Positions 1 through 64,000 of a stretch of DNA of 64,000 nucleotides are shown here, in pieces. The DNA is from Blepharisma stoltei ATCC 30299. Taxonomy: Eukaryota; Protista; Ciliophora. The notes under the pieces are model-generated. The model was not told the origin of the DNA. It saw nothing but the letters and a program-made list of their open reading frames with translations, and made no database searches. Position 1 is the stretch's first letter. Each line of letters begins with the position of its first letter. The position numbers were made by a program, and so were the translations under genes. The DNA is taken from the NCBI GenBank assembly GCA_965603825.1, contig CBFDEM010000036.1, forward strand, positions 988,431-1,052,430, given 5' to 3'.

Positions 1-65
1 AATAAATTTTTAAGCCCCTAGAATTTTTGATGAAAAATTTTTGTTAAATAAAAATTTTGTTCAAA

Positions 66-860
66 ATGGACAAAAAATCAGGAAAAAAAGAGCAAGGAAA
101 AGTCTATTGTGATATTTGCAGAAAAAGCATCCCACAGTGGCTTATGCCGAAGCATCAGTATTGCCAGCAGCATTTACGAGCTAAAGCAGCAAGAATGTTT
201 TATCAAGCTAAATCTAAAGAAAATCCTTACAAAAAATTCAAAGACGACCCAGATGCCTTTTTTTCTAATAAAATGCCAATGGCACCAGAAGAGCTTGGCC
301 CAGCACTATTTAATCCTCACGACGCACTTATAACAAAATCCAAAACTAAAGGCATTTGGGCCCTAATTGAAGACGAAACAACAGGCACAACCTATTTTAA
401 AAACAAACTCAGCGGGAAAATGCAGAGAAATCGTCCAGTTGGCTTGCTAGACGAAGATTTTGATAGAGAAGTTATACAAAGTCTTCAAGAAAATAACCCT
501 CAAAGCCAATTCAATTATCAAGAATATGAAGAAGAGGACGAAGACGAACAAGCCAAGCCAGGCGAATGAAAAGAAGTCACAGGCAGCAGCTGGTTTGGAG
601 AAGATAAAGAAGAAAGTGAAGAAGAGAAATTTGAAGGAATTTATGAGAAAGATGAAATTATTGTAGAAGATGAGGAAAGTGAAGAAGAAGAAGAAGGAGA
701 AAATAAAAGAGAAATTATGCTAAATACAGTGGAAAAATTGAAAGACAAAGCAAAAGAAAGCAGCGATGAAGAGCTTGTGGAAAAGCCGGTGTATAGTCAG
801 AGTGTTAAAAGTTGCAAAGAGTTCGCTAAAAGGAATAAAAAATCAAAATTACAGTTGTAA
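66..860 (+). CDS. U1/matrin-type zinc finger + WW-like domain protein (WBP4/FBP21-like), 264 aa
   Basis: ATG at 66, frame continues through TGA 567-569 (PGE-W) to TAA 858-860. It has a YCDIC..H....H finger, a WW-like segment GIWALIEDETTGTTYFKNKLSGKMQRNRP and an acidic tail. Confidence 0.65.
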
Positions 861-919
861 TTTTATGGATTTATGATTGAAAAATTATTATAAATTTTGA
901 TTTAAATTACAGCTAGTTT

Positions 920-1627
920 TTAATTGAAAAATTTTGATTGCTTCGATATATAATTTGCATGATATCCTAAAGAATGGGATTTTTTTGAAGCTTTTACATA
1001 CTCTATGTAAGGCTCATTATTCAAAAGCTGCATAAATTTTTCTTTTCTCTCAGGAAACGAATTTTTATATTTCTCTATGACCTCATGATCGCTTATTTGC
1101 TTACTTGTTTTGGTTCGAAATGGCTCAGGGCTCATTATGCTTTTCTTTTTATGCATTGGTTTATATTTCACAGATAGCCTTGCTAATTTCTTTTCTTTTT
1201 GATTATTAATTAAATCTGTGCGTTCTTTTACAACATACCCATTTAATAAATTTGACCCTTGCTTAGATATCGGAAATTTAAAAGTGTTCAAAAATGTATT
1301 TGACCTGTCAGAGACTTCTATAGTAAAAATAGTCGGAGAAATTGTGCAGCTTGAGCTTGGCTTTATAAGGCTATTTTTATATGAGCATAGTTTGGTAGGA
1401 CTTTCATAAAAAGAGCTTTTATGAGAAATTGGCAATGAGCTAAAAGGGCTTTTAGGACAGCTTATTGTGGATGGGGTAGAGTTCAAGGTAAAATCATGCA
1501 AAGGCTCATTTAATTTGAGAGGAAGAGGCTTAAGGTTTTTATATGGTAGGCTTGCTCTATTAGAAATCATTGGCTGTGAATAGATAATTCGAGTGTGTGG
1601 CAAATCTTTAAAGGAAGCTGATGACAT
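920..1627 (-). CDS. hypothetical Ser/Pro/Lys-rich protein, 235 aa
   Basis: ATG-to-TAA ORF flanked by short AT-rich spacers; no recognisable domain. Confidence 0.7.
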   Translation of the reverse strand: MSSASFKDLPHTRIIYSQPMISNRASLPYKNLKPLPLKLNEPLHDFTLNSTPSTISCPKSPFSSLPISHKSSFYESPTKLCSYKNSLIKPSSSCTISPTIFTIEVSDRSNTFLNTFKFPISKQGSNLLNGYVVKERTDLINNQKEKKLARLSVKYKPMHKKKSIMSPEPFRTKTSKQISDHEVIEKYKNSFPERKEKFMQLLNNEPYIEYVKASKKSHSLGYHANYISKQSKFFN

Positions 1628-1815
1628 ATTTTATTATTTTTGATAATAACACAGAATTATCATCGAAAGCACAAATTTAAATTGAATATATTAATTTTAC
1701 CATAAAATTAATTTTAATATTAAGGATTTTTATATTAACCTTTAACTAATTAGGCGCAATATGAAATTAATATGGAAATCTTAGGAAACCAGGGGATTTT
1801 ATTTTCTTATAATAA

Positions 1816-4800
1816 ATGGAACACCCTGAGCTCGAAGACGACTTAATGGAAAAGGTCGAAAAAGCTATAGGTCCTGCCCAAAAACTAGCAGCTTTAAAAT
1901 CCCTAGCAGACTTATATGGCAAAGAAGGCTACAAAGAGCGGCAATTGCAATACATTTTAATGTGTCTAGAAATTAGCAACGGTGATGACAATCTTTGGAG
2001 AGAGTTAGGCGAAGCCGCTTTACATCTAGAAAGACTCCCATTAGCAATTTATTCTTATAAAGCCTGTGTGAAGCTTAAAAATGCCCCAGAAAACATATAT
2101 GGCCTAGCCCTTGCCAAAGCATTATCTTATGACTATGTAAATTCCCTGGCGATTTTAAATTTTTTAATAGAGACTCAAAACTTTGAACCCGCCCAAGATC
2201 TGAAAAAATTTGTTATGTCAAAAATAAAAAATGAAGAAGCTGCAGAAAGCCCTATAAAAATTGCATGGCCAGCGCTGAAACAGGAAGAGCCATATAAAAG
2301 TATAGTGAAAAAGGTATCAAATCTGTATTCACTGATTACAACTGCAAGAATTCTAGTTGACCAAGGAAAATGGGATTCTAAAGTAAAATTCGAACTCTCT
2401 ACAAGTGCTGCAGAAAAAGCTATTACAGCCAAGCCTGCTCCTGTTGTAATAAATCCTTGCTGAGACTTCTGTGAGCAGGTAAAAAAGATTGTGCTTGATA
2501 ATACAAATGAAACATTTTTAGCTGTAGTTTGGGATAAGACTTTCCAACTATCTGTCATCAGTACCAAAATTACAGCTATGCTAGAAGAAGAAATTAAGCC
2601 TTTTTTCAGTTCCCCAATGCTGCTCCGGCACATCTGCCGAGATCTCTTTCCTTTGCTTCTAAAAAACAACCCAAGACCGTCTACATTGCTTTCAAACGAA
2701 ATTGGCCCTGAAATCTTGCACATTTATTTCCAATGCGAAGCTTGGACTGATTTATCTGACGAATTGTTAACTTTATTAGAGCTATCTAATGAAGAAAATA
2801 TTCCTGCAGATTTCAGAATCTCGCTAAGGACAAAATTAATTATGAATCTGCCTGAGTCTGATAATAAAGAAATAAAAGCAAGAACTTTTGCAGCATTGGC
2901 ACTCTCTCATTTTAAGTCACGGGAAAAATTTGAAAAAAATCGAGAAGATTTAATTCAAGAATTAATGCATGCTGAACATTTGGCAGAAAAAGCTATAAAT
3001 GAGCTCCAAGGGGCGACGATTTATATGTGGTGAACTGATACTCTTTTGAATGAGAGTACTCTTAATAAGCTGAGAAATGATGTAAAAGTGGATTATGCGC
3101 TGCTGGATTTTGATAAACTAGCAAAAGTTACACAAAAGAGTGTGGAGCCGATTTTAAGGATGCTTGACACATGGAGCAAAGTGCTGCTTGTGCATTCAGC
3201 GAATGATGATCCATCGTTTTATTGGAAAAAAATGAAAATCCAATTAAAAATTTTAACAAAATTTTCATTAAATGACACAGAAAAAAACCAGCTCTGCACA
3301 ATTTTAACCAGATATGTATCTGTTCTCCTATTCAACGCAGAAGAAGGAGTTTCCTTAAAAAAAGATTACGATTTTCCATTACTAATGGAAACCCTAACCA
3401 AACAGCTATCCCCGTTTAATGTCTTAGAAAAATCTCAAGTCTGCAAACTGTCTATCTCCCTATTAACTCTCATGAGGTACGTCCCTAAGCTCTATAACTA
3501 CCTCCCTTTTTTCCTAAAAAGAGTCTTCAAAGTTATAAAGCCTTCAATCATCCCTGAAATTTTCGACGTTTTTCATAAAAATTTAAAACTTTTTGAAAAT
3601 GATCTCGAAAAAGATTTTCATCAAAAATTGTGCCAGCATTTTGAAAAAGTCTGCTTTGACCAAGAAAAAGAAAAATTGTTAAAAATTATTTATAGATGGA
3701 ATTATGGACTAGGAGATAAAGTATGCAAATGCGGGAAAAAAATATCGACAAATATACTGGCCTTGCCGAACTCTCCTGAAAAGCTTTTAAGATTTTTAAA
3801 GACTTCAGAAGAAAAATATGAGGATTATTCATATCAATCCCCTGAGATATATAAAAATAAAAAATGCTATACTCTACTAGAAGTGCTTAACCAGAAAGAA
3901 GAGACTTTATTTATTGATTGCCCAAAGCATAATAATTTTTTGCATATGGTCAACAGTGAAGAAATACCAATATTAATGGACTGTTGTAATAAAGAAAAAA
4001 GAGAAATTGCTTCAGAAGCATTTAAAAGAATGGCTTGCTATAATTATGAGTCATCTAAAAAAAACGAGCTGAAAAAGAGAATGGATTTTTTAAAAGAAGC
4101 CAGAAAATTTATCATAAAAGCAATAGAGCTTTGTCCAGGAAATTCCGAGTATTGGCTGATATTAGGCCAAATCTCGTTTTGGAAATGAATTTGGGGATTT
4201 TTTGATATTTTTTATAGCAGTGATAAATATTTCGCAAAATTTGAAGATGGGGTAGAAGCGGTGCATGCTTACAATATAGCAATAAAATTGGAAAATAAAA
4301 ATAAACAGTACATTTATGAAGCAAAATCAGTTTTATGTTACTTTTTAAGCTCAATAGACAAAGAATATTTTTTCGAAGCACTAAAATCAGTTGACGAAGC
4401 TTATGGTTTATATAAAATCCATTCAAATATTATATGTGTAATATACGGACTTATGCTGACCAAATCTAAAAACCCAGAATCTACCCATATTTTAATAGGG
4501 CTTTCCCCTTATAGTGAAATTGCTAATTATAAAATGAACCCTACACAAGAAAACCTAGCTTTTGTTAACCTTCAAGATGATCATTATTGCAAATATTTAT
4601 ACCATAAAAACAGCAATTCTTTATATACTTTACTTATTGAAAACAATTTTATAGGCTCATATGAAGCCAAAAGTGAATTTGAGATTTTTATGGAAAGGCC
4701 GTTTTTTATGTGAAATTTAATTTCAAAAGCTGGGATTCAGTGTGTGAAACAGGTAAAAACGGAAGGGAAAGAAAAAATAATAGAAATTATTGAAAATGTT

Positions 4801-4977
4801 TTAGCGATTAAGAAAGGAAGAAGAAATAAAGCTTTATCAAAAATTTTTATGGCGTGCTTAGAGGAATTAATTGTTCAAGGATATAATCAAGATGCGCAAA
4901 AATACCTGGAAAAAATTTCAATGCTGACTCCTCAAGAAAAGAAAGAAATCAAGGTGAAACTTGGAGCTGATATATAA
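1816..4977 (+). CDS. TPR protein, CABIN1/Hir3-like (HIRA histone chaperone complex subunit), 1053 aa
   Basis: Five track ORFs share one frame and are separated only by TGA (2461, 3031, 4186, 4711); ends at TAA. The N-terminal TPRs ALKSLADL...DDNLWRELGEAALHLERLPLAIYSY resemble the CABIN1 N-terminus as I recall it, and there is a later TPR ARKFIIKAIELCPGNSEYW. Confidence 0.6.
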
Positions 4978-5589
4978 GATTAGTTTATCTAAAAGTAATA
5001 TTCAGCATAGTATTAATTATTTATGTAATTACTACTTTAATTTATCACAGGCTTATAAATATTAATTTAATTTTTTTATATCCTTATTTCATTATAATGA
5101 ATGCACAATCCATATAGTTTTATTTTAATAGATATCAATTTGATAGAATTTTGATATTGATCATTTTTTGGCAAAAATTGTCCTAACTTTTAATCAAAAT
5201 CTCTTTAATTTTGAGTTTCAGTTATCTTTTATATCCTACCATTTATTCAATATTTCTTTTACAGTAAGATTAGAATACCTTAAAAATTTTCTTCTATTTA
5301 AAGAATATTTAATGCTCAAATCATCAAATTTCAAATAAATTTCTCCATAAAACTGTTCTTTCATATCCACTTACTAAATATTCATTTAAATTTACTCTTT
5401 TTAAATTTTTTCTTTCTCTTATATGAAAATCAATACCGGTTTCAAAACAATTTCTCTATTATATAATTTAATTCCCAATTCATTAGAAAAATCAGTAAAG
5501 CGAAGAAATAAGCTTAATTGAATTTTTCGAATAAATTAAGCTTTAGTCGCTAAAAATGCGAAAAACGTATATAAAAGCTTAAAATAAAA

Positions 5590-6402
5590 ATGATAATAGT
5601 CCAAGGTACCCTTGCTACACTTCAGCTTCTAAAACTAGGAATTTGGTCATGCTTACTTATAGGAACTATTACTTTTGGCTGTACATGTGATGGGATTCTT
5701 CCAAGCTTTATACTCTCTATAATTCCCCTCATAATTGCCTTCATAATGATACCAATTTTGATTCATGTTTTCCTTGACTTTCTATCTCGAGGCCAAGATT
5801 TATTTGCTAAGCCTATTCTTTTATTCTGGAATTATGCAATTTCTCTATCAGTTATAATATTTTCTGCTTTAGGCTGCCTATTTCTTGATGGGATTATAAA
5901 AATTTCGCTCACAATTATTTTCAGCCCACTTTGGTTTGCACTTGCGTCCTTATTTTTATTTTCTGTGTTTATAGCTGAAGTACTTATAGAAAATGGCTAC
6001 AAAAGAGCAGCCCTTATGCTGTTTATCTGGCCAATCGCTGGGTATATTTTTTCGTTCTTATGGATGGGATATATAATAGACACAAATCCAGAAGCATTTT
6101 TATTTGCTATAGCTCCAATATTTATTGCAAATATTATTCACATAATTTTATATGTGAAGGATATAATAGAAACAAAAAGCACCACAGGAGCTTTCAATAT
6201 TAACGCTCAAGAACTTTTGTGCATATTAATGTTGCCTTGCTTTGTAGCATTACTTACAGCAAAAATTTATTCTGCAACTTGGATACCTTCTTTGACTCTT
6301 ACAGGGCATGTAGCAATAGTGCTTATATTCTGCTTTTATAAAGATATACAAAGTTTCTCTGCTAGAAAAGACGATAAAAATGCTTATGAAACGATCTATT
6401 AA
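5590..6402 (+). CDS. multi-pass membrane protein (possibly TMEM185/TMEM60-like), 270 aa
   Basis: About 8 hydrophobic segments and an IIFSPLW motif reminiscent of that family; the family call is weak. Confidence 0.6.
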   Translation: MIIVQGTLATLQLLKLGIWSCLLIGTITFGCTCDGILPSFILSIIPLIIAFIMIPILIHVFLDFLSRGQDLFAKPILLFWNYAISLSVIIFSALGCLFLDGIIKISLTIIFSPLWFALASLFLFSVFIAEVLIENGYKRAALMLFIWPIAGYIFSFLWMGYIIDTNPEAFLFAIAPIFIANIIHIILYVKDIIETKSTTGAFNINAQELLCILMLPCFVALLTAKIYSATWIPSLTLTGHVAIVLIFCFYKDIQSFSARKDDKNAYETIY

Positions 6403-6732
6403 TTAATTTATATATGAAACTGGTGTGCTGAGAAAGTATTTTTTAATTTTTTATATAAAATTCTAGGTTTAATTATGAAATAATAGGAATTAAATATAAT
6501 AAAAAATGATTTAAAAACTGACGAATTTTTAAATGCTGTATACAATCTTAGATCATACTTTTCACCATAAGAAATCCTTAACATAATATGACTTAAAAAA
6601 CTCATTTCACTTAAAAAAATTCAATAAAGATTATCTCCTCACCGATATGGATAATTTTTATTATATATCTATTAATCCAAATATTATTATTTCACCAAAT
6701 TAGCATCCCAACAAATTTAAAAATAAAATACA

Positions 6733-7920
6733 ATGGACACCCTCTCAGTCCTCTCCTCCTGTGTCTCCGCAATGGCTCCTCTCTCCATAATCACAGCAAC
6801 AGGTGCTCTAATGACTTATTACAAAGCTTTCGACAAATCCACAAACGACATGATAGCGAATTCCTGCTACAAGTTCTTTTTTCCCTTATTTATATCTCTC
6901 AATTTAATAGCAGCGACCAACAGTGACAAGCTTTCAGACGAGTGGCCTTTATTGGTAATCCCAATTTTAGCCATTCTGATATCCTCAATTGTGTCTTTTA
7001 TCCACATTCCACTATGTAAACCACCTCACGAAATCAGGTTTACAATGCATTATGTCCTTGTTTTTGCCAGTTCAGGAAGCATTCCGCTTCTTTTGACGCA
7101 AGGAATGTGCAAATATGGACCTCTTAAAGGGGATGATACTTGTGATAATGCAGCGTCTTATGTTTATATACAACTAATCCCTTTTGCTGTGATTACGTGA
7201 ACTTATGGGTTTGTTCTTGTATATACTGACCATTTAGAAAAGAGAAAATTGCTTAAAGTTATGAAAAATTCAGAAGAAAAGCATAAAGAAAGTGAAGAAG
7301 AAGAAGCCTTGGAATCGGAAAATCTTGGGCGAAATAATGTGGAAATTCTGATACCTCCTAATTATACAGACACTCCAAAAAGAGAAGATGAAAAGCCGAA
7401 AACATTGAAATATATCTTAATGTCACAACTTATAAGACCAGTCCCAGTTTCCTGCTACTTAGGCTTAGCATTAGGCTGTATTCCAGGGATTCATGATATT
7501 TTCACTAACAGTGATGCAATTCTAAACCCTTTATACAACGGCGGATACCTTGTAGGATACAGCGGCGTGATTTTATCACAAATGATTTTGGGCAGCAACT
7601 TACTTTTGTCAAGAAAAAATAAAAAATTGGTTTCAAAATTTTATATTTTTTCAATAGTCGCATTAAGATGCATTTTAATCACAAGTATCGGACTTCTGAT
7701 CATCTGGGGCTTATGGACAGCAGATATATTTTTAGGCGACAAAACAATGGCTTATGTCAGTTTCATGAATTTCGCAACTCCAAGTACAGTAATCGCATCA
7801 GTTTTGTGTCAGATCCTAGACGTAGGAATAGAAGATACAAGCGTTGTACTATTTTGGATGTACGCGTTTTCATTCTTTTCGTTGACTATATCCTCGTATA
7901 TTTTATTTTTGGTTATTTAG
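6733..7920 (+). CDS. auxin efflux carrier (AEC)/PIN-LIKES family membrane transporter, 395 aa
   Basis: Two track ORFs joined through TGA 7198 (giving the family-like WTYG). Two hydrophobic halves are separated by a charged loop; motifs SGSIPL, MILGSNL, FATPS; TAG stop. Confidence 0.75.
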
Positions 7921-7958
7921 ATAATACACATAATTCCTTTTGGTTTCTGAATATTAAA

Positions 7959-8750
7959 ATGGAATTCAAATTTGACTTAAATTCTGTCCTACGCCCTGAT
8001 TCTCGTGGGATTGCTATTTTAGCACCAAACTCGCAATATCGGCCTAGCAGAGAGTTATGTTTTATTATTGATGAGCTAGGAAAATTAAGCGCAACCGCAC
8101 AAGGACTGAGAGCGATTATTACAACTTCAACGAAATTTTTTGGCTCTAACGATAATAAATTGTACTTCAAAACTGAAGGAAATCGAGTATTAGGGATGCT
8201 AAAAACTGGGTATAGGAAATTATTCTATACAAATGAAATTGGGAAAATCACTGAGCTTACCCCGCTTTGTCTGTTAGATTTTTATGTTCATGAGTCCGTA
8301 CAAAGAAGCGGATATGGAAAAGAACTCTATGAGAGGATGATTTATGAGGAAAATTCTCAACCAAATAAAATAGCAATTGACAGACCCTCCCCTAAGCTGC
8401 TCAGCTTCATGAGAAAACATTATGGACTAAGCGAATTTGTCCCTCAAAACAATAATTTCACTATATATAAGAGATATTTTAATGGAGGATTCCAAGAAAG
8501 TGATGGAAATAGAAGAAAAACACCTATAAGTAGGAACCGAGAGCCAGACCTAAGCTATGGGGAGCCAGTTGTAAATAATTTGTCAAGAGAAAGGAAACTT
8601 CAAGAGCAGTTTGGGGCTGGGAATATTTTCAATGATAGCACTGAAATTAGAAGAGGAAGCAATTATCAGCCAAGAGCTCCTTTTGCAACTGAAGTTCCTT
8701 TAAGGAAAAAAGTAACGACATCGGCTGCTTCATATGGCTCTTACATATAA
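7959..8750 (+). CDS. ATAT1: alpha-tubulin N-acetyltransferase (MEC-17/ATAT1), 263 aa
   Basis: MEFKFD start, IIDELGKLSATAQGL, GMLKTGYRKLF, LCLLDFYVHESVQRSGYGKELY, AIDRPSPKLLSF, PQNNNF. The true start is the ATG at 7959, not 7668. Confidence 0.95.
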   Translation: MEFKFDLNSVLRPDSRGIAILAPNSQYRPSRELCFIIDELGKLSATAQGLRAIITTSTKFFGSNDNKLYFKTEGNRVLGMLKTGYRKLFYTNEIGKITELTPLCLLDFYVHESVQRSGYGKELYERMIYEENSQPNKIAIDRPSPKLLSFMRKHYGLSEFVPQNNNFTIYKRYFNGGFQESDGNRRKTPISRNREPDLSYGEPVVNNLSRERKLQEQFGAGNIFNDSTEIRRGSNYQPRAPFATEVPLRKKVTTSAASYGSYI

Positions 8751-8792
8751 TTAGATAATCAATTTATAAGTATTTTAGAATTATAATACTAG

Positions 8793-9707
8793 CTATATCA
8801 TTATAAAATGCTTCAACCCTAGTGCCAAAATCAGCAGCACAATCAATATGACTAACATTACAATGCACCCTGTCGCCCTCGTACACCTTTGGTGCTTTTC
8901 AGCTTTCACAAGTTCTTTATTAGCCTTAGTTGTCTCTTCAAGGGTTTTTTCAATATTATAATCAATTCTATCAAGTATCGTCCCTTGATTCATCACAAGT
9001 GTCGACAGCTCTTTAAATACATCTGCAAGGTCCTGAATACTCGTAACCAAATCAATAATCGCCTCATTTCTTTCCATAGCCACATTGACCTCCATTAAAT
9101 CGTCCTTATCATACTCCTCTTTATCGTCAGCCAAAAAATCTTCATTATAGTCTGATATTAAATTCGGATTTTCTTGGCTTTTTATTTTCTTTACAAAATC
9201 CTGCTGGATTTTTTTGTATTTTATGGACTGCTGCTGGAGTCTTTGGAAAAAACTTTGAGAAATGTTTTTTCTGAGGATTCTGTCTTCGACGTTTCCTGAC
9301 TGGTTTTCAAGATCTTTTATTTGTTTGTCGATTGAGCGAATTAGCTGGGAAATTGATTCTCCGATGTTTCTGATTTCGATGTCTTTAGATTTAGTGCTGC
9401 CAAATGTGATTGCTAGCCTTTGCCGCTGTATTTTCCCCAGCGTTGGGACAGCGTCTTCCAGCTTTTTCAAGTCATCGATAACTTGGTCATAAATATCGAC
9501 CCATAATGGAGGCAACGAATGCCGAGATATGTAATTAGAATCAATATTTTCAAGTAACTTTTCTGATCCATTTGTAGAAAGCTCAGCTGCTGACAGTTGA
9601 AATCGGGACTTTTTTGTGGAATTTTCTTTCCTTAGCTTCTTAAATTCATATGTGAGGTTTCGGGATACACCCTGAGATTCACGTATTGAAGGCTGACTAG
9701 TTGACAT
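8793..9707 (-). CDS. STX16: syntaxin-16/Tlg2/SYP4-type Qa-SNARE, 304 aa
   Basis: N-peptide SRNLTYEF, LPPLWVD, SNARE motif ERNEAI...LVMNQGTILDRIDYNIE and a C-terminal TM helix. Confidence 0.88.
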   Translation of the reverse strand: MSTSQPSIRESQGVSRNLTYEFKKLRKENSTKKSRFQLSAAELSTNGSEKLLENIDSNYISRHSLPPLWVDIYDQVIDDLKKLEDAVPTLGKIQRQRLAITFGSTKSKDIEIRNIGESISQLIRSIDKQIKDLENQSGNVEDRILRKNISQSFFQRLQQQSIKYKKIQQDFVKKIKSQENPNLISDYNEDFLADDKEEYDKDDLMEVNVAMERNEAIIDLVTSIQDLADVFKELSTLVMNQGTILDRIDYNIEKTLEETTKANKELVKAEKHQRCTRATGCIVMLVILIVLLILALGLKHFIMI

Positions 9708-9798
9708 TATTTTGCATTATTAGAAAAAGCTTATGAAAAACTAGGCAAAAGAATTTTGATAAAAATACAAAAACATTTAAAAATTATAAAAAATCCTA

Positions 9799-12700
9799 AT
9801 GGCATTGAAAGAATTCTTGTTCCTTTTGATAATTCCAGCTACTTTTGCAATTGGATATGACGATCTTGGCTCGATTGTCCCATCTGGACATCTTCCTATT
9901 TCTTTATCAATAAATAACGCTGACGAAATTGCTGACTATTCTTTTTCATTTACAGCAGATCACACAGTGCCAAGCGGAGGTACGATAGTAGTTACCTTCC
10001 CTTCACAGTATACCTCAGGGTTTACCACATCTCCTACCTGCAATCTTGGGTCTTGCTCTGTATCTAGCCAATCTGTTACAACAACCTTATCAAAAATTTT
10101 AGAATCTAACACCTTTAGTATTTTAACTATTTCTGGTATTACAAATCCGTCATCGCCTGGAGGTGTCGGAAACTTCCAAATCCAGACCTTTTACGGCGCC
10201 AATATGATTGACTCAAATTCTGCTTTTGGGGTAATCGGAATAGAAAACCTTATAGGCAGTATGATCTCCTCTGGGGTTAGTGTCGCTTCTGGAGAAGACG
10301 CTAAAGCAGGTGTATCCACCAAATATGAGTTTAAATTCAAGCTAAATCGTCCTTTAGGTGCTTGGAACTGAATTCGCTTTACTTTTCCTAATAATGGGTA
10401 TACTTTTGACGCTTACCCTACATGCTCCTCATACTCTATTAATGGAAATATTGTAGAAGGCAGCCTATGGTGCGTCAACAATGGTAACCAGGTCCAATTG
10501 ACTGGGATTGCTGCCGATCTACAAGCTGATTTTGACTATGGGGTCAGGGTGGTTGTTACAAATCCTAGCTATACAATTGCGTCAACTGGGACTTTTACTA
10601 TAGAAACTGGGCACAATTTGACGAATTCTATATATGATAGAAGCTCAGGGATCAGTGGGATCCCTATAAAGCCAGGGCTTATCACACAGATAAGTTTGCA
10701 GCCACAGGAGGCCTGAAATTTGACGACTAGTAAAACTATTGTATATAGGCTGAAATTTATGCCTTCGAATCCTATAGAAGTGGGTGGACAAATTTTGATT
10801 ATTGGATCGAGTAGCTTTAATATGAATGGGCTGGGGATATATCAGCTTGAATATGGATTATCGGATTTATCAACATCCCAGGCTTTGTCTTTTAGCTATT
10901 CTTCTAGCTCTTATACCTTATCTATAACAAATTTTGCGGAATATTCAAAACCAGCACTTATATCACTCCTTTTACAGTTTACTAATCCTTCAGTATCTGG
11001 GTTAACAAGCCCTTTAATTATAAGAACTCTTAAAGCGGACGGAAACACTGTTATTGACGAAAATATATCAGACGCTACAGTAGAAATTTCTACCCTAAGC
11101 TCACCATTATCAGTATCAGTCAGCTACCCAGGATCTTCTACAAATCAAGCTACTGGGGCGTTTACTGATATAAGGATAAGCATTTCTCCACAGCTAGAAA
11201 TCCCTGCTAGTGGCTGAATCCAGGTGACACTTCCGAGTGGCTTTTCTATAAATTCATTAGTTGCACCTATTTGTAAAGTAAAGCCGACTTATATGACAGC
11301 GGCTACTGCACAGTCTTGTTTTGTGGTAGGAAGCAAAATTGCAGTTCAGCTATTTGCGGACTCTGCTGGGGTTTATGGAAAATTCCAAGCTGGGGTGTCA
11401 AGCTATTTTGAAATTTCCAATATTTACGCCCCAAAGAGCTCAGGGTGGTTTATTTTTGATTTTGGGACTTATGATAATAATTTCGGGTTTTTGGAGTCTG
11501 GGTCGGCTACTGTAAATATGGTAGCTTATGTACAATCTACGATTGCTGTAACTGCAGTTCATACAGGACTTGATACTCCTACAGTCATTATTTTTTCTTG
11601 GACCGCCCAAGAAGATGTGGCCAGCGGGGTTGCTTCTAGTAGTCCTTATAATGCCCAAGGCTTTGTAGAAATTAAATTCCCTAGTATGTCAGGGGGGAAC
11701 AATCTTTTTAGAACTGATTTAGGCCTAGGAGTTTCTGTTGGGGCTTCAGTTCCATGTTTAGGGGTCTCTGGTATTCTTCCTGCATCTGGATCTTCTCTAA
11801 GCTGTATAATTACAACATTGCCAAGCTCAGCCTCATCAAGCACCCCTGCAATCATTACAATTTCAAATTTTCTTGCAATTTCTAAGACATCAAGCATTAT
11901 TATCCATTTCCCAGGCATAAAATACGTCCAGACCACCAATTCTCCTACATACACTATCACAACCTACCAAGTCACCAACCGAATTCGAGCAGATTTAGAC
12001 ACAGGGACTTATACAGGAAGCGCCGGGACTTCTCCTCCTTCCTCCACTACTTCAGGTGTAACTATGACTTTGTCCAGTTTTACAGTCCAGTCTACCTCAA
12101 CTTTGGCGTCTGGCAGTGCTTTTACAACCTCTTCCGCGACTGGATCTACCCTTCCTTATTTACTATTCCAAATAACACCTACCCATGATTTAGGATATTG
12201 TCAATACGCCACAGTTTCCTGTACCATTGATGGGGCTGCAAAGACCTGTTTATGCTACCCAGGGATTGACATGATTATGGTGACTTTAACTGCAAGCTTG
12301 GCGGCTGGGACACATACTTATTCAATTGCTGGGCTTTACAACCCTGAATCAGTCCCTACAACTCAAGATGATCTTGTACTATATACCTGTGGAAATCAGG
12401 CTATGGTTGAAAGTTTTACTTTTACAGGGAAAATACCTACTTTGACCCCTGGAGGGTTCATGAATCCAAATGTGGAGCCTACAAGTTATGGCCAAGGCTA
12501 CGTATTTGTGCAATATACATTTACATTCTCCCCTGTTCACGCCATCCCAGCTGGCGGCTCTGCACAAGTAATTTTCCCTTCTTCTTATTCTTTATCTAGC
12601 AGTTCTCCCTCCCCCTATTGCAGCACCGTCTTTTTATCAATCCTTGACCAATCCGGCTCGACCTGTACAGTCACTTCTAATACCATTACAATCTCAATCC

Positions 12701-15700
12701 CTCAAACTCTTTACTCCCAAAACATAATCTACATCAAAGTCCGGGGTGTAAAAAACCCTTCTGCCTCTTCCTCAGGGACTTTTACATTTAAAACCAAAAA
12801 TTCATCAGGCAGAACTATTGATATGGACTCCACAATCCCTGGAATTACCTTTACGACTGCTTACAGTACAAAATCTATTACAGACCTAGGCTTGTATTTA
12901 TACCCATCCTCTGCTAATGCTACAGCAATCTACGCATTTGAATTTCAAGCTTCTGAATATTTAGGAGCTGGAGGGACTATCCAAATAGTGTTCCCTTTAA
13001 CTCAGTTTGGGATATTGAAAACTCCTCCTATCTGTAGGATCACAAACTCTATATCAAGATATTCTTCCTGCTCAGCCACCGCCAGTACTGTTACTATAGT
13101 TACTGGGACTGACCCTATATCAGGAAAAGTCTTAATTTCTATATTAAATATCAGAAATTTCGACCAAGGCCAAAGCTCAGAATTTATGGTCACAACTTCT
13201 TATGATGGGGTTACTCTTCAACAGACGCCTTCTTCTACATATTTTGCTACTACAACGGCTCAGTCTCCATCACTTACTGTAACTTCTATTGTTTTTTTCC
13301 CTAAAAATGAAGGAGAACTGGCGACTTATCAGTTTTATTTTACCCCTAAATATGATATTGAGGAAGATGAGAGTATTGTGATAACTTTTCCTTTTCAGTT
13401 TGACCATGATTTGGGGGAGAATTTTTATTGCTGGGCGACAGGGATGACTGGGTATTTGGAGTGCTATTTGATTAGGTCGTATAACTTGATTGTGTCAAAA
13501 CATGACGCGTTTAAGGCGTGCTCAAGCTGCCAAATAGTGCTATATACTTATGGAATAAAAAATCCAAATTACAGCGGCTCAGCCACAGATTCAATAAAAA
13601 TAGGAATTTTAAGTGGAAGCTCTTATAAAGAATACAATGAATATGCCGGCACAATAACCACAGTTGCAGCTCCAAAGTACAACAACTTAATGAATACCAC
13701 CACAGATAACCTCTACGCTCGATATACAGGCACTTTTTTCTTCAATTTCACCACAACTAGCAGCATCCCAGTTTCCAGCAACGGCGGCGAAATTTGGGTA
13801 AAATTCCCTTCTGATTACGTTTTAATGGACTCAAATTTCCATTGTCGCTCTACCAATAGCTGGGCTGATGGACTTCCCAATTGCACTTTACAATATGACA
13901 CAATTCGGGTAAAAGGCCAAACAGCCCAATATAAAGGGAATTTAGGGCTTTATATTGACAATGTTCCGCATCCTTTACAAGAAGGCTTTGCAGGGTTTAT
14001 TGATGTAGAGATTTATGATGGGTTTAATTATATAATTCTTGATAGGAGCTACCCGAATTTGAATCCAAATCGGTTTAATTATTCGTACCCTGGGCCACTG
14101 CTACATGTAAACGGTGATGAAAATTTTGTGGTAAGGAGAGGGTGTATGTCAGAATTTATTACAATTACACTGGATTATCCATGCGGGCTGAATCTTACCC
14201 TTGTTCCAGCTTCGAATAAGTTTAATTTCTACCCTCCCAATATTTATATTAATACAGGCGACACCTCAGCTAGCTTTAGGGTCTCGATTCCTTCTGATAC
14301 TGAAGATACCGAATACGCTATTTCTTGGACCACCACAGGAGACTACACCCCTCCTTTTTACAGTCAAATTTTAGTATCCACTTTTAACGTCTCCAAAGAC
14401 ATTTCAGTCGCCATCACCCCTGAAGAAATCATGCCAATCCCGCTTGGCGGCAGCTCTTTTCCTATAAAAATTGTCCTTCAAAGTGCCCCTGACTCTGACA
14501 TCACAATTCAGCTTACAATTGACAGCTCCATTACAGGGATAACATTATCAGCTAACAGCCTGACCTATAAAGCTGAGGTCTATGACCAAAATTTTACCAT
14601 TTCAGTATCCAGTACTGTGACTGTCAAAAACTGCACAGTCCATTATTCAGTAAGTGGGACTAATGCAGACTCTTATTCTTTTACTGCAAATTCTCAGACT
14701 TTTGAAATCTTTAATGATACTGAAACTTTGGAAATTTTGAGTGTTTCACCTATAAATAATACAAGGGCAACTGCGACTATAAGGATTTCGACGACCAAGG
14801 TATGTACTTGCTATTATCAATATTCATTAAAAGGCACCACAAATCCAAGCCTTTCTGATGTCGTCGATAAGATAACCCCATTATCAACTACTAGGACTAT
14901 TTATGGCAGTGTCAGAATATTTAGTTCTTTATCAGAAGAAATCGTAATTACTGGGTTAACTGCACAAACTTACTATACAATTTATGTGTGGGGTATCGAT
15001 TTGTTAGGAAATTCGACTGAAACCTCCACAAATGCGGATTTTACGACATATGACCGGTATAAAGCAGCAGAAATTTCGCTGCAGTTTGGCCAGTCTTATG
15101 TAAATTCTGTTGAAATTTCTACAATTGCGGCTGAAATTTCGCTGTTGTTAAGTATTCATCCTTGGAGGGTGCTAAATGTCCCAGTTCCGGAAGTAGAAAA
15201 CCTGAGCAGTACTAGTGTTACTTTTTATATAATGGACAAGCCAGATTCTGATGCTTATCCAGAGCCTATTGATATGGTTCCAATTCTATCTGCAGCTAAA
15301 GGTAAGCTGAGCTCTAGCCTTAATAACTTTAATGCTGCCCAAACTATTACAGGGACTGAATTAGTGATTAAGGAATGCGCATTTTCGACTTATCCTTATG
15401 TTTTAAACTCAAGTGACTATAAAAGTATATCATTTTCAGCTGCACTAGAAAATGATGGGTATATTTATTCTATATTAGAACTCACTAATACCTCTAAAAA
15501 GGTCCCTTATTCTTTTCAAGTTTTTAATGGGAATAATTATGCGAATAAGCCTGCTATGAGTATTAAAGCACAAGCTACTGCAGGAGTGGCTGTGAATTCT
15601 ACATATTCAAGCCTATCCCAATACACGCAGTACACTCTAAATGTGATTTGTACGAATACTTATCCTATTTTCCCTGACGTTGCGTATGATTCAGGAGTAG

Positions 15701-15804
15701 CCACCATTATACATATAACGCCTAAGAAGCCAAACCCAACTCCTTTGAATATAAATAGCGCAGCTATCTTGCCTTTACTTGCTTTCTTATTGTTTATTTT
15801 TTAA
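9799..15804 (+). CDS. large secreted, probably GPI-anchored, Ser/Thr-rich beta-sandwich repeat surface protein, 2001 aa
   Basis: Four track ORFs in one frame joined by TGA (10369, 10714, 11215). It has a signal peptide, repeats of the form YxFxF...GGxIxIxFP...C..C...IxNP, FN3-like segments near the C-terminus and a short hydrophobic C-terminal tail. Confidence 0.85.
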
Positions 15805-15901
15805 ATAACAATTATTTTATACTATTTTATCCATTCCTATCTCTCTAAACTCCTAATTCTTACTGCTAAAATCACTAAAAAACAGATTAATTTTAAAATA
15901 T

Positions 15902-16984
15902 TTATCCCTGGTACAGCTTTTCTGTGATCAGCTCCAAAATTTTTTCTCTTTTCGTCAGCTCATCCATAAACTTCTGCTTCAAATAGTCATTAAGCTTCTT
16001 AATCGAGCTCATTTTGACCTGCTGCACGTGCTCTTTAGTATCTTCATAGCATTCCTGTATCAATTTAAACAATTCTCCTTTATTTTCCACTTCTCGCCTA
16101 TACGCTTCTCTAGCAGCCCTTGCGTTATTTTTTTCCACTTTTAGCTGTCTTTGTAGCTTATACACATAATTTTGTGTATTTAAAGAGCTGATTTCTTCTC
16201 TTTCAGTATTTATAGGGTTATTTACCATAGCAGGGGATACTCTTTTGTCAGAAATACAGTCAGGAGGGATCGTGCTCAGGCTTCTCGGCATCTCAATCGG
16301 TGGCAACTTCATTTTTTTCTTTTTCAGCTTAAAAAGTTTGTCTTGGAGTCCTTTAATCTCTATATCTCTTTCTTTTAAATTTATTGCCAGCTTTTTATTT
16401 TCTCTTTCTAAGCTGTTATTCTTTGATTCTATCATAAAAACTGACGCTTTTAGCAGCTCAAGCTCTTCTGTCAATTTTATTTCTTTTTCAGCCAAGCTGT
16501 CAATAAACTCGAATTTTTCCTTTTTTTCCTTTTCCAGCTGTTTGCTGATTTCTTTTAATTTTGTATTAAAAATAGCCCCTAAGGCTTCTTCTTTTTGTGA
16601 TAACATTTCTTGGACTTTGTCTTTCATAAGCTCGATACTGTCGAATAGGTTCTCATAGGAGCCTGAGACTGATTTTACGTCATCTTTGGAAAGCTTGAAA
16701 ATGCTTTTGCGTCCGGAGAGCTCGTCTTGGTAGCCTCTGATTAAATTTTTGAAGCTTATTTCTGCTTTCATGGCTTGGCTGTCTTTCTTTTGAAGAAATT
16801 CCAAATGGGTGCTGAGTTTGAGGTTTTCGCGTTTTAATGCGTCGTTTTCTTTTTGGAGGTCAGAAATTTGGTTTTGGAAACGGAGGATTTGGTCACGTAT
16901 TGTGGCGCCTGGGTTTTTTAGCAGAGGGGATTTTGATTCTGTAAGAATATCGTCTTTGGATTTTGACTTTAAGAGAGAGTCCAT
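15902..16984 (-). CDS. coiled-coil protein, 360 aa
   Basis: Long ATG-TAA ORF with heptad E/K/L-rich composition. Confidence 0.8.
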   Translation of the reverse strand: MDSLLKSKSKDDILTESKSPLLKNPGATIRDQILRFQNQISDLQKENDALKRENLKLSTHLEFLQKKDSQAMKAEISFKNLIRGYQDELSGRKSIFKLSKDDVKSVSGSYENLFDSIELMKDKVQEMLSQKEEALGAIFNTKLKEISKQLEKEKKEKFEFIDSLAEKEIKLTEELELLKASVFMIESKNNSLERENKKLAINLKERDIEIKGLQDKLFKLKKKKMKLPPIEMPRSLSTIPPDCISDKRVSPAMVNNPINTEREEISSLNTQNYVYKLQRQLKVEKNNARAAREAYRREVENKGELFKLIQECYEDTKEHVQQVKMSSIKKLNDYLKQKFMDELTKREKILELITEKLYQG

Positions 16985-17164
16985 AGAGAATTATTTTGAT
17001 GGCAATATTATTATTTTTGGTTGGCTTAAGTAGGCATAAGAAATTGAGTCGTTTTAGGGCTAGAAATGCTAGAAATGTAGATTACTAAGTATAGGATGAT
17101 AATTATAATCTGTCATATCTATAATATTTTTTTAGATATAATAGCGTTTTCGTACCAAAGTAAA

Positions 17165-17545
17165 AAGAGATTGTCCTGTGGATTTTCCATCAAAAATTCT
17201 GAATTAATGGAGAGAAAAGTGAACCACTTGTGCGGAGCTGTATAGGGAAATGATGAGTGTTGGAGATCGATGAAGTGAAATCGAGAACTTAAATAGAAAT
17301 TGGCCATGGAGTTTTTTGAAGCTGAAGATGAGATTTTGTTAACCAAAAAGTTCAGGATTTTTGGCGGCCCACCTTGGATTAGTAATGTGTAAGTTGGTGA
17401 TTCATTGAAGATCTAAAGCATTTTAGAAGTGCGGAATTGCAATAGAAAGTATAAATTGGTCAATTGGAACTTTGCTTGTGAAAGATGTGCAATTTTGCAA
17501 GAAAGAAAGAGAGTCTGATATCTATCAGCGGTAAAGTCTTAATAA
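17165..17545 (+). ncRNA. putative structured non-coding RNA, copy A (unidentified family)
   Basis: No credible ORF in either code. Nested stems rich in G-U pairs on the + strand, with the same ordered motifs as 25860-26245 (see findings). Confidence 0.4.
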
Positions 17546-17840
17546 CAGTAATAATCTTTCATATCTGCAAAATAATGGAAAATAGTATAATAATATTAGA
17601 AGCATATTAATATGCTTTAGGTAATCAGTTCTATATAGAAATAAATTATTTTTTAAATATCTAGACATCCTATAATAATTGCTAATTAAATTCTATTTTT
17701 ATATATCGTTGATGCTTTATTTCATGGTTTTATACTATAAACCTCTAAGTGTATCACAAATAACCCCATAAAAAGGCTCTTAACCTTCATTTCTACTTAT
17801 TATCTATTTTTAATAAGTTACACTATCCTATCATAATAAC

Positions 17841-19721
17841 ATGGATTCCAAAGTCCAAGAATTTGACTCTATATGAGTCCTATCAAATTTATGAAAAGAA
17901 AAATCCCTCTTCAAAACCAAGCTTCCCCTCCCTGACACCTTATTATCAGACGCCTTTGCAAGATACTCAGTCAGGTGATTATTTACAGATTCCAGCGGAT
18001 TTATTAAAAAGAAATGCGACGAAAGCACAAAAACCGAGACCATTCTGCATCGATTTTTATTAGGAGAAGATCTAAATACAATCTCGTCACAGCCACAGGT
18101 GGATCTACATCATCATAAGGTTTCTGAGCCTATTATTTCTTCGTATATCTCGTATAACGATTTTCACCCACTTACAAAGCAGCAGACTATTATTAAAATT
18201 ACAAGTGGCGTAGGCACATCAGAAGCTATACAAATGCTGCCAAGGCCAAATGGAGACTATAGCAGCCGGTTTTTAGCTGAAGTTAGAAAAGATGAAGGGA
18301 GAAATATTTATAAGTTTTATAAAACTTATAATTATCAAGGAGTCGAGCAAAAAATTGTCGTTTGTGGGGCAAAATACAAAAAATTCTTGACTGATTTAAG
18401 CGAAATTGTTATTGAAGCACTTCAAAAAAACACGTCATTTAGGATCTTACAAGCCACTTTTTGCTTTGTGGAAGATGAAAAATTCAATCTCTGGTTTCTT
18501 GGCAGCTTAAACTGCTATGGAAAACATGTGACAATTAAACCAAAGCCCAGCTTAAAAGAAATCATCGTCGACCCTATGGCCAGCACATACTCTTTTGGAG
18601 GGCCAAGTGTGTATAATCAAACACTTGGCGGTTTTTATACAAAAGCAAGCTATTCAGCAGCAGGACTTGGCCTTAAAACAACCCTAAAACGAGGCTGCCC
18701 AGGCAGTTTTTGCAATTTTGTTATAAAAAGTAAGGCTCAGCTCACAAAAGATGAAATGGACTATGACGATCTATTAAATGAGGTCAGAAAAATCTATATA
18801 AATGGTCTTGAAAAAGAGTACACAAGGATGAAACTTTCCCTTAGATCTGATTATTTGCTTAAAGAAATTTCCAATAAAAAGCTTAAAGCAGTAAAAAATG
18901 ATATCCCTTATAAATACATTTTATTTGGGAAATTATTATTAGAAAAATCAGGGATAAAAAAACAAGACCAGCTAGTCGAAGTTGATGCAAATCAGCTACG
19001 TCGGTCTTTATTAATAAAAGACCAAGAGCTCCTCGAAGACAGACTTAATTTAAACGAGCTAGGTCTTAAAAACCCATTTCACTATTACGACATTGTACAA
19101 GTATGTGACCGATGCTACGAAATTTATAAGTTATTAAGAAACAACAACCCTGAAGACAATTCAATAGAAAAAAATGAAAGATTGTCTCTACGGGCGTCAA
19201 GACCAATGACAGGGTCTCGGCCAATGACGTCAAAATCAAAGAACTCTCGGCCATCGCTCATGACCCAGAGCTCAACTGCTAGCATTGTAGTCCATTCTTC
19301 AAAGTCCAATAGGACTCATGACAATCTTTCGACTATTGCGACTGAGAGAAGAAGAAGCTCTCTTATTACGCCCATAGGGATGATTGATAAAGATAATATT
19401 GACGATTTATTGACTGACATGGACCATTTAATGCTAGAAGAAGAACTTGACTCAAAAATCGTAAACAGAAATATCAATTATTGGTCGAAGTCGTTAAAAA
19501 GGACTAAAACAAATATGGCAGAGGCACAGAGCGTTAAAAACACCCCTCTAATTGACACGAAAAAAGTAAAGGACACAAATTTTGAAGCGCTGACTATGAA
19601 ACTTTTTCCGGACGCCAATCCGGATTTCTATCAAAGTCATAAGAAAAAAAAGAATTTTAAATATTATATCAAATCCCTCAAAGAAGATAAGTTTGAAAAG
19701 AAAAAAGATAATTACTTATAA
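17841..19721 (+). CDS. uncharacterised protein with a degenerate ATP-grasp-like N-terminal region and Cys motifs (CPGSFC...VCDRCY), 626 aa
   Basis: ATG 17841 is in frame with the 18099 ORF through three TGA codons; motifs LPLPDTLL, WLFTDSSGFIKKK and FVEDEKFNLWFLG. Confidence 0.75.
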
Positions 19722-19766
19722 TTGACATAATAAATTCAAATCTCTTTTAAGTACACTTAGGATAAA

Positions 19767-22700
19767 ATGGACCAGCTAAGCGATCCTTATGCGGTATATT
19801 CAGAGCTGCTTACATCAGCCTTCGAAAAAATAAACAAGCACTTACAAAACTGAAAGCACAAAGAACTGCATGAAAGCTACATGTCTGCTTTAGAAAAAGC
19901 CAAAACAGACCGATCTTTAAACGCTGATCAATATTTTCCAATCCTTAAGCAAGCCTTGGACACAAAAATTACAAGTATCATTGAAACCGTTCTGTATTAC
20001 ATTCAAAAATTAATTTCACATGGATTTATGACTGGGAATTCCATTGATCCAGCGACCTCACAAAGATTGGTCGATTCAATCGTAGAAAGTGTCTGTAATT
20101 GTGTAAGAGAAAGAGACGACAATGTTCAGCTGCAAGTCATAAAAACACTACTAACAATGGTTACTAGCTTTAACTGTGAGATCCATGACAAAATGCTATT
20201 AGAAGCTTTTAGAGCTTGTTATCATATACACATTACCAGCAATAATTTAGTTAACCAAACAACATCTAAAGCCACCCTAACTCAAATGCTGCATTCCTTA
20301 TTCCAAAAAATGGAAAGAGCTTCAACTAGCTTCAATAAAGAGCCAGTAGACTACATGATAAAATCCTTAGTCCGGCTAATGGTCGACAAAATAGAGCTAC
20401 AGCAAATTGACCAAGACTCAGCTGATACCAAAATTACAAATGAAAATGATATAGAAGCTGGAACCTATGGGTGGTGCACAGTCTGCAGAAAGCCTGCAGA
20501 GTCTTTATGTGACCTGACCTCTGACCCTATTTGTTCAGACTCCTGCAAAGAAGTCAACCTAAAAAACATAGATTCTGCAGACCAGTGCTTAATTGGCAGC
20601 GAAAATGAAAGATTTACTGACGCTTTAGTAGTTTTTAGGTCTATATGCAAACTCAGCCAAAAAGAATTGTCAAAGTAAGAAATATTTAGCACAACCCCAA
20701 ACTTGACGTTTAAGTCTAAAGTTTTGTCATTAGAGCTCTTATTGACACTTATTGATAACCCTGGGCCTGTATTTTCGTCTCATCCGCAGTTTTTAGAAGT
20801 CTTAAAAGGGACTTTATGCGAAAGTTTATTACAGAACTCATTTTCATATGAAACTACTACCTTTGCATTAACTTTGTCTATTTTTGTTGCACTGGTAAAT
20901 AATTTCAGAAGCAGCTTGAAAACAGAAATCGGGGTATTTTTGGATCAAATTTTTATATTTTTGTTAGAAAGCGATAATGCATCTTATCAACAGAAATTAT
21001 TAGTAATACAAGTTTTCTATCAAATTGCTCAAAACCCTAGGGTAGCGCTCGAGCTGTTTTTAAATTATGACTGCGATATTGATGAAAAAGATGTGTTTAC
21101 CAGAATGATCGATAATTTAGGAAAAATCGCTATTGGGAAGCATAAAGGAGACCACCAGACAAACCCTCAAGATCTTGTCCTTCGTGCTACTGCATTAGAA
21201 ACTCTTGAAAAAATCGTGGTTTCTCTTGTAGCTTGAATTGAAGAAAGCCCTTCAAACACCAAAAATGATGACAGTCATGATGACAGTGAGTCAGCAAGCG
21301 ACATGACCTCAGAAATCCCTATAATTGCGCTAGACCCTTATGAAAAAGCTAAACAGCTTAAAGCAATATATGCTAGAGCTGCTTCAAAATTCAAGATAAA
21401 GCCATCGTCAGCTATCAATTACCTTTCTCAATGCTCTTTATTAGACTCTACTAATAAAAAAGAAATTGCTGATTACCTTAAAAGCTCAGAATTAGACAAA
21501 ACTCAGCTTGGAGACTATTTAGGAGAATTCAAACAGTTTAACTTAGAAGTCCTTCAAGAGTATTGCCAATTATTTGATTTTAGGAGCTGTTCACTGGTGA
21601 GAGGCTTAAGAGTATTTTTATCAAGTTTTAGACTTCCAGGAGAAGGACAAAAAGTTGACAGAATCATGCAGACTTTTGCAGCGAAATTTCATAATGATAA
21701 CCCAAATATTTTTTCTAATGCTGATGCAGCTTATGTTTTGTCGTTTTCTATTATGATGCTGCAGACAAATTTGCATAATCCAGCTGTTACTGATAAAATG
21801 CAGTTGCATCAATTTATAAAAAATAATGAAGGCACAAATAATGGGCAGAATTTCCCTGATGACTTATTAGAAGCTATTTATAAAGAAGTCAAAGAAAATC
21901 CATTTACATTACAAGAAGATGACGAAGCTAGAGTGAAATTAGAAAGCACAGGAAAAAAGAAAAATGAAATTTTTGCCAAAGAATCACAACTAGTCATGAA
22001 AAAAGGCCAAGAACTAATGAGGAAAACCAAAAGAAACAACACCTATCATATTTCTAACGATGTAGAACATATAAAAACTCTATTTGAAGCTATCTGGCAG
22101 CCTCTTATAGCAACTTTTTCAATAGTGCTGGAAGAAGCCACCGACCCCAATTTCTGAAGACTTTCTCTCCAAGGCTATTTAGCCTGCATAAGAATTGCTT
22201 GTCGCTTTGGACTTAATCTAGAAGTCGAAATTTTAGTATCTTCTCTAGCCAAATCTACCTCTTTATTGCAAACCCACAGCACAGTTTCTGATAAAAACGT
22301 AGAATGCATGAAAGCCTTACTAGAAATTGCCAGATACCAAGCCAATTTTTTAAAAAAATCTTGAATACACGTACTAAAATGTCTATCAAAATTAGACCAT
22401 TTACATATGATAAGTTCTGGGGTAGAATATAATGGGATTGTAAGTGAAATGGATCATACAATTTCAGAAAACGTGTCAAGCAAAATAATCCCAGATGATA
22501 TTGACTATGTATTTAGTGCTTCTGAATATATGGATGATGACTCAATTATAGATTTTGTGATTCAGTTAATTGAAGTTTCTAAAGCAGAATTAAATTCTGA
22601 TACCTCTCAAACTTTTTGTATTAAAGCTCTAGTAAATGTCGCCCATGTGAATATGAATAGGATTCGCTATGTCTGGGGAAGAATTTGGAACCATTTAAAA

Positions 22701-24257
22701 GAACATTTTTCGAAAGCTGGGCTGCATCCTGATATTTCTGTAGCTATTTTTGCAATAGACTCTCTTAAACAACTGGCTATGAAATTTTTGCAAATTGAAG
22801 AAATGGCTGATTTTCACTTCCAAATGGGCTTTCTGGAAGCTTTTGAGCTGATAATGAAGAATACTCCAAGTGAGCATGTAAAAGAGCTTGTGGTAAATTG
22901 CATCGCAAATCTTGTAAAAATGCTGTCCCAAAATATAAAATCAGGCTGGTTTTCTATATTTGAAATATTCAGGCTCGCTTTAAGAGGTAAAAATGAAGCA
23001 GCTACTCAGCTTGCATTTTCTGCAATAGAATATGTAGTAAGTACTCATTTAAGCCTGCTCTCCAATAACATGCAAGAACTTGTATACTGTTTGTGTGCTT
23101 TTGCTTCAAGCGGAAATGAACAATACTGTTTAAGAAGCATGGATTTAATAGGGAACTGCCTACAAGAGACTGCAAGAGGGACTATAAAAGGCGACTATTG
23201 GCTGCCTTTATTATCAGAAATTTCATCAAAATTATTAGCTGAAAATACAAATATAGAAAATAAAGCCTTGATAATTTTATTTGAAAGTTTAGATGCCATG
23301 GGAGACGTTTTTGACTCGGAAAAATGAAAATTAATATACACTGGAGTGATTCTGCCTGTTTTTGACGATTTTGAAGGAGGATTACAAGCTAGTAAACAAT
23401 GGATAAGCTCCACCTGCCAAAAAATTTTGCTTTTATTTGTAAAACTCCTTGTCGATCATTATTCCAGCTTAAAGTTCTTGATTCCTGATTTTTTGAACTT
23501 GTTACAAACTGGGGTGTGTACATGCCAAGAGCAAATTGCAAGAGTCTGCACCAATGCTTTTAACCAACTCGTCACCAATTTGCCAGACTCTTTAGAATTC
23601 TCAGCCTTAATGCTTTCTTTTCTATCAAACTGCCTTAAAGGAACCCTCCCAGAAGAATTGCTTATAGAGCCAATAAATAATGAGCTACAGTTTGATGCAA
23701 ATAAATGCATAGAAAAATGCATGATTCAGCTCCATATAATTGCGTCAAGTAAAATAATTTCAGCAAATTTATCAATATTTAGCGATGAGTCACTAAAAGA
23801 ACTCTCAACAACTTTAAAGGAATCTTATAGGTTTTCCAAAGGATTTAACTGCAGGGTAGACTTAAGGCAAAGACTGTGGCAAGCTGGACTATTGAAACAC
23901 ATGAAAACGCTACCAGGGATTTTTAAGCAAGAAAAAGAAAGCTTGGCAGTTTATTTAGATATTTTGTTAGCCATTGTAGCAAGAGATGAGAAAAGCAAAG
24001 AAGAACTTTACTGTCTAAGTGAAGAAATTATTGCAGAAATTTTAGATAAAGGCAAACTGTCAAAAGACAGAGCTGACGAAGTCCTTGCTCTCTACCCTGT
24101 AGTCGCTGGAACCTTATTGCCAGGAATTTCAAAAGATTTAAAAACAGTAATGAAAAGAATGGGAAGGCTAATTGTTGACCTTATCCAAGTAGAAGACCAA
24201 GCCGTCAGAGAAGAAGTAAGAAAAATGCTGATAATGGCAATAGAATTTATTAATTAA
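19767..24257 (+). CDS. BIG/Sec7-type large ARF guanine-nucleotide exchange factor, about 1491 aa, one 15-nt intron
   Basis: DCB region, HUS box LFLNYDCD, Sec7 motifs FRLPGEGQKVDRIM and AYVLSFSIMMLQTNLHN, and HDS regions (NMNRIRYVW, DSLKQLAMKFL, NIKSGW). Continuous when TGA=Trp and 20675-20689 is spliced. Confidence 0.95.
20675..20689 (+). other. 15-nt spliceosomal intron
   Basis: gtaagaaatatttag; removal eliminates the in-frame TAA and restores the Sec7 gene frame. Confidence 0.9.
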
Positions 24258-24337
24258 AATTATAAATGATTCTCATAAAGGGGCAGAAACGGCTCTTAAA
24301 TCAACTATAAAAATGAACCCATTTTCCAATAAAACTC

Positions 24338-25435
24338 ATGAAGAAGCATTTTTCGATCCTACCCACATTAATTTTGTTATGCCTTGCAATTGGGCTTGAT
24401 ATTGGGTTTAAATACGATTTAAAACACAGTGGGACTGGCTTTACAGAAGAAATCCAAGACGGCGAAAGTTTAGGCCAAGACATAATTTCCTTTATTTTTG
24501 TGCAGGTAAGGGTTGTTATAACCTTGCTTATTTGGTACATGACCTATGAAATTTCGCCTGCTTTGGGGATGGAAATTATCATTGTGTGGATTATGTCGAG
24601 AATTTTTACGGATATTGCGAAACTTTTGTATGCTGACCCAAGGCCGTATTGGTATGATGACGATATTGAAGCGAAAGAGTGCAATTTTGACTGGGGAAAC
24701 CCTTCTGGGCATACTTTAGGAATTTGTACAGTTTTGATATATGCGGCTTATAAGCTGAAAAATCTTGGAATTTGGAAATATCCGGTGGTAGGGGTTTATA
24801 TTTTGTATGTGGGCTATATAAGGGTGTATTTTGGGGAACATTTTTATTCACAGGTGGTTTTAGCATTGTTTTTTGCGGTGTTTATTATTAATGTAGTGAT
24901 TGTTTATGAAAAAGAATTAGGAGATTATGTAAGCAGTTTGAATACTTCTAAGCCGGTTATAATCCTGCATTTAGCTTGCACAGGAATTTACACTCTTGGC
25001 GCTTTTATTTTACTAGTAAGATTCCCTGGATGGGGCGAAGACTGAACTGACAATATTGACGACGAATGTGACCAAGACATCGACGAATGAGACGCCGCTC
25101 TCGAAACCTTAGCTGGTCTCGGCGCTATTTTTTATGCATGTGGAGCCTCACTAGGCTACTACTGCCTCAACCAATACCACCTAGACTTATGATATAACGT
25201 AAGAAGCTCCAAAAAAAGTTTAGGTAGGCTTGGCCTCCTCATTCTTGGCATATTAATCACCCATTTCTTTTTCTTTATCTTCATCTACGGCACTTATCAA
25301 GTCCTTGCTCTTTTTATTATCATTTATTTTGAATATGTCAATGGCTTTTTATTTATGTTTATCATCCCTTATATCTCAGAAAAGCTGAAACTTAACAAAG
25401 AGCCTGAAGAAAGGCCTATTCTTAATCAAAATTAA
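24338..25435 (+). CDS. PAP2-superfamily integral membrane phosphatase (G6Pase-like), 365 aa
   Basis: Motifs KxxxxxxRP, PSGH and IRVYFGEH; reads through three TGA codons to TAA 25433. Confidence 0.88.
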
Positions 25436-25455
25436 CATAAATATGACTAAATTAA

Positions 25456-25833
25456 TTATGCATCTTCAAATTTCTCATCTTCATCTAGCTCTTCGTCGAA
25501 CTTGTGCTGCTGCAGCAGCTGCTTTGCATAGGAAATTTCTCCGTGATAATGCTGCTTTCTTCGTTCTTCGAATTCTTGCTTTTTTCGGACTTTTTCGAGT
25601 TCTTTAGAAGCGTCATTGAGGACTTCTTCAGTTCTTATTTCTTCGTTTACTTCTTCTATGTCCATATAATTATATGGGGTTTTTGGCTCAGTTACCTTCA
25701 TTCTGGTGCCTCTTTCTTTGTCATGCTCTTTAATTACTTCTTCATCTCATTGGATCCCTCTTCGATGATCTTGTTTTTGTCTTTCTTCAAGAGCAGCTCT
25801 TTCTTGATTTTCCCTAGCTTTTTCGACTTCCAT
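25456..25833 (-). CDS. PPP1R2: protein phosphatase 1 inhibitor-2 (IPP-2/Glc8-like), 125 aa
   Basis: IQ-W(TGA)-DE, MKVTEPKTPY and FEERRKQHY motifs; ATG at 25833. Confidence 0.88.
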
Positions 25834-25859
25834 ATTATAATTAAAAAATTGGTTTAGTT

Positions 25860-26245
25860 TTATTGTGGATGGCCCCTTAGAGATAGGTGCACATTCTTTG
25901 GTCCCTAGCCTTGGAAATCGGCTAAATGCCAAAAGATTGTATACAATGCGAAATTGCCTTGGGGAAAAATTTTTGATATTGAGACATTCGTACATTTAAA
26001 AAATTTCTGGCCGAATTTTCTTCTATGAATTGCATAGACCATTAGGCCGCACCTTGGAGTCGTGCATTCCGAATTGTATAGCTCGCCCCAAGCTGCAAAG
26101 GCTGCATTTCGTAAATCTCTAACTGATCTGAGTGAGTTTCTGAGCTCAAAGAAGAGTCCTTAAAGCCCAACTTCAAGACAGCCTCTATCAATTAATCAAA
26201 ATGCCCACATTTTAGTAGAAGAAAATGTGCCTGAAATTGGCATGA
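25860..26245 (+). ncRNA. putative structured non-coding RNA, copy B (unidentified family)
   Basis: About 42% GC by hand count over 25861-26160, with no credible ORF and at least six properly nested helices (see findings). Confidence 0.55.
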
Positions 26246-26390
26246 ATAATTAAGATAAAGACACTTGAATGTTTGCCAGTAGAAGACTTATTATCCATTA
26301 TAAGATTATATTAATCCTTTATAAATGGATATGAAAAATATCAAAAATCCTTTGCAGAAGAAGTTATTTTTATAAAAATCAGATTTACAG

Positions 26391-27044
26391 TTAATTATTT
26401 ATTTTGGGAAGCAAAATGTCAGAGCCGGAAATGCTTGACCGATTAGTATCATTGCTCATTTCTTCGCAGATTTTTTCTTCTAAATTTATAATTCTTCTTC
26501 CTGTAGATCTTGCTAGTCTTTCTTTGTAATTTCCCACGCAATTTATAAGCTTTTTTTCTGGTGGAATACCCAAAAAGCTTTCAGCGAAGTAATTTTTTTT
26601 ATATTGCAAATTTATTTGGTTTTTTTGCAGATTTTTAAGTGCATTTGAAGGGGATTTTCCTTCTTTGGAAAAATCTTCATATGCAACTTCTTCTTTTGAA
26701 GGGTCAAATGGTAATGGAGATTTTGAACTGAATTTATAATCACCCTGGCCTTTTAAGCCTAAAACAAATAAGGATTTAGGAGCTTCATTAGTTATACATG
26801 GAAATCGGGATTTTGGAGGGGATAAAGAATGAGGAGCATTGGTTGATTTCGAGATTTTTGATTTTTTCAGACGGGTTTTAATAAGGGAGGATCTTTGTTT
26901 CGGGCTGAACTGAGGCATATGGAAAGGCTGGAATTTGTCGTAAAATTTCGACCCACCAATTTCGTCGTTGAAAATATCTTTTTCTCTTTGGAAATGGTTA
27001 TAAGTACGCAGCCTTTCTAATTTTTGCAAGTTAATTATATCCAT
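26391..27044 (-). CDS. hypothetical basic protein, 217 aa
   Basis: ATG-TAA ORF; no recognisable domain. Confidence 0.7.
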   Translation of the reverse strand: MDIINLQKLERLRTYNHFQREKDIFNDEIGGSKFYDKFQPFHMPQFSPKQRSSLIKTRLKKSKISKSTNAPHSLSPPKSRFPCITNEAPKSLFVLGLKGQGDYKFSSKSPLPFDPSKEEVAYEDFSKEGKSPSNALKNLQKNQINLQYKKNYFAESFLGIPPEKKLINCVGNYKERLARSTGRRIINLEEKICEEMSNDTNRSSISGSDILLPKINN

Positions 27045-27249
27045 TTTGGGTATTAACTATTTATTTGATTAGCCATATTTCAGTTTTAGTTTAAAATTAA
27101 ATAATTACACTAGCAATCAATTATTTTAAATTAATACCAATACAAGCCCTCTAAATTAATGCATCAATTTTTTATGTTTTCTCACCAATTAATTTCCTGT
27201 CCTCCCCAATAAATCTCTGAGTTTTAAAAAATGGCTCACTCATTTTATA

Positions 27250-27801
27250 ATGATTTTTACAAAGATCAAAAACCCTGAAAAAATCACAATCCTAGACCCA
27301 AGGCTTGAAATTTACCCAGAAATAGTAACTCACACTTAGATTAAGCAAAATTTTGAAAACCGAGCCCCGACAGAAGAAGAATTAAATGAGCTAAACCGTC
27401 TCGATAAAATCGCAGAGACCATAAAAACCCTTATATCTTCAATAGAAATCAACCCTCTTTCTCTCAATTTTAAATCCAATAGCTTTATATCCCCTCGTCC
27501 TTTATCAAGACTTGAAAAACGCTGTTTTCAATGTGGAGAATCCTGTCATTCCCTGATCCATTGCAAGTTTTCTTTATGTTTACTTTGCAATAAAATAGGC
27601 CATTTAGCAAGCCGATGTATTTTTAAAAATTACCCTGACGCAGTTATGAGTATAAAACAATGTGAGTTTTGTGATTTAAGGGGCCATCACAGTTCTGACT
27701 GCCTAAACCGCAAAAATTCAATAGAAAGCGAAGAATTTTCCGAAATTACCTGCATTGTGTGCAGAAGCCATGGACATATAAATTGTTTAAATAATAATTA
27801 A
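27250..27801 (+). CDS. CCHC zinc-knuckle protein (Air1/2-like), 178 aa, one 15-nt intron; absent from the ORF track
   Basis: Knuckles CFQCGESCHSLIHC, CLLCNKIGHLASRC, CEFCDLRGHHSSDC and CIVCRSHGHINC; the frame is restored by splicing 27325-27339. Confidence 0.8.
27325..27339 (+). other. 15-nt spliceosomal intron
   Basis: gtaactcacacttag, with an in-frame TAG at the acceptor. Confidence 0.8.
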
Positions 27802-27802
27802 T

Positions 27803-28369
27803 TTACCTGTAAAACAGCTTTTTTATTTTTTCTAAGAATTTTTGTAAAATCCCAGAGTCTATTAAAGGAGAAGGCTCTTCACCTTGAGGATTATTTACCC
27901 ATGGGAAATTTTCTAGAATTTTTGCTTCCATTTGGTCATTATAATTTTCTGATAAGCCAAGTTTTGCTTTTAATATATCTGGATGCCTCTCCATATACTG
28001 AGATGCAAGAAAAGCACAGCATCCTTGATATAATCTTTCGATACCTAAATAGTCTGAAGCTTCTAACAGCTTGCATAGGTCATGAGGTTTTAACTCCTTA
28101 TAGAAAGCATATTCAAAAAAATCGATAATTCCCTTTAACCTTTTATTGGGAAGAGGCTTTGGGAGAGGGCTGGGAAGGGCATAGGAATAATGCTCACAGT
28201 ACACTATAATGTTTTCAACAGAGGTTTTTGATAGATGGGTTAATGGGATTTCGTCTGTTTGGTATTCAGTAATTAATTCAGATATAAGTGGGCTTAGCGT
28301 AGCAATTTGGTTACTGCAATGGACTGATCTGCCTTTTCTAACTAAAATAGTTATAAGATCTTTTGTCAT
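27803..28369 (-). CDS. Skp1-family protein, 188 aa
   Basis: IATLSPLI, EIPL, IIVYCEHY, PLPKPL, LLEASDYLGIERL..GCCAFLAS and ENFPW match the Skp1 POZ and dimerisation motifs. Confidence 0.88.
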   Translation of the reverse strand: MTKDLITILVRKGRSVHCSNQIATLSPLISELITEYQTDEIPLTHLSKTSVENIIVYCEHYSYALPSPLPKPLPNKRLKGIIDFFEYAFYKELKPHDLCKLLEASDYLGIERLYQGCCAFLASQYMERHPDILKAKLGLSENYNDQMEAKILENFPWVNNPQGEEPSPLIDSGILQKFLEKIKKLFYR

Positions 28370-28666
28370 TTATATATGTTTTCGTGAACAGTTTTTAATA
28401 GATAAGGCTTTGAAAGAAATCGTAATTTAATAAATTTTTTCTAATGTATTTGATTATGCATAAAGCCTTTTGCTTACTAAAACCACGAAAGACGTTATCA
28501 TGGCCTTTCCTTATATACAATATCATCTCTGGGCGTCTTACTAGCTGGCTATTTTTCAAATGACTACCATATTAAAAAAGACCTTATCTCAACAACTTAA
28601 TGCATTTTTTGAATATTTTTATCAAAAATTTTTCTTGATTGTAACTCAAAGATATATAAGGTAAAA

Positions 28667-29476
28667 ATGGATGAGGAGGATAAGCAGAAAGAAGAAATTA
28701 AGCAGCATTACAATGAAATCGCTGATTGATACGAAGAATATGCTGACTTATTAACAGCTTCTGTTTATCATTCATTCTTACCTACGCTTCATTTAGAAAG
28801 TTCCAGTAAAATTATAGAGGTTGCATGTGGAACTGGCTTAGGTCTATCATTACTTATGAGTCATATACTACCAGAAGCAGAAATTTATGCAAGTGACTTA
28901 AGCCCTGCAATGCTTGCTAAGGCTCAAAAAAGGAATTTACCAAAACTTAATTTAATAGAAGCCGCAAATGATGCTTTACCTTACGAGGATAATTTTTTTG
29001 ATAGATATATTGCAAACTTTTCCCTTCAGTTGGTCCCAGATGCGAGCTCAATGCTGAGAGAGTCATATAGAGTTTTGGCTGAAAATGGAATTTCTGTATT
29101 TTCTGTATGGGGAAGAAGAGAAATTTGTAACTGCCTGAATATTATAGATGAAGCAGTTTTTGAAGTCCTGGGAGAGGAAGATAATAAGAAAAGATCCCCA
29201 TTTTATCTAAATGATCAAGAATTACTTAAAAAGCTGATCAAAGAAGCTGGGTATAGAAAAGTGTATACATATTATACATCAACTCCTTATGGGCCAACAG
29301 GATCCGAGGAGACTATGAAATTTTACGAAGTCAATCCTAACCTGTGGGAATATAAAAAGAAGTCTGAAGAAATATATTTAAATATATTGAGCAAAATAAG
29401 AGAAAAAGTAGCACTTTTAGTTGAAAAAGAAGAAATTATCATGTTTGATGCTTTGATCATTATCGCATATAAATAG
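28667..29476 (+). CDS. class I SAM-dependent methyltransferase, 269 aa
   Basis: ATG 28667 reads through one TGA. Motif I IIEVACGTG, DLSPAML, LPYEDNFFD and LRESYRVL. Confidence 0.9.
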
Positions 29477-29605
29477 ATTAAGTCTTCAGGCAGCATTTAA
29501 TAATAAAGACTTATTTTTCTATTTAAATCATGGATTTATTCATATCAAATGCAGATCTAAATTAAACCAGTAATCATATATGCTACTTTGCATTATTTTA
29601 ACACC

Positions 29606-30703
29606 TTAATCCTCAATCTTCTGCCTCTTCATACTTCCTCCTCTCGAAACCCAATATTTTCCTATATCTTTGCACCAGATAATATCATATTTTTTATTCC
29701 ACTCAGTCCTTATACTATTTTCCCCATAATAATCATTTATTTTGTCTTCAAATTTTTTGACTATCATCTGCAGCACCTCTTCATTAATTCCGAGCTCATT
29801 GGCAGCTGCCTCAAGTTTTTCACATATATAATAAGTCTCCAGCGCATTCAAAATTTCAATAGGATTCATTACTTTAAGGTCATAAACCGTATCCAGCTGC
29901 TTTCTCTCACACCTATCCAGCCAATAATTTATTTGTTTTTTTGTGATCCCATGCAATTTTGCTATTTTTTCTTTTCTTTTTTGGGTCGCGTACTCATATA
30001 GGATTTGCTTTATATCTTTTTTCATAAAAAATAATTTTTTCCTGTTAATTTCTCCCATAATTTCACTTAAATGTCGCGCTTCTATATTTAAAGTTTTCCT
30101 TATTTCTTCATCACATATTCCTTGAGCCCTCATTTCAATAATTTGCTGCTTTAGCTCATCAGCTTTTGCATAAAATGCAGGAGACCTTTCCCAGCCTCCC
30201 CAAGAATGTATATAGCCTCCATTTCTTATGTCAAAAAGTGACTGAATGACCCTTATATTGACTCCATGATTGTAAAGTCTGGAAACTCTTTGTTTTAATT
30301 CTTCAATATCGTGGAGGTCTGATATTGGATTTTCATAGGATTTTTGCTTTGTGCTATATTTAACATAAAGATTTCGTTTTAGCTCGTATCTTTCGGATCT
30401 CATAAGGTTCAATTTTTTAGAGCGAGGGGAGAACTCTCTGTTGGTGGCGTTTCGGTAGCGGCTGGTATCGTTGATAAGAATAAGGGATTTAGGGGGAATA
30501 GAAAGAAGCTCAGAGGCACGGTCTAGACCGACTTTGTCGATGACGTCGTAGATGGAGACTCGAAGTTCTTCAAAAAAGGCAAGACTTTCGAAGCTCACGA
30601 GGGTTCTAAAGGCTCGGACTTCGTCTTGTGGGGTTTTGGTGTAATGTGCTACTATTTCATCTCCTAGGAACATTGCACAGAGTCCGATATATTTTGGTTC
30701 CAT
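29606..30703 (-). CDS. protein with about five tandem helix-turn-helix-like units, 365 aa
   Basis: Repeated A..L.I....L/I..W patterns (e.g. KIAKLHGITKKQINYW, AAANELGINEEVL). Confidence 0.7.
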   Translation of the reverse strand: MEPKYIGLCAMFLGDEIVAHYTKTPQDEVRAFRTLVSFESLAFFEELRVSIYDVIDKVGLDRASELLSIPPKSLILINDTSRYRNATNREFSPRSKKLNLMRSERYELKRNLYVKYSTKQKSYENPISDLHDIEELKQRVSRLYNHGVNIRVIQSLFDIRNGGYIHSWGGWERSPAFYAKADELKQQIIEMRAQGICDEEIRKTLNIEARHLSEIMGEINRKKLFFMKKDIKQILYEYATQKRKEKIAKLHGITKKQINYWLDRCERKQLDTVYDLKVMNPIEILNALETYYICEKLEAAANELGINEEVLQMIVKKFEDKINDYYGENSIRTEWNKKYDIIWCKDIGKYWVSRGGSMKRQKIED

Positions 30704-31121
30704 AAATAATTATGGGGCTTTTGATAATTTGGAATTTTTGATAATCAATTAATCTTTTTTACTTTGAGGAAAACTAAAGAAAATCAATTTTTTTAAATTT
30801 TTGCCAGATTTAATTTTTCGCATCATAACCTGTTTTCTTAATTTTTGATATGAAAAATCATTTCACGATCATTTTTGATAAAAAATCAACCCTAATCTCT
30901 GTGCTTTTATTTGCTACGCTCTATCTAGAGTATATCATCAAATCAATTTCACATATAAAAATTCTAAAATTATTCCTTTCGGTTTCCTAGAATCCAAGCC
31001 TTCAAGATCTCACTTTAAAAATGTTCCTAGTCTCTCTAGTGTCCTATAAGAAGTTCGATAGCTTTTTCATAGATATCTTTTCTCATCTTGAAACAACTTT
31101 ATTTAATATAACAATTTTTCA

Positions 31122-31961
31122 ATGACGAATTTTATTTCAAAAGACCTAATTGGGACTTTTTTCCCTGATCCTCAAATGCGGCAACTCTACGCATCTGCCC
31201 AAGTTATCCATACCTTAATAGCGAAAGAGACAATTTTTCATTTAATAGCTTATATCTCCAATTATCTCAAAACTCAAGGCACATTGCAAAGCTTAAAAGT
31301 CGGCATAATCGGCCTAGGCCATATAGGCACGTCAATTCTTGAAGAAATCCTGCATCTGCAAATCTTATCCCCAGAACAAGTTTTGGTATCAACGCGAACC
31401 CCTGATAAACATCGAAAATTCATAGAGCAAGGGCTAAGAGTTATATGAGATAACGAGCAGGTCGCTAAAGAATGCGATTTTATTATTTTAGCCTGCTTAC
31501 CTCACCAAATAGATTCAGTTTGCTCGTCAATTCGCAGCATTTTGTCTAACAAAAACAAAGGGATTTTTACGTTTACGGAAGAAGAAAAAAATCCTTCAAC
31601 GATGATTTTTTCTATTCTTGCTGCAACACCTATAGCGAAGGTAAAGCAGCTTACAGACAATTATCCCTTTATTTTGAGGTCGTATATTGATGTGGATTTA
31701 ATAAATAAAATAATTGCAAGCTTCCCTGAAGAAATTTCACCCTTAAGTATTTGTATTGAAAATTTACCATCACACTTTGCGAGAACTGCTAATGATGTCA
31801 GGACCTTTTTCGAGGTTTTTAATGCAGTGTTTTATGGAGCTCAAGACATAAGGGATGAAATTATTGAATTTTTTTGTGGGGCTGTTACTGAAGAAGGAGA
31901 ATATGTGTCAGCGTTTAATAATAGATTTAAAGAGATAATGAAAGAATTTGGTTCCATTTAA
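31122..31961 (+). CDS. NOXRED1: NADP-dependent oxidoreductase, pyrroline-5-carboxylate reductase-like (NOXRED1-like), 279 aa
   Basis: KVGIIGLGHIG Rossmann motif, VSTRTP, W(TGA)DN..V...CDFIILACLP; two track ORFs share one frame. Confidence 0.75.
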
Positions 31962-31992
31962 GATAAGAAAGAATTTGGTTTCATTCAGATAA
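31940..31992. repeat. imperfect tandem duplication (~27 bp) spanning the stop codon
   Basis: gaaagaatttggttccatttaagataa followed by gaaagaatttggtttcattcagataa. Confidence 0.8.
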
Positions 31993-32519
31993 GTCTGCTA
32001 ATTTAGAAAATTTCCATTTTTTAAGTTAATTAAATATGACTTATTTACCCGTAATTTTATATTTACTGACTGTGTACAGGGCATACCAATCGCCTTTATA
32101 AAATTATGTTTTTATTGGAATTATATAATTGCAGCCTAAAAAACTTTTAGTGAAATTAAATATTATCAAAACTTCAAAGAATTCAAATTTTTATATAAGT
32201 TGATTTAACGCTTTTGATTTAAGTTAAATAAAAAGTTTATAAAAGCTAAGAGGAGTCTGGGATTATTATCAATATTTTTAAATATAATTTACTTATAAGA
32301 AAGTCTCTAACATTAGCTAACTTGACATTTTAAGTTAATTTTCAAATAAAAATAATTAAAAATTTTGTAAATTCTAAATTAGCTTATTGACTCTGGATAA
32401 CCAGCTAAAATTTAAAAATAATATAGATAAAATAATGATCCTTATTTTCATGCTGAAATCTTCTGTTTTTCCTAACTAATTTCCGACCTTTTAGCTCATA
32501 AAAAATTTTATTGCTTTAT

Positions 32520-32880
32520 ATCTTCCCACTTATTCATCAATAATTAAAAGTCTTGAGAGAATCTTGACAAAGACATCACTAATCGACCTCCCATAATAGA
32601 CATTACTCATAAATCTCGAAAAAGTCTATATTGAGGCCGTTGGAGAAAAAATGATGGATGAATAAACTCCACACAATTAAACTATGGAATAATTAATTTT
32701 TGTCCATAAAATTAACCTCAAGCTAACTCCTCCAAGCCACAAAAAATTCCAGCGCTTACATGAATTAATATCGGGACCCAGAGAAATGTCTTTAGATGGA
32801 AAAGAGCACTTCTTAGAAATTTATTGGGACTTATGAAAAGTAGCTGTTTAATTAGGAAAAATTAAGAGTTTGGGAAAAAG
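32520..32880 (+). pseudogene. degraded coding-like segment
   Basis: One frame reads as protein-like (..LINLEKVYIEAVGEKMMDE*..KFQRLHELISGPREMSLDGKEHFLEIYWDL..) but is interrupted by several TAA/TAG. Confidence 0.35.
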
Positions 32881-33345
32881 TTTTAAATAAAGTTTGACAA
32901 GAATTAAATCCTAACATTCAAGAAATGAAACGAAGGAATTTGTTACATAGAAATTGATTTTAGAGCTTTGGCAAAAGAATAGCCAAAAGTGCTATCTTTA
33001 TGCTCAGAGGTGCACCTAAGGGGAGTCCGATAATCCTACTTTCTTTTTTCCAAGTTGAAATAGTCAGCTTCTATCAAACCGCTTCATTTCTTTAAAAGCG
33101 TCTTATGTATTTATTTCATAATATTCTCGAAATGGATGCCTGGCCGAGCAATAAGTTGTGCTGTTACTAAGTTAGATTTATTGAATTAACAAAGGTGAGC
33201 TATAGAATCCACTTGCTTTTTGAATTCTTTCATTCTCCAACTGTTGATTCCTTTTAGTTAAGTTTTTTCTTAAAGGGGTTACATCCCACATTTCCAGAAA
33301 GCAGTTCGAACCTATGTTTATTTAGAAATTATTTTATAAACTTAC

Positions 33346-33708
33346 TTAGTTGATTGTACTTAGAGTTGGTAAGTCTTTTTCCTCTTCTTTTTTGCACTTC
33401 CAATCAAAGGCCTTTCTCCCATAGTTATGATAACACAAATTGCACATCCCTCTTGCGTAATGCTTTTTCGTTATGTGAGGGCATGCAGTGACCCGTTGCT
33501 TCTTGTGGACTCGTTTCTTGGACTTTTTGGCTGCTGGCTTGATTTCATTTTGAATCAATAATCGACTACTATCTTCTTCCATTAAACCGTGAATAAGAGG
33601 AAGAACTTTTGGCGATGAGTATTGGCTCTCAGTTGTAACATTGTTTAGCAGGGAAAACATTCCTGAAAAAATGTTGAAGTTTGCGTTCTTAGAATTTTCT
33701 CCGGGCAT
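33346..33708 (-). CDS. CPH-HYAxGMC-CY Cys/His finger protein, single-finger copy, 120 aa
   Basis: Paralogue of 36483-36893 and 38755-39165 (shared FSxMFSL.N N-terminus and ACPH..KKHYARGMC..CYH); the second finger is absent. Confidence 0.8.
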   Translation of the reverse strand: MPGENSKNANFNIFSGMFSLLNNVTTESQYSSPKVLPLIHGLMEEDSSRLLIQNEIKPAAKKSKKRVHKKQRVTACPHITKKHYARGMCNLCYHNYGRKAFDWKCKKEEEKDLPTLSTIN

Positions 33709-36482
33709 TTACTTAATTATTTGCCTTTGGTAGAGCATAAATGGAAATCGCAAATTCTCCCAATGGCGTTCTTACTGAACGGAAGAAAATGAAGAAATTT
33801 GGCAAGAGAGCTTCGATTCAAATATATCTAGGTAGAGAAATAATTCCTTCCCTTGAATTTATCACATGGAATTTTTTAAATAGCCAATTAATTAATTAAA
33901 TTCTAAAAAGTCATATGAATTCAGATGCTATAAAAATTTTGAAAGTTTTTATTGAGTCAACAAAAAAATTTATAACGTCCAGGTCGAAGAAAAGTTTTGC
34001 ATGCACTTAATAAAATGGCTATGAAGATCAGTAATTATGTAAAAACTAAATAAAATGGGTAAATTAATTCAGTCATTTATCATTAATATTTTAAAATTCT
34101 TGTGAAACATTTTCAGGCATAGGTCTGTTGATTACACACATTAAAAAGTTTTAATTGTATGTTTTAAAAAAATTTGAATTATATAATAAAATACTTTTAC
34201 AATCGCAGCTGCTTTTTAGGACCTTATCAAGCATTAAGGTAATAAAAATTTTGATAGTTCGAATAAGCAGTGTCCTTTTCTTAGACTTTAATAAAATGGC
34301 AAACCATTTTCAAAAATGATTTATCAATATGATTTAAATTTTTATGTTCTGAATTTTAAATTCCTGTAAATTGATGCATGAGTTAAGCAGATGAAATCAA
34401 TATCTTTGTAAAACTAATAAATCTAGTCTTATGAGTAATTTTTGAGAATGATTATTTTTTGTCAAATTAAGGAATTACAATTTTTTTATAATTTTAGTAA
34501 AAATTTCAAATACGAAATTCTTTCTAAATTTTAGATGTTTTTAGGATGGGCCTGGAATTCAAAGCTCCAGACTATCACTTGCATATGTGGATCTACAGTC
34601 CAGGGAGCGAGCTAGGGAGCTAAGCCAGTGGCCCTGACTAATGTCTCCACACAAAGGGTCAAAGATTGTTTGGGATAGAAAGCTAGTCCCAACCAGATGG
34701 AAGAGCGAGGGTAAAAAGAATAAACGAAGCCACCGTTCGACGAAAGGAAGATCTACGACTTTTTTGGCTTTTACAAGATGGATGCCAAGGCCTACAGCCA
34801 TTAAAACAGTCAATTTCTAATTTAAAAATTTTTATTTCTTAGGATAAGGTCTCTAATATTAGATTCACAAGGAAACAAATTTAATTCAGTAATATTTTAA
34901 GGAAATTCCTAATCTCAATTAGGCTGGCTTTATAGAGAACAATAATTTTTTTAAAAGAAAATGGCTTCTTGGCCTTATATTTTTTGGTTAAATTTTATAA
35001 TCAAATCCATTGCTTTGGATCAATAGCTCTCTTAAAGGAACGTACAGGTTTTTAAATTTAAATTTACGATTATTTTTAATTTAAATTTTGAAAGAATTTA
35101 CATTATATCTTAATTTTAATAAATTACTCATTTCATTTTAGAATTAAATTAGATTATCATAAGGCAAATAAATGATTTTGTCTATCAAAATAAATCAGAA
35201 AAATTTTTACCCCAGAGGGCACTTTGAGATCAGATTTTTTTCAATTCTCTTCTAATATAAAAGCTAAGAAATCCATGAAGCTTCTATTAAAAACAAAAGA
35301 AGCTATAATAATTATCCAAGTTACATTTTTCTTTCAAAATCCCTTTTAGCTATATTTATTTCACTTTTGAAGATCAAAGATTTCATGGTTAAAATTATTT
35401 TTATAGGCACAAGATTCATGGTTTTGGTATTTGGAAATGTCAGACTTTTTAAAAGCATGCAATATATTTATGAATTCCCCCATTCCTTAATCCAATTTTA
35501 TAAGGGTATATGAAAGCAATAGAGCTAGAAGAAAAACTTTGAAGATGTAATTATCAAGGCTATAAAAGCATTTTTTTATAATATTTGGGCTAGCATCCTA
35601 ATTTTATTGGAAAGATCAAGCTCATCTGGGTTAAAAGCCCAAATTTTTTTAAAATAACAATATTTTTAAAGAAAAGTGAATTCAACCAGCTCAAGAGGTC
35701 CAGATACATTTTTGACTGAAAATCGGTATTTTTATCAATTATCCTATAATTTTTGAAAGAAATAGCATAACTTCTATGGTGACCAAAAGAATAGAAAAAA
35801 ATTATATCGATGAAAATTTTTAAAATTGCTTGTAATGCAATTTTAATGTATGGATTCATAAATGCACAAGCTTTTTTAGCTATTTAGTATAAAACTAAAT
35901 ATTTGCCAGACCAATCCCATAAAATGAAAAAAATTATCCCAAGCAAAAATCAAATTTTTATTTTCCCAATTTCACAGTCTTAAGCAAAAAACGATAGCTA
36001 TTTATCAAATACAAGTAACCGCAAGGATTTTCTGGCTTTTAAATAAAATTAAGCTATTCAGATTTTTCAAGGTTATTGATTACAAATCTAATTATATAAG
36101 TTGTTTTAATTTCCTCGAAATAAATTCAAATTCGAATTTTATTGATCATTTTTAAGCTTTTTTAAGCTTTTTTAGGCCATCTAATACTTCTATTATTTTA
36201 GGAAAAACATAATCATCCAACTCATCCAGGTATCCTAGAAGTACTATAAATTAAACTATGATGCTATTATGCTCCATCCTACTTTTTAAATTTTCGTATT
36301 AAAATACCTTAATTGCTATCCTTAATTTGTGGACTCCATTAATTTTTTGTCATTATATTATCAATTTAATCTGTAAATTAGAATTTTAACCTTAGAATGT
36401 ATGCATTTCCTTTAATTGGTTATATACGATTACTTATTCCATTTTTTTCTAATCATAATTCTACTCTAATTTATATAGATAA

Positions 36483-36893
36483 CTAATTTAAGATTATTTT
36501 TATCTTTGTAGTCGTTTCTGCATGCTGCTTATTGTAGCAAAGCTCGCACATTCCTTTTGCATAAAGCTTTCTATCTGTGTGCTCACATAGTCAGGCATAG
36601 GTGTCTCTTCCATATCGATGGTAGCAAGAATTGCACATCCCTCTAGCGTAGTGTTTTTTATTTATGTGCTGGCAAGCTGTAATTCTTTGAGTCTTTTTTC
36701 GACGCTTCTTAATTTTCAAAACTGGGATATGAGTTAAGGTAGAGGCTTCTTCAGGAATTTCATCGAAGAGGTTAGTGATGGGAGGAAGGCTCAATGATGT
36801 TGGAGGATTGTTTGAGGAAGATTTGGGGTTTATAAGTGAAAACATAGATGAAAAGACGGTTAGATGGACTGTTGTCGAACAATCAGACTGCAT
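36483..36893 (-). CDS. two-finger Cys/His protein, 136 aa
   Basis: Reads through TGA 36591-36593 into the second finger (WLCEHTDRKLYAKGMCELCY) and ends at TAG 36483. Confidence 0.88.
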
Positions 36894-38754
36894 TGCTTGA
36901 ACAATATTATTATTTCATAAGAAAAATTTGATGCTTGCTGCTAATTATATCATGGCAATCATTTTAATAAATAAGGTAGCTTAAGATGGTAATTTTGAAA
37001 GTTAAAGAGCTTCATAAATTCTTGTTTTTAATCGAGCTTAGTAAATATGATTGTTTTATTAGCCAGTTAATTCATTAAGCGCTTTAATTCAAAATTTCAC
37101 TGTCTAAATGCGTTAAGAGGCTTTCAAAAAAAGGTTTTTTTTTCTTAATTACTTAAGACACTCAAATTTCTTAGTTTTAAATTAGCAGACATTCCGCAAG
37201 AACTTAATTTTAATATACCTATTTCAGATAAAAATAATGAATATAATGAAAAAAAATTAAAATATTAAGTGTGGATTTTAATTTTGCAGAATTAAGTAAA
37301 GAAATTATTCGAAAAAAATACTAATTTATAGTTATATGAATAAAACAAAAAATAATGATGGAATATGTGCCTTTAAAGATTTTTGATCATGGATCCAAAT
37401 TAAAACTAGTCAAAGCTACGGACACTAGGCATTTGTTATAAATACTTTTTTAATGTTTTAGCTCAAGAAAACAATAATTGCATATAGAATAAACTTTTGA
37501 AATTATAGCTGCAATAATTTCATATGAATATCTGAGTTTCAAGTACTAGCTCAGTTGTATATTTGGGTAAATAATAAATCAATACATAATCTTAAATTCA
37601 TTTCGGGAAAAAATTTTATTTCATAAATTATTAATTTATTCTCATAATTTCCCTGAAATATATCTAAACATTACTGCAAAGTAAATACTGTAAGGCTCTC
37701 TAGTCACGCACTTAAATATTATGTTCTTAGAATGTATTAGCTGACTACATTTAAGGCATCATACTATTACAATTTCAGCTGGATAGCTCCATAAAATATA
37801 ATGAATTAGAAATGCTCTACCTCAACATTATTTTCCTATTAGAATAAAATATTTTTCTCAGTCAATAATAGCTGAAATCATTCATAGTAGACTCCTTCAC
37901 TTAGCATCTTGACTCAATATACACTAAAATTCAAAAATAGACCAGTGAATTTCAAGTATTTTTATATTCAACAACATGAGTCAAATGGTAAAAATAGCAA
38001 TTAGCTGTATAACGACTGAAAATAAGAAAAATACTCTAGGAAAGAACTAAAAATTCTTTAAACATAAATATTCAATAAAAAAAGACTTAATTCTTTAGCT
38101 TAGCAGCTTTTATCATAAGAATTAACATCATTTTCAATTTATTGACTATTTTTTTTTTATATAAAATCCATTTTAATAACACACTTTAAATCAATAAGCA
38201 AAAGAGTTTTAAAATAAAAGACTATTAAATAATCAAGCAGAAAACTAAGTATGCTAAAAATAGAATATAATATTTTACCTTTTCGTTTTATTTTTAATTA
38301 TAATTAATCTAAGATAAAAATTGATTAAATTTCAAATTCAATCTTTTAATAAATTATCAATATATTTTTAATTTTTTTTGATAAACTAGAATTAATTCGG
38401 GAAACATAAAGAAAGCTTGATAAAAGGAATAATATAAAAATGAAATTTTTTATAAATCAGCTCTTGCTAATATCAAATTTATTCCAAAAATACCTGAAAT
38501 CAGCTTAATTTCTATATTAACAATAATAATTTGATAATCAACTAAAATTACCTATATGAGCAAATTCAATTTCTGAAAATATTTCCACATAAAACTATCA
38601 GCCTCATTTTTTATTACAAGACTTCTTTAATTTTATTTATCTTTAATTTAAAATTTTGCATGAGAAGCTTTTTATATAAAATATAAACTAAATTAAATCA
38701 TTCCTAAACTATATAAAATGGATCGCCATCAATTATTTTCCAGCTGATTATAAA

Positions 38755-39165
38755 ATGGAACCTCCAGTTGAAACCAGCGTCGTCAACAATACTGTTTTTT
38801 CGAGCATGTATTCACTTATAAACTCCAAATTTCTGGTAACCGACGATTTCCCTAGTCTCGTATTGCCAAATATTTTCAGCCAAAATAGGGAAGAAAAAGA
38901 AGCCTTTCAAGAATCAAAAAGTCCTAAAAAGGATAAACTTAAAAGAAGGAGAAAAAAGCCGAGAGGAATCACCTCATGTCCTCACATTTACAAAAAACAT
39001 TACGCCAAAGGGATGTGTAATTCTTGTTATCACAGATTTGGCAGAGACTCATTCGCATGGAAGTGTCCGCATACAGACAGAAAACATTATGCTAAAGGAA
39101 AATGCGAATTATGCTATATAAAACACTACTCAGAAGCGAGCACAAAGGTTAAAATTGTGCTTTAA
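38755..39165 (+). CDS. two-finger Cys/His protein, 136 aa
   Basis: CPHIYKKHYAKGMCNSCYH and CPHTDRKHYAKGKCELCY, preceded by a basic NLS-like KRRRKK. Confidence 0.9.
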   Translation: MEPPVETSVVNNTVFSSMYSLINSKFLVTDDFPSLVLPNIFSQNREEKEAFQESKSPKKDKLKRRRKKPRGITSCPHIYKKHYAKGMCNSCYHRFGRDSFAWKCPHTDRKHYAKGKCELCYIKHYSEASTKVKIVL

Positions 39166-40346
39166 GAATCTTATAACTAAAATTAATGGAAATGGCACTC
39201 ATTTGAGACTAATAAATATGAAATAAAACGTCACCAAAAAATTCACCTTTAATAAAATTACTTACCTTTATAGTTTGAAGTAAAAAAATTAAAATGTATG
39301 TGACTTGTCTTTTGATAAATTAATCAAATAGTTAGTTGATGATTTTGCCAGTAAAAAGTTGAACTATAATAGACTAAAGAAAAAAGCAAAATTTAAAACA
39401 TAAGCTTTTGCTTCAGCTAAAAGTTTAATAAATTTATTGGGGAAATAAATTATCAAAACAATTGATAGCCTCGTTTACCTTTCGATTATATTGAAACTTG
39501 AATCTTTATAGTCTTGCTACATAAAAATGCAACAACAAACTATTAAATCTCATATAGCATTTTCTATTGAGACGATCTGACTCCTCCATAAAAAGAAGCC
39601 TTTAAATTCCTTCCACATCGCATTTTTTTCTGTAACCTGAACTAAGGAGTTCCGAATTTTGCGTTAAATAGTTTATTAATTCTTAAAAATAAAACCGAAC
39701 AAAACATTTCATAGTAGCCTTTGAATATTTAATAGCAAAAGGGAAAAGAATTAATCGAAAATTAGATAAGTCAATCTTGTTTAGATGGAATAGCAGAATT
39801 TAGAAATATAAAACGGCAAATATACCTAGTTTTATAGTTTTTATTTAAAATAGCTCTTTAGCCTTACAATTTATGATAATTATTACAAAAAATTGATTTT
39901 AATCTACGAATTATTTCTTTAGATAAAGGAAAAGACATAATCTTGATTTCCTAAAGGACAAAAAATAATCCAAGCAATAAATCTAAAATTCATAAGGCAA
40001 TTATCTTCCTTATAAATATTTAATTTCTTTCTACATATTTATTAAAGATAATTGCACTCAAATCCGTTTTCCTTACTAAAATCCCAAAAAATTATCCTTA
40101 TATAAATCTTGAAAAATTTATTGGCATTTTTCCCATTATTGACCTCTTCAAAATCCCTATAAATTTCTCTCACAATACTCTCCACAGCTTCGACCAATTC
40201 CATGTAAATTCTCAAATTCTATTTTTTCTTCCTTTAACTAAATATGTTTTAACCTTATTTTTCCAAAAATCTTCTTAAATTTTTCTCTCCACATGCCATG
40301 CCTTTTTAAAACCCTCGCTGAATTTAAATCGTAATAATATCCTCAA

Positions 40347-42410
40347 ATGAATGTCCCAAAAATACTTGAAAATCTCAACGATTTCCATCAAAATAACTAT
40401 GAAAGAAAAGAACTTATTCACTTCACTGAAGACTTAAAGACTTTAATTTCTGAGTCGACCAAGAATCTTCACTACGTTGGTCCTGAGGTAAACCCAACAA
40501 ACCAAATGATCAACAGGGTCAATAATTTGTTGCCGAAGCCGCCAAATTTTCAAAAACTTAACCTTTTTAACCTTTTCGCCAAACATGCGAGTTCAAAAAG
40601 GCTTCGTATAAATTTACCGACTACATTAGTAAGAATAGAGCATATGCCAAAGCTTTATTTGATTAACAGCAACAATGAAGGCGTTCATTCAACAGAATCG
40701 TCAGCAGAGGAATTTTTTAACTTGGTTTTTGCAGGTAAAGTCGATTATAGTATGCCTACATTTTGCATTAAAATTTCTGGTGAAGTTATGTGTCTACTTT
40801 CAAAAGAAATCGCTATCAAAAAATGGCATTCCTCAGATGATCCAGCCTTAATTCAGTACTTTATCCAAAGCAAAGCAAATCCAGCCACAATTACAAGAAT
40901 TCTTTGGAGAAAAGGTGCAAAACTTAAATATTTCACTATAACTAATAAGAAAAGGGTTGGGAAAAAACTTGCAAAAAGCGCCACAATGTCTTCGCCAAAT
41001 TTTGTATTCAAAAGAGCTAAGCCAAATTTAAATTCTCATGACGGTAGACATGCAACAGTTGTTTTAAACACTCCGCAAGCCTTCACTTATAACCAACTGA
41101 AGCAGAATTTAAAATTTACAAAAAAAAATAAAAGATTAACTGTACCATATGAGCCTCAAGAATTTCCAGCAAAACGTAGTCTGGACTGTGATGATATTAA
41201 AATTACGAAAACTCTGTCTAATGAGTTTAATTTTGAGGAAAATTCACATTCACCTATGGTTGATGACCACACAGATAACCCAATGGATAATTACTTAGTT
41301 GTTACTAAAGATATTGATAGCTGCTATGCAGCTGAATCTTTCCAAAAAATAGGAGAAATAGAGCTTATGGTCGAGCATATAATAGATTTTTTAAATAGTG
41401 TTTTATTTGACCAATATGGAGGGCTTAAAGGAATTGTCCTTGATTTTGTGAAGGATAAAAACAATAACTGGTTTTTATTAGACTGTAAGGAACATTTGGT
41501 AGATTATTCTATTCATAGCAAACCAAAAATGAAGCTTGATATGCCCAAAAATCACGACCATGAGCATTTAGAAAGAGCAAAAACCGATATTAGTGATATT
41601 CCTAATGAAGAATCCAGACCTGTTTCTACTACTTCAATGAACCCAATCAGCGAAAAAGTTGAAGAGGTGCTATCATGCCCATTCAAAATCCGCACAAAAG
41701 CTCCCAAAATCCCTCACGAACTGACCTCAGAACAAGATATTATAGAAAGACTAAATAAAGTAAACATGAAAATCGACCGACTTAATGCACAAAAATCCCC
41801 TAGAAGAATAAGTCCTATAAACAGAGAAGAAAGTATTCATGAATATTTAGAAAGCTTTAACCACACAAAAGCTCCTATGACCCCATCACTGGGGCATTTT
41901 TCATCAAAAATGTTGCAAGACCAATCTCCAGGTGACGAAAAACGAATTGATGACGGAATCGAAAGAAAATGCATTGAGGGAGTCATTGGGACTTATGATG
42001 AAATGACTATGAATATAAAAATCGCAAAGGTAAGAGAACAAGATATCGTCATAAAATACGGCGGAGAACAGTTTTGGGGGAAATTCATCATAAGTTTATA
42101 TAACAAAATTTTATCGTGCGATTTATTAAACAAATATTTCAAGAAATCGACCATGGAAAGTTTTGAAGGGATTGTGACTGGGATGTTTAAAATTATTAAT
42201 GGGAGCTTGAATTTAGAACTTAGGCGAAGACTTAGAGCGGCACATTATTTAAGGGGAATTACGCTTGAAGAGTTTTACTGCTATGCAGATATTTTTGATG
42301 TGACTTTGACTGAGTTTGGGGTTGATGACGATGATAAGCAAGGAATTATGTCACAAATAAGGTCTATGAAAACTTTAATATGCAAACAAGAAATAGAGAA
42401 CAGTAAATAA
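40347..42410 (+). CDS. ATP-grasp-like domain fused to a C-terminal group I (2/2) truncated haemoglobin, 687 aa
   Basis: The C-terminal KYGG..F....LYNKIL..DLL..YF...LRAAH...GIT.EEF...TL.EFGV fits the trHb pattern. N-terminal LIQYFI and VLDFVKDKNNNWFLLD resemble ATP-grasp motifs. Confidence 0.8.
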   Translation: MNVPKILENLNDFHQNNYERKELIHFTEDLKTLISESTKNLHYVGPEVNPTNQMINRVNNLLPKPPNFQKLNLFNLFAKHASSKRLRINLPTTLVRIEHMPKLYLINSNNEGVHSTESSAEEFFNLVFAGKVDYSMPTFCIKISGEVMCLLSKEIAIKKWHSSDDPALIQYFIQSKANPATITRILWRKGAKLKYFTITNKKRVGKKLAKSATMSSPNFVFKRAKPNLNSHDGRHATVVLNTPQAFTYNQLKQNLKFTKKNKRLTVPYEPQEFPAKRSLDCDDIKITKTLSNEFNFEENSHSPMVDDHTDNPMDNYLVVTKDIDSCYAAESFQKIGEIELMVEHIIDFLNSVLFDQYGGLKGIVLDFVKDKNNNWFLLDCKEHLVDYSIHSKPKMKLDMPKNHDHEHLERAKTDISDIPNEESRPVSTTSMNPISEKVEEVLSCPFKIRTKAPKIPHELTSEQDIIERLNKVNMKIDRLNAQKSPRRISPINREESIHEYLESFNHTKAPMTPSLGHFSSKMLQDQSPGDEKRIDDGIERKCIEGVIGTYDEMTMNIKIAKVREQDIVIKYGGEQFWGKFIISLYNKILSCDLLNKYFKKSTMESFEGIVTGMFKIINGSLNLELRRRLRAAHYLRGITLEEFYCYADIFDVTLTEFGVDDDDKQGIMSQIRSMKTLICKQEIENSK

Positions 42411-42599
42411 AGAAAATACAGACTAAAATAATTAAAATTATTTTTGAAATTTTTGCAAATTAAATCTTTATAAGGGTACAGAAAAATAAAAAGTATATAT
42501 AAAATATACCTTGCCATTAGTCTTAAATGAAGAAATTGAATTTATTGCGGCTTCTAATTTGAGCTTCAAAACATTTTATTTTTCTTTTTAAAGTCTCTA

Positions 42600-42960
42600 T
42601 TATTTTCTTTATCCATGTGCTTCCCAATGCATGGGCTAAGTACTCGACATTTTTACTAATATTTTTACATTTTTGCTAAATTAATTAGCAGTATCGAGGT
42701 TTTTATCTGTTAAGAAAATTTATACCCTTTAATTTTTTCATCAACCCATGTTGAGAACTCATTTTAAAACTTTAAAAATCGTGTCATGAAGTCTATAAAG
42801 CCTTTTCTCGATTTGCTCAATTAATTGCCCATGTAGAGATTTAAGAGGTGCTTCATAGAAGAAGACTTTAGCTCATTTTTTCATTCTTTAATGCTCTTCT
42901 TAGCTCTTTTATTTCTTCTCTCACCAATTCCATCTTCATCTTGCTGATTTAAGTTTCTTT
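42600..42960 (-). pseudogene. remnant of the subtelomeric coiled-coil gene family
   Basis: 42800-42890 aligns by eye with 58455-58560 (ttaattgccYatgtagagatttaaRagRtgcttcatag...gaagactttagc). Confidence 0.7.
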
Positions 42961-43149
42961 TGTCAACAAATGTTTTTTGTTGAATTGGTTGACCTCTTGC
43001 CTACAGGGGCTGATAAATTATCAAAAACTCATTTTTTATGTCCTCAAAAGCTTATTGATTAAGAGATTCGAGCATTGCTACTTATAATGAAGATTCTATA
43101 TTTTTTATCTGATTCACTTAAAGATTTATTACCTAAATTCTTTTTTAAG

Positions 43150-43550
43150 CTCTCTCAATCTTTATACCTTAGTCAAATGCCCCAAGCTGATTACAATTGT
43201 CATACCATAATATTTAATAGGAATATTTTGATTTCTGGGTATTATAATCAGCACATTCTTATGAATTCAGCTGAACTTGATTCTTTTTCAATAATCCCAT
43301 ATGTGTTTTCATTTTGTAAAACAAAGATCATTATAAATGCAGAGAGATTGTACTTGCTTGCGTGCGGAATAGAAGGGAAAATCTAATTGAAAGCTGGTAA
43401 TTTATGGAGATGTTGGTTTTAGTGATGCTCAAATTTATTATTTATATAATAAAGGATGAGTATATATCGGATGCTTGGAAGATCGAAAAACCGCCTATTT
43501 CAAATTTAGTTTAAATCCAAAGGTTATTGTAAGACTTGCAAAATTTAAAT
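43150..43550 (+). pseudogene. C-terminal fragment of the Kelch-like family
   Basis: MPQADYNCH..IFNRNILISG...DSFSIIPY...IINAERLYL matches 60745-61200; premature TAA at 43384 followed by degenerate sequence. Confidence 0.75.
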
Positions 43551-44320
43551 TAAGTTTCTGCTTTCACTACTCTTACTATAAATTATTGCTGACTTCTTTC
43601 TATTAATTTCTAAAAAATATCAAGCCTTATAAAAATTTCATTTTTCAACTGTATTTTCCATTAATCAGGGCATTTGCTCATATTTTTTCTTTCCTTTATA
43701 AATAATATGTAAATATTAATGTAATTTTACATTTTTGAGTATTTAAACAAAGTATCAAACTAATAATAGAATAAATTAATACTTTAAAATAATCAGCAGA
43801 GATTTTGGCGATATTTAATATTTTTCAATTTTTTCATTTTTAACGAAAATTGATAATAGCCAAATTAATCCTTCCCTTTTGTATTAGAATTTTCAATTAC
43901 CCCAAAAAATAACGAGTTTTTATAATAGTGTTGCAATAAGCATTAAAGTACCTAAAAATGCTCCCTGAAATTTTATTCCAAAAATACTCATCATTCGCCC
44001 CACTTTCATAAATGCAGTTGACAACTGGTTAAATATATAGACTCTTGAATTCCTGCAAGTAATATTTTTACACTATGAGTAGGGAGATCAATAGGAATTG
44101 CTAAGCATGAACAGCGAGAAAAATGCTCTCGTGTATTTATGAGTTTTCTTGTTTTAAATTTAGAATTTACATTCAAAGTGACCTGTTTATTTTCAATATG
44201 CCCATTTACTGTATACTGATTTCAGCTTTCTATGATGTCTTTTTCAGAAAAAACTTCCCCTTCAATTTTCATTATTTCTAATATTAATTTTTATACCCTT
44301 AAATTTTGTGAAATAGAAAT

Positions 44321-46063
44321 TTATTCTTTAACTAATTCTAGACAATCCTGATATGTCTTCCAAAATGGGATTTTTTCCTCAAGCTGCTTCATAACATTTA
44401 AGCATAATTCTTCTCTATAAGGCGGTGCCATAATTTGGACACAAAGAGGCAGTCCTTTGCTGTCCTGCATGTTCTTATTCATAACTTTAGTCCAGTGTTC
44501 TTCAGTTTCTGGATAAAATTCTTCATTTTCATTGACTACCCCTACAGGGACATTTCCTGCTGGACAGTCTAATAGATTGAAAAATGTAGAGTATATAAAG
44601 CCTGGGTATAATTCTTGGAAAGAGCCGTGAAGTATCGCTGGGACTGGGTATGGGCCTATAATTACGTCAATTCCAAGGTCTATCCATTTCTTTATAAATT
44701 CATTTTTTATTTGGGTCGCTTTGATAAGATTTTTAACATAGTCATATGCAGATTTCAAACAGCTTCCTTTAGCGTAAAATGTCTCTTTATTTTTAGAGAA
44801 ATTCTTTTTCAGCTGTGCAAGCCAAGATTTTCCTGCTTGGAATTTTTGTCTAAAGAGATCTGGCTCTCCTATTTCTTTTGAATCTGAATTTTCCATGATG
44901 CTGACTAAGAGCTCGTTACAAATATCCAAATCAGGGAGGTCGATTTTGATAAACTCATGGTCTTCCAAGGCATTCTTTGCTAAGGTCATAGCCCTTTGCA
45001 TGCAAGATGGTAGCGGCCAATATTCATTGCTTTCTATATATCCAATCCTAAGCTTTCTTTTTTCTCTGTATTTTTCCTCATTCCAAAATATAGGTGGAGT
45101 CAAAGGATCTTTTTTGAAAACATAGTCGCTACAAAGCACCTGGAAAAATAACGCTAAATCTTCAGTGGATTTTGCCATTGGTCCATATGCAGCAGACAGC
45201 ACTGGAAAAGGGTGCGAAGATTGATTAGGACAAAACTTAGAAATTCTGCCTGCAGTCGGCTTAATACCATACAGCCCACAAAATGCTGAAGGAATTCTTA
45301 TACTCCCATACAGCTCAGAGCCAATCCCTAATGCACAACATCCACTAGCAACCAAGCCTGCATCTCCACCACTGGACCCACCTGGTGTCCTCAAATACCT
45401 CCAAGGATTTTCAGCTTGTCCTGTAGCCCAATTATTTGTCTCAAAAGCTCCTAGCCCTTGAGGTACCGTTCCAGTCACATAAAATACTGCCCCTCCTCTC
45501 CTAAGTGCGTCAATTATTAAGCAGTCTTCATTTTGTAAATTATGACTGAGCATAGTAAAGCCTTTTGTAGCTGGGAAATTTTTGACCTGAATCATGTCTT
45601 TAACACTAATGGGAATTCCATGGAATGGTCCCCGCTTATGGCCTGACTTAAGCTCTTCATCTAAAGCCCTTGCACAAGCTAAAGCTTCATCAATATTGAC
45701 TGCATTTATTAGATTTCTTGAAATTGCATGAGTCTTTAGACGATTAAGGTAGGTGATTAATAATTCCTCGCAGGAAAAATCGCCATTGTCGAGACTTTCA
45801 CGTAATTCGTGGATATTTGAAGAGCGGATTTTTGAGATTTTTTCTTCTGAGACTTTTGGGAGCTTTGAGATAGAGGATAGTGCAGCTTTCGTGGAGTTGT
45901 ATTTATTCTGTGCCTTCTTGATTTGTGAAGGATTGTTTTTAGAAAGCTTTCGGCGTTTAATTTGAGAGGCTGAGTAAAAAGTTATTGCGGCAAGGACGGA
46001 AAGAAGCAGAGCTTTTTGCTTTGGAGGGATTTCCTGATTAAGCATCTTTTTAAGAAAGTCCAT
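44321..46063 (-). CDS. amidase signature family protein (FAAH-like), 580 aa
   Basis: GPFHGIPISVKD, NPW..RTPGGSSGG, GSIRIPSAFCGLYGIKPT, GLPLCVQ and an N-terminal TM anchor. Confidence 0.93.
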   Translation of the reverse strand: MDFLKKMLNQEIPPKQKALLLSVLAAITFYSASQIKRRKLSKNNPSQIKKAQNKYNSTKAALSSISKLPKVSEEKISKIRSSNIHELRESLDNGDFSCEELLITYLNRLKTHAISRNLINAVNIDEALACARALDEELKSGHKRGPFHGIPISVKDMIQVKNFPATKGFTMLSHNLQNEDCLIIDALRRGGAVFYVTGTVPQGLGAFETNNWATGQAENPWRYLRTPGGSSGGDAGLVASGCCALGIGSELYGSIRIPSAFCGLYGIKPTAGRISKFCPNQSSHPFPVLSAAYGPMAKSTEDLALFFQVLCSDYVFKKDPLTPPIFWNEEKYREKRKLRIGYIESNEYWPLPSCMQRAMTLAKNALEDHEFIKIDLPDLDICNELLVSIMENSDSKEIGEPDLFRQKFQAGKSWLAQLKKNFSKNKETFYAKGSCLKSAYDYVKNLIKATQIKNEFIKKWIDLGIDVIIGPYPVPAILHGSFQELYPGFIYSTFFNLLDCPAGNVPVGVVNENEEFYPETEEHWTKVMNKNMQDSKGLPLCVQIMAPPYREELCLNVMKQLEEKIPFWKTYQDCLELVKE

Positions 46064-47365
46064 GATTTTCTTTGTAATATCAAAGAAAAAGGAATTAAAT
46101 TAGTTTTAAAAATATAGCATAAAAATTTTAAATTGTTATCTTTTTAAAACAAAGTCTTGTATTTTGATAATAAAGTGAAACTTGGAAATTCAAAAATAAT
46201 AATTTTTTGTTTGACTTGAAAATTTTCAAAAAGACTTTAAAAAAATATGCTTTAGAGTTGCAGTAAATAAAATTTTTGCTTTTTATTGCCTTTATACAGC
46301 AAATCTCTTTTCTGATTGGAGTAACGATAAGCATCCATCTGCACTTGAGACAATATAAATATAAGCAGTCAGAATTAAAAAATATAACCGTAATGTTGGC
46401 ATACTTTGTATTCGGTAGTAGAAGTAATCAAAAAATAATATTTTTCTGAGAAATTTTGAAAACATTTCCATTTTATATTTTTTTATATTCTAAATTTAGA
46501 TAATTTTCTCTTATTAATACAATTAAAGCTCTTTTTCAATTTAAATATTGATTTTAAATCTTAAATATAAGTTCAAACTATATTTTTAATGCCTAGTTAT
46601 TAATATCTTTTTTCTTGAAAATTTTGAAACCATTTATTTTCAAAATTTTAAGGTTTCTGATCATTTCAATGTTGGAATTCCGGTTTCTGTGCTCTGAAAA
46701 TCAAACATTTTTATAAAAAAATTTTAGAGAGGAAGCAAGAGAGTAATGATTTGTTTTGAAAATACACCTTTTATTAATCTTTGTTGCTATAGATAGCAAA
46801 ACTCATTGTTATAAGATAATATCATTTATAACCTTAAATTTTCTTGATTTTTATAAAGAAACGATTAAATTGAAAAATAATATAATAAATAGCTTAATCA
46901 TAGGCTATGATTTTTTTTTTGTGATTGAAAACTGACAAAAAATATTTTCAAATTTACTTATACGATCAAAAAAAATTATTAAAGGGGTATTCTTTGATCT
47001 AATTTATAATTTATATCGAAATGCAATAATTTTACAATTTAATAAGTACCAAAATCAATACAATTTCATGAATAGTCTATATATAAGGACATTTCAGATA
47101 AAACTTTAAATTTAGCGATTTTTCTAAATTGCATTATAGCTTGTATCAACTTTTAATCAGACTTTGGAGGTAAATGTCTCAAGTTTAGACCTATTACTTG
47201 GAGAAAGTGAAAAAATCGAATTGAAAAACCAGCCAATGTCAGCTAAATTTCCAAGCTTGGCTGATCAAATTCAAGTGGTAAACAAAAAATGATATATTAT
47301 AGGGTATTTATCTTCAAACGAGCTCTCAGACTATATAAACTATCTGTTATAATTAGTGTTTAATA

Positions 47366-50300
47366 ATGTTATCGGACTCAAATGATGGATTAAAAGCTTC
47401 CCTCTCAATAAAAGCTTTAAACTGGCGGCATAACTCTGCCTCAGACTATATCAAGGCAGCAGCAATAGAGTATGTGGAGAATTTTTTCAAACCAAAATTC
47501 AATCCAAGAACGAGAAGAAAGACACAATTTGCAATTGAATTTTCGACGAATTTTATTAACCTTCTCCAAGTTTTGTCCTTGACGTGGTATCCAGACATGA
47601 ACCTCCGATATTGAAAACAATACTCAAAATATTGAAAAGTTATGTCTTACCCCTGCTTTGACCAAATATTGTCAAGTTTCCATATTTATGTCTTGGCTTT
47701 TTACATTTCAATCGCAATCCTATGAATTTGTGTTATTCTTGTAGTATTGACAAGTGTTTTGAAAACGTTTAAGTTTAGGTTTTACAGAATGCTGATTTAT
47801 TTGCCGAGTGAAATTTTAACTTTTTTGTCATCAATTGGGTATTTGCCGACACTGATGATTTTTTTGGTCACTGTAAAATATTCCTTATTAGGAAATGTAG
47901 AGGATGATCTTTATAGTCCTATGCCTGATAATGGCATCAACTTAGGTGCTTTTGGAGCCATTTTTGGTATCATTTCAACAATTCTGCTCTTTTTATTAAG
48001 CATAATCTATGAATTATTTACAGCAGATATTAGGCATTCCTATTCTGATGTAAATATCAAAGCCAGGGCAGATTCAAATCTAGACATGACTATCTCAACA
48101 TACAAGCTTATTTTAGTCATTATATATATTTTTTATGGCCGCAGCCACCATGAATGGCTACTTATATTTATCATAATTTCTTCAGCAATTTTAGCATATT
48201 TAACACACAAATTCAATTCTTACTACAACCCAATGGTAAATGCTTTTAAAGTTTCGAAATTATGCGTCCTTTCATCATGCTCAGCAAGTTTTTTGTTTGG
48301 GGTATGAATGGACAATGCAGGGATAATTCTGCTGCTCTGGCTAATAGCAATCCCAGCATTATCTCTTATAGTCTTCAGGAGAATTTATAGGCTATTGCTC
48401 ATTCCAGAGTCTACAGACTATTTGGCAGCCAATCAGCATATTTTTGAGCTAAAAATCAGAAAACTTCTAATGGACAAGTCTTTAAGGGAAGAAAGCAAAG
48501 TTGTAAAAATTTTCGCACAAATTTATAAGCAAAAAATGTTTCAAAGAGATAAATTGCTGGTGGCTTGAGAAGTTTACTATTATTTGCATACTATAAATGA
48601 TGTTAGGCTGGCAAAATTGAGGTTTTCAAAAATGGCTTATGCCAATTCTAGTCTGGAAGGGGAGATACAGGAATGAAGAATAAATAAATGGATCAAAAAA
48701 CACCATGAAGGAACTGACCAGATTGCTAATAATTTTTTGATTTATTTAATTGAGCTTGAGCAAGCAAAAAAAGAAGACGAAATTTTATGCAGACATCTAA
48801 TAGGACTTTGGATTGAAGTGTGCTCTAGTAAACCAAGATTAAATCATTTGGAAAATTTAGTAGAAAATGTTACCAAACAAATTGAACTTGTAGTCAGGCT
48901 TTACAAGAAATTAATTATCCAAAACCATTCAAAAGCATATGAACTTTATGGTAGCTTGCTGCAACAAATTCTAAGAGATAGTGATAAAGGACAAACCATT
49001 TTAGGAAAAGTCAGTGCTCTAAAAAGTGAAGAAGAGATGTCAAAATACGAGCCAAAACTATCCAAGTTTGATGAAAATTATGCAAATATTTTGATTTCGG
49101 CTGATATTAAAACATTTGGAATTATTGTTTACGTTAATGACTTTGCAGCTACAATTTTAAATGAAACCATAAATAATGTCATAGAAAACAATATTCACCA
49201 ATATATACCAGCTCCTTATAACAAAAATCACCTAAAATATATGAAGCGCTTCGTCAGTACTTGTAAAAACCCTCAAGTAGACAAAGGCAATTCATTTTTT
49301 ATACTAGACCATTACGGATATGTGCGCGAGTGCCAATTTCTTATAAGATTGACCGCCCTCAATGAGCGATTATACTTTATGGTCTCTATGAGGCCTATTT
49401 TATCAACTCGCCAAGTCGCTTTAATTTCAGAAGACGGGCTTATCTACTGCCACAGTCAAAATTTCAGCAAGGACATCGCAGAGCCAGAGGTAAAGTCTTT
49501 AAAATTCCAATATATTTCCTCAGTAATTCCGAGTGTTGACTTTGCAAATTTACCTAAATCAAAGCCGACTCTGTTTAAAGTAGGCGAAATTATTTTAACA
49601 ATTATCCATTGTGTTAAGCCAATGAAAAATACAAATATAAACTATGTTCTTATAATAAGAGACCAAGAAGAAGTAGAAAAATGGACAGAAAATGAAGACT
49701 CTGATCAATATGATCTATCAGATCCGGATTTTTCTGATAAAGATTACAATGAAAGCAAGCATATTGTAAAACTTGACATCCCCCTTAAAGTGACTTTCCA
49801 AAAAAAGAGAATATCAAGCTCCTTTTCGGCAACTGAAGTCGCATCGGATTTTGAGCTGACTCATGAATCTATGAAAATGCAAGATATTCAGCAATCTGAA
49901 GAAAGGACAGGCTCAATGACACAAAGTAGCTCTTCCAATGACTATATAAGTACTTATTATTTAGGGGTCGGAAATCATATTATTAATAAATCAGTGAAAA
50001 TTTTGAAGCAGTTTAGATTAGTTCTGCTGCTTTCTGTAAGCAATATATAGATATTATCAGTAACAGCTACAAATATAGCTATAGCTATTTATATTTCCCA
50101 AGCAGTTGACCATTCCTTGTCTGTGAACACTTACAAAGACCTTGGAATTGTGATGTACGAGACCGTTTTTGCTGCTGAAAACGCTCGGTCAGTCTATTAC
50201 TCAAAAAATCTTTTTCAAGACCAAAATACTACAAATTATCTAAATTCGCTTAAAAATTCACTTTCCTTACTCACGATCTCCCAAGACGCCCTTTATTCAA

Positions 50301-51619
50301 ATTTACAGTCCTGAAGCTACTGTAAAAGCTCAGACATTATTGATAAAAATCTAATTGGCGTAAGAGACTATGACTCTGCAGTACCAAAAACTTTAATGAA
50401 AAATCTTTTTGATGAAATCAGTATGTTTATTGACCATGTAAGCTTTATTTAGACACAAAGTTTTATATCAGATGTAGAGAATTTTAAAGATTACACACAA
50501 GATTTAAAGTTTGTGATTGCCAATGGACTCGGAAGAGCTTTTCAGAAAACAAATTCGTCGCTGCATGGGCTTTCTGATTGTGAAATAGAAAAAATCTATG
50601 AAAATAGCAATGAGGTGATTATTTTAGCTGTTTCTGGATCAGCTTTGTTAGGAATTTGTATGATGATTTTGTTTTTATTTATTTTTTTGATAAATAAAAG
50701 ATATGATCAGCTTTGGAATTTTGTGATAAAAATTACCCATGATGCTTATTTTGATTTAAATGGACATTGCTTTGACAGGCTGTCTTCAGTTCTTGGTACC
50801 GATTTAACCCAAGAAGAAATAAATTCCTTATTAAGATACAAGCCAAAGCATAAGGAAGTTAATTTCAAAATTATTTTTCGGCATTTCTCTAGACTTTTTG
50901 TTTTTATTGGGCTGACGATAGCATACTATCTTGTCATTCACCAATACCTATATCCTTCATGTGAGCGATATTTAATTGAGAGGCCAAAACTCCTCTCAAA
51001 CTATATAAATAGACGATCCCTAATCCCATTGATTGATTTTTGAGCTAAAGAAACTGGGACTTTTGAGCAAGACTATGGCTTGAAAATTGTTTTAAATAAT
51101 TCATATATTTTTGAGCACCCTGCAGAGGAATTGATAAATACAGTCGAAAAATTATGAGACGCAAACCACAACCTCCTAAGCCAGCTCAAATATATGTCTT
51201 CAGAGCTAAAAGTCTCATTATTTCAAAAAAAATCCAATCAAATTCCAGATGAAGGTTTTGCATATGGCTCGTTTTGATATACAAATTTATTGATTTTTGA
51301 CTCATTTTTGATAGAAAACGATGAGAATAATGTGATAGAAAATATGGAAAATCTGGGGAAAAGAATAGCGAATTTGGAAGAGGCGATGTCTTTAAATTTT
51401 GAAATTATCGATAAAACGTCCAAAGATATGATAACAAAAAAGTTGAATATTATTACTTATACGTCACTTGGGTATTTGATGATTTCAGTATTAATGTATC
51501 TAGTGTTTTACTTGCCATATACTTTGGTTGATATCAAGAGTCTTCAGAAATTTCAGATTATTATATCAGTTATTCCAAGATTTATATCAGTTACTGAAAA
51601 AAGCCCAAGAAGAGATTAA
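47366..51619 (+). CDS. multi-pass membrane protein with PAS domain (ciliate-expanded TmcB/C-like family), about 1407 aa, two 15-nt introns
   Basis: Seven track ORFs join into one frame with TGA=Trp and two introns. It has an N-terminal TM bundle, a PAS segment GIIVYVNDFAATIL...IHQYIPAPYNKNH..YMKRF and C-terminal TMs. Confidence 0.85.
50036..50050 (+). other. 15-nt spliceosomal intron
   Basis: gtaagcaatatatag, in-frame TAG. Confidence 0.9.
50438..50452 (+). other. 15-nt spliceosomal intron
   Basis: gtaagctttatttag, in-frame TAG. Confidence 0.9.
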
Positions 51620-53234
51620 TATATAAACCGAAGGCTAAATAAGTAGGGTGTAAGTCTAAAGTAAATTTCTTGGTTTATAATAAACTTGGATGTATTATAA
51701 TATAATTATAATGATTAGTACAAATCTCAATGCTCAAATGCAGATTATAATAGTTTGCTTGGAGTTATTCAGCTAAATCAGAACTTGGGTGATGCTATAA
51801 GATTCACAGGTGATCAAAAGTTGGCTTTTTATGCAATTTTTCATTAATCATGACTTTAAGAGCCCTATAGTCAGCATTAAATATATAAACATATACATTT
51901 GTGTTCAATATATTTTTAGACTTGTCTAACTGCAATTTTAGTCATGCCAATTTCCTTATTGAGATAAAATTTATTATACTTTATTGATAAATTGTTTAAA
52001 GATCATTAGAGTTAAATAACAATTTAATCTAATAAAAAATATTAACATAAATCAGATTTAGTATACTATCAATTAAATCGACTTAAATTAGTATTTTAAA
52101 TGCTATTCATTTATTTGAAATTCGCAATCTGCTGAGGATTATTTATGGATAAAATTTGTCCATAATATCACAAATTACAGTTTAATTTTTTTTATAGGAA
52201 TGCTTGCCTGATAAGCTTTGGCTGTATATCTCTCATTTGTGGCAAATACTCCAACAAGCTAGAGCAAAATTCGCAAAATTGATTGCTCTATGAAATTTTA
52301 CAAATTCTGTCAAATAACAAAAAATTTTAAGCAAAAATTTTCAATTTTAAATTTTAAAAATTTTTCTTTTGCCCCTAAACTCCATAAATTTGCTATTTTT
52401 GAATATAAAATTTATTCTGATTTCTGAAGAAATCAGATAACAGATAATCATAATCGTCTATTTAGCATCAGAGTTTATGCCTCTTAATGCTATTTTAAGG
52501 TAAAAATTAGCTGCAGGAGGATAGAAAACATAAAAGGGAGCTCAAATAAGCATTTTCAAGAATGTCCCTAAGTTGTTTGAAATTTAATAAATTATCATGC
52601 AATTAATACCTCAAAAAAAAGGCTTCACTGATAGATTTACTAACCTCAAATAAAATTTGACAGTAATTTTTTTTCCTGTTTATTTTGATCATGAGACTTA
52701 ATTTCACTGAAAATTTATCCTGCAATAATAAACTTTAAAACTAATGATGTGTATGGATTGCCTTCCACGAAAATAGATTTCCGGAAGTGTGCTGCCAACC
52801 CTAGACGTGGAGTCGGGCACTAATGAGACTATATTTGTTATTGATTTTATTAGTGAAGGCATAGAACAGTAATGTGAAATTTAGACTATAAAATAATGTT
52901 AATAATAGAATATGTAAAAGATCAGCTAATTTTAATTTAAAAGTGGATTTTCCAGAATTCTGACGAGTTCATTTAAAACATATAAATAATCCGATTAAAA
53001 AAATGGCTCTATTGAAGCTTTTGTTAAATTTTAACCTGATCTAGCTTCTTAATTTGAAAAAATTCTTATAGTTTGTTAAATAAATTTATTCAAGGGAAGC
53101 AAGCTAGCAAAAGATCTTAGCCCTTGGCATATAAGCTGATATCTGAAAATTCCTTAATGAGCACCTCAATTATGATCTCGATAATTATTATCCAGCATTT
53201 CTCATCTTTAGTAACAATATAATAATTCAATACT

Positions 53235-53585
53235 ATGAGCATGGAAAATCTGAAAAAAGAAAGTGCCTATGCTTCCTTCGATGCAGGCGCTCAAGCTTGC
53301 GATCAGTTTTACCAAGAGTTCGATATGTTTAACAACCCGAACCTTGAAATTATTATACAAAACCTTGACCAACAAGCTTATCGAGATCTTTGCTGCAGAC
53401 TTGAAAGCTTAAGAAATAGCTTGATTAAGCTGGAGCCTTTCTTAGGCCCAGACATAAGCATTCCTAGGACTCAGAATTGCTTATATTTGATGTCCCAGAC
53501 TACCAATGATGACATTAGAAAACTCAGCAAAAGCTTGAGTAGCTCAAATGGTTATCTTTGTGTAAAGAAACCAATTCAAGAATAA
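53235..53585 (+). CDS. hypothetical protein, 116 aa
   Basis: Isolated ATG-TAA ORF with coding-like GC content in AT-rich flanks. Confidence 0.55.
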   Translation: MSMENLKKESAYASFDAGAQACDQFYQEFDMFNNPNLEIIIQNLDQQAYRDLCCRLESLRNSLIKLEPFLGPDISIPRTQNCLYLMSQTTNDDIRKLSKSLSSSNGYLCVKKPIQE

Positions 53586-54349
53586 GACAATTAAAATTAA
53601 CATTTTAAAACTTAAAGAAACTGCTTCAATAATTTTAATTTTATAAGTTCTTTAGAAAAATCCATTACTGGTGATATTCTTTATTATCGCTAATTAAAAA
53701 TTTAGCTTTAATTGGTTTTTTTTAAATCAAGTTAGAGCAACTTGAGATTAAATGCTCTTTAATTTTTGATCATCTATTAATAATCAGTTTATATAATGTT
53801 TTTTGAATTTACTAACTTTTGCAAAACTAGCATAAAACTATATTGATGGATGGATGTCACAATTTTCATCTTAGCCTAAAAGCCTATATTTCGAATGCTC
53901 TAGCTTGAAAATTCAGAGGAGCATTTCAAACTATAGCTTACATGAATTTTGAATAAATCCTTCTTTTATTGATTTAATTGAGGTACCAGGAATCCAATAG
54001 TTGTCTGGATTTCATTAATTATAGCTATTAGTAAAAATTCAATTTATGGTAAAATTTGATATTTTGCATAATTTTAAATATTAATTTGGTTAGTCAACAT
54101 TTCGAATTAAAATGAACTTTAAAGAGAATTAAAAAAATTGAGACTCCAAGATTTCTTTTATGTAGAGCTAATAAGTATCACTCAAAATTTTTTTAAAATA
54201 CATTCTATTAGATACCTAAAAAAATTCTGTTAAAATTACCATTTTGTGCTTAAATTAATATCGCTTAGAATCTTTTCTTATCTATTTATTTGCGTATTTT
54301 TGATTTCCTTAAAATAATTATCAGTTTATTTATGACTAAATCTTTAGCT

Positions 54350-54620
54350 CTAATGAAATTTAATTGATATTTCTATAGTAATTAATATATATAAAGAGTA
54401 TATTAGAATTAATGATTTTTGTTGATAATTCTGCTGAGAGAACCTCAAAAGGCACAATTGGAGAATTTCTAGACTGGCGATATTTATTTATTGCTGGCTA
54501 GATCAATATAAATAGCCGTAGAGTCATGCAAGATTATGGGATTTCGTTAAAGAGAATAAATAAGCAAAAGCTCTAGAGACTGTTTAGATATTTAGCATAT
54601 AAATCAGAGTGTCCTAAAAT
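54350..54620. repeat. diverged direct repeat, copy 1 (copy 2 at about 57760-58050)
   Basis: Shared blocks ttctgctgagag, tgctggYtagatcaatat, gtagagt, agattatggRatttcgt, tagatatttag and tgtcct in the same order. Confidence 0.8.
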
Positions 54621-54664
54621 TAAAATATGACGAAATAATAGATTAGAGACCGAATAAATTCAGA

Positions 54665-55345
54665 GTTTTTAATGGCAAGTTTTATTTAGCAATTTTGAAA
54701 ATCATCCAGAGACTATTTCAAGTTATCGCCCTAGGAAGTTCAGCGATTTTGAGTCCGAAACAGAAAACTCTCCAAATAAATTTATAAAGCAACCTAACAA
54801 TTTCTGTTTCCATTAGCTTCAAATCTTAAAGCACCTTAATTCCATTCAGGTCTGGTATTTATTGTATTTAATTATTGGCTTTCTTGGACTGTTTTGCTAA
54901 AGATTTTTTGTAATTATTTTTTGTGGAAAGTGATAGGTCTTCCATTGAAATGAAGGCTATTTATCGTCGTTTTTGCAAGAAGTGCTGCTTACTATTTTCA
55001 CATAATTGAGCCTATTGATAAATCTTTTACAAGAAAGAAGGAAGATATTTGCATAAAATATAAAAAGCTACGAAAAAGTTTTAGATTTGCTATAATATCT
55101 GCCAAGTGCTTAGCCTCTGTTTCTGGAAAGCACGTGGATAAAGAAACTGAATGACGAAAATAATAGAATCCTTAGAATAAATTAATTAGTTTTTAAGCTC
55201 AATTAAGAGATCACATAAATTCAAATTCTTCTAATGGCAAGATTTATCTAACAATTTTGAAGATCATCAAGAGACAATTGAAAGTTAACACCCTAAGAGA
55301 CTCAGCGATTTTGAGCCCGAAACAGAAAACTCTTCAAATTTGCAT
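54665..55345 (+). repeat. local duplication of a pseudogenic segment (54665-54780 and 55225-55340)
   Basis: taatggcaag.ttt...caattttgaa.atcatc...cagcgattttgag.ccgaaacagaaaactct.caaat occurs twice; both copies translate NGK.YL.ILKII.R....SAILSPKQKTLQI with nearby stops. Confidence 0.75.
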
Positions 55346-55589
55346 ATATTTTTCTGCAAGAAATCCTGGACATTTAGAGTTCAAATAACAGTCTCTGACT
55401 AAGGGTGCTTTAAAGAGACTATATAAATGGATGGATCAGTGCTGAGTGGGCAAATCATTTGTTCAGCGATGTGTCCCAATAATTCTATAGGCTATACCAA
55501 AGAGATTCTAATGAGAAAAGGGTTATTTTTAGAATTCCCAAAGTCCAAAGCATAGCGTATCTTAAATTTATGATATCTTTAATAAATAT

Positions 55590-56657
55590 ATGGAAAGATC
55601 AGCTGATCTCCCACTCTCCGACCCCAGCGGTATCAGCCAGCCTCTTCAAAGCTCAGTGAAAGAAACCAACGAGAAATCCAGCTGTGAACTTCAAGATATC
55701 AATCAGACCCTCATCAGTCCCAGCATTATGATCTCTAATGCAAATTTAGCATGAGATGAGATCAGAATAGAACTCACCAGAAAAGAAAACCAGCCTGTGA
55801 GTGGAGAAGAAGCCTCAAACGTTGAAACCAAGCAATCAGCAGCTTCCGTCAAAGTGGACTCAGAGCATGCAGAAAAAATCGATTTACTTGATGAAAAACT
55901 CAGAGACGTAGACATCAGCACGAAAATGGAATCAGAGTTACTACAAAATTGTTTGGAAATCGAAATAGATCAGAGGCAAAAAAATGAAGAGTATAAGGAT
56001 GGTGCAAATGAACTAAAAAAACTAGAAAAGAAAATAGGGGTGCTCGAAGGAGAAATAGAAATACTAAAGGTAGAATGAAACCAATTAGCGAGAAATTTTG
56101 AAGATGAAAAAAGCCTTAGAAAATTGCACAATGAAGAACTGGAAAGACAAATAAATCTCGTATGGAAATTCGTAACTGAAAAAGAGGAAGCAATGAAAAA
56201 AAAAATGGAAAAGCAAATGGAAGTAATCGAAGAAAACATGATAAAAGATAAAGCAGAATTTGAAACAGATTTGGAAAAAAACATGACAAAATACTTAGCA
56301 GAATTTGAAACAGAATTGGAAGAAAAGATGACAAAATACATAGTAGAATTTGAAACAAAATTAGAAAATCAAATGAAAGTATTTGAGGAAGGCTTAAAAA
56401 AAGATAGAGCAGAAATGAGGGCTGAATATAGAGAATTGGAAGAGGAAATTAGATCATTGAGAAAAGAAATCAAAAATCAAGAACATTTCAGAATAAAATT
56501 GTTAAGTCAAAGTCTTCATCCTATGAAGGACGTCTTAAATTTCTACATAGACAATTGATTGAAGAGATTGAGAAAAAACTTTATTGTCATTTATCGGCTT
56601 ATTTAGGCAGGAGCCGAGCAATTTCAGAGAAATTAAAACCTTAATTGAGAATAACGA
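55590..56657 (+). pseudogene. coiled-coil family gene, frameshifted and 3'-truncated
   Basis: ATG 55590, open with TGA=Trp. Homology to 58151-59452 shifts frame near 56505 and again near 56610, then stops at the junction with the trHb-gene copy. Confidence 0.75.
56253..56378 (+). repeat. 45-nt (15-aa) tandem repeat, about 2.8 copies
   Basis: AEFETDLEKNMTKYL / AEFETELEEKMTKYI / VEFETKLENQM. Confidence 0.85.
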
Positions 56658-57704
56658 TCTTATTTGTGACATAATTCCTTGCTTATCATCGTCATCAACC
56701 CCAAACTCAGTCAAAGTCACATCAAAAATATCTGCATAGCAGTAAAACTCTTCAAGCGTAATTCCCCTTAAATAATGTGCCGCTCTAAGTCTTCGCCTAA
56801 GTTCTAAATTCAAGCTCCCATTAATAATTTTAAACATCCCAGTCACAATCCCTTCAAAACTTTCCATGGTCGATTTCTTGAAATATTTGTTTAATAAATC
56901 GCACGATAAAATTTTGTTATATAAACTTATGATGAATTTCTCCCAAAACTGTTCTCCACCGTATTTTATGACGATATCTTGTTCTCTTACCTTTGCGATT
57001 TTTATATTCATAGTCATTTCATCATAAGTCCCAATGACTCCCTCAATGCATTTTCTTTCGATTCCGTCATCAATTCGTTTTTCGTCACCTGGAGATTGGT
57101 CTTGCAACATTTTTGATGAAAAATGCCCCAGTGATGGGGTCATAGGAGCTTTTGTGTGGTTAAAGCTTTCTAAATATTCATGAATGCTTTCTTCTCTGTT
57201 TATAGGACTTATTCTTCTAGGGGATTTTTGTGCATTAAGTCGGTCGATTTTCATGTTTACTTTATTTAGTCTTTCTATAATATCTTGTTCTGAGGTCAGT
57301 TCGTGAGGGATTTTTGGAGCTTTTGTGCGGATTTTGAATGGGCATGACAACACTTCTTCAACTTTTTCGCTGATTGGGTTCATTGAAGTGGTAGAAACAG
57401 GCCTGGATTCTTCATTAGGAATATCACTAATCTCGGTTTTTGCTCTTTCTAAATGCTCATGGTCGTGATTTTTGGGCATATCAAGCTTCATTTTTGGCTT
57501 GCTATGAATAGAATAATCTACCAAATGTTCCTTACGGTCTAATAAAACCAGTATTGTTTTTATCCTTCACAAAATCAAGGACAATTCTTCAAGTCCTCCA
57601 TATTGATTAAATAAAGCACCATTTAAAAAATCTACTATATGCTCGACCATAAGTTCTATTTCTCCTATTTTTGGAAAGATTCAGCTGCATAGCAGCTATC
57701 AATA
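56658..57704 (-). pseudogene. inverted partial duplicate of 41312-42362 (3' half of the trHb fusion gene)
   Basis: Near-identical translation over about 290 aa; single-base deletions in 57525-57680, no 5' part, and the native C-terminus is replaced. Confidence 0.92.
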
Positions 57705-57759
57705 GAATTGTTTCATAAAATCTATCTAAATCAAAATAATTAAAGTTAATTAAAATTTA

Positions 57760-58050
57760 ATGAAATTTAATTTCTGTTGCTATAGTTATGAATAGATATG
57801 AGGAGTTTATTAGCTTAGATATTTTTGCTGATTCTGCTGAGAGCACTTCAAGAACAGAGTTAAAGAATTATAAGGCCGGTTATATTATTTACTGCTGGTT
57901 AGATCAATATTAATTACTGTAGAGTAAAATGATTAAAGAAATGTAATTTGGTCATTTCCTGTTTCAAAATCATATGCGAGATTATGGAATTTCGTAAAAG
58001 AGGATAAAATAAGTAAGACATGTTGGGTAGATATTTAGAATGTCCTTAAA
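57760..58050. repeat. diverged direct repeat, copy 2 of 54350-54620
   Basis: Same ordered conserved blocks, with a ~45-bp insertion. Confidence 0.8.
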
Positions 58051-58150
58051 ATAGATCTATTAAAATTTCTTCAACAGCAATTTCCTTAACTAGCATATAT
58101 CAGATTAATATGAAAAAGAAATAATGAAGAGAATTAATTACTGAGAAGCG

Positions 58151-59452
58151 CTATCTTTCAGGAATTACTCTGTAAAGAAGTTGATGCATAGCGAAGCTCT
58201 CACTGTTTACGTCCAATTTTGAAATATATTCTTCAACTCCATCTATTTTTGAAAGAACATGATGGATGTAGCTACTGAGTCTTTTTTTGTAATCTTTTAA
58301 TTGCCTCCACTCTCTTAATCCAAAATCATAGTTTTGGTTCAGAAAAATTTCAATTTTTTGATTAATCTCTTGAGATTCAAGATTGTTTTGCTTGGTTAAG
58401 ATTTTAATATCTCTAAAATCTTTCGGCTTCCGGCCTAAATGAACTGATAAGTGACGAAAAAGGCTTTGCTCAACTTGCTCTATTAATTGCCTATGTAGAG
58501 ATTTAAAAGATGCTTCATAGTATGAAGACTTTAGCATAGCGTTTTCGTTCTCTAATGTTTTCGACTTGCTCATTTCTATTCTCATCGATTTCACCTGCGA
58601 TTTTAGTTTTTTATTTTTAGCCGCCGCTTCTTCTTTGTCTTTTTTTCTGTATTCTTGATTTAGTTCCATTTCCTTCTCCGTTTCGACTTTAATTGCTTTT
58701 ATTTCCTTATCCATTTCGGCTCTTTCTGCTTTTATTTTCTTATCCATTTCGGCTCTTTCTGCTTTTATTTCCTTATCCATTTCGGCTCTTTCTGCTTTTA
58801 TTTTCTTATCAGTTTCGGCTCTTTCTTTTATTGTGTTTTCTTCAATTGCTTTATTTATTTTCTCCTCCATGGATTCCAATAAGGAAATTATGTGGTTTTC
58901 ATGGACTTCCTCTTCTCATTTTCTATTCCTTTTTTCGTCTTCAAGATTTCTCAATAATTGGTATTTATCTGCCTTCAGCATTTCTATTTCTTTTTCGAGC
59001 ATCCTGATTTTTTTTGCTAGTCTTTTCAGTTCATTTGCATCTTCCTTATGCTCTTCAATTTTTTGCCTCTGATCTATTTCGATTTCCAAGCAATGATTCA
59101 ATAGCTGTGATACTATTTTCGTGTTAGCATCCACGTCTTTGAGTTTTTCGTCAAGTAAAGCTATTTTTGCTTCAAGATCTGAGTCCACTTTGACGGAAGC
59201 AGCTGATTGCTTAGTTTCAATGCTTGAGGCTTCTTCTTCATTAACAGGCTCGTTTACTTTTCTGATGAGTTCTATTCTTATCTCATCTCATGCTGACTTT
59301 GCACTCGAGATTATAGTGCTGAGACTGATGAATCCCTGGTTGACTTCTTGAACTTCACAGCTGAATTTCTCGCTGGTTTCATTCACTGAGCTTTGAAGAG
59401 GCCCACTGATGCCACTGAGGTCGGAGTGTGGGAGACTGGCTGATCTTTCCAT
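58151..59452 (-). CDS. coiled-coil family protein, apparently intact, 433 aa
   Basis: ATG 59452, two TGA read-throughs, TAG 58151; paralogue of 55590-56657. Confidence 0.8.
58695..58826 (-). repeat. 33-nt (11-aa) tandem repeat x4
   Basis: Unit gcttttatttYcttatccatttcggctctttct on the + strand, encoding ERAEMDK(E/K)IKA. Confidence 0.95.
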
Positions 59453-60071
59453 ATATTTATTAAAGATATCACTAAGCTTAAGATACGCTATTATGCTTTG
59501 GACTTTGGGAATTCTAAAAATATAGTAAATACTTAATACTTAGTTTTTGATAATAAGGGATTTGATATTAATAGTTGCAGTAATTACAAAATTACCTTAA
59601 GAATATTAGAAGATGTCTTACAATAAAACTTTTAATTACTAAAGTATTAAAAATTTAATTAAAAGCAGCATAAGGAGTAATTTTTATGAAGTGGGAAATT
59701 TATGCAAAGGATTGACTCTGTTAGTTATTTAAGCGGGCTTAAGTAAAAAACTTTGAGAAATAAATTCTTAGACTAGTAAAAATATCAAAGTGATTTTGGA
59801 TATTCACTAGGCCTAAAGGGATAACTTACCCAGTTAAGGCAAGGTGAATTTTAATGGCTAATAGTGCTGAATAATGCTTATGAGGAGTAGCACGGACAGA
59901 GTGATTAAAAGATAAGTCCCACAAATGCGAGTTTTCTGATCCCTACTATTGATAAACGACTTAGTACCTTAGATATTGGTATTTGAATAGTCACTCGATT
60001 TGGTGGCTTGTGCTTTGATTTCAAAATGCCCCATTTTATTAAAATGCATGAATTTGGTAAACGAGAATAAT

Positions 60072-60608
60072 TTAGGTAAATCTGATCAGCACATGAACAA
60101 TAAATAATCCTCCAAAGCAATAAGCATTTTTGCCGAAATAAATAGCTGATGATAAGCAGCAAGGTGCTACAGATTGTAATCTTTTAGCTTTATAATTTTT
60201 ATCAATTATAAAAGTGATCCCTGAATGCGGATGATGCCTATCAAAACAGAATAATTTTCCATTTGGAAGCAGAGCAATGCAGCTACCGTGGTCTAATGAT
60301 TTTGATGAATCCAGTGATTTTGTGCTTTTTCTTTCACTTTCTGAGTCGTAAATGCACAAATAAGTTCTGCTGGTATCATTTCTAATATTGTAAATAGAAG
60401 TGATTTGATGATAAGCACTAAGGTATTCTTGATAAGCTTTTTTTAGTGAAGGATTAGGAGGAGAGCTCTGGCTTTCATATCATGAGCAAGTTTTTCTGAA
60501 ATCTTTCTCTGTTTCTGTGTCATTAGCTCTTCTTCAAATTGCAGATATTTTTGCTGAAAGATCTTGAGAAAATATTTTATTTGCAGGATCTTGGCTGAGA
60601 GAAATCAT
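60072..60608 (-). pseudogene. Kelch-like family gene, truncated
   Basis: ATG 60608, two TGA codons, LPNGKLFCF and SSAIYF..AYCFGG; terminates prematurely relative to the neighbouring paralogue. Confidence 0.75.
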
Positions 60609-60744
60609 TGAATATTAAGCAATATGAGAATTAGGAATTATAATTTAAAGAATTAATGATATTATAATTAAAATTGAGTCGAAAATCATTATATCAATCC
60701 GATTGCGAAAAGTTCACCATCGATGAGCAACCTTAATCAAATCT

Positions 60745-61749
60745 TTAAGTAGCATCAGTCTGGACCTCTTTAAGCTCAATCATTACTTTTTCTTTTAAAT
60801 TAAATTTATAGTAGAATTTTTCAGGATTCCCAGTCTCCAAACAACCAATATAAATACTTTCTTTATTATATGAGCAATATACCTGATCATATTCATATCT
60901 AACTAATGATTCTCCTACTCGTTTCCAGGTATACTCATCTCCAATCTCACTTTCGTAAATAAATCCGTTGCTTTCTCAGTCTCTGTCTTCAATTAAATAT
61001 AGTCTCTCTGAATTTATCAAGATCTTGCGCTTATATTCTTTAAAATCATAAGGAATTATAGAGAAAGAATCAATTTCAGGTGAGTATATTAAAATATGTG
61101 TAAATCGATTTCCAGAAATTAAAATATTCCCTTTATATATAAAGCTATGGCACCATGAATCAGCTATCAGCATTGGGGCTATTTTAATTCACCGATTTTC
61201 ATCTAAGCAAAATCTGCAAGAAAAGTTTAAAATTTTTACATTATCATATCCTCCAAAGCAGTAGACACTTCCATTGAAATATATAGCTGATGAATAATAT
61301 CTGAATGTTCCAGATGGCAACACTCGAGTTTTAAAAGTCCTGCCAATTATCAAAGCACTACTAGCGGCTAAATAAAGATTACTCAAACAGAATAATTCGC
61401 CATTCGGAAGTTGAGTGAGGCATACGTTCGCTGTTAGCTGATTTGGAGAATCCAAGACTATCGTTTTTTCAGTTTCAGTTTCAGTGTCATAAATGATCAA
61501 ATCAGTATCGATATCATCTCCCCTTTGAACGAGATAAAGGGATGAGATATGATGATAAGAGCTAATAAAATCATGATAAACCCTTGCTAGTAATATATCA
61601 GATTCATAATTTTGTTTCTCATATAGTAAGCAAGTTTTCCTAAAATCTTGTTCGATTTCTGTATTGTTGGCACCGCTTAAGATCTTTGAAACTTTACCAT
61701 TTAACTCTTGAGGATTTAATTGATTAGCATCTTGATTGGACTTGACATT
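60745..61749 (-). pseudogene. Kelch-like beta-propeller gene whose start is removed by the telomere
   Basis: 335 codons open (TGA=Trp) from the telomere junction to TAA 60745, with no in-frame ATG at the 5' end. Motifs QLPNGELFC, SSAIYFNGSVYCFGG and ENRW. Confidence 0.8.
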
Positions 61750-63973
61750 AGGGTGTTAGGGTGTTAGGGTGTTAGGGTGTTAGGGTGTTAGGGTGTTAGG
61801 GTGTTAGGGTGTTAGGGTGTTAGGGTGTTAGGGTGTTAGGGTGTTAGGGTGTAGGGTGTTAGGGTGTTAGGGTGTTAGGGTGTTAGGGTTGTTAGGGTGT
61901 TAGGGTGTTAGGGTGTTAGGGTGTTAGGGTGTTAGGGTGTTAGGGGTGTTAGGGTGTTAGGGTGTTAGGGTGTTAGGGTGTTAGGGTGTGTTAGGGTGTT
62001 AGGGTGTTAGGGTGTTAGGGTGTTAGGGTGTTAGGGTGTTAGGGTGTTAGGGTGTTAGGGTGTTAGGGTGTTAGGGTGTTAGGTGTTAGGGTGTTAGGGT
62101 GTTAGGGTGTTAGGGTGTTAGGGTGTTAGGGTGTTAGGGTGTTAGGGTGTTAGGGTGTTAGGGTGTTAGGGTGTTAGGGTGTTAGGGTGTTAGGGTGTTA
62201 GGGTGTTAGGGTGTTAGGGTGTTAGGGTGTTAGGGTGTTAGGGTGTTAGGGTGTTAGGGTGTTAGGGTGTTAGGGTGTTAGGGTGTTAGGGTGTTAGGGT
62301 GTTAGGGTGTTAGGGTGTTAGGGTGTTAGGGTGTTAGGGTGTTAGGGTGTTAGGGTGTTAGGGTGTTAGGGTGTTAGGGTGTTAGGGTGTTAGGGTGTTA
62401 GGTGTTAGGGTGTTAGGGTGTTAGGGTGTTAGGGTGTTAGGGTGTTAGGGTGTTAGGGTGTTAGGGTGTTAGGGTGTTAGGGTGTTAGGGTGTTAGGGTG
62501 TTAGGGTGTTAGGGTGTTAGGGTGTTAGGGTGTTAGGGTGTTAGGGTGTTAGGGTGTTAGGGTGTTAGGGTGTTAGGGTGTTAGGGTGTTAGGGTGTTAG
62601 GGTGTTAGGGTGTTAGGGTGTTAGGGTGTTAGGGTGTTAGGGTGTTAGGGTGTGTTAGGGTGTTAGGGTGTTAGGGTGTTAGGGTGTTAGGGTGTTAGGG
62701 TGTTAGGGTGTTAGGGTGTTAGGGTGTTAGGGTGTTAGGGTGTTAGGGTGTTAGGGTGTTAGGGTGTTAGGGTGTTAGGGTGTTAGGGTTGTGTTAGGGT
62801 AGTTAGGGTGTTAGGGTGTTAGGGTGTTAGGGTGTTAGGGGTGTTAGGGTGTTAGGGTGTTAGGGGTGTTAGGGTGTTAGGGTGTTAGGGTGTAGGGTGT
62901 TAGGGTGTTAGGGTGTTAGGGTGTTAGGGTGTAGTTAGGGTGTTAGGGTGTTAGGGTGTTAGGGTAGGGTGTTAGGGTGTTAGGGTGTTAGGGTGTTAGG
63001 GTGTTAGGGTGTTAGGGTGTTAGGGTGTTAGGGTGTTAGGGTGTTAGGGTGTTAGGGTGTTAGGGTGTTAGGTGTAGTTTAGGGTGTTAGGGTGTTAGGG
63101 TGTTAGGGTGTTAGGGTGTTAGGGTTGTTAGGGTGTTAGGGTGTTAGGGTGTTAGGGTGTTAGGGTGTTAGGGTGTAGGTGTTAGGGTGTTAGGGTGTTA
63201 GGGTGTTAGGGTGTTAGGTGTTAGGGTGTTAGGGTGTTAGGGTGTTAGGGTGTTAGGGTGTTAGGGTGTTAGGGTGTTAGGGTGTTAGGGTGTTAGGGTG
63301 TTAGGGTGTTAGGGTGTTAGGGTGTTAGGGTGTTAGGGTGTTAGGGTTGTTAGGGTGTTAGGGTGTTAGGGTGTTAGGGTGTTAGGGTGTTAGGGTGTTA
63401 GGGTGTTAGGGTGTTAGGGTGTTAGGGTGTTAGGGTGTTAGGGTGTTAGGGTGTTAGGGTGTTAGGGTGTTAGGGTGTTAGGGTGTTAGGGTGTGTTAGG
63501 GTGTTAGGGTGTTAGGGTGTTAGGGTGTTAGGGTGTTAGGGTGTTAGGGTGTTAGGGTGTTAGGGTGTTAGGGTGTTAGGGTGTTAGGTGTTGGGTGTTA
63601 GGGTGTTAGGGTGTTAGGGGTGTTAGGGTGTTAGGGTGTTAGGGTGTTAGGGTGTTAGGGTGTTAGGGTGTTAGGGTGTTAGGGTGTTAGGGTGTTAGGG
63701 TGTAGGGTTAGGGTGTTAGGGTGTTGGGTGTTAGGGTGTTAGGTGTTAGGGTGTTAGGGTGTTAGGGTGTTAGGGTGTTAGAGGGTGTTAGGGTGTTAGG
63801 GTGTTAGGGTGTTAGGGTGTTAGGGTGTAGTTAGGGTGTTAGGGTGTTAGGGTGTTAGGGTGTTAGGGTGGGTGTTAGGGTGTTAGGGTGTTAGGGTGTT
63901 AGTTAGGGTGTTAGGGTGTTAGGGTGTTAGGGTGTAGGGTGTTAGTGGTGTAGCTTAGGGTGTTAGGGTGTTA
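61748..63973 (+). repeat. telomere, (TTAGGGTG)n = (CCCTAACA)n heterotrich type
   Basis: About 2.2 kb tandem 8-mer with the G-rich strand running toward the window end; scattered indel variants increase distally. Confidence 0.99.
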
Positions 63974-64000
63974 TATTATTTTAAAGGGTGTTGGTATTTG

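Follow-up and report, generated by a model that had tools for sequence, protein, structure and literature searches.

A discrete intergenic transcript of Blepharisma stoltei has one paralogue and may represent a lineage-restricted non-coding RNA gene

What kind of element occupies the 857-bp gap that separates two divergent genes of the ciliate Blepharisma stoltei? A preliminary description of the 64,000-nucleotide stretch of DNA analysed here (the window) had proposed that this element, A, and a second intergenic segment, copy B, are diverged paralogues of one RNA family under selection for structure. The assembly that holds the window is macronuclear, with 41.46 Mb in 64 contigs and TGTTAGGG telomeres. 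The published macronuclear genome of B. stoltei ATCC 30299 comprises 41 Mb with CCCTAACA telomeres, introns of 15-16 bp and very short intergenic regions (10.1101/2021.12.14.471607). As the same paper reports that UGA encodes Trp, open reading frames were read with TAA and TAG as the sole stops. The window itself runs into a telomere: positions 61745-64000 consist of more than 2.2 kb of TGTTAGGG repeats, which start straight after unique sequence and include occasional variant units (GTAGGG, GGTTGTTA, GGGGTG and GTGTGTTA).

In the public record GCA_914767885.1 both genes flanking A are called and no gene is called between them, leaving A unannotated. This record (MAC+IES) is longer than the window at the locus owing to seven insertions (IESs) of 71-348 bp inside flanking genes. 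In the part that matches window 13541-19231 they measure 109, 182, 348, 71, 97, 292 and 293 bp, and their hosts are a 2001-aa gene and the 626-aa gene. The 293-bp insertion has a MITE-like look, with an inverted repeat of 158 nt (89% identity) in its interior. Window 15723-18062 is uninterrupted in the MAC+IES assembly, with no IES in or beside A. Being both uninterrupted and uncalled in that record, A is thus ordinary DNA that is destined for the macronucleus and has no gene model. The plus strand shows a strong excess of G over C (skew +0.2 to +0.5) across window 16900-17650, from the 5' end of the coding sequence in the minus-strand gene through all of A; at the 5' end of the next plus-strand gene the skew is reversed, and the sense strand is thus C-rich near the start in both flanking genes. 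The features discussed below are listed in Table 1.

Table 1. Coordinates of element A, its parts and its neighbours (window positions unless another contig is given)
Feature	Position	Strand	Remarks
360-aa gene	ATG 16984	-	Intronless; left neighbour of A
626-aa gene	ATG 17841	+	Right neighbour of A
Transcribed unit A	17124..17572	+ (probable)	Own contigs in four transcriptome-like runs; ~450 nt
Direct repeat, left copy	17096..17127		32 nt, 75% identity, core TAATCTNTCATATCT; AT-rich presumed promoter region
Direct repeat, right copy	17542..17573		32 nt; matches contig ends at 17572
Conserved core shared with C	17222..17470	+	C is G000:C39:45611-45883, minus strand; 74% identity over aligned columns
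Near-invariant block	17253..17290	+	38 nt, two C/T transitions between A and C; holds hairpin H4
Outer helices H1 (17227-35 with 17437-45) and H2 (17238-43 with 17429-34)	17227..17445	+	RNAalifold consensus
Putative three-arm domain	17255..17423	+	Closed by H3 (17255-61 with 17417-23)
Arm H4	17267-17271 with 17280-17284	+	Inside the 38-nt block
Arm H5-H7	17285-17353	+	RNAalifold consensus, putative
Arm H8-H9	17355-17414	+	CACC/GGUG at tip, putative
Copy B	25879..26160	+	No detectable relation to A or C; for reference
SDR gene of related ciliate	L011:4991-5809	-	Syntenic to window 16985-17840, between the 360-aa and 626-aa orthologues

To evaluate transcription of the gap we used four runs of one 2022 study (~30 Mb of contigs in total), whose nature as transcriptomes was guessed from their size and coverage pattern: genes are covered, positions 17676-17809 and 19686-19800 are empty, and contigs break at gene ends. 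The contigs of A span 17145-17572, 16989-17538 (run X2), 17124-17552 and 17238-17572. They show no joints, and A is therefore unspliced. On the right, depth falls to zero at 17676-17809 in four of four runs and the contigs of the next gene begin at 17829-17873. On the left, an uncovered gap from ~17028/17060 to 17123/17144 lies between the minus-strand gene and A in three of the four. Run X3 gives a depth of 15.3 for A as against 10.2-11.7 for the neighbouring 360-aa gene, so that A is not merely the leader of that gene. Together these data establish A as a discrete, independently transcribed unit. The contigs continue across internal runs of T5-T6, which makes a Pol III unit unlikely.

The strand of the transcript can be approached through the contig ends. 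Two contigs stop matching exactly at 17572, each with 5-6 further unmatched letters, and the opposite end carries no such extras. These letters, on unstranded contigs, may reflect the poly(A) tail of a plus-strand RNA. A is probably read from the plus strand, starting in the AT-rich region from which A and the 360-aa gene diverge head to head, and its transcript probably ends near 17570 and is polyadenylated. An improbable alternative places the transcript on the minus strand, as an upstream non-coding transcript or a long-leader isoform directed towards the 360-aa gene, and would make any plus-strand fold irrelevant. It draws on the unstranded contigs, on the run X2 contig that joins 16989-17538, and on the plus-strand excess of G over C, which extends into A from the 5' end of the 360-aa gene; but it sits poorly with the gap on the left in three of four runs, with the greater depth of A in X3 and with unmatched letters at the 17572 end only.

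We then asked whether A has relatives. With A as the query, blastn against the genome found one other place, G000:C39:45622-45836 on the minus strand, with 74% identity (E 1e-26 to 5e-26); with B as the query, B alone matched. The relative of A, which we call C, sits between two tandem ABCG-transporter genes and in their orientation, and its neighbours are unrelated to those of A. Beyond the conserved core, the flanks of A and C have no significant similarity (5' z=-0.7; 3' z=1.8, 34/500 shuffles). As the flanks cannot be aligned, change has been slower in the core than around it. We built a covariance model (R1) from the alignment of the two cores; across the genome (41.5 Mb) it recovered just A and C, at 275 and 310 bits, respectively. 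The conserved 25-mer had no match in the JGI metagenomes. A and C are thus a two-member family, with significant homology at unrelated loci. At A, the 32-nt direct repeat brackets the transcribed unit, with a significance that we estimate to be marginal; locus C has no comparable flanking repeat. The string TTTCA(T)ATCTG..AATAATG(G)AAAAT is found at the right repeat of A and at a similar distance past the core of C.

The finding of C bears directly on the proposal that A is related to B. The motifs listed for A in the preliminary description are all present, at or within 1-2 bases of where they had been placed, and their B counterparts are present too; those of A include agagat (17166-71), the gtgg/ccac hairpin with ttttccat/atggagag, tgcgga...gggaaa, ggcc...ggcc, caccttgga (17370-78), gaattgcaatag, cttGTGAaag, gcaattttgca and gagagtc. 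The observation that both segments lie head to head with a minus-strand gene was also confirmed (ATG 16984 and ATG 25832). The step from these motifs to diverged paralogues was not supported, with sequence similarity and motif order both at background and no covariance-model hit in B. Smith-Waterman alignment of A and B scored 21, compared with 20.7±2.7 for dinucleotide shuffles (z=0.12). A gap-tolerant global alignment that scores exactly the by-eye collinear motif chain gave 66.8 compared with 59.1±3.8 for shuffles (z=2.0), and 54 of 402 real segments from the same window (13%) scored as high or higher. An unfiltered R1 scan of the window placed 228 sites at E<=10, none of them inside B (25880-26160). 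A structural-alignment score within background had been named beforehand as the result that would speak against the A-B link, and the score lay there.

C was equally informative about the motifs themselves, which had been taken to be under structural selection. It lacks the ggcc/ggcc stem, the GTGA mini-hairpin, the 17178-17227 hairpin and the 17489-99 partner strand, and that strand had been assigned to the tgcg helix; the A/C consensus instead pairs tgcgg with ttgca of gaattgcaatag. Folding energies of the single strands were unremarkable relative to dinucleotide shuffles, at z=-0.36 for the plus strand of A, z=+0.09 for its minus strand and z=-1.48 for B. The strong excess of G over C on the plus strand (GC skew +0.3 to +0.5) explains the abundance of hairpins that depend on G-U pairs. 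The best local alignment of A and B, and their lone notable common word, is GGCC(G)CACCTTGGA. Genome-wide there are three GGCC(N)CACCTTGGA sites, one of them within a kinase gene, and we rejected the rarity of the word as evidence for the link, both on account of this third site and because it was the A-B comparison itself that had supplied the word.

It follows that a distant A-B family, diverged past the reach of sequence methods, appears very improbable to us. Its case is made by the identical motif order and the shared head-to-head arrangement, by the occurrence of CACCTTGGA in the window at A and B only (0.31 expected; 4/100 shuffles reach 2), and by two pairing possibilities common to both segments, namely tgcgR with ttgYa of gaattgYa and a hairpin closed by CAC(C) and G(G)UG. 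Against this, the local alignment is at background, real control segments equal the chain score in 13% of cases, the unfiltered scan ranks 228 places above B, the genome-wide model search recovers A and C alone, and most of the motifs shared with B are absent from the real paralogue of A. What survives of the RNA-family idea is that A, a non-coding RNA, does have a relative and shows a degree of fold conservation; the relative is C, not B.

Coding potential was evaluated in all six frames of the A/C core. TAA or TAG stops interrupt every frame in both copies. Amino-acid identity between the cores is 0.49-0.62, compared with a nucleotide identity of 0.74, and non-synonymous changes far exceed synonymous ones. 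ORF pieces of A matched no Pfam family; the longest minus-strand ORF (75 aa) had no relative in the protein collection, and no homologous contigs were fished with it. No frame of A thus gives a sign of coding constraint. One could still regard A as the mRNA of a very small protein, encoded by a plus-frame ORF (MMSVGDRW...) of 30 aa in A and 36-43 aa in C. The start of this ORF and 13 residues are common to both copies, and by our reading six changed codons are synonymous. The common residues, however, fall in the near-invariant nucleotide block and so are uninformative about selection on a protein. In addition, six consecutive codons are radically changed, the C-termini and lengths differ between A and C, the ORF start is not the first ATG of the transcript, amino-acid identity stays under nucleotide identity in all frames, and Pfam holds no match. 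We regard the micropeptide as highly doubtful.

To evaluate whether the cores of A and C share a fold, we applied RNAalifold to their alignment. The plus-strand consensus has an energy of -38.75 kcal/mol and 60 pairs, none of them broken, with 4 compensatory and 15 one-sided G-U-compatible changes. Column shuffles that kept the conservation and gap pattern gave -21.5±3.6, corresponding to z=-4.8 on the plus strand; the minus strand gave z=+0.7, so that the excess of consensus structure lies on the plus strand only, a further point against a minus-strand transcript. The structure conservation index (SCI) of the plus strand was 0.69 versus 0.39±0.05, with none of the shuffles reaching 0.69 and single-sequence energies unaffected by shuffling. 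A control paralogue pair of the same identity gave zSCI values of -0.3 to +2.1. This pair consists of inverted paralogous segments of the window, 58379-59522 and the reverse complement of 55524-56661, which are 74.7% identical over 1152 nt. Within the A/C consensus, 32 of 32 gap columns and 10 of 12 transversions fall in unpaired columns.

Other measures were less favourable to the individual helices. The consensus structure is 14-17 kcal/mol worse than the MFE of either sequence, most of its helices are of low probability when A is folded alone, and among the helices only H4 reaches a high predicted probability in both A and C when each is folded alone. The pair-probability ensembles of A and C, folded independently, overlap no more than those of shuffles, both globally and with a span limit of 70 nt. 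The two-sequence covariation of 4 compensatory pairs is equalled by 28/500 shuffles, and by our count G-U pairs make up 29% of the paired cells. The outer helices H1 and H2 contain one compensatory pair each and have low thermodynamic support in single sequences. When domains were folded in isolation, H3, H5 and H8 closed in both A and C, and the isolated H8-9 arm had an energy of z=-4.0 in C and z=-0.3 in A. On these predictions a shared plus-strand fold of the core is somewhat likelier than its absence, with the exact set of helices provisional.

Comparison with known RNA classes gave no identity for A. No Rfam family matched A in a search of the window at the gathering score, and at E<=10 the A and B regions returned noise only. 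ARAGORN found nothing, and a sigma-70 promoter and terminator scan was set aside as not meaningful for a ciliate. RNase MRP and RNase P RNA (RF00030, RF00009) resemble A in size range and multi-helix architecture, and as a pair of paralogous RNAs they recall the idea of a common helix order in A and B. Unlike them, A has no Rfam match at E<=10 and no RTCCCWTA box upstream, this being the heterotrich USE consensus (Fajkus et al. 2021, PMC8287931). The RNase MRP gene of this genome (106 bits), its RNase P gene (83 bits) and two U3 genes lie on contigs other than that of A. RNase P, RNase MRP and U3 were accordingly rejected as identities of A, given these canonical genes elsewhere, the missing USE box and the missing Rfam match. 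A TGTCCCATAA box that fits RTCCCWTA occurs ~55-60 nt upstream of the RNase P RNA gene and both U3 genes (contigs C18 and C32 of G000), and the RNase MRP gene has no exact copy of it. Neither RTCCCWTA nor TGTCCCATAA is present within 200 nt of A, B or C, so that none of them has the box of a USE-driven, snRNA-type gene.

Two further classes of small RNA were considered. Heterotrich telomerase RNA resembles A in being small, nuclear and non-coding; such RNAs were reported by Fajkus et al. (2021, PMC8287931), and the B. stoltei genome paper did not find one with Rfam models (10.1101/2021.12.14.471607). We rejected this identity for A, B and C, which contain no match of 6 nt or more to the CCCTAACA template on either strand and no USE. 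Elsewhere in the window, positions 55286-55296 (plus strand) read TAACACCCTAA, which over 11 nt matches 1.4 telomere repeats of the C-rich strand and has the size expected of a telomerase-RNA template; by our estimate ~0.2 such matches per window would arise by chance. It lies upstream of a gene starting at 55591, and the near-USE string tgTCCCAATAat at 55473 is downstream of it. A box C/D snoRNA was also rejected: in A, AUGAUGA (17250-56) is followed by CUGA 72 nt further on, with no terminal stem, both boxes are altered in C (UUAUGA and UUGA), and the Rfam snoRNA hits are noise.

The closest resemblance is to lineage-restricted polyadenylated lncRNAs, a comparison that takes the poly(A) tail and the strand of A as we read them from the contig ends. 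Like these, A is discrete, unspliced and unannotated, arises from a GC-richer intergenic island, lacks both a constrained ORF and a promoter box of the snRNA type, and has no conserved counterpart at the syntenic site of a relative. It differs from generic lncRNAs in having a paralogue at an unrelated locus, a conserved core set against diverged flanks, and a statistical signal of shared fold.

The syntenic site was identified in a Logan contig from another ciliate (SRR24908292), which is collinear with window 10621-24265 and whose flanking proteins are 55-80% identical to those of B. stoltei; collinearity ends at 24265, before copy B. In this ciliate the slot of A holds an intact gene for a 272-aa short-chain dehydrogenase (SDR, adh_short) in the same orientation, and the nearest SDR homologues of B. 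stoltei (65% and 51% identity) are on contig C57. The A/C model found no hit at the syntenic locus, and it found none at the relative's tandem ABCG locus, where the upstream flank spans 383 nt and orthology to the locus of C is uncertain. The idea that A is a decayed SDR gene was rejected, as A, B and C yielded noise only when searched by tblastn with the SDR of the relative. With an SDR gene and no A-like element in the related slot, the RNA of A is therefore not ancient or essential across heterotrichs. It is not deeply conserved at its locus, and is either lineage-restricted or has moved.

This distribution raises the question of whether A and C are transcribed relics of duplicated or once-mobile DNA, such as a retroposed or transposed fragment, with no function as RNA. 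The apparent fold would then be a by-product of G+U-rich composition or an inheritance from the RNA of the element. Just two copies at unrelated loci with unrelated flanks, the 32-nt direct repeat that brackets the A unit, the absence of an A-like element from the slot of the related ciliate and the weak thermodynamic support for the fold are all consistent with such an origin. Yet A has no terminal inverted repeats and C no flanking repeat, A is dissimilar to the seven IESs of the neighbouring genes, no IES boundary lies in or beside it, conservation is limited to the core and does not extend to the flanks, and the surplus of consensus structure shows on a single strand and not in the control pair. 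A relation of A to the local IESs was rejected, as no similarity was found. SINE- and MITE-like elements, including those borne on Blepharisma IESs, are likewise dispersed at unrelated loci, and A has a direct repeat; A and C differ from them in having two macronuclear copies only, no TIR, no IES similarity and no excision boundary, and A is unlikely to be a Pol III unit. A mobile-element origin of A is possible but unsupported, and we consider it unlikely, though deserving of attention, that A and C are functionless relics.

Our preferred reading is that A is a non-coding RNA gene, functional and restricted to its lineage, with C as its one paralogue; to this reading we assign a probability of about 0.55. 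The functional part of A would be the G+U-rich core of ~250 nt that is kept in C, with the flanks having diverged past recognition. We anticipate that the core acts as RNA, in the form of a folded multi-helix domain that combines the H3-closed three-arm junction with the 38-nt block. Such a core would most likely be the protein-binding scaffold of a lineage-restricted lncRNA rather than a universal RNA machine. A more specific version, in which A and C are two genes of an undescribed structured RNA of the heterotrich lineage and the core is a subunit or scaffold of a specific ribonucleoprotein, is offered tentatively, and on present evidence is itself rather unlikely.

For the genome of B. stoltei, the comparison of A with B provides a calibrated negative, in that a by-eye resemblance in motif order between two G+U-rich islands is background there, and claims of RNA families in this genome therefore need real-sequence controls. 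Beyond protein genes, the annotation of B. stoltei covers only a limited selection of Rfam RNAs. On our reading of A, at least some of its "long" intergenic gaps would be real, separately transcribed non-coding genes with paralogues, which makes A relevant to annotation and to expression studies of conjugation. If the core shared by A and C is indeed a folded ribonucleoprotein scaffold, it would represent a lineage-specific RNA that RNAi could knock down, in a ciliate whose genome-editing biology is unusual.
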